A stretch of DNA of 64,000 bases, taken from assembly GCF_031769215.1 (NCBI RefSeq), contig NW_026781977.1, positions 434,001 to 498,000 on the forward strand, read 5' to 3'. The DNA is from Ylistrum balloti. Taxonomy: Eukaryota. The notes below the pieces were generated by a model. The model was not told the origin of the DNA, made no database searches, and was given only the letters and a program-made list of their open reading frames with translations. Positions 1 through 64,000 of the stretch are shown here, piece by piece. How positions within the stretch are numbered: the first letter of the stretch is position 1; each line of letters opens with the position of its first letter. The translations under genes were made by a program, and so were the position numbers.

Positions 1-10990: not shown

Positions 10991-12738
10991 AGTGTCATTT
11001 ATCGTTTGACTCTACTGTATTCTAAAGTTGTATCAAAAAGAGTGTTTTGTAAAATATTAATAAAATCATTTCACAGATTTATCTGGATATGTAAGATGTA
11101 TGCATTATTTATATAAAGTTTTTACACTGAAAACCTATTTTTATGTTGTAGATGTAATTGTACTTAACGTCAACAACATATTATTCTTTACGACAGAATT
11201 CTCTTTGATGTTAACGTCGTTTTGAACGTACTTCGCTTAAACAAACTTGTCTCAAAAAGTACTTTGTATCAGGAATATGCATTTTTAGATACCCAAGATA
11301 AATCACAAAAAAGAGATAATTTTTGATTGATTCGTACTTCATGGCACGTATAGCTCTAACTTTTATTAAGATCTATCGTAAATATCTAAATGATAATAAA
11401 CCTGTTTTGATATAGGTGCACCAATAAAGTTACTCGGAAAGTCTGATTGCTTCTATAATTCAGAAGGCTTCTGCTTATGCAAACCATCTGAACTTAACGA
11501 TTTTGTTGTAATTAAACCTATTCCATGTACGTTATTACAAGCCTATTCCGAGATTGTTGCTGTGAATGCCTTTGGCGGTTTAAATACGTTCATTTATCAT
11601 TTGACAGAGTTCGAATATAATTATACACCTGCAAACACTGAATATAATGGGATTTTCTTGAAAGTATATTAGTTTTGCAATTGAATTATTTTTTCATCAT
11701 TAGAAAGAGTTAGCGCTTAAATGATTTCATAAGGACACTAGTGACAGCAAATGTTGTTTTTGTTGTCAAAAATAATGAAAAAGTCTACCTGATTCTTTTC
11801 ACATTATTTTTATTTTTTACCATTTTGAAACTTTTGTAACATGTTAATCACATTATATTCCATTTGCTAAAGTAGTTACTTTATTAGAACTTCAAAGTAG
11901 TCGAGTGGGAACGTAACATAATTGAGATGCTCTGATAAAATTTGTGGAAAAGTGACAATCACATTGTCCGAGCTTTAGCGATCCCTATCTTATTGCCACT
12001 AATGCACTCACATCCGCTGGGACAAATATACATCAGGTGTGCATGTATATCACCATTAACTACATCAGCATGGGTGCATATAGATATTCCATACATAGAA
12101 CAGGACAAGCCATCAAGTTCCTATCAGAGATATTTTCGATAGAAGCTCAGCTGTTTTAATAGTTGATTTAATTACTTCCTGTTTCTTGTTGATATTGCTG
12201 TTGTGATGACTGCATCCACACTTGATAGGGATTCAGTTTAGAAAACCATACTTCAAATAAGTCTTCTGGGCATCCTTTATGCTTTTCTCTTAAGCTAACA
12301 ACGCTGAGAAAATCGAGATATTTTCAGCTGGGACCAAAGAAATGGATGATTGGTTCTATCATGCATGATAAGATGTTTACACGCACAACCTTGTACTTAG
12401 GCAAAAACTTTTACCTATTTCAACTATATCATTTTATCATTCTGATATATACTGAGCATTTTCTGCACATTCGCTAAAACATTGAAAATTGTCGTGAAAA
12501 AGAAAAGCAACAACGCAATTAACACAACAATATTATGGTTAGGAACAACGCCAGTGGGAGGATGTAGATAAATCTCACTGTTAAAGCCTACAACTGTATA
12601 TTATATATTGGCGACTGGCACCAATCATATAAAAAGAAAACCAAAAATAACACAAACTGCACAGTGCTTCATACATATATTTTAACCTTATTTTTGCTGC
12701 TGTTGATTTCCCACAGGCTTCAGAATTTAAGGCACCAA

Positions 12739-12778
12739 GCATCACTGCCGAGTCCTAGAAGGACGAAACATGTAGATC
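12739..12778 (+). ncRNA. Degenerate hammerhead ribozyme copy
   Basis: gcatca-CTGCCGA-gtcc[tagaa]ggac-GAAAcatgta. Stem II is intact; the core and the 3' side of stem I are altered. Confidence 0.55.
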
Positions 12779-13389
12779 TAATTTCAGTTTGGTAATGATA
12801 AGTGCTACTCAGTGGAGTGTTTTGGTACATTCCTTGAACTATCCGAGGCATACAGTACATTGAGGAGATATACACTCAAACGTATCATCAAAAAATAATG
12901 TTTAAACTCCGGAACGAATTAGTAGCACTAGACAGTACTGCTAGTCCTTTGTCTGTACGTAATAATGATATAAGTCACCTATAATCGGCTTTGTCAATAC
13001 ACTTTATTAGAAATAACATATTAACTTCGCCTACTATGACAAAAATAATGTTTCTGAAAAAGATATAATTTTTTCGCTACCAATCTAAAAGGCACAACCT
13101 TGATAACATTAAGGGTGTTTTTGAAAGAATGTATTTCTAAGCTCAGTGGTTGTCATTATCAATGAACTATTCGTTGCTTTTGCTATTATTAAATACATCT
13201 ACAATTACATCTGTGCTGTAGTGTCATGTAAACTGTAAGAAACATGGAAAGTAAAATAATATCAAATAACATAATATGTGAAATATTCATAATAAACGAG
13301 ATAACCCTATTATATTTATAAAAAATCGAGTTAACACAAGATGTGCAGAAAGAAGAGATAACTAATAAGTTTCAAATCAACTACTTAAT

Positions 13390-13450
13390 GAAACCAGGCG
13401 TTTTGGGATAATGTCCATTTCTTCATTGACGTCACTCACCATTTAACACG
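13390..13450 (-). mobile_element. PLE 3'-tail copy (degenerate)
   Basis: accaggcgttttgggataatgtccatttcttcattgacgtcactcacca resembles the tail consensus. Confidence 0.4.
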
Positions 13451-14149
13451 ATGGGAAATATCCTTGAATTGGCAGTTGTCCATAAGCATATCTATGAAGT
13501 GACAGCGATATAACAAATACATAGAAAACTGACAGTCATATTTTTGTCAAGTTTTATACAATATTTCTGTATTGTGACGTGTATTTTTCCTCATATAGGC
13601 CAACATACATGTTAAGACTAACGACGTGACAGAGCATGGTATCTTAAAAGACTTTTTAATATCAATAATACACGTGTTTGTATGTGTTCTTGATGAGGAA
13701 AAACACGTGATACTGTCCTAATCATATTTACATATCATCTACAATGGAACTTTATCACATTTTTGACAGTAAATATCCCAAGACTTCCATCTCTTGCCAA
13801 AACTACTTACACGCCAAATATTTGTGTGGGGGTTATGGCGCCGAAGACACCTTAAGTGGCGAGTTATAGTTCTATGGAAGGGTAAAGGTATTAAAAAAAC
13901 ACGGATATAGATATATTTCAGATAAATGGACCGCTACTTTAATGACTAAGGTAGGCAAATGAGAGTAAGGTTTATTGTAAACACCAATTAAGGGAGAGAT
14001 TTAGAATCAATCAAAATAGCTCGCAAGTATTTTCTAAGAAAAAGATATAAATAATTCCTACACATGATGGACTGCTAAGAGTTTCCACTATCACGGCATT
14101 AAAATTACCACGTGAAGCTAGTGCTGTTGTTAGGTTATACTGGTTTCGG

Positions 14150-14330
14150 TTGAACATTCGATATCACATTGTGTTACACATAAGGAAACATTGTCGCCCG
14201 CTGACTGATAAACTATAACACAGGGGTTCATTTGATTTAGTTGATGAATATTATGGAAAAGTTTTACGGTCGTCATAGTATTTCATAGAGAAATCATATA
14301 TTTCTTTGTGCAATGTATAGCCGGAAGTGT
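14150..14330 (+). mobile_element. PLE thumb fragment
   Basis: LTDKL.TQG...LMNIMEKFYGRHS, homologous to 34080-34190. Confidence 0.7.
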
Positions 14331-16128
14331 TTGACATTGTTTAGCTTGTCTGTTTGTTTCTTTTCTATATACATTGTTCTCGAACGTTTTTGTTGAAAGA
14401 GACCCGTTTTGAATGAGGCTTATTGAATTTCAATCTGAATTATAATTATGTTCACGTGTTGCTTTCATGTTGCGCCTTTGTTTATGCATATACTATAGTT
14501 TTCGAAGCAAATACATCTTTAATGTAAGTTCAAACTTGGAACCCTGAGTTTACAGTCATGTATTGTACGTCATAATAACTACTTCTCTCCTACGCTCTTC
14601 GCAAAATATCCTGCCAAAATTGAGTTTCAAAAAGTAGGTCCTTATCATCACTGACAAGTCCTAGAAAACGGAAACTGTTTTATGATGAAACCCAAGTCAT
14701 TATTTCGCTCTACCGCATCTAATTAAAATTTGTATTGAAAAGTGTGTGTAGTTTGTACAATCTTTTCCACAACAAAACAATTTTTCCTTCCTATCGATAA
14801 AATGTTCACTGTTTCGAGTGTTATAAGAGCATCAGATCCGAATGAGCATCACTTTACTAGTTTTTAATTCACAAAAATAAAACAAAAACCTCTAATTTCG
14901 TAACATCCTGCAAAAATCAATGCTTCCCGAAGGGTGCGGAAGGGTTTCCGGATTCACCGTTCCGCCATTCTGCTTCTACATTATTGGGGTTATAGAGCCA
15001 ATACTCTCCTAAACATCGCGTTTGATTGATAGAAAACGAACCATTGTACAAGTTTGATATTTTAAAAGAAAATTGGACGGGACGAAAACAGACTTTTAAC
15101 ATCTAAAGCTAGATTCATGCTCAAATTAGAAGCGCTATTTACAGAAATCTTAAGACTCTTTATAAAACTTACTGTTGAAACGATGCAAAGTTCAATTACC
15201 AGCGAGGAAATAACATTTTATATCAAATTAAAAACCTATTTTCAATGCAATTTATTTCCTCGAGTTGCATTTTATTGATTTCTTTGCAGAAGAATCAACA
15301 CAGTATCTCACAGATTCTTATCAAATGTTTTACTCAAGTTACTTAATGCTTAATCAAATTGATTAAAAATACATACATTTCATTCCGTGAGAGTCTACTT
15401 GTAGATAACGTGCAACAATGCTTTACAAGATGCCTCCTTTAACATACGCCTGTTCTTGTGGTTTGTAAACAATCCGCGGCTGCTGTCAATTACTGTAAAC
15501 AAACTTATATTCGCGAATTGTCGTTCGAAACATGTCCTTCTGTCTTTGATTCATTCACCTGCCAAGCATGCAATCTGGTACCAGAAATAGAGAAAGTACG
15601 TCCTTATTAGAATGCCTGGTAGCTCTATTGTTTCTTTACCTTATTCTCATTTGGGAACGTGAAATTACAAATCAAGCTAGATTTGCATGACGCTTGTCGT
15701 TATTGAATCAGAAGATGCCAATCTTTCCTAAACATCTTGTCTTATCCCCCTTTTACTTTTTTTCAGAGGTCTCCGCGAACATTTGTCTTATTTTCATATT
15801 TTGCCCTAGCTTCAACGAGTTAAAGTTGAAAATAAGATCCTGTGGACATGTCGCATTTCCTTTCTGGTTTTGTTAACATACAGACGTACATGTGCATTTA
15901 TAATTGTGTCAACATTCTGTCAAGTTGTACTGACAGGACAGGACAAATATTCAAAATAATAATAGTAAAAACAAAAGAAAACAATCATAATTAAAGACCA
16001 TCTTCATATAAACAGTGGGGAAAAAACCAAGACAATCTATCAGATGTCAAGTCACTTTATCACTGTAAGACCGTAGAATTACGTTTGCCTTCATTGGAAT
16101 CTATTTAATCAAAACAACATCGGATATG

Positions 16129-16160
<32 letters not shown>

Positions 16161-16169
16161 ATATATATA
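16129..16169. repeat. (TA)n microsatellite
   Basis: Visible directly; one interruption. Confidence 0.9.
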
Positions 16170-17064
16170 ACACAGTATTTGAAAATTGAAAATAAGATAA
16201 AAGGTCATGGATTTTAAAAAGATATGGTAGCGTAGTATAAATAAGATCATTTTTGTTTGGATTACAAATCTGACTTAAACAAAAGCACATATTAAGGTAG
16301 GATAATCAGACATATACAGAAATATCTATTTATTAAACATTGCCACAGGATTTAACCTATCAAACAAAAAGAAACAATGTCAGATCCAGATATTTAGTTA
16401 TTTATGACCCTGTCAGACATGTAATCACAGTGGCTAATACTATCTTCTGACCGGGGAATCGCTACAGGATCACACCATGCCAGACTTGAGACTATGCTTG
16501 AGAAATCAGAGCTTTCGGGATCATGAAACCACACACTACACTATATATTAAACCAGGCCAATTGTCGGTTTTATGCACTTATATTTCTGTGTGACAAGAG
16601 TAATGAAGACATTTTTCGGGAATAATAGTTTTTCGATAGATGAAACTAACACATTTTTCAGTAGAAGTTCGATAAGAAGCCATTTCCTCTGGTATACCGC
16701 TCTATAAATAGTAATTAGAGAGACACGCGGACTTAGGTTAAAGTCTACGAATGCACTCTAGATATCATACTTCATGGAAGGAGTGTGTAAATTTTCCTCT
16801 CAATATGATTGATAGTTATATGTGATCTATGATGTAAGATCTGTTTAAAAACTAAAAATAGTTGTTCCCGATAGCAGAAAACTACAATTGATAAAGTATC
16901 AGCAGAGACGCTCCCACACATTTTTCTTCGTCCCTTTAAGGTTGGTTTAGAATGAAATGTAAACTCATAGTCTAACGCTTTGACTTCCTTTAGTTGAAGT
17001 ATAAGATTTTTGCTCGTTTTCGAATTTAAAAATTACCTATCGCACACTCATTATTGACCATTAA

Positions 17065-17220
17065 AAACAATATACAGAGATTGGAATTAACGAATTGGCA
17101 ATACAGATGTTAGGAAACAATATACAGAGATTGGAATTAACGAATTGGCAATACAGATGTTAGGAAACAATATATAGAGAGTGAGGTAAACGTATTGACA
17201 ATACAAATGTTATGAAACAA
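17065..17220. repeat. 50-bp tandem repeat, 2 exact copies plus 1 diverged
   Basis: aaacaatatacagagattggaattaacgaattggcaatacagatgttagg at 17065 and 17115, diverged copy at 17165. Confidence 0.9.
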
Positions 17221-17499
17221 GAGGAAACGTCTCCGAAAGCGTTCCTGTTCGAAAAACCCACACAACAATGATCCTGCATGTCTTGGGAATATTATTATCA
17301 AAATAACCTTTTCAGACATAAAGCTATGAATTTCATTCTCAAGGAACGGTTTAATCCAACATTAAAAGACATTTTGAATTTGTATTATTAATGGATATCA
17401 TGGACGACTTCACCAAAGAGGTAGAAAACGAGAACCTTGAGCGCTTTCAAACTGGACTAAATCCATGTTTTCACGTAGAACATAAGTACTTTTTATTAT

Positions 17500-18010
17500 T
17501 CAGTGGAACCTGATGACAAGAAGCATTTGCATGGAAAGCGCATTGTTTTGTCTGGGAGCAAGACACTCAATAATTTAAAGTATCGTTAAATTTCTTGTTT
17601 TAAAAAGAAAAAAAGATTTCTTGGATATCCGGCTATTTTGTTCGTCTTTGAATTGCATTAGCATTCGAACAACTTTTCAACAGCATCTTACAATGGCTTG
17701 TAAGCCATTGATTTCGTGTGGATTTGAGGCATAACGCGATCTTTCCTATAAAACCGTAAACAGCCTTTTCTCAAAATTTGCATATCTTTTCTTGTAATGA
17801 TGGAGATTTCTGTTGCAGAAAAAGCGAATACCGATCGCAATATTTAAATAACTGGGATAAGAACACAAGATTGATTAACCAAGATAGATTGTGAGATTAT
17901 CCTAATTCCTTTTCTGCAATATGCTTGATGAGTACGATGGCAAGGTCTCTCTAGAGGCTATTATCAATATCCTGATGACAAAGTTCGACTATATCCATCT
18001 CCTGTTTTTA
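17500..18010 (-). mobile_element. Possible very old RTE-like LINE RT remnant
   Basis: Minus-strand scraps RVKTGDGYS, SLQEK...EKA..GF, IQRRTK and LLSVLL appear in plausible order, with many stops and frameshifts. Confidence 0.25.
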
Positions 18011-18922
18011 CACGATGTTGCGTTTTCTTTATCATTCAACAGGGATGATTTGTTACTAAGCTGTACTACAAACATGGTGGTTTCAATTTTCCTTTTTTGA
18101 ACATCCAATTACTGTCTACCTTTTACATCAATTAAGTGGCACGGACTCACGGTTTTGTCACGGGTTCGTTTCTAACGTAATACTAGCTGATATACCGAAA
18201 CAAAATGTAGAACTTGACAAATCCTTATTACTATTACTATCACTCAGTCATGTTTTATATTTAAATATGAGCAAATGAAGTATACTACATACTACACAGA
18301 GGTTACATAAAGACTGGCTTTTGTATATGGGATTTCGTTCACTCAAATAACATATATTTTCACCACAAACACGAGGTTTAACGAATGTTTTTGTAACTTA
18401 AAAATAATAAACAAGAGTGAAAGAAATATATTAAAAATTACAAGTTTGTGTGATCTTGTTTGCTTTGTAACGTTATCAGTTCGGGAGCAATGAAATGACC
18501 GTCTGTAAAATACCACTTCTTTATATTCAAAATTGATGATATTAGAAAAACTTATTTTAACTCATTACAAATAATTGCTAGAAATACGTGTTTTATCCTC
18601 AATGCAAAAATCAAATAGTTACCCTGGTGAATAAAGTAAAGACACAATCAGCCAACCAAAGCGTGTTAAAGTGAGATTCCACATGTGATGTAACATGTCT
18701 ATACATCTAAGGGCAACAGTTTGAGTGATTTATTACTGTCTTTTGAGCTGAAAAAATCTGTTTTGGTAGAAATGGTCTTAAACTGTAATGGAGGAGAATA
18801 TGTGACCGCCTTGAGGGATTTATCTTGTTGATTTTATTTCGCGGATACTCTAATCAATTGACTAAGTATGGTGTTTAACACGAATGCTTGGTGGATATCA
18901 TGAACACTTCAACGAGAGAGAG

Positions 18923-19056
18923 NNNNNNNNNNNNNNNNNNNNNNNNNNNNNNNNNNNNNNNNNNNNNNNNNNNNNNNNNNNNNNNNNNNNNNNNNNNNNN
19001 NNNNNNNNNNNNNNNNNNNNNNNNNNNNNNNNNNNNNNNNNNNNNNNNNNNNNNNN
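18923..19056. other. Assembly gap (134 N), preceded by (GA)n
   Basis: Run of n characters. Confidence 1.
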
Positions 19057-20699
19057 TTTGTGTTATGTCGTTATTCCTGTTTAACTAACAGACAATCCAG
19101 GCTCTCATTTCTCCCGATAAACTTGCCAGTCGGCTATCCTGACGTCAGAAGTTAATCTTCTGACATTATGGGATTTGAATCTGGAACAAGGCTCTTAGGT
19201 AATCAGACCGAACTCTGTCAATAAGTCTTAAAATGTTTTATTTAAATAGGTATTATATAGGTATTTAATTCCCGGAAGAAGCATTGATTTAAATCTGGTT
19301 TCTAAACTGGTGTTACTGGGACACGGGAGAATGTTCATTTGTCATTGATTAAATGGTTTTAGAACATATCACAAATGCTCTCATAAAATCAATGGAACTA
19401 AACCTCTTATAATCTAGAAGCATTATGTACTTTTCTAGGGATGCGATTGAAATGATCACATTTATACAAACACAGTGTGCCAATTACTGTCCTTATGAAC
19501 AACTAACCTAAACATTATGTGATAACTTAAAAGAAAAAATAACAATAACAAACAACAAACAAAACAGCACAAACACCCCCCAATCCTCAAACCCCACCCC
19601 TGCAACCCATAAAAATGTCCGCTTATGACATTTCATTTACAAGGAAAGGGGAAAACTATTCAGTGTTCACATCCAAGTACCTGTCAGAATTAACGTAATG
19701 CTTGCCAATTAACTACAGCGGTAATTGAAGTATTTCTTCATCAGAGCAATATGGACTGAATCATTGTGAATGATATTAATCGTAATAATGATATCACCTC
19801 TTACTGTCAGATTGTTCCACTCCCTTATAAAATGTAAATGGCCGATCCCTTATCCCTGTCTATCGATTAACAGTACAGAAGTAAGGACCATCATCCAGGC
19901 TTGTCAAGACGTCCAAAGATGTAAGCCCCCTCAATGATGAGAATTTCTAGAAATGTCCCCCAGGGAGAAAGCATGCTATGTTTAGTGACTTGCCAACGCA
20001 CGGGGGATTGACTGTATATACCGGAAAAAAATACACCTGCCGAATCAAGTATGGTTAGATTATCAGAGCATTTCTTTAATGTCTTAATAAATTCAGTTAA
20101 AATCAGTATCGGTTATTACTCTTTCAGTGCACAATTGTCCTTAGTGTCTCAAGTTCTCGTATGATGGAAACACGTGTACGATAGAATTGCAGACATGGTG
20201 CTTCCAAATGAAGAATTGGAAGTCACATGTCCATCACGTGACAATCATAAAGTTAATAATAGAATGTACTTTAGGTACATACAATTGGGAGATATTAGAT
20301 CTTATGCATCCGTGACGATATATTGATACTTGGCTATTTTACTCAGTATGTTAACGGTCTGATGGTAATCGTGTTATTTCTTTGTATTCCTTTCTAAACA
20401 ATATTTCGATGTTCTTTTCAATACTTTTTTCGCTTCAGTGCGCATTAATCTAAAGGACCTACATTTGCTACTTAATAAAATTGTGTGTGTTTTTAGGAAA
20501 GATAACACTTTTATGTCTGCTTCAGATGACTTAAATTAAAAGCTTTATCAGAATTTGTAGACAGCTGTAATCGTAGTTTCCAACAGTGAACTGGCACCTC
20601 TAGTTTCTAAAAAAAATGAATTAATGAACAAAATCCTCGTACAACAAAAATAGTCCCATAAAAACGACACGAAAATACCTACATGTTAACAAACTCTTA

Positions 20700-20830
20700 A
20701 TATAAACTCAAGATCGATAAAACGAGGGCAAACATTAACAAAATAAAGAATTACAGACACAAGGAGAAGTAGGCGTTCCTCAAGGGTTAGCGTCTTCTGC
20801 TCACTCGACGACAGTAATGAAAATATTGAT
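20700..20830 (-). mobile_element. PLE 3'-tail copy (short)
   Basis: gttcctcaagggttagcgtcttctgctcactcgacgac, preceded by a degenerate end motif. Confidence 0.55.
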
Positions 20831-22184
20831 ATGAAAGTAAGTAATGCAAAAAATAAATAAATAAACAAAAAACTTGAAATAAAAATAAAATTTGATTTAT
20901 ATTATATTAAGTTATTTGCATGTTCATCTCGCGTTATCCAGCTTATTGATTAAGGTATTTGTTGTATATGTTTCGGTGTAGATCCGCCACTAACATCATC
21001 TCGTGAGCTCGCAGATCATTTCAGCTAAAAGAGATCACTTTGACCTCATAAAATCAATTCAACGATATTGGTCTCACCTGACCCTTAACACCTGAATGAC
21101 CAACACACACGAGATGAACCCTCTCCATCAACATGAATCAATAGGTCATTTAGTCTTGTCTAGTTCTGTCCAATTCCGCTCCAAACATATTCGGAATCAA
21201 GTGCCTACTCAATATCTATAATTCAAACGGACTTGTGAGCTGTCTTGCTGAAAGGACCACCAGAAAGAAAAATTCTATTTTTAGTATCGTGCATTTTACA
21301 GCAAATCCGTAAAGGATCAGGAAGAGCATTTTATAAAATGCAGGTGTTACAGACAATGGCATCGGATTTTCGCAGGAATTAACCCCCACAAACATTTTAC
21401 TATTTTTAGATTCAAATGAAACATTTCGTTGGAGTATTATATCGCTTATGTTGTTATAATGCGCCTAGATCTTCATTTATCTTTCGTAATAAATACTACA
21501 TTTTTTGGGTTTTTGGGTTTTTTTTTTTTTTGCCTTGAGATCGACCAACGGACGGCATGCACGAATACCTCAAACAGAAAAGACATTTCTCTGATGAAAT
21601 GTTTCTATCGCTGTAATACACATGTATCAGTGGCGGGATATGAAATATGTTAAAACCATACTCCCATAATAATGCACCCTTTGTAATAGTAGCTCTTATT
21701 TTGTAACCGAAACAATTCTCGGTTCTGAATTTAGTACATTTTAAAATCGATGTTTTGGGTACCAGAAATATATCACGTCGTTTGTTAGCCAAATACAACG
21801 CTTAATCATAAACAATGAATTTAGATCATATATTCTTCTTACGCCTTTTATTTAATGAACATCTCATTCATATCATCCACCACTGACAGGAAATGAATAC
21901 CTTAAGAAAAGCGTTAATAGTGTAAATTACCTGGTAGATAATGAGTATGACAAAGATGATGATATTGATGACATTAAAACCATAATGTTGTAGTAGCTCT
22001 CTCTGAGACAACGTGATTTCATAGCAAAGAATATCCTCTTCAACAATGGAGAAAAATGGTTATATTATTGTAAGGCTGCAGATCATTGTATTAATTACTC
22101 CGTTTAATTTGCTCCGTTAATATAATCAGAACACGTAAATAGTTATATGTAAATATGAAAATTGTGAAACTGTCACCGAATAGA

Positions 22185-22313
22185 TATTTTAGCTAACCTT
22201 TATGACCATTAAACCATAAACTGGAAAATGTGAAAAAAATAATTATCTGTTGAATAAAACATACCCAGAAAAGGGTATTTTAGCTAACCTTTATGACCAT
22301 TAAACCATAAACT
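22185..22313. repeat. 38-bp exact direct duplication separated by 53 bp
   Basis: tattttagctaacctttatgaccattaaaccataaact at 22185-22222 and 22276-22313. Confidence 0.9.
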
Positions 22314-23055
22314 TCTGATACATAACACGGAATGATAGACAAATCGAAACTATTTACCATCGGGTAACTCCTATAAAACTACACTCACTTCTTTAAGATT
22401 TCTGTCGTGGATAGCACATTTTTTTCTCATTTTTCGAACGTGATGAAAATACTGGTAGACAGTATGGAAATGCTAGGACGAGATTCCTGTGGTACTTGAC
22501 ATTATATTATCACAGCAGTAAATGTGTGATGTCTATTCTATCAACACAATACTGTTTGAGTAAGATTACTGGACACAAAAATAATATTGGTCAACTAATC
22601 AATTCAATAGCAACATCAGTACTCCAGAAATACGATGTCTTTGCATAAACAAGCACAAATTCCATTATATACTAGAGTCTCGGGAATAGTCAGTGAAAAA
22701 AGACGTAGGCCCTGATAAGGTGTTTATATCTGTCTTAATATTTGTTATTTTGTGGAATTAAGTTTATTATTTATCAATTATCTGGTGATTCTTTGACAGG
22801 CTCTCATAAAACATTATAAAAGTCGATCTACTATTGATCGACCTACCACGTCATTTATAGATTTTCGTTCATGACTCAAAAAAGAGAGATTTGTGATGCT
22901 TGAAAGGCTTCCCTTTAACACTTATGAATGAATGTCAAGGTCGTCCACTCGATCCCATAACAATCAAAAGATTACAGCAACGAGAACACAATTACCCATT
23001 ATACATATGGAAAAAACAAGGCAAATTTCAGCAGCTGTACACAATCATAATCCGA

Positions 23056-23296
23056 ACTCGAATTCCATAACACTAGGGGAAATATGAACAAGAGAACTAT
23101 TTACACGGAAACAAAAAAGTACAAGAAGAATAAGACCGAGTGTTCCGGAAGGGTTAGCATCTCCTACTTTATTGACGGCAGTTTTCATGTAAATCTTGTA
23201 AGTACAAGTAACCCAAGTAAGTAATGTCACATCCTCGAATAAGAACAAGGTATGCAACGACGAATCTAACAAGGAAACTAACAAACATCAGACACC
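23056..23296 (-). mobile_element. PLE 3'-tail copy
   Basis: gaagaataagaccgagtgttccggaagggttagcatctcctactttattgacggca plus downstream gtaatgtcacat..gaataagaacaaggtat, shared with the 51.3, 54.9, 27.9 and 59.3 kb copies. Confidence 0.75.
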
Positions 23297-24189
23297 TCAA
23301 GCTTCAGTGATCTTTGACCTTTGATTACCTTTTCATTTTCTTGTACTTGACAGAAAATACTTAGCAGGTGTTTGAAACGTTGAATTTCACGAGTTGGTAT
23401 CCTCGTTTATTACTAGAGGTGTAATTGATGTTCCTTCTTTCAGTTTTAAGATCTTACTATATATTATCTCTCTGATGCTGAAACGCTAATTATTGCTGTG
23501 ATCAATCGCAATATATCTATCAGTTTTACTCTCACTTGTACCACTCCACTATTTATCAGCTACCAGTGTCTTCTTTAAATAATTTGTGTTGTATCTTTGA
23601 TAAGGTAATTAACAATTAAGGTTTATTTTCATTCAAGATTTAGGGATAATTAATGCCAAAAATACCAGATTTACATCCGGCGGAAGCCAGAAAACAGCAA
23701 TAAGGTCCTACAGCTCAGTGCAATTAATTTACTCTGGGAATTAAATTTCGTTTTCAATCATTTCATTTGCATGCAAGCATTATCCATTTCATAATTACTG
23801 TTCCTTACGATTTGAAACCCTTATCGTTCTCTTTATTTTAGCTCCACTGCAAGGATCGGAAACATCATTGATGTGCATAAACGAAAAACCCTTATTACAT
23901 GTATAAGACTCCAGTAATACTTTATATATTATCACTACTACAATTATAATTGCAGTGTTGCGGTAACATTTACCCGTCGTTTTCCTAATCCGTTTGTATG
24001 TCTGAAGAAATGTAATAACTTTTTATAAAGAAATTGACATCAAAGACTTACATCACACCTGTTATTACTATCATTATACAATGAACGGCTCATCAAAGTA
24101 GAGAAGGACATAAAGACAACCTGTAAATAAAGATACGCTATATATAGACGTAGGCCAAACTATCAATAAAAGAAAGAATTACCCGATGA

Positions 24190-24290
24190 CTCCTATAAAA
24201 AGCAAGGAGAATAAAGCCAGATGTTCCGAAAGAGTATGCGTCTTTTGTTTCATTGACGACACCCACCATGTATACAACAACGAAATCAAG
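24190..24290 (-). mobile_element. PLE 3'-tail copy (short)
   Basis: ggagaataaagccagatgttccgaaagagtatgcgtcttttgtttcattgacgacaccc. Confidence 0.6.
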
Positions 24291-24435
24291 CTTCAATTAA
24301 TTTCTTTTCGCATAAAACGTATCATTCCTTAAGCGTACGTGGGGTAAAATGTGTTAGATAATAATGAATTAATATATAGATTCACAGCATTTGGTGATGT
24401 TATTTCTATCCCTAGTTCTTCCATGAACTTAGTTA

Positions 24436-24728
24436 CACTAGACTGATATCCTAGCTCCAGCTAGATATAGACACAATAAACTGATGCTATACCCTAGCTC
24501 TAACTAGATATAGGTACACAAGACTGATGTGATATCCAAACTCCAGCTAGATATAGACACGATACACTGATGCTAAATCCTAGTTCTAGCTAGATACTGG
24601 TCACAAGACTGATGTGATATCCTGATTCTAACTAGATATACGTACACTAGACCGAAGTGATATCTCAGCTCTAACTAGATATAGGTACAATAGGTACACA
24701 AGGCTGACGTGATATCCTAGTTTTAGAT
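24436..24728. repeat. ~43-bp diverged tandem repeat, ~7 units
   Basis: Consensus gactgatgtgatatcctagctctaactagatataggtacacaa, with alternating variants. Confidence 0.85.
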
Positions 24729-38230: not shown

Positions 38231-40744
38231 ATGTCATTAGTGACGCTAGGGCGAGGAAAGAAAAGTTTAGATTCCAAATTTAGTCGCCCCTTACAGTCAT
38301 GCATTTGGGATAGCGCTACGTGTCCCGACATACATACAAGAGTCTTCAAAATTGTAGTCACTACTGATTGCTATACATACATCATACAGGAAGGAAATAA
38401 AAATTCCGTTGTCCCATAAACAGACGGAAAAAACGCCCTCGATCTGCATGTTACGAGATACAGTGAAATTTTGACGTATCTTCTCCTTCACCTGCACAGG
38501 GTTTTTCTTATTCGTGTAAAAATAATATAAAATAGAGCAATTTAACATGCTATGGATATTTTGTTTCCTTCCAATTAAGACGATTTTGTTACAATATTTC
38601 TTTTGAATCACCTTGTATGTGACGCATTAACTTAAACGAACGAGCAAAGATTAGTTTCTTTTTAAATCTGAAATGACGTGTGTTAAATTTAATGTTCTTT
38701 TCTATTTGCAAAAACATCAATATAAACACTGAATGAGATTTCAAATTTGTTTTCAAATTTGTTTTTGATTGTCATGATAGATATCAATATAAACACCCAG
38801 GTTTGTGTTTGTGCCAGGATTTACATAAATCGCTTTTGTAAAAGTAGATCAATTTTTATCAAACGTTTATTTCATATTGTTTTTAGCATCAGTAGAGTAC
38901 AGCGGACGTGCCTACGTCTGTCGGTAATCCGTACATTAAAAAGAAATAATTATTCAATGGTAAAGCGAACGACAATGCACATGAAAAAAGCAATATAACC
39001 AATATTTCTTAAACATAAATAATATTTCTAGGAGGAACAAGGCCAAATAAAGGCCATGTTGAGATAACGATGAAATGTCTTGAATGTCAAATGGTGTTAT
39101 CTATTGTAAGTAAATCGTACCCAACTAGAATATAATTGTACGCCACATCAATATTTCATACGTTTCGCTTAATATAAAGTTTGAATGGAACCATTAAGTC
39201 CAATGCTACATCCAATTCTCATTCAGCTGTAATGTATTTGTTGAAGAATTCTAACTACGCTCGTTTGTTCGTGGCCTTTTCACTAGAGAGTCGATCAACT
39301 ATAAATCGGTATGTATATTCAGAACATAAATAAAATGTAGGATTTACTTTGGATACAATAGAAAGACATTTGTTCCTTAGGACCGTAAGGAATAAACTAG
39401 ACATGGGGTGTCCATGTTATTCAATATACATTCTTCAAGCCTGCCATGTAGGACACCTGTAGGTAAAACTAACTGTCTATAAAGGCCACTGGATCCAGGT
39501 TCTGATGTATTCATAGTATTTAAAGCTCTGCACAAACGCAACCTGCCTATAAACGCCACTGTTTTACTCCCTTAAGTGACCTTTGTCAGCAGGTTTGACT
39601 TTGCTTTGAAGTAAAGGAATACATACTTAATTGATTAATGTCGAATGTCGTTTCGTTTCGGATCGACAAGAGTAATTAGAAGTTACGCGTTAACGCGTGA
39701 AATATTCAGTATCGAACACAAAATAATGACACGTTCGCGGACTTTAAGGGGCAAATACTGACTTTAAGATGCACTTCTATGGCAGATAACAAAAATTAAT
39801 CTAGTGCATTTAAAACAACATGCATTGTACCACAAAATAAAAGAAAGGATATAGCATGATGAGTGAAAACTTCGCCTTTCGAAACACTTTTCCGTTATTT
39901 ATCAAATTGTACAAATCTTAGTATTTGGCCGGAGAAAAACCAAAGCCTTGCAAATACTTATATCCTGAAATATTTGAAACCATAGCAATTACAAAACTAG
40001 CGTGTTTATTAAGATTGCCTGTGATATCAACAACAGTGAGTCTATGTTGTCCTCGGGGGTGAGACCGATCAATGAGATAGAGAGGATGGCGTGCTACACC
40101 AATTAACTACATGTCACACGAATTGTTGGTTTTACGACAAGATATCTAGCGTCATTGTTCATTACACTCTACATGATTTTAATGTAGCAAAAAACACCCA
40201 TATTAATGAACAGCATGACGGTAATAGTTAGGTTAAACAGGTATTTGTAAAATAACACACAATTAGAGTACGGTATTATGATAGTATGGTCAAATAAAGC
40301 CTTTCTGTTTGTCTGTCTGTAATACTCCCTTAAAGTTAAAGAAACGTTCCAATTGAACTGTAAATCATTGTATCTATATTTCAACATTAATTACATCAAA
40401 ATATTCGTAAATGGTAACATATGCTGACACGCGTTTATCAACGCAAAACTCTAAATTATATAAAATTAAAATTTGAGGCAGTGTGCATTGTTTGGTTTCA
40501 AATGTGTTTCGTTTTTCATATTTTGAATGGCCCGAGTAAATCAAAATTTCTTTAAAACTAAATAACAACATTGAAAAAACAGGGCAAATCACTTTTGGGC
40601 GGTACGAACGGCACAAATATCTCAAAATATAAATAAAATGATATGTATCAATGCAAATTCAGAAACAGACAAAATTAAGCGAGAGAAAATACCAACATGT
40701 CAACATAATTATAATCCGAACGCAAATACTATAAAACTACAGCA

Positions 40745-40835
40745 ACATATGAACTCGAGGAATCATCAAAAGGTACAAGGAGAATAAACCCAGGTAATCC
40801 TGAAGAGTCTGCGTCATCTGCTTTCTTATTATTTT
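40745..40835 (-). mobile_element. PLE 3'-tail copy (degenerate)
   Basis: gtacaaggagaataaacccaggtaatcctgaagagtctgcgtcatctgcttt. Confidence 0.5.
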
Positions 40836-43599
40836 CATTAAACAGCTATTGTCCTTGAATGACATTGATCCGACAGATATGACTTATTTGATCGCGGCTT
40901 AATTAAACCTGAACTTTTCAAAACAACGAGATATATTACAATTGGAACGTTTATTAAGTTTTGAGAGAAAGTTTCAAACAGCCAAACAGAAAAGGCTTTA
41001 TAAATGTTATCTCATCATAGTTTTAACACTCGATTTCTCTGGATTAACAACGTTACTGGCGAACCTGTTACATGCACCCGTGTTAATTACCTTTTATCCT
41101 GAGTTACTCGTTTGTTTCTCAACATAACAATTGATATTCATAATTAAACTGTAATCGGCCAGATTGATTGTCTCACTGATGACTTAATGGATTTTCACAC
41201 ACACAACATAAAAATTTCACATCTCCTTTAAAGCTTTATGATCTTAGTAGTCACATCTTAGCTGACAGAGAAACACAGTTATGCTGTCCTGGATTCAGTC
41301 GCTACTCATTTAATTACAGACTTGTGTTGAAAAATACACCTTTGAGATTGTAAGTAGTAGACAATGCTGGTGGACTACAGCCCCTAGATTACTGAAGTGT
41401 GCATGTCATGATATAGTTCATCTATGTTCTTTTGAAACAACCAAACTTTGAAAATAATTAATTTTATTTGATATTTGCGTTTGTCAAGCTCATCATCTAG
41501 TTATTAGCAATGTAAGCATTTGACATTGCTGAAAAGTCACAGAAGGAGGCAACAATTCAATATTGAAAATTATTATTTTTATTTAATATTTGGATTAGCC
41601 AAGCTCATCTGGTTTTTAGGATTTTTCTTAAACAGTCAAGAATATCATACAATATTGAATATACTATATTTACTGTTTGATACTAGATTTTGTTAACCCT
41701 AAGTTAAGGGTGTAAAGTGACACTAGTGAGGGTGGTAGAAGGCGTGGAATATGCCGTAATGAAACCTATCGACGTTAACTCGCTGTACACAACACTTTTA
41801 TTGTATATCTAAAATTGAAATAATTGACGATAAGAACAGTTCCGGGTCATCTTGGTGTTTTGAACAGTCTTGTTTCGACGTATAGGTCAAGTCGATAAGA
41901 ATAATCTCTTAGTAATATACTGCACTGATTACATCCAAATATAAATACTACAAGATATCACACAGCTGTCAAATAAGGTTGTAGCGGCTTAAAGGGCTAA
42001 CGCTAAACGAGCCACGCCCACTTACGGGACCGATTGTTACAAGGTTTCGCAAAGATAAACGAAAATATAACCTAAAGCTGTATGGATTGAAATGAGATCT
42101 GTTCTGGTAGAAAAGATCAATATATCAACACGAGAGAACAAACATGGTTATGTTTGATGAGGTACAAGATGAGTATAACATCGCCATACGTTTGTCGTCC
42201 ACTTAATAAATATCACAATCTCACAAACCAGGTTACAGAGAAGGAAACCGACTGACATTCCAACGATCAGCGAACACAGCAACTATCACATCGCATACGG
42301 AAGTATCATGTTTCTAAATGTTATTTAGCTATTATCAACATGCATCTGTCCAATTCTGTGATATAAGTTTTTTATCGTCAGCTGTTGATATATATGATAA
42401 GGATCGTGATATCAGGCGCGAATTATAGAATATCGCATCAATTTCCACATAACAGGTGAGGTGTGGTAGGAAAATCATGACAGAGAATTGATAAAGTTGC
42501 GTTTTAACTACCAGGTTAACCAGCACAGTGTTAATTGTAAGGATGATATATATAGAATATAACACGAAGAGGTGTTCACTTGCTGCATACCTCAATCGTA
42601 AATAAATGAAAACTTTTGCAAATTGATTTAAGAACCGTGAATCGACTAAGAATTACTTGAAAATAAGATTTCGTTCATCGTTACCGTGACTAGAGGGAAC
42701 CTGTTAATGCCATCTAAAGGATGCCAAGAGTATTGGAGAAAGCATGAAATCACGGCCATAGTCAGTATATTTCCCCTACTTACTCGAATTTTCATGTTTC
42801 TCAGAAACAGTATATTATACAGAGATAATCCTTATAAAGGGACTGATGCTAATGTATGATATCGGTGATAATGTAATAAATCTAAGACTTTTGTAAACAT
42901 TTCAGCTAGCAAACAAGTCTCTGTTATATAAGAGAAACACATAATACAATAACATAATACACAGAGGAAAACTTTGCCGGAATTTTTTGCACACTCATAA
43001 AACTTTAGCTTCCTGAATAAATGCACTCCAATGTTCTTAAAGGCTCGCAAAATGTTTTTACAAACGCTGAAGATTTAGAGTTATCATCCGAGAAAATTGT
43101 TATCGTCAAAGCTGAGTCTAAAGGGAAACGTTTTGTACAGGCTGCAGGGAGCTTCATACTCACATAAATACGTGTTTTTTGGCAAAATGCAATCGTGTGA
43201 AATGCTGGATTATTGTGCTACATTGTTGTATTCAATGAATTGTAGACTAGAACCAGACAGGCGTCAGTAATGTCTAACACGGTAAAACACCTTGACTAGA
43301 TGAAGACTTCTTTAACATTCCTATGCAACTAGGAACTATGTTCTTAAACACCGAGGCCAAGACGACTATTCAGAAAGTGTTCACTATTGGGAATTATGTA
43401 ATGGGGAAAAAACAGAAATATGTCTATAAGGTTTTTAAATATCGCTGATAATCTCCATAGGGACCAACTGCGCTAAATAAATGATGTTAACGTGAGAAAT
43501 TACCAGACTAAAGTTACCAAAGACAGCAATGATGAAGAGAAACTGGTATACAAGTTAATGAGTTTTGTCTTAGAGGTAGATAATGTAGTTTTCACTTAC

Positions 43600-43664
43600 C
43601 TGTGTTGACCCCATGCCAAAGGTACTGCAGCTAACACCACAACGAAGCTAGCTAGTTGTGTCAT
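43600..43664 (-). CDS. Neuropeptide precursor, coding exon 1 (signal peptide MTQLASFVVVLAAVPLAWG-QH)
   Basis: ATG at 43664, then 21 codons plus AG, followed by a perfect gtaagt donor (43599-43594). Hydrophobic core with an A-W-G cleavage motif. The phase-2 donor matches the phase-2 acceptor at 5338 (AG+T = Ser). TATA/Inr elements lie just upstream. Confidence 0.85.
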
Positions 43665-43705
43665 TCTGAATCAAATGTCACTTGCCAACTCGAAAGTTCC
43701 ACAAT

Positions 43706-43844
43706 ACTGGATAATAGGATCAGCTCCTTAATATACCCGCTCAATCCCTGTCAGCATCTTTTGTCAATCAAAGTAACCTAGAAGCACGTGACCATAGAAG
43801 CCACGCCTCTCGGGAAATATGACTGACCGGTCTTCTGTGGGCGG
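43706..43844 (-). promoter_or_regulatory. Candidate core/proximal promoter of the neuropeptide gene
   Basis: Minus strand: TATATTAA at 43735-43728 and an Inr-like CCAGT with its A at 43708, 27 nt downstream. Also TGACAG (43753-43748), TGATTGACA (43770-43762), E-box CACGTG (43785-43790) and GC box GGGCGG (43839-43844, + strand). Confidence 0.6.
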
Positions 43845-44289
43845 ATTCTGTACACTGCCTTGTAAGTAAGTGCTGCGTTAGGATTAATGATTGCAAGTGC
43901 TGGTTAATGATCGACTTGGAAATCCTACATAATTCTCTGGCATATCACAACAACGTTAATCCAAAGATTGGTGACTGATATTCTTTAAATATGTAATGAA
44001 GAGTAACTATATACTAAAACAAAAAACGAAATCGTCGTGGAAATTACGCATTAATTGCATTGGATTTCAGTTTGCCTATAAACGTTGATAAAAACACAAT
44101 ACATTTCATGGAAATTCGAAACAATAATCTGCCGATAAAAAAAAAACGGGGAAAAAACCTTTTTTCCGATGGTTATTTATTTCAGTCTATAATAAGGCTG
44201 TTGATTTGATTATGGTCATGTATATTGGGCTAAAACTGTTGTACTGTTTAACCGAAACATACGCAGCTCTGTCATACTAGTTTACTAGA

Positions 44290-44520
44290 GGGGAGTTTAG
44301 CTCAGTTGGTTACAACGTTAGTCTACGTAACCTCGTGTAAAGATGTTTGTTGCGCGGTCCGATGCTCCATTCACGTGACGGTTTGGGTTTCTCATGAGAT
44401 AGACTATCGAACACGTCCGTCCTTACCTGGTTGTGACACTTTGCCCTAATTACTCGAACTGCGTGCGACGGGCCTGCCGTGTTTTGTTCATTGAGGTTAT
44501 TTCCAGAACGATAAAACCAG
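44290..44520 (+). mobile_element. tRNA-derived SINE head (tRNA pseudogene-like) with a Deu-like body
   Basis: A box TAGCTCAGTTGG (44298-44309), degenerate B box ggtccgatgctcc, and later gtcctt...gacactttgccctaattactc. It does not form a complete cloverleaf. Confidence 0.55.
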
Positions 44521-45489
44521 CAAACAAATACTCTTAACATGAGAGGGGACAGACAATAGGATTAAACAACTGGAATTTCCATCCTAACCTTGAACTCTAG
44601 ACAGACACCACCAATTCACAAGTCACTTACAACCCTATAATTATATTTTCGTATAACAAGTTACCTATGAAATACATAAGCACTTAACAAGCATATTCCC
44701 ACAGTTCCAGTACATTTACAATATTCAAATATAACCATATTGAATTTTAATGAAATAAAGTCTTTTCAAGTCTTAGTTTTCCTCTGACTGATTTAAAATT
44801 ATAAAAAAAGTATAATTATAAACGTATAATTCCAGACCTATCAACTTTCGATGTTACAATGAATATGTCCTTGTAATGTCACATTAGAAACAATGGTGAC
44901 TGAGTGTCAAAGTCCCACATGGTGACTACTGCAGGTAATGAAAGACTATCAACACAATAAGATCGTTGTCGGCTGCAAGAGACGCTTACTTAAAGAGCAT
45001 TTGGAATTGATATTATTCCCAACAGCAATATTGAAATGAAATATCTTCCAGTTAATGATACTGATTTCGTGGTGGGTGTGATATGTTTTCGTAAATGAGT
45101 CATTCACCCGTGCGCGTGACGTTTTATAGGGATCATCAAGTATAGCTTAAGTGCATATAAGTCATGTCTTGAGGATATGACTTATTTTCGTCCTCATTGT
45201 GGTAAACGCTGGAACTCAAATCCCAACCTTCGGCAATATCAAGGACGCCTTCAGGAAGAAACGAAAGGAAGAGACGGTAGACAGACAAAAGGAAGTTTAA
45301 CACACTCGTATGAGGAATAATTATATTGCCACACCTTTAGGAATGTATAGAATGGGTGCTGCAACCCTATCAAGAATGTAGTAGTAGGACAGATAACGGT
45401 AAAAATCCGATTGTCTGATGTCTAGAATCCTGTAAAAGTCTTTTCTAAAAAGGTCCAATTGGCCTTGTAAAGCTAGTTGCTCTAATAGT

Positions 45490-45790
45490 TTAGCATCGAT
45501 CGGTATGTTGTCGACATAGAAGCCAAGATAATACTACTGCAAATGCCTGGAGAGAACTTGTTGGCTTCGAACAATTTTGCAGACGTAATTTAACCAGGGG
45601 TGGTGTTAAAGAATAGCAAGGATTCGGAATGGCTAAGGTGCGATTAAAACCGGTATGGGTACACCAGTCTGCGGACAAGGCCAGTTTAGGAAATGTTAGT
45701 AACAAGTCATGGTGTGAATTCTGATGATTTACTCTACATAGAGTGAATGATGTCAGTATACAGCGTTTTCAGCAGATTTAGATCTAATTC
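45490..45790 (+). mobile_element. Possible Gypsy-type aspartic protease remnant
   Basis: VVDIEAKIILL followed by HQSADKASLG..NKSWC weakly resembles the retropepsin layout; the D-T/S-G motif is not intact. Confidence 0.2.
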
Positions 45791-48763
45791 AGGAATATAT
45801 TTGAAACTGGACAGAATCACCATATGTTATATAGTAATATATTGTAAGATTTAACCCTAGGGTTATATGTGTGTATAATGGAGCAAGGTGGTGGAATGAA
45901 ACAAAGCCAGAAATGAGTGTTGAAAACGACTGATGTGATCGGTCTGCGTGAACACCCGGTTAATAGAAAACTAGAGTTCCAGATGTGTTCAACATTTTTT
46001 TTTTATAGAAAAAATGATATTAAGTCATAACCTCTCAAGAGATTGGTCTAATTTATCAAATGTTTTATACTGAAGAAAACATACAACTTACACAGAATCA
46101 ATCAGCTTCCAAAGAGACAGCGTAATCTGTTTAAACCATGAAAAAGTAATTCTAAAATGTTCAGATAAAACAATCTATTGATGACGAGTAGGAATAATAA
46201 GTGACTGTTATAAGTAAATAAACATTACCTTAAAGGTTATATGTATTGTTCTAAATAATTGTTGTACAACTGCGTTTTCTGTAGTGTAAACAGAGAGACG
46301 AAGCTGGCTAAGGGAACAACATAATCCTTTATATAGATAAATATGGTTTTTTTTACCTCCTCAAGCTCCTCAAGATTTTTACTAATTGAATAAGACATCG
46401 CTGCAAATAAGAAATTAGATCCATATAACATACTAATTTAATATATAACATTATATATATTACGTATGTATGTAAAAATCCGACACAAGAAACTAAATAG
46501 AACAAGAAATCAATACTCCTGATGCATTGTGGTAAGACATTACAAAACCCCACGTGTACAATTATCAACATCTCAGTTAATTACGCTTGACAACCCGGAA
46601 GGGATCCAAATGTCTCAAGCTAGCAGAATAGTACTAGAGAGCCCCGTGTGTCTACATTTAAGTGAAACACAAAGAGATTGTGTCATTGTGCTCTGAAGTT
46701 CCAAAGGTATGCCACTCTTTACCAATACACACTGGGGACAGCAGGTACATATCTATCTATATATCTACCTACAAGAGTACAAGTTGCTGGTTTGAAAAAC
46801 CCAGGAAATTCTTAACTCAAATTCAATAAAACTAGTACAAAAAAATGAAGAAAAAAAAAAAAAAAAAAAAAACACTGATCTACAAGAGAATCAAACACCT
46901 CCAACTGCATATCTCAATAAAAGAAAAATGATAATATTCAGTACATTTAAATGAGATCTGTTTTTCTGTATTTTTTTGTATAGTCAGTACTCTATTTCGC
47001 GTATTCCTTTTGCGGACAAAGTAGTCATACACGTGCCTACCTTTTTAGGCGGCTGTCTATCACAAGCAGACGACTTAAGATATATCGAAGCCAATTTCTC
47101 ACACAAGCGTAGACATACGTCGCATTAGGTGCTGGGTAAAAAGACATACTGATCGGGATGCGGCCATGGTGTGTATTACGGAAGGCAATTGTATGCAGTT
47201 AACAGTGTTCATTGTGTCACCAAGTAAAAAACGTTAAAGTAGGAGCATTATTTTTTTTCTTCCGAGGCATCTGTGAGACGTAAAATTGAATTAGTTTGAT
47301 TAGGTTTCAATATCGTTTATTGTCTTCTCATCTTCTATGTTCATTTAAGGACGGACTCCTTAGGAATATGGATGAGTGCATAAGTTACCATGTTTTGAGG
47401 AGGTTGCGATATATCGGTTGTCTGCCTCCTCAACTTTAGTGTTATCACATTGAAGTATCCAGCAGTACACTCGCCACGGTCATATTATAGAGAACCTTAC
47501 ATTACCACAATGTTGATAGTATTAATGGTTTTATGTCGCTCAACGTTCCAATAAAAGTTATATCGTCATTTAAGGATGACCCCTGTGTATGCGATGTATG
47601 TGCATGTGTTGCGTGCGCGTTTTCGAGAGCCGTGATATCTTCGTGTAAAGTGTGGTACTTTTTTTTTTACAGTTTTACCTCACATGAAGTACACCGCCAA
47701 AGCAATGCAACCCCACCTGTTACATTACACTGTAAAAGGGCAAACCAGTCGTTATGTTACCACGATGCTGAATCAATTGGCATTGGTTTTATATCGATTA
47801 TACTACTCTCAACTGTTACAGGGGTCACTGAAGGACGGCCACACTCTCTACGGGAGGTGAGTGGATTATCATTAATATGAAAATTACGAAATGTTGAAAT
47901 AATGGACATGTGCACATCCCCTTCTATATTTTTACCTTTTTTCGAGTAGTTTTGATTTTTTTGAAATCTTAAAATCACTGACTAGCTCTAGAAGAACGAA
48001 ACAGCTGTAAGATAAGTTAAATTCAATAAATGTGTGTATAGGGGTACGATTTTCAGCACGTGACAATTACAATCTCATTTAGGACATTAAAATGGCAACG
48101 ACGCACCTGTCAGCTCCCACTGTCGATGACAAATAATTCATTTAAGTTAGAACCAACATATTATCGGCATAATCCATCAGTATCGGTAAGTATAAGAATA
48201 GATCTTCCGTGTTACGGCATTTTAATGTATATATAACATATGTATTCTCGTCACAACTATTCAGTACGCTGAAATGTTAACGTAAATTCCATCGACCTCT
48301 GAAAAACGTTTAAAACGGATTTATAAGTAATGAATGGCGTTTGGCATTATAGGAGAAGAAAAGCCGTCTTGCTTTAAAAGTTTCCATCACCGAAAATCTA
48401 CGTTTTCTGCAGTACTTGGGAGATGGGTAGTGATTAATTTCTTATAGAAAAAGTCGAGCCTTTCCTTAAGATGCACGGGTATTTCGGTTCGCTTATAAGT
48501 ACACGGCACCTTAGAAAGATCCCCAAAGTTTGTCGTCGCTAAATCAACGTTAATTCTAAATAAAGAGTCACAATATTACCATTGCCTGGAAGTGCCTCTG
48601 CCCAAATGTAAGTAAGGTGGTTGGAAGAAGGTTCTGTAAGTCCACAACTACTTTATTTTCTGCAATAGCATCGGTTTTTGTTCCAAAGAAATGTGAAAAT
48701 CTCTGAGTTGTTACCAGCTTAACAACGCTTAACACATTTGTATAGACCATTTGCCTGACAAAA

Positions 48764-49017
48764 GGGCCGCGCTGGAAAAGTGATTAAGGCGTCTGACTGT
48801 CTTTATCACAAGTTACCCCTTTGTCGAGAGTCTGAGGTTTACGTGGGCAGACGCCAAGTACTGGTCACAGGTTGGTGGTTTTTTGTTGTTTTTTCCCCGG
48901 GAACTCCGACTTTCCTCCAACATCCAAACTTGACGCGTCTAAGGCGTAAAAAAACAAAACAAAATAAAACAACCAAAAAAACAAACAAAAAAAAAAACGA
49001 AAAGCAAACAAACAAAA
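48764..49017 (+). mobile_element. tRNA-headed SINE with a V/Meta-type central domain and A-rich tail
   Basis: tRNA-like head (gggccgcgctgg..agtgattaaggcgtctgac), central ggtggtttt..tccccgggaactccgactttcctcca, and an (aaaac)n tail. A second copy is at 58984. Confidence 0.75.
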
Positions 49018-51283
49018 TATTTGCCACAGAGTGTTTATTTTTCTTCCATTGGTAATTGGTCTAATTTTCTTATGTTAAGACATAGACAAGCAAGAAAATA
49101 ACGCATTCAAACAAGACGTAACTGACACCTACACTATAGAAAATCAATAAAACTACATCATGCAGCTCCTGTGTAATATGTTTTAGCCACAATTAAGAGA
49201 CTTGTCATGTCTGCTTTATGAGTTGCGTGCAGTACCGAAACATTTTATCAACCAACCATTTACCTGAAAATATGCTTCAAATTATCAAACTACCTTTGAC
49301 CCCTTGACGATGTACATTCATGATAAAGAAATACTAGTTCATATTGTTAGTGATTTCATGGTAAGATATGCATCTGAAAAAATCGACTGTCCCCTAATTT
49401 CATGATTTACCAGGACGGAGACGACTTAATCTCTCAACTCTCAATAGCAAATTAGAATTAAGGACCATCGACAGAACACATTCCAGTGACGCCTCAATCA
49501 TCATTGATTTTCCCATTAGTACTGAGCTAATGTCCAGGTGCTCCCCTCAACCGTGTTCTTCCTGTGACCACTATATTCAGATATGCCTCATTATTGCATC
49601 AGCTGCAATGCTGTCAGCTAACTGCCTCTTATTTCTCGTCAATGAGTTTGGTACATCTCGGATTATCAGTTCAAATAATCTTTATGGCCTGACCTCTATA
49701 TATTCAGCATTAACTTACGGTCAGTTTTGTATACAAAACAACGTTACTTGTGACTAATTATACATATATACAACTGACCTATATTTTGGGCCAACCTCTT
49801 AAGTTATATATAATAATTAATACAGCAAAATAGGTCACATTTTAAATGGAACGTGTTAATACTAATTTTTACTGTAAGGAGCAACCATGTATAAGTTCTG
49901 TCTGAAAACCGTAGTTCTCAACAGAAAATCGTTCTTAAATGAAATATACATGATTCTTATTCGGTAGCTCATCTGGAATCACACGTTCGAACGACAATAG
50001 TACATATCTGTCGCCACGCCCTGCCAAGCATTGTGCGCCTGTTTTCAGGAATTTTAATACTCAAAGTCGTTGGGGTAGGATGTCATTATCATGTTTCGCA
50101 CGCTATCCTTCTATACATGGACGCTCATCAAGAGCAACAATTGTGACATTAATTTACAGCTCGAGTCAAAGACAGATAATTTCACACCCATTTAATGTAT
50201 CACTTGTGATTTAAGTCAAGAATTCGAATACGGATGTGTGATATATTATAGTGCAAAGCAAGAGATATTTGTGAACATGTTTTTCTCTTGAAAAAAACCC
50301 GTAGATCTCAAATTATTCTGAATGGAAAGTACTATTACTCTAAATAGAAATAAAATTGGTCAGCAAATATGTTTTGGATTTTCCAAATCCAAATTCTTGG
50401 CACTGTATAGTCCAAAATGGCCTTTCTGTATTTTATCATCTTGATACAGTTAAATCGGTATTGCTTAATAAACACGTGTCAATATCAACAAGAAAATACC
50501 GACATGTCATCAAAATATTGATTCAAAGTCAGATTCAGTGAATCGAGAACAAAATCTGATAAAATAAAAAAAAATTACAAGAATAAGAACACAAGGTGTA
50601 ATATTTCATTTGTATACATCGAAACATATTGAGCAATATTAACAACATGCTTACTACTGTTGTCCCCAACAACCATGACATTGCTGAAACATTTCTGGAG
50701 AGTGTGATATTTACGTTCTACGTAATGATCAGGGTTTGTGACCATTATGCTTTCCTTTTCTTTACAGCTATATTCCTGTTTTCGCTAAGATACAATAAAT
50801 AGGATCGAAGTATTAGCTACACATTTCTCAAATGGAATATCAATAACGCCTTCATGCTCTTGTTTTCAAAGTTTGATTTCTTAAAAACGTTGAACGACGA
50901 TAATCGTATCCATATTAAGAAAAAAAAACATACAGCACGGAAGTCTACTTGACTTGTCCACAGTCTCCGTTAAGATATTCCCAAACTCTTTCATTGCATT
51001 TTCTGCGCTCAGTATTTGCAGTCTCTAACGGGATTAGAGGAAAACCAAGAAGTTAGTAACACCCAAGAAAATAAAGGCTCACGAAAATAAAATCCACAAT
51101 CATGCTTATCGCTTAGTGAATAGTTTTTTTTATTTCATTTTTTTCAAACTGTAAGCAAAGGTTATAATTTTAATATACTTCCTCTGCAATTTTACAATTT
51201 GGCTCATATTTCAACCTTCAAAAATCTAACGCATTTAAGAAACAACAAGTAAATGCCAACAAATGAATATAGTCGTAATCTCG

Positions 51284-51660
51284 AAAACTGAAATTCAATA
51301 GAACTAGGACAAAGTCTGAACAAAAGAAAGATTTACACGGAGACTCATGAAACAAAACAAGAAGAATAAGACCAGGTGTTCAGGAAGAGTAAGCATCTTC
51401 TGTTTCAACGACGACACCCGTCATGAAAATTTTGGTCAATCAAAGTAAGTTATGGCACTTTCTCAAATGAGAACAAGGTGTATAACAACGGCACCAACAT
51501 GCAAACTAACAAGCAACAAACAAGTCCAGCATTATATCGTACAAATAAATTGAACATTTCTCAATAATATCACTATGACGACCGTTAGACTTCTCAATAA
51601 TTTTCATCAACTAGCATCTTTTGAAATCCTGTGTTACGAATTTGTACTTCTATTGACGAA
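51284..51660 (-). mobile_element. PLE 3' fragment (thumb end plus tail)
   Basis: The minus strand reads KFVTQDF...LMKIIEKSNGRHSDIIEK, then the tail motif and end motif matching 34090-34422. Confidence 0.8.
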
Positions 51661-53086
51661 TTCTTGCACGAAAATCGTGATAAAGCTGTCTAAGAAAAGA
51701 CCGAGATAAACGGTTGATGTATAAGAATCTGTCTTGTCTTGTATTTCCAATTCTGGTGGAATGAAAAATAAATTCATCATTTACTAAAGACTTAGTAAAC
51801 GACAATATATGACAGAATTACTGACTTTTGGATGTCGAAGTAACTTGGTAACTTCTTTGTCAGATAATTTGTATATGCGATTTTTCCCCTACAAACGTTA
51901 AAACTGATGAGTCCAAGACTGTTCACATTGGCTCTCCTTGCTTCGTCTCAATGGGTACCGATACTATTCTTACAATGGATCATGTAATGAGAAAAATCTT
52001 AGAATGTGTGACGCCAATTGTAACATCTTAATTCTCATTTTCCGTGTTTATTTTTATTTCGTCTTACACTCATAGAGTAATAAAATGAAGCAAAGTAAAG
52101 TATTGTTTTTGGTAATCTGTTGGTTTCATATTAAAATAACACTTCCTTTTTTCTGAAATCCAAATGCTTTAAACTGAAAATTTGTCCTAGTTCATAGACA
52201 CGTCTTTGTAAAGCACGCGTCAATTCAATGACTTCTCCTCGTACATTGGTAGTGCAGCAGTAGCTTTGCAAGCCAGACATCAATATTTGATGCCCCCCTC
52301 TCATCCCATCACGAACACATAAGTGTCCAACTCTGTTCAGTAATGCCCCATCACCTAACCTTGGCGTCATGGATAAAAGTCCAAGATTACGGGAACGTTA
52401 ATAAAGTTAGTGAGGATCCATCTGTTAGTATGAGTGAAAAAAAGTATCGGAGGAATGAGACATACCATGTCGGCTTTTATCACTATAAAATTTTGATAAA
52501 ATTACATATGAATAAATGCCTTAAATTAGCACAAGATGTGCTTAATAACTCTTGACAACGTCGTTATCTTGTTTATATTGAGGTGCAGACAGAAGTGAGG
52601 GTATGTAGTATTTTTTCTGTGTAAATTATATAATCATAACATATTACTATATCAAATTTTCTTTTAAGCAGAATATCCTGTAATCTCTTAATATATATAT
52701 ATATAACATATTTTCAGCACTTCGTTATTGTTTAACTGAATTAAGAATCATGCCCCTATATCACATTCTTGCATTTTCAGTTTCAAATTAATTGTGTGTT
52801 GTCCGTCATTTTGGCGTCATGCTGACCTACTCCACGTCAACCCCTTGCACGTCACCGCGGATAATGTACACTGCAGATTATATCAATAATTTAGATGATA
52901 AGATGATGAATAAGACACAGAAACATTTTGAAATAATATACGACCCTGTATAAACGAGTCGGATTTATTCATATATCATTTTTGGTATATTAAAGAAGTT
53001 AGGAGTGGATTTCTTTGTTAAACGTTGAATCAACATATATAAATCTATATATTCTTCATTATAAGTTTATGCTTTTTTTGTTACAT

Positions 53087-53088
53087 AA

Positions 53089-53131
<43 letters not shown>

Positions 53132-53133
53132 AT
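53087..53133. repeat. (AAAT)n microsatellite
   Basis: Visible directly; shorter tracts also occur near 7305-7340 and 7470-7493. Confidence 0.9.
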
Positions 53134-54899
53134 GATATATATGTAAGAAATAGGCATGTTTAAACACACGTAATGCAGTTTACGTGCCTGTTGAACATGT
53201 AGTCAGTTACAGCAGGCATCAGACATTGAATACATAATTTGTGTCATTTGAAACCCCGTTCGAGTTGTATTGATTCTGAGATCAAGTTCTATGCACCATT
53301 ACGGACACTGTAATAACTGGTGGCATTGACATCCAGCCAACACAAGTTCGTATGATTATCATCAATCTCCGATCTCTGTAACAAACAAACCATTCCAGAT
53401 TATCTATGTGCTTTCTTTATCGTTTAATGATGTTTATTTCACAGTTCTTTTTATTTACCTCGTGTGGGCCCTAATGAACTTTTCCTTGCTGATTGGTCGT
53501 TAAGACAAAAATGGACTTTAAAATAAAAAGCAAAACAAAACAAACAAACGCACAAACACACAAACACACAAACAAAACAAAAAAAAAAAACCAAAAAAAA
53601 ATCCATAATATTCTTATCTTATTCTATTCGAAGAATATTTTTTCAAGTGTTCGTCCAGCATGATTTTTTAAACAAAATCATCAATGTCTACCGTCAATTT
53701 CGACGTAACTGTTCATATCCCAAACATTCCGCCAGAAGATGTATTTAAATTTGACAGAATCAAGAATATGTAACCGGCAACCTCCTCAGGAGGAGGCCAT
53801 GTATTTATTTATATTGTTTTAGTATCTACTGTAGTAAAGACACACGACTGTTTAAAACGTGGCTTAAATAGATCCAAAAATGCTACTCTACAGAAGTCGG
53901 TAGGTTTATAAGGATATTACATAATACTCAAGTGTAATATTATTTTGTTTGTTTTACAAAGACTAACGTCCTCAAAAACAGCCGGTGTCCAGAGGAACAC
54001 GAAGAGATGAAGGTTAAGAATGAATATAGAGGAAAGGAGGTGAAGCTCGATATTAAAGTGTCACTTTACTTTTCGTCAGGGGAAAACAGCGGAGAAAACC
54101 ATGATTATGCAGGAGACCTACTTTTATTCTCCTACAAATACGCAATAGAAAAAAAATTACCCATATTCTTGGATTCCCTGATGCCCTCTTTATAGAAGAC
54201 ATCGGAGACCATATCACCAATTCGCAAGGGGTGTCCTACAATTAGTAATCTCTTACGACATGTAATAAATGGCAGCAGGCATATTCTTCACTCGCTTCTG
54301 CTAACATTCTATAGTAAGGTGACAATAAATGTCCTCATGTCGATCTAAGATGGCCATTATCATAATAATGTTGGTAGTGATACTCATTCTTGTATTGTCA
54401 GGATGAAGGTTAATGTCACAGTTTGGTATTATGACAGCTGCATGATAATTAATACGTATGCTTCTCATCTAACCCTTAAGTGTACAATTTTTGTAAGCTA
54501 TTGAAAGATAGGTAAGTGATCAGTTGATATCCTATTGGAAAGCAAGCGTTTTATTCTATTATTTTGCTATTTTACAGTCACCTGACACAAATATATGAAA
54601 GATGATGGTACAAAAATTGAATTCCGCCAAATTTAAAAAGAAAAACCTAAACCTATCAAAACATCATTGGTTGTATTGCTTGCAATGTCATGTTTGACTG
54701 TTACAGTTTTAAGACGTGGCTATGAAATAAGACATCACTAAAATGCTGAGGAATATAACTATAAAATTCTTTTAAAAGATTCAATTATTAAGCAATATCT
54801 AATATTCGTTTAAGTTATTAGTTTACCTCGGAGATAAACAAGTCCCAACACTTGTACGAGGCGGGGCTAGAAAATACCATGATGTTGATATAATAATAA

Positions 54900-55090
54900 T
54901 CTAAACTCTAATTTAATAATTCTCGGTAAAAGTGCTAACAAAAGAAATAAGAAACGGAGACTCCAGAGGATTTCGGAAGAATAAGCGTCTTCTTCATCGA
55001 CGACATCTGCCCAATCAGTAATGTCACGTTTCCGAACGAGGACAAGGTATACAACGGAACTGACAGGCAAACGTAGGAGCATCAAACACG
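54900..55090 (-). mobile_element. PLE 3'-tail copy
   Basis: ttcggaagaataagcgtcttcttcatcgacgacatc...gtaatgtcacgtttccgaacgaggacaaggtatacaacgg. Confidence 0.65.
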
Positions 55091-56024
55091 TGGAGCTTCA
55101 TACTGCACAGGAAAACAAATAGTCTTAATGAGATTAATTTACAGACTCGTTAATATACTTTTTACCCCTGACTAAAAGATAAGTACACGCTATAATGAAT
55201 TGTAACATAATGAGAATAGAAATAATTGCTGTTTATAGAGATTAGCCGGGTTTCAGGTTTTAGATAATAGAATTAGGTAGATCTGGTAGTAGATAAATGA
55301 CGTCATCATTGACCTTGATTGATGGATGATATGACCAGACTGGGAAACAACATAACAGACCATCTTTAAGACACTCTCGTGTCGAAGAAACATTTCCAGA
55401 GTAGATCGGTTTTGTTGAGGTCACGAACTGGAACGAACATTTTAGCACTTCATTGCCAATTATGAAACGAATTGTTTGTCCATTGATTTGAAATATCAAT
55501 GTTTTTTTTCTTTTTAGCTATTTTCTGCTTTAACAGGGATTTTATTTGGCATGTTTTGTCCCAAGGTAATACGAGATTGAAAACGCCGGTATGCCGTTTT
55601 TTTCCCACTACAATTTAGTTTATTAGCCCAGAGATGTCCATTATGTTAAACCAATCATTAAGAAAGATGTGTTTTTATCTGTTGGGTTTTTAGTGGGTTT
55701 TAGTTGATTTTCAACTACGGTTGCAGCGGATGTGAAGGACGATAGATTTCAGTATTACCATCTGGTCATTGACATGTCAACTAGCAGTATCAATTGACAT
55801 TTGTATTGGATAATATCCATGTATGTTCTCTTTAATGATTATCGTGCATAAAATCCTATTTAGACAAAAGTGCCGTTCTTGAGATTAAATTAAAGACAAT
55901 TTGTAATATTGACCTTAAAGTATATCTACAATTGTTGAATGAATGCCCATCACATACGATACACACTGTCTTCATATTTTTAATTGCGAGGAGTAAGTTT
56001 ATATTAACACAGGTATTTTCATTA

Positions 56025-56385
56025 TTTTAATGGTTAAAAATAAGTCAAATGAAACAGGTAATCTTCATAACTTTAATGGTCAAAAATAAGCATATTGATA
56101 CATATTATCGTCATAATTTTAATTTCCAAACAAAATTTAAATGATATAGGTCACCTTCATCAATTTAATGGCCAAAATACATATGCATTAATACAGATTA
56201 TCTTACATTATCCTAATAATGCAGGTCATCTTCATAATTTTGATGGACAAAAATATATCTGTATTGATACAAATTATTTTAATATTTTTAATGGCCAAGA
56301 ATAAGTCTAATGATACAGGCAATTTTCATAATGTTAATGACTAAGAAGTATGTATTGTTAAAGCTTATTTTCATAATTGTGATGC
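56025..56385. repeat. ~46-bp highly diverged tandem repeat
   Basis: Recurring aatgg(c/t)caaaaataag...tgatacaggtaatcttcataatttt. Confidence 0.6.
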
Positions 56386-57312
56386 CTATCTCTTAAAAAT
56401 GCCACAAACACCGAAAATAAGATGTTAGAAGTTTATGATTGAACTTTAAACTATTCAACTACCTTAGTTTAGTATTTATTGTTGATTAAAATACACAGCT
56501 TTGCAGGCAAACATCAAACTACCATATTGCGCGCTGATCTCTATTTTATTTAAGATATTAATTCCATTAAAAGTTGAATGTTTATTTTTAAATTTCCCAT
56601 ACATCTTACTGTCCAGTGCACAAGTTTTCTTCAGATCAAAGTCAGGTCTATAATGCCTTCCATCGTTATTTCTTTAATGGTACGCTTTAGACATTACTGT
56701 GGCTACACTCATATCGTCATAATACACATTGATGCCTTTCATTTTTCTGTAGATAATACTTCTTTCTAAGATGAGAATCACAAAAGCACCTACTGACTAA
56801 TCAATGACTAATCAATATTAGACAATATCAGATGAAATGGGCAACATTATCAAAAGACCGCCACGAGGAACTGCATATAAGTCCTTCCTTTCACCATATT
56901 TTTGCATTGTCTTATTTGGAACACAAGACAACGGTTATCGTTTCGATGGACCAAATTTTCCAAATTTTCTATTGCGGCATAGATTTAGCAAAAACAGTTT
57001 TGTTAATTTCCTATATTTTTTCAACCATATATATTGTTATCCGGATCAGCGAATGAGTCCTTTTCAACAGTAAAATCAACCACATAGAAAATAACTCGTT
57101 TGCAATGCCGTTATTTACAAGCATAATCAAATGCGGAAAGTCGACACTTCCTTTTTCTTGTTTGTGGTTTTATCAACTAAAAGAAGCAACAAAAGTTGTA
57201 AATTTGGTGGATAATACAAGTATTATATGAACTATCAACTGTTTGAGGTCGACACTCTTTCTCATGACTTTCCCTGTTTATGTCTTGTAAGACCCTTGCT
57301 GTTGAAGCATTA

Positions 57313-57972
57313 CTGAACATTCGTATAAGCCTTTCTCCTATTGTCATACTGGACACTCTTCCTCGTATAAGCCTTTCTCATGATGTCTTTCTGGACACCT
57401 CCTCGTATAACGTTTGCTCATGATGTCTTACTGGACACCTCATCGTATAACGTTTGCTCATGATGTCTTTCTGGACACCTCCTCGTATAACGTTTGCTCA
57501 TGATGTCTTTCTGGACACCTCCTCGTATAACGTTTGCTCATGATGTCTTTCTGGACACCTCCTCGTATAACGTTTGCTCATGATGTCTTTCTGGACACCT
57601 CCTCGTATAACCTTTGCTCTTGATGTCTTTCTGGACACCTCCTCGTATAACCTTTGCTCTTGATGTCTTTCTGGACACCTCCTCGTATAACGTTTGCTCT
57701 TGATGTCTTTCTGGACACCTCCTCGTATAACGTTTGCTCATGATGTCTTTCTTGACATGTCTTTCTGGACACCTCCTCGTATAACGTTTGCTCATGATGT
57801 CTTTCTTGACACCTCCTCGTATAACCTTTGCTCTTGATGTTTTTCTGGACACCTCCTCGTATAACCTTTGCTCTTGATGTCTTTCTGGACACCTCCTCGT
57901 ATAACCTTTGCTCTTGATGTCTTTCTGGACACCTCCTCGTATAACCTTTGCTCTTGATGTCTTACTTGACAC
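57313..57972. repeat. 40-bp minisatellite, ~16 units
   Basis: tgatgtctttctggacacctcctcgtataacgtttgctca and a cctttgctct variant. Confidence 0.95.
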
Positions 57973-58679
57973 TTATTATATGTAATTCAGCATTCAATAC
58001 AACATGTAATACGCGAAAAGAAAGAAAAATCTAACTTTTATTAACTAAGGAGATCATAAATTGATGTACGTCAAGATGTCTGTTATCTCTTGTCAAATAT
58101 TTAGTGTTATCGGTTCAACTTTGTCGATCTCTTATATGCACAGAGTAGTTGTATTTTCGTAACAATATGCTTATTCAATTATCATCAACAATCTAGCTTT
58201 AATTTGAGTCTAGGTTATCCTTTACTGCCACATAGGGACACATGATCAAGTTATATCAATTATGCCTTTGTCTGTGTTTGCCAAAGTTTATCAATTGACA
58301 TGGTACAAAAATCGCTTCTGTATGATACTCAAGAGAAAAACTTGTCTGGTTTTAGTTCGTTGGAAATGTCTTGTGTTTTAATACGAATTGCTCCTTTATG
58401 AACCCTCCGCATTGTTAAAGGTTAATAGCCTTTGTACCACCGTACTTAATTTTGTCGGCGCTTCGTACTGTTATTTAGGAGAACATAGTCACTGTAACCT
58501 GCATGGCACGTTTTAATTAATTCAAAATGTGGCACGGATCAGAATCTACACATGTACTTTACGCTGTTAATTACCATATATATGATTGGATTATAGGGCT
58601 AGTGCAACTCCCCATCTATAATTGAACTTTCCATTGGATTTCCCTCACTCGCCTTCTAGGTTTCAACTTCAGGTCATTC

Positions 58680-58722
58680 GCTTCACTGATGAGTCCTTAG
58701 GGACGAAACAGCTGTATGATGC
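58680..58722 (+). ncRNA. Minimal type I hammerhead ribozyme with intact core
   Basis: gcttca-CTGATGA-gtcc[ttag]ggac-GAAA-c[agct]g-TA|tgatgc: canonical CUGAUGA/GAAA core, 4-bp stem II, short stem III forming the palindrome ACAGCTGT, GUA cleavage triplet, stem I with 5 of 6 pairs. Confidence 0.8.
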
Positions 58723-58983
58723 AGTTTCGTTAATTATTTGCCTCTATTGTATCTAACTCTAAAGTTGTATTGCTGTTCACTTATGTGTCTTTTGCAAAAG
58801 CTTTGCAGCGTATTTCTCCTTTCTTGTAGGCCGTTTAGATCGAAAAAACACACTTACTCATCACAAACACTTACATAACTTTAAATAACCATAGTTGTTG
58901 ATAAAACGTTAACCAGTAAAACAAACAAAGCACTTATTTGTGTCTGTAGATAGTGCAAAACAAAACGCAACTATCACTTTCAA

Positions 58984-59143
58984 GAGCCGCGTTGACATTT
59001 GGTTAATGCGTCCGATATCTTTATCAATAACCCTCAACCTCTGGGTCGCAGATTCGAGGCCTACCTTGGACAGTCGTCAGGAACTGGCCGCAGGTTCGTA
59101 TTTTTTCTCCGAGAATTCCACCACCCAAAACTGGCACATCCTT
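58984..59143 (+). mobile_element. Second copy of the same SINE family
   Basis: gagccgcgttgacatttggttaatgcgtccgatatctttatca..gattcgaggcc (B box)..gccgcaggttcgtattttttctccgagaattccacc aligns by eye with 48764-48925. Confidence 0.7.
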
Positions 59144-59202
59144 CAGTGATATGAGGAAGAGAAAGCGAAAGAAAATACCAACATGGCACCATGATCATAA
59201 TC

Positions 59203-59570
59203 TTAAATTCAATAAAACTAAGTTTTTTTGTTTTTTTTTTCATAAATGACTCCCGAAAAAGTACAAAGAGAATATCATCATGTGTTCCGGACGAATACGC
59301 GTCTTCTGCTTTATTGACGACACCCGCCAGGTAAATCTTGGTCAATCCCAGTAAGTAATGACACATTCTCAAATGAAAACAGGGTATACATCAATGGGAC
59401 CAACAGACAAAATAACGAGCATCAAACACGTTCAACCCTATGTCGCAAAAAGAAATTAGATATTTTTTTCAAATGAGATCACTATGACGACGGTAAAACT
59501 TCTTGATCATTTTCATCACCCTGTATTTTTTGAAACCCTGTGTTTGTCGGTCAGTTGGCGATTTCGAAAA
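59203..59570 (-). mobile_element. PLE 3' fragment (thumb end plus tail)
   Basis: The minus strand reads QGFKKYRVMKMIKKFYRRHSDLI. The + strand carries the tail motif gttccggacgaatacgcgtcttctgctttattgacgacaccc and the end motif aaattcaataaaacta. Confidence 0.8.
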
Positions 59571-59846
59571 CCGTGTTAATGGGAGCAGGACTTTGAATAT
59601 CAAATTATTTGACACATGTAAACATCTTAAGTTGGGAGCACAGGTTTGTTGCTATCCAGGAATGGGAAATATATGAACATATATCTTGGTGGAAAGTTGT
59701 CCATGTTGCTCTCTTAGCCTCTTATGAAAACACAAATAAGTAGGCCAACATTTGGGAAAAGTGTCATAGGTATGCCTATAATTTGTTAGAAGATCATAAC
59801 ACCAATCTCATCGAAGACAAAACAACGGCTTATGAAACTGACTATC

Positions 59847-60516
59847 AGAGACTGGTTGTTCTAGCTAGAAACAGGTGCCAGGACAAGGTTGTTCTTGCTA
59901 GAGACAGGCGCGGAGACAAGGTTGTTCATGCTATAGAGAAAAGGTGCCGAGACAAGGTTGTTCTTGCCAGAGACAGGCGCGGAGGCAAAGATGTTCATGC
60001 TATAGAGAAAAGGTGCCGAGACAAGGTTGTTCTTGATAGAGACAGGCGCGGAGGCAAAGATGTTCATGCTATAGAGAAAAGGTGCCGAGACAAGGTTGTT
60101 CTTGCCAGAGACAGGCGCGGAGACAAGGTTGTTCATGCTATAGAGAAAAGGTGCCGAGACAAGGTTGTTCTTGCTAAAGAGAAAAGGTGCCGAGACAAGA
60201 TTCATCCTGCTATAGTAACAGTAACAGGCGCGGAGACCAGGTTAATCCTCCGATAGAGACAGGTGCCGAGACCAGGTTGATCTTGTTATAGAGACAGGTG
60301 CCGAGACCAGGTTGATCTTGCTATAGAGACAGGCGCCAAGACCAGGTTGATCTTGCTATAGAGACAGGTGCCGAGACCAGGTTGATCTTGTTATAGAGAC
60401 AGGCGCCAAGACCAGGTTGACCTTACTATAGAGACAGGCGCCGAGACCAAGTTAATCTTCCGATAGAGACAGGTGCCGAGACCAGGTTGATCTTACTATA
60501 GAGACAGGTCCCGAGA
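59847..60516. repeat. 34/35-bp minisatellite, ~19 units, two sub-arrays
   Basis: The left part is a 69-bp dimer (gagaaaaggtgccgagacaaggttgttcttgcca + gagacaggcgcggagacaaggttgttcatgctata). The right part is the 35-bp unit gagacaggtgccgagaccaggttgatcttgctata. Confidence 0.95.
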
Positions 60517-60559
60517 AAAGGGTCTACTTGCTCTTCTGTCGATGGTTACAAGTGATGGA

Positions 60560-61290
60560 CAATTTGATCTTCGATAAATTTAGCCTCTTATTAAAACAAA
60601 AACAAGTCAGCCAACATTGGGCTACAATTAGTTCCAATAGCTATTTTTCTAGTCTGTGGGAAGATATCTAAACTGGACAAATATGTTGTCGACCAGAAAC
60701 TCGATCATTTGCATAATTTCGTCCACCGGAAATGATTTGGACATATATTTCACGAAATACACTTCAATATAGTTCAGGGTGGAAGAATCATGTGCTCTAA
60801 CATGACGAAAGGTTTTAAGAAGAGGATGTTGAAGATATATTGATCAAAAGCTCTTTGGAGTTTGCTAAGAATGGTAATTAGTAGTTTTGACAAAGGTTTA
60901 GCTGAGCACCTAGACAAGCCCGCAATAAAATGTAGTTTATATTGATTCTTGTTAAGTTCAGAAATCCGATATAAACAAGGGAGGCCCGTATCCTTATCAT
61001 TGATAGGCAATCTAAATGATAGTTATACCGAAACAAACATGATAAGCCAGTGTTATTTCTTTGGAAACATTGCATAATGTTTATGTGGGGTTTCCTTAAT
61101 TATCAAACGATCCGAGCTCTTTTTGTATACATGGAATGTCTGTAGATGATGACAAAATTATTGGACGCCTTATCGGCTTGCACAACAACATACATGTCAT
61201 GTAGTTTTATTAGTGTGGAAAGAGGAATGGTGACATTTTTTTTTCATTTTTGTTGTCAAGCTGCAAATTATCTTAGAAATGATGGGCCGA
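60560..61290 (-). mobile_element. Decayed Penelope-like element: N-terminal half of RT
   Basis: Ordered motifs across stops and frameshifts: LHDMYVVVQADKASNNFVII, KELG..GNPT, LPCLYRISELNKNQYKLHFIAGLSRCSAKPLSKLL (ORF 60774..61010), MIEFLVDNIFVQF and IGTNCSPMLADLFLF. Confidence 0.9.
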
Positions 61291-64000
61291 ATACATTTAG
61301 CCCACGAAGAAATTTAATCAAATACAGCATTTTCTCGTTTCTACACTACAGAAAGCAAGCATACAATAAACTAAAGTTCTTATCAGAACATTGGTTTCTG
61401 CGCTTCTTCTATCTTTGTGTATTCCAGACTAAATGCTAGTATCCGTTCTCTGCATCAAAGCAACTTTTTCAGCTTACCTTAGATTATATGATAGATTATA
61501 ACAAGAGCTTGATTGACTTCATCGGTTGTTATGCGTCCGACTCATCACTATCTCTATCGTAGGCTGCGTTACCGAATTATATCACATGCGTTACAATTGC
61601 AATTCATGAATTTTCATTTTCTTTGTTGTAACCTCCTTCTTAATTTTCGCCTGATATTTGAGTTTTGTTCCGATATGTTTGATTAGGTACATATGAGTAA
61701 CATTTTACTATGCACATCTTTCCTTAATATTTACCAGCATACCGATCTCTAGTTTATTCATTTCGATTCTCGCATTCACGTCTACTTGGTTTTTACATGC
61801 CAAAAGTTTTCTTTTTTTTCTTTTTTGATTTTAGAGTAAGAGACAAACAATGCGCTATTATTTAATATATCTATTTTACCTATTGCTCTTATTTTATTTG
61901 ATCGAACTGCACCGCTAATTTTTCCTCGAGAAACAATCGAAAATCTCACAATAAATATTTCTGTTTTATAAACATTATGTAAAAGTATAAAATGTTTAGC
62001 ATACGTGGATTATTTGTGTACTATCATCTCTTCATCATGAGGTACCACAGGAGACAACATATACTTGATTGAAGTTATAAAACCATAGTTATTATGCACA
62101 GGCACCCGGTGTAAACATTGATTGCTCATTGCGCACAATAACTAACACTCCAGGCATGCACTTTTCCAACGTTTACATAGATTTTCAAAATAAAGCCAAA
62201 ACGTTACGATTGAAGAAGGAAAAGTTTATAGTTATTCATAAATCGTGCCTTATTTTATATTATATCAGCTACAATATTTATTGACCATTGCTTGCTACAC
62301 TCGTCCATCACGTGCATTTGTTTTTACAAGCATGATATTGATATATAGTGACACATAATTAACGCGAAATAAGCCTTTCTCACCTTATTTATGATACATA
62401 TCGAGTATTGATTTACTCTAAATTGATTTCACTATTTCGACTATATGAAATGCTTTCAGAAATATTTCTTTTTCCAGTCATTCTGGTATTTTAGGGGACA
62501 TCGACACAGACACCATTGGACATGTAATTGTATCTGCGGAGAATGGTACATTTTGTAGCTATGTTACATTTTCTGGTAACAAACCCCAAACTAGAATAAT
62601 ACGGAGTCAGTGGTGCTGTGCAAATATTGTAATATTAATATAGCGCAGGCCTTTAGGTATTAGACGTATGCAATAATTATTATTTACATACGATTGGGGC
62701 ATATGTTGAAATCTTTCAAAAGAAATATTTTAAACAAATGATCGTTGTAAAATTCATTGTTTAGCCTATAATACAGTGTATGCTCAATGTGCTTTAAATC
62801 TCCTAATCCTTACGTCTTGTCAGAATATATTGTATCCGGCACCCTTTATTCTAAATTAAGTTTTTTTCCATAAACCGATCTTAATATTTAGAAATAGTCT
62901 GCGTGTCCTAGAATTATCAAACCATAATTGGACACTTTTGAAAGCATTACTGGATAATGCAATGGTCATATTCCATTTTAGTCCCTTCCTCTCTGCTGCC
63001 AATTGCTCTTGGGAGACAAATCCTATCACTACTATATATACCGTTTTGATGAAACACTTATTTAAGATTACCGTGAGAAGACTGGCTGCATTTTTCTTAC
63101 AAAATGTACGAATTACAGTCAGATTGTCTGTCCAAACGAAATAAATGTGCCATCATTAATGATATTTGGAATTCGTTCAATAATTACTGAAATGAATTAC
63201 GTTTTATGTCTGTGATGCAATTACCAAAAAGAAAAATTCAATATCAACCCTGTCTTACTGACCTCCTTAAAAAGATCGGTTAATCGTATGAATGATGCAT
63301 GAGTTTACTTTCGTTTTCACGCTTGATTTTTGTGTTATTGAACCAATTACCAAAGGTCGGTGTGAATGTTTCCTGTATCTTAATCTTCTTATGAAGGAGC
63401 ACCAATAGGTTATAAATGTAGATAGATAGATAGATAAACAGGAATGTTAGGGTTTTTTGTCCAATCAAGTTAAGTTAAGATGCCTTGATAACATTTAATG
63501 TTAAGCTTGATTCCTATAGGTGTATTTAAACTTCTGTGCCCCTTATAGTATTGTGACCTTTGGTGGCTGACATACTGCTTTTTACTTTAGTTCACAGGTA
63601 CAGTCACAAGGTATTTGCTGTTAAAAAAGATTTCCATATGTTTTTTGTTCTTTTTTTTTTTTTTTTTTCAGTTCAACGTCCGCGGAACAGCTTTTACCAT
63701 ATGAGGACAGGACTCAAGATGGATATCAAGATTTGGAAACAAAGCATTGGAAGAAAGAAAAGACAGAACAAATCTGTTGTTTTGAACTTGATCAATTTTG
63801 CTGATTTTCGGTTCTATGACACTTTGTTGTAAATCATGACTGAAAAGACCATTGTTGTAAAGTACCTCATGTTTAGATTTGATCTTGAAAAGAAGCTTCA
63901 TGTTCACAGTTTTCAATTTTTTTAGATATTGTGTGAGATAATCATTGATGACTCAACACACTGGTACTGAAAATTCACGTCAACTTAAATGCTTATTTCA

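What the first reader, a model, noticed from the sequence alone, without database searches (positions are those of the whole stretch)
59800..60535. Minisatellite expansion visible in two states: ~19 units here versus ~2 units in a paralog at 33503-33640
Seen: read on the minus strand, the array is entered through cagaagagcaagtagacccttttctcgg and exits through agtttcataag..gttgttttgtcttcgatgagattggtg. The locus at 33503-33640 (+) has both flanks but only about two monomers. The entry flank is a variant of the PLE tail motif, and both loci abut PLE RT sequence near the ADLFL motif. Inference: a PLE-tail subfamily carries a seed that expands locally into a VNTR, giving before and after states in one window.
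Basis: partly seen in the sequence, partly recalled or inferred. Interest (0 to 1): 0.7.

Follow-up and report, generated by a model that had tools for sequence, protein, structure and literature searches.

The report
LINE-derived minisatellite beside Naiad retroelement fragments
The 19-unit tandem array and its 2-unit sister copy are real, but the repeat unit comes from the coding tail of an ordinary LINE retrotransposon rather than from a Penelope-like element tail, so this is a clear but ordinary example of a minisatellite born inside a dead transposon.

Summary
The array is 19 units of 33-41 bp at 59866-60521. A homologous 2-unit locus lies at 33504-33603, with both flanks significantly similar. 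Contigs from four public runs bridge both array borders.

The interpretation does not hold. On the window's + strand, the unit, the 'entry flank' and the first part of the 'exit flank' are a fragment of a LINE ORF2 C-terminus, just downstream of the RNase H domain. This is the region with the ...VKP.IGEW...RDEVVLARLRMGH motif. A profile built only from LINE copies elsewhere in the genome hits the 2-unit locus (E 1.9e-8) and every part of the array. In all 12 aligned LINE copies that keep this segment, plus 3 more found by pattern search, the segment occurs once. That gives a 1 -> 2 -> 19 series.

The entry flank's likeness to the Naiad 3' coding motif is not above chance. There is no 'subfamily': the entry flank occurs exactly twice in the 648-Mb genome, and both copies are in this window.

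The two loci descend from one composite ancestor, a 5'-truncated Naiad-type PLE inserted antisense into a LINE. They share the junction zone, the unit order and 9 derived substitutions. How the second copy arose is open, and length polymorphism was not testable.

This is a known kind of event: a transposon-derived minisatellite started by slippage. An earlier report of this scan on other DNA of this genome described PLE tails turned into satellites.

The parts
59866..60521 (+). Minisatellite array of 19 units.
   Evidence: TRF gives period 35 x 18.7 and period 69 x 9.5. Unit parse. There are 12 nhmmer hits of a LINE profile, all on profile positions about 136-185 and all on the + strand.
60236..60515 (+). 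Type A block: units 1-8, 35 bp each, mean pairwise identity 89%. It is the closest relative of paralog unit P1 (82%).
59883..60194 (+). Type B block: units 10-18, alternating 36 and 33 bp as a 69-bp higher-order repeat. Several units are identical (u11=u17, u13=u15, u12=u16). The 33-bp subtype is the closest relative of paralog unit P2 (70-73%).
60511..60556 (+). This is the LINE ORF2 segment that follows the unit in every LINE copy (the ...VVLARLRMGH codons). The boundary with Naiad copy A lies somewhere in 60546-60575.
   Evidence: MAFFT alignments with LINE copies. nhmmer hit 60494-60545 reaches profile position 198. Ungapped 35-mer identity is 24/35 to the LINE consensus.
59822..59865 (+). 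Degenerate last unit plus the LINE 'VKP.IGEW' remnant. The LINE/Naiad junction lies in about 59818-59840 and is ambiguous over about 14-20 nt.
   Evidence: read directly from the sequence
59169..59820 (-). Naiad-type PLE copy B. It is 5'-truncated near RT residue 455-460 of P0020 and has an internal deletion after the SYEA motif. Its 3' end is at 59169.
   Evidence: Translation. Alignment to the family consensus. Family homology ends at 59169 in many pairwise hits.
60557..61243 (-). Naiad-type PLE copy A. It covers RT residues about 221-505 of P0020, carries the DKA motif, and is cut at its 3' side where the LINE fragment begins.
   Evidence: tblastn with P0020, translation, family alignment
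33504..33603 (-). Short-state homologue: entry-flank homologue 33504-33531, unit P1 33527-33561, unit P2 33562-33592, then 'agtttcataag'. The strand given is LINE sense.
   Evidence: nhmmer 33550-33418, E 1.9e-8
33280..33628 (-). 3' part of the LINE copy that hosts the short state. It continues well past the entry flank.
   Evidence: blastn with LINE copies, MAFFT, nhmmer
34460..34640 (-). Upstream part (end of RNase H) of the same LINE copy, on the far side of the Naiad insertion.
   Evidence: 17 LINE copies match 34478-34585, E down to 1e-16; alignment
33604..34431 (+). Naiad-type PLE copy nested antisense in that LINE. It has the same 5' truncation zone as copy B, lacks the GIPMGTNCAPLLA codons, and ends at 34431.

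Best explanation
The array is a minisatellite born inside a dead LINE (non-LTR retrotransposon) copy. The unit is a 35-nt piece of the LINE's ORF2, a few dozen codons downstream of the RNase H domain. Canonical LINE copies carry it once.

In one old LINE copy, a 5'-truncated Naiad-type Penelope-like element had inserted antisense just upstream of this piece. There the piece was duplicated once. The likely cause is replication slippage or unequal exchange between short direct repeats (TCC..GC, or TCCTTGC in some copies) that bracket it. This step is inferred.

A roughly 1-kb block (LINE fragment with two units, plus the Naiad copy up to its 3' end) was then copied to a second place 27 kb away in inverted orientation. 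The mode of copying is unresolved. The original locus (33.5 kb) kept two units. At the new locus (60 kb) each of the two unit types was amplified separately by further slippage or unequal exchange. This gave an 8-unit type A block and a 9-unit type B block with a 69-bp higher-order period, 19 units in all.

The sequence has no sign of function. It is a neutral by-product of repeat instability.
For: LINE origin:
- Pattern searches found single-unit homologues in other contexts (C411, C162, C462).
- Aligned, they show that the unit, the entry flank and further sequence are one continuous homology.
- The C462 copy has the end of an RNase H domain just upstream.
- The family has at least 823 candidates in the genome.
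- One copy's 194-aa ORF scores RNase_H 37.3 bits against a cut-off of 25.8 and ends directly before this segment.
- The consensus of 20 copies translates to a typical LINE ORF2 C-terminus.
- An nhmmer profile of 16 LINE copies hits the window only at 33550-33418 (E 1.9e-8) and 12 times inside the array. All hits fall on the same profile positions and on the strand opposite to the Naiad fragments.

One unit in canonical copies: alignment. No other tandem of this segment exists in the genome.

The paralog is a LINE split by a Naiad insertion: LINE homology lies on both sides, at 34478-34585 and 33314-33547, collinear and on the same strand.

Common ancestry of the two loci:
- They share the LINE/Naiad junction zone and 'agtttcataag'.
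- The entry 35-mer is 30/35 identical between the loci but only 23-24/35 to the LINE consensus, with 9 shared derived substitutions.
- The entry flank is unique to these two loci genome-wide.
- Unit order is shared: P1 is nearest to type A and P2 nearest to type B.

Expansion after the split: within-type identity is 89-97%, with identical units, against 68-79% between the loci.

The slippage-between-short-repeats model for minisatellite birth in transposons is established in the literature (Haber and Louis model as reviewed in PMC6947457).
Against: - The exact LINE/Naiad junction is ambiguous over about 14-20 nt. That stretch aligns about equally well to the LINE and to the Naiad 'EFL(I/V)DN' codons.
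- Individual array units score only E 3e-4 to 0.03 against the LINE profile. The case rests on their number, common register and strand, and on the stronger hit at the paralog.
- P1-to-A (82%) versus P1-to-B (78%) is a small difference.
- A tree of the Naiad 3' regions is a star and does not place copy B with the paralog's Naiad copy, so common descent is not confirmed from the PLE part.
- The flanking-direct-repeat step is inferred from present-day LINE copies, not seen in the ancestor.
- The array length rests on one assembly.
Confidence: 0.8

Rival explanations
1. One reading: a subfamily of PLE tails carries a repeat seed that expands locally. The entry flank would be a variant of the PLE tail motif.
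For: The entry flank shares the 8-mer GCAGAAGA, and loosely a CTTT(T)CTC..GG stretch, with the conserved Naiad 3' coding motif. Both loci are next to Naiad RT sequence.
Against: The similarity is not above shuffled controls (p 0.10-0.81). The flank and unit align continuously with LINE ORF2 on the other strand. Only two copies exist in 648 Mb. In the paralog the 'flank' is interior to a LINE copy that continues for more than 200 bp.
Confidence: 0.03
2. Contraction rather than expansion: the common ancestor already had a long array, and the 33.5-kb locus shrank to two units.
For: Minisatellites both gain and lose units, and there is no outgroup for the composite ancestor. The two types A and B are both represented in the short locus.
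Against: Units within each block are far more alike (up to 100%) than the loci are to each other, so most present units are young. Canonical LINE copies have one unit, so the low number is the ancestral direction. P1 and P2 are as diverged as the flanks, as expected for old, unturned-over units.
Confidence: 0.1
3. The two loci are independent. Two Naiad copies inserted separately into the same site of two different LINE copies, which then formed tandems independently.
For: The Naiad 3' parts of the two loci are no closer to each other than to other family members (star tree; 68% vs 76-83% to other copies). PLE endonucleases can have target preferences (PMC8557442).
Against: There are nine shared derived substitutions in the 35-nt entry segment. 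Both loci share the same truncation zone and the same 'agtttcataag' junction. They share the unit order. No other LINE copy in the genome carries either a tandem or this flank variant. The loci are 27 kb apart in a 648-Mb genome.
Confidence: 0.03
4. The long array is an assembly artefact, a mis-assembled or over-extended repeat.
For: No independent contig spans it. Short-read contigs break inside it.
Against: Both borders, and interior pieces of both unit types, are recovered in contigs of three to four independent runs with few differences. The internal structure (two blocks, a transitional unit, higher-order repeats) is not what a collapsed or duplicated assembly error usually gives.
Confidence: 0.04

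Closest known systems
Transposon-derived minisatellites started by slippage between short flanking direct repeats (Haber and Louis model; Alu-, B1-, MaLR- and LTR-derived minisatellites listed in the review PMC6947457)
   Same: A segment present once in the canonical element is bracketed by a short direct repeat. It is found duplicated in one copy and amplified into an array in another, and the array develops higher-order periodicity.
   Different: The source here is the ORF2 coding tail of an invertebrate RNase H-bearing LINE, not a SINE or LTR element. The one-, two- and many-unit states are all preserved in one genome.
Naiad-type Penelope-like elements (Craig et al. 2021, PMC8557442)
   Same: The RT fragments flanking the array carry the Naiad 'DKA' version of the DKG motif. 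They are heavily 5'-truncated, very abundant, lie in complex same-strand arrangements and show no hammerhead ribozyme on their own strand.
   Different: The minisatellite is not part of the element or of its 30-40-bp 'tail' extension. It lies in the LINE sequence into which the Naiad copy inserted.
PLE tails turned into satellites
   Same: Same genome and same general theme of tandem repeats growing at decayed retroelement ends.
   Different: There the repeat unit was said to derive from the PLE hammerhead-bearing tail itself. Here the unit is LINE-derived and the PLE is only a neighbour. I did not re-test that report.
5' transduction and template-switch chimeras of LINE-1
   Same: The block copied to the second locus consists of upstream flank plus the element up to its exact 3' end. 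It is preceded by another same-strand, 3'-cut fragment of the same family. That is the pattern expected from a read-in transcript plus a template jump.
   Different: The new copy lies only 27 kb from the source, which favours a DNA-level local duplication. No target-site duplication could be identified, and PLEs are not known to do this.

Membership tests
Minisatellite | Head-to-tail array of units of about 10-100 bp | tested here: met
   TRF period 35, 18.7 copies, score 660; period 69, 9.5 copies; 19 parsed units
VNTR (length-polymorphic minisatellite) | Different unit numbers among individuals at the same locus | tested here: inconclusive
   Only short-read contigs were available and none spans the array. 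There are small differences inside it (60139-60148, 60232). One run (X5, organism B) has no contig over 59736-60204.
Transposon-derived tandem repeat | Unit homologous to an internal segment that canonical copies of the element carry once | tested here: met
   Alignment with LINE copies: the 12 aligned copies that keep the segment carry it once, as do 3 more found by pattern search. nhmmer profile hits. No other tandem in the genome.
Non-LTR retrotransposon (LINE) with RNase H, as source of the unit | RNase H domain and ORF2 C-terminal region adjacent to the segment | tested here: met
   RNase_H 37.3 bits against cut-off 25.8 in L092:1453-2034. Sub-threshold in L072. The consensus translation has the ...RLRMGHTYLTH... 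C-terminal pattern that I recognise from LINE ORF2s (the recognition is from my own knowledge).
Non-LTR retrotransposon (LINE) with RNase H, as source of the unit | Reverse transcriptase and AP endonuclease domains in the same element | not tested
   An Exo_endo_phos_2 ORF exists in locus L080, but I did not show that it belongs to the same element.
Naiad-type Penelope-like element (for the flanking RT fragments) | DKG motif modified to DKA (PMC8557442) | tested here: met
   'ADKASNN' in copy A (61243-61106) and in the full-length relative P0020; criterion taken
Naiad-type Penelope-like element (for the flanking RT fragments) | Reverse transcriptase domain | tested here: inconclusive
   RVT_1 matches relatives only at E 1e-4 to 4e-3, below Pfam's cut-off. 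The RT motifs GIPMG..., FRYIDD are visible by eye.
Naiad-type Penelope-like element (for the flanking RT fragments) | N-terminal GIY-YIG endonuclease and CxC motif | not tested
   All copies seen are 5'-truncated or broken. The database relatives found are gene-model chimeras without that region.
Naiad-type Penelope-like element (for the flanking RT fragments) | No canonical hammerhead ribozyme | tested here: met
   Rfam finds nothing on the element strand. The only hammerhead-like match (58670-58714, 27 bits, below the 48.5-bit gathering score) is on the other strand, outside the element.
PLE 'tail' (30-40-bp extension at an insertion end, or the conserved Naiad 3' motif) | The entry flank is a significant variant of the PLE 3' motif, or sits at a PLE insertion end | tested here: not met
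   Alignment scores are within shuffles. The flank is interior to a LINE copy in the paralog.

The most novel reading that the evidence does not exclude
The second locus was made by RNA rather than by DNA duplication. In this reading, a read-in transcript started in the antisense LINE flank and ended at the Naiad 3' end. The Naiad machinery retrotransposed it (5' transduction), with a template jump onto another Naiad RNA producing copy A. If true, this would be the first indication that Penelope-like elements transduce flanking DNA and so seed tandem repeats at new sites.
Probability: 0.2. Interest if true: 0.45.

Novelty: new member of a known kind. Interest (0 to 1): 0.22.

Why it matters
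This corrects the annotation: the repeat is LINE-derived, not a property of PLE tails. No 'expanding PLE-tail subfamily' should be looked for in this genome.

Its modest value is as a teaching-grade example. The one-unit state (all 12 aligned LINE copies that keep the segment, plus 3 found by pattern search, out of a family of at least 823 candidates), the two-unit state and the 19-unit state of the same 35-nt segment all survive in one genome. The short direct repeats that probably started the process are still visible.

The unresolved origin of the second copy could bear on how PLEs build their complex insertions, but the evidence here is thin.

Tried and rejected
- Global MAFFT of the two loci was useless because of the 600-bp length difference, so I switched to BLASTN.
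- I first read the entry flank as the continuation of Naiad copy A's RT codons ('KKLA..FN'). The alignment to 25 family copies showed that RT homology stops where the flank begins.
- I then tested the flank and the units against the Naiad 3' 'KAEDAY' motif. The result was not significant.
- Pfam on short stop-free pieces of the window's RT remnants gave nothing. Family identity came from a representative search plus the DKA motif.
- Rfam at gathering thresholds found nothing in the window.
- I looked for the remainder of copy A, or for LINE sequence, beyond the Naiad 3' end at the array locus. None was found.
- A tree of the Naiad 3' regions, meant to test whether copy B and the paralog's copy are sisters, was an uninformative star.
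- ARAGORN found no tRNA in the SINE-like stretch I thought I saw at about 58985-59165.
- Genotyping the array length failed because only short-read contigs were available.

Full report
OBSERVATION. Tandem Repeats Finder reports an array at 59866-60521 with period 35 (18.7 copies) and also period 69 (9.5 copies). Units 1-8 are 35 bp (type A). Unit 9 is a 41-bp transitional unit. Units 10-18 alternate 36 and 33 bp, forming a 69-bp higher-order repeat (type B). Unit 19 is degenerate. The 28-nt entry flank recurs at 33504-33531 with 26/28 identity and nowhere else in the window. BLASTN shows that the loci are collinear through entry flank, units, exit flank and about 400 bp downstream, with E-values from 2e-16 to 8e-41. 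The short locus has two units, 33527-33561 and 33562-33592. Contigs from four public runs in two studies bridge both borders of the array (59683-59952 and 60374-60899), so the structure is not private to this assembly. None spans it.

WHAT FLANKS IT. On the minus strand the array lies between two decayed fragments of one very abundant reverse-transcriptase family. There are at least 281 candidates in the 648-Mb genome, and all copies examined are broken.
- Copy A (about 61243-60557) covers residues about 221-505 of the full-length relative P0020.
- Copy B (59820-59169) starts near residue 455-460 and runs to the family's 3' end, with an internal deletion.
- The family carries 'ADKASNN'. This is the DKA form of the PLE DKG motif that Craig et al. 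give as diagnostic for Naiad-type Penelope-like elements (PMC8557442).
- It shows the heavy 5' truncation described there, and no hammerhead ribozyme on its strand.
So 'PLE RT near ADLFL' is right. Pfam RVT_1 is only sub-threshold, and the N-terminal GIY-YIG domain could not be examined.

THE TURN. The entry flank at up to 3 mismatches occurs exactly twice in the whole genome, both times in this window. DNA searches with the flanks and units also returned only these two loci. Pattern searches with the unit consensus found three more places where a unit-like sequence occurs once in another context: C411, C162 and C462. Aligning these with the short locus showed one continuous homology covering the unit, the entry flank and sequence beyond it. 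Read on the opposite strand, that homology is coding. In the C462 copy the end of an RNase H domain lies just upstream. The family has at least 823 candidates. A 194-aa ORF of another copy scores RNase_H at 37.3 bits, above Pfam's cut-off of 25.8, and ends directly before this segment. The consensus of 20 copies translates into a typical LINE ORF2 C-terminus, with the motifs ...VKPVIGEW... and ...RDEVVLARLRMGHTYLTH....

I built an nhmmer profile only from 16 LINE copies elsewhere in the genome. It hits the window at 33550-33418 on the minus strand (E 1.9e-8) and twelve times inside the array on the plus strand. All array hits fall on the same profile positions (about 136-185), and the last hit runs on into the entry flank. 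Hence three pieces are LINE ORF2 fragments antisense to the Naiad fragments: the unit, the entry flank, and the 'agtttcataag' part of the exit flank. The rest of the exit flank is Naiad RT coding sequence, the (E)FL(I/V)DNIFV..FQQ.IGIPMG codons.

THE TAIL-MOTIF CLAIM. The entry flank shares the 8-mer GCAGAAGA with the conserved Naiad 3' coding motif ('KAEDAY'). Local alignment of the flank plus units against seven such tails is no better than shuffles, with p from 0.10 to 0.81. That claim is not supported.

ARCHITECTURE OF THE SHORT LOCUS. LINE copies match the window collinearly on the minus strand at three places: 34585-34478 (end of RNase H, E down to 1e-16), 33547-33476 (unit region) and 33396-33314. 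A multiple alignment shows the LINE continuing to at least 33280. Between these parts lies a Naiad copy on the plus strand (about 33604/33628 to 34431). So the short locus is a LINE copy carrying a nested, antisense, 5'-truncated Naiad insertion. About 48-85 nt of LINE are missing at the insertion site. An unassigned 46 nt (34432-34477) follows the Naiad 3' end. Relative to canonical LINE copies, the short locus has exactly one extra copy of the 35-nt segment.

ARCHITECTURE OF THE LONG LOCUS. Here LINE sequence exists only between about 59822 and about 60556. No LINE homology is found beyond the Naiad 3' end at 59169 or beyond copy A. Copy A follows the Naiad consensus up to the 'KDLAKS' codons and then gives way to the LINE fragment. 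The boundary is ambiguous within 60546-60575.

COMMON DESCENT. The loci share four things:
- the LINE/Naiad junction zone, including an identical 'agtttcataag';
- the Naiad truncation point;
- the order of unit types, with P1 nearest to type A (82%) and P2 nearest to the 33-bp type B units and unit 19 (70-73%);
- nine derived substitutions in the 35-nt entry segment, which is 30/35 identical between the loci but only 23-24/35 identical to the LINE consensus.
No other LINE copy carries this variant or any tandem of the segment. A tree of the Naiad 3' regions is a star and neither supports nor rejects sisterhood. That result is expected if the copy was made soon after the insertion, during the family's burst.

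MECHANISM.
Shown:
- Canonical copies have one unit, one locus has two, and its sister has 19.
- Units within blocks are 89-100% identical, while the loci differ by 21-32%. Most amplification therefore post-dates the split.
Inferred:
- The first duplication arose by slippage or unequal exchange between the short direct repeats that bracket the segment in LINE copies. These read TCC..GC in the consensus and TCCTTGC in copies such as L075 and L059. This follows the Haber-Louis model as reviewed in PMC6947457.
- Later growth came from repeated slippage or unequal sister-chromatid exchange. This would explain the 69- and 70-bp higher-order periods and the mosaic order of identical units.

HOW THE SECOND COPY AROSE is unresolved.
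- A local DNA duplication or rearrangement (my estimate about 0.5) is favoured by the 27-kb distance, which is very unlikely for a random retrotransposition in 648 Mb.
- An RNA route (about 0.2-0.3) would be 5' transduction from a read-in transcript ending at the Naiad 3' end, with a template jump generating copy A. It is suggested by the copied block ending at the Naiad 3' terminus, and by copy A being same-strand and cut at its 3' side.
- I could find neither a target-site duplication nor shared flanking DNA.

COMPARISON AND NOVELTY. Minisatellites and satellites born from internal parts of transposons are well documented (PMC6947457, PMC9659126). An earlier report of this scan described PLE tails turned into satellites elsewhere in this genome (s1-240642; not re-tested). 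The present case is a new member of that known kind, with an unusually complete 1-2-19 series. It is not a PLE-tail phenomenon. Interest is low to modest.

LIMITS.
- The junction positions are uncertain by 15-30 nt.
- The LINE clade was not named.
- The RT and endonuclease domains of that LINE were not examined.
- Array length and polymorphism rest on one assembly.
- In run X5 (organism B) no contig covers 59736-60204, and its contig departs from the reference after 59712. This may reflect a different structure there, or only a gap in the contigs.

Noticed in passing
window 58670-58714 (+): Hammerhead type III-like match (Rfam RF00008, 27.1 bits, below the 48.5-bit gathering score, E 0.008). 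It is on the strand opposite to Naiad copy B and about 450 bp beyond its 3' end. It probably belongs to another PLE or retrozyme-type repeat, because 58680-58770 also matches 10947-11033.
   Followed up: partly
window about 58985-59165 (+): This stretch looked to me like a tRNA-derived SINE head (D-arm and T-arm-like boxes), directly abutting the Naiad 3' end at 59169. ARAGORN finds no tRNA there, so this remains an impression only.
   Followed up: partly
window 34432-34477: 46 nt lie between the end of Naiad family homology and the resumption of the host LINE. The size and position fit the 30-40-bp 'tail' extension described for PLE insertions (PMC8557442), but this was not tested.
   Followed up: no
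window 57342-57972; 5620-6131; 1428-1922; 24444-24693; 17065-17220; 56009-56177: Six further minisatellite arrays (periods 40/120, 31/62, 20, 43/86, 50 and 46 bp). The window is rich in such arrays. The 40-bp array lies only 1.2 kb from the Naiad/LINE block.
   Followed up: no
window 59713-60204, run X5 (organism B): The X5 contig covering 59401-59712 continues for 22 letters unlike the reference, and no X5 contig covers 59736-60204 (the type B half). X1-X3 do cover these. This is possibly a structural difference in the second organism, or possibly only a contig gap.
   Followed up: no
window 9286-9394, 14216-14381, 20790-20800, 23010-23302, 24186-24272, 51239-51636: Further decayed 3' fragments of the same Naiad-type family. 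These make at least eight copies in 64 kb, and a star-like tree indicates one old burst.
   Followed up: partly
window 59783-60256 (+) and 59861-60205 (-): Open frames of 157 and 114 aa run through the array on both strands. They are a by-product of the repeat, since stop-free units are reiterated. The 35-bp period is not a multiple of three.
   Followed up: no
proteins P0014, P0017, P0020, P0091: Public gene models fuse this Naiad RT with MAM, Mab-21, mariner-like or SNF transporter pieces. These are likely annotation chimeras caused by the element's abundance in invertebrate genomes.
   Followed up: no
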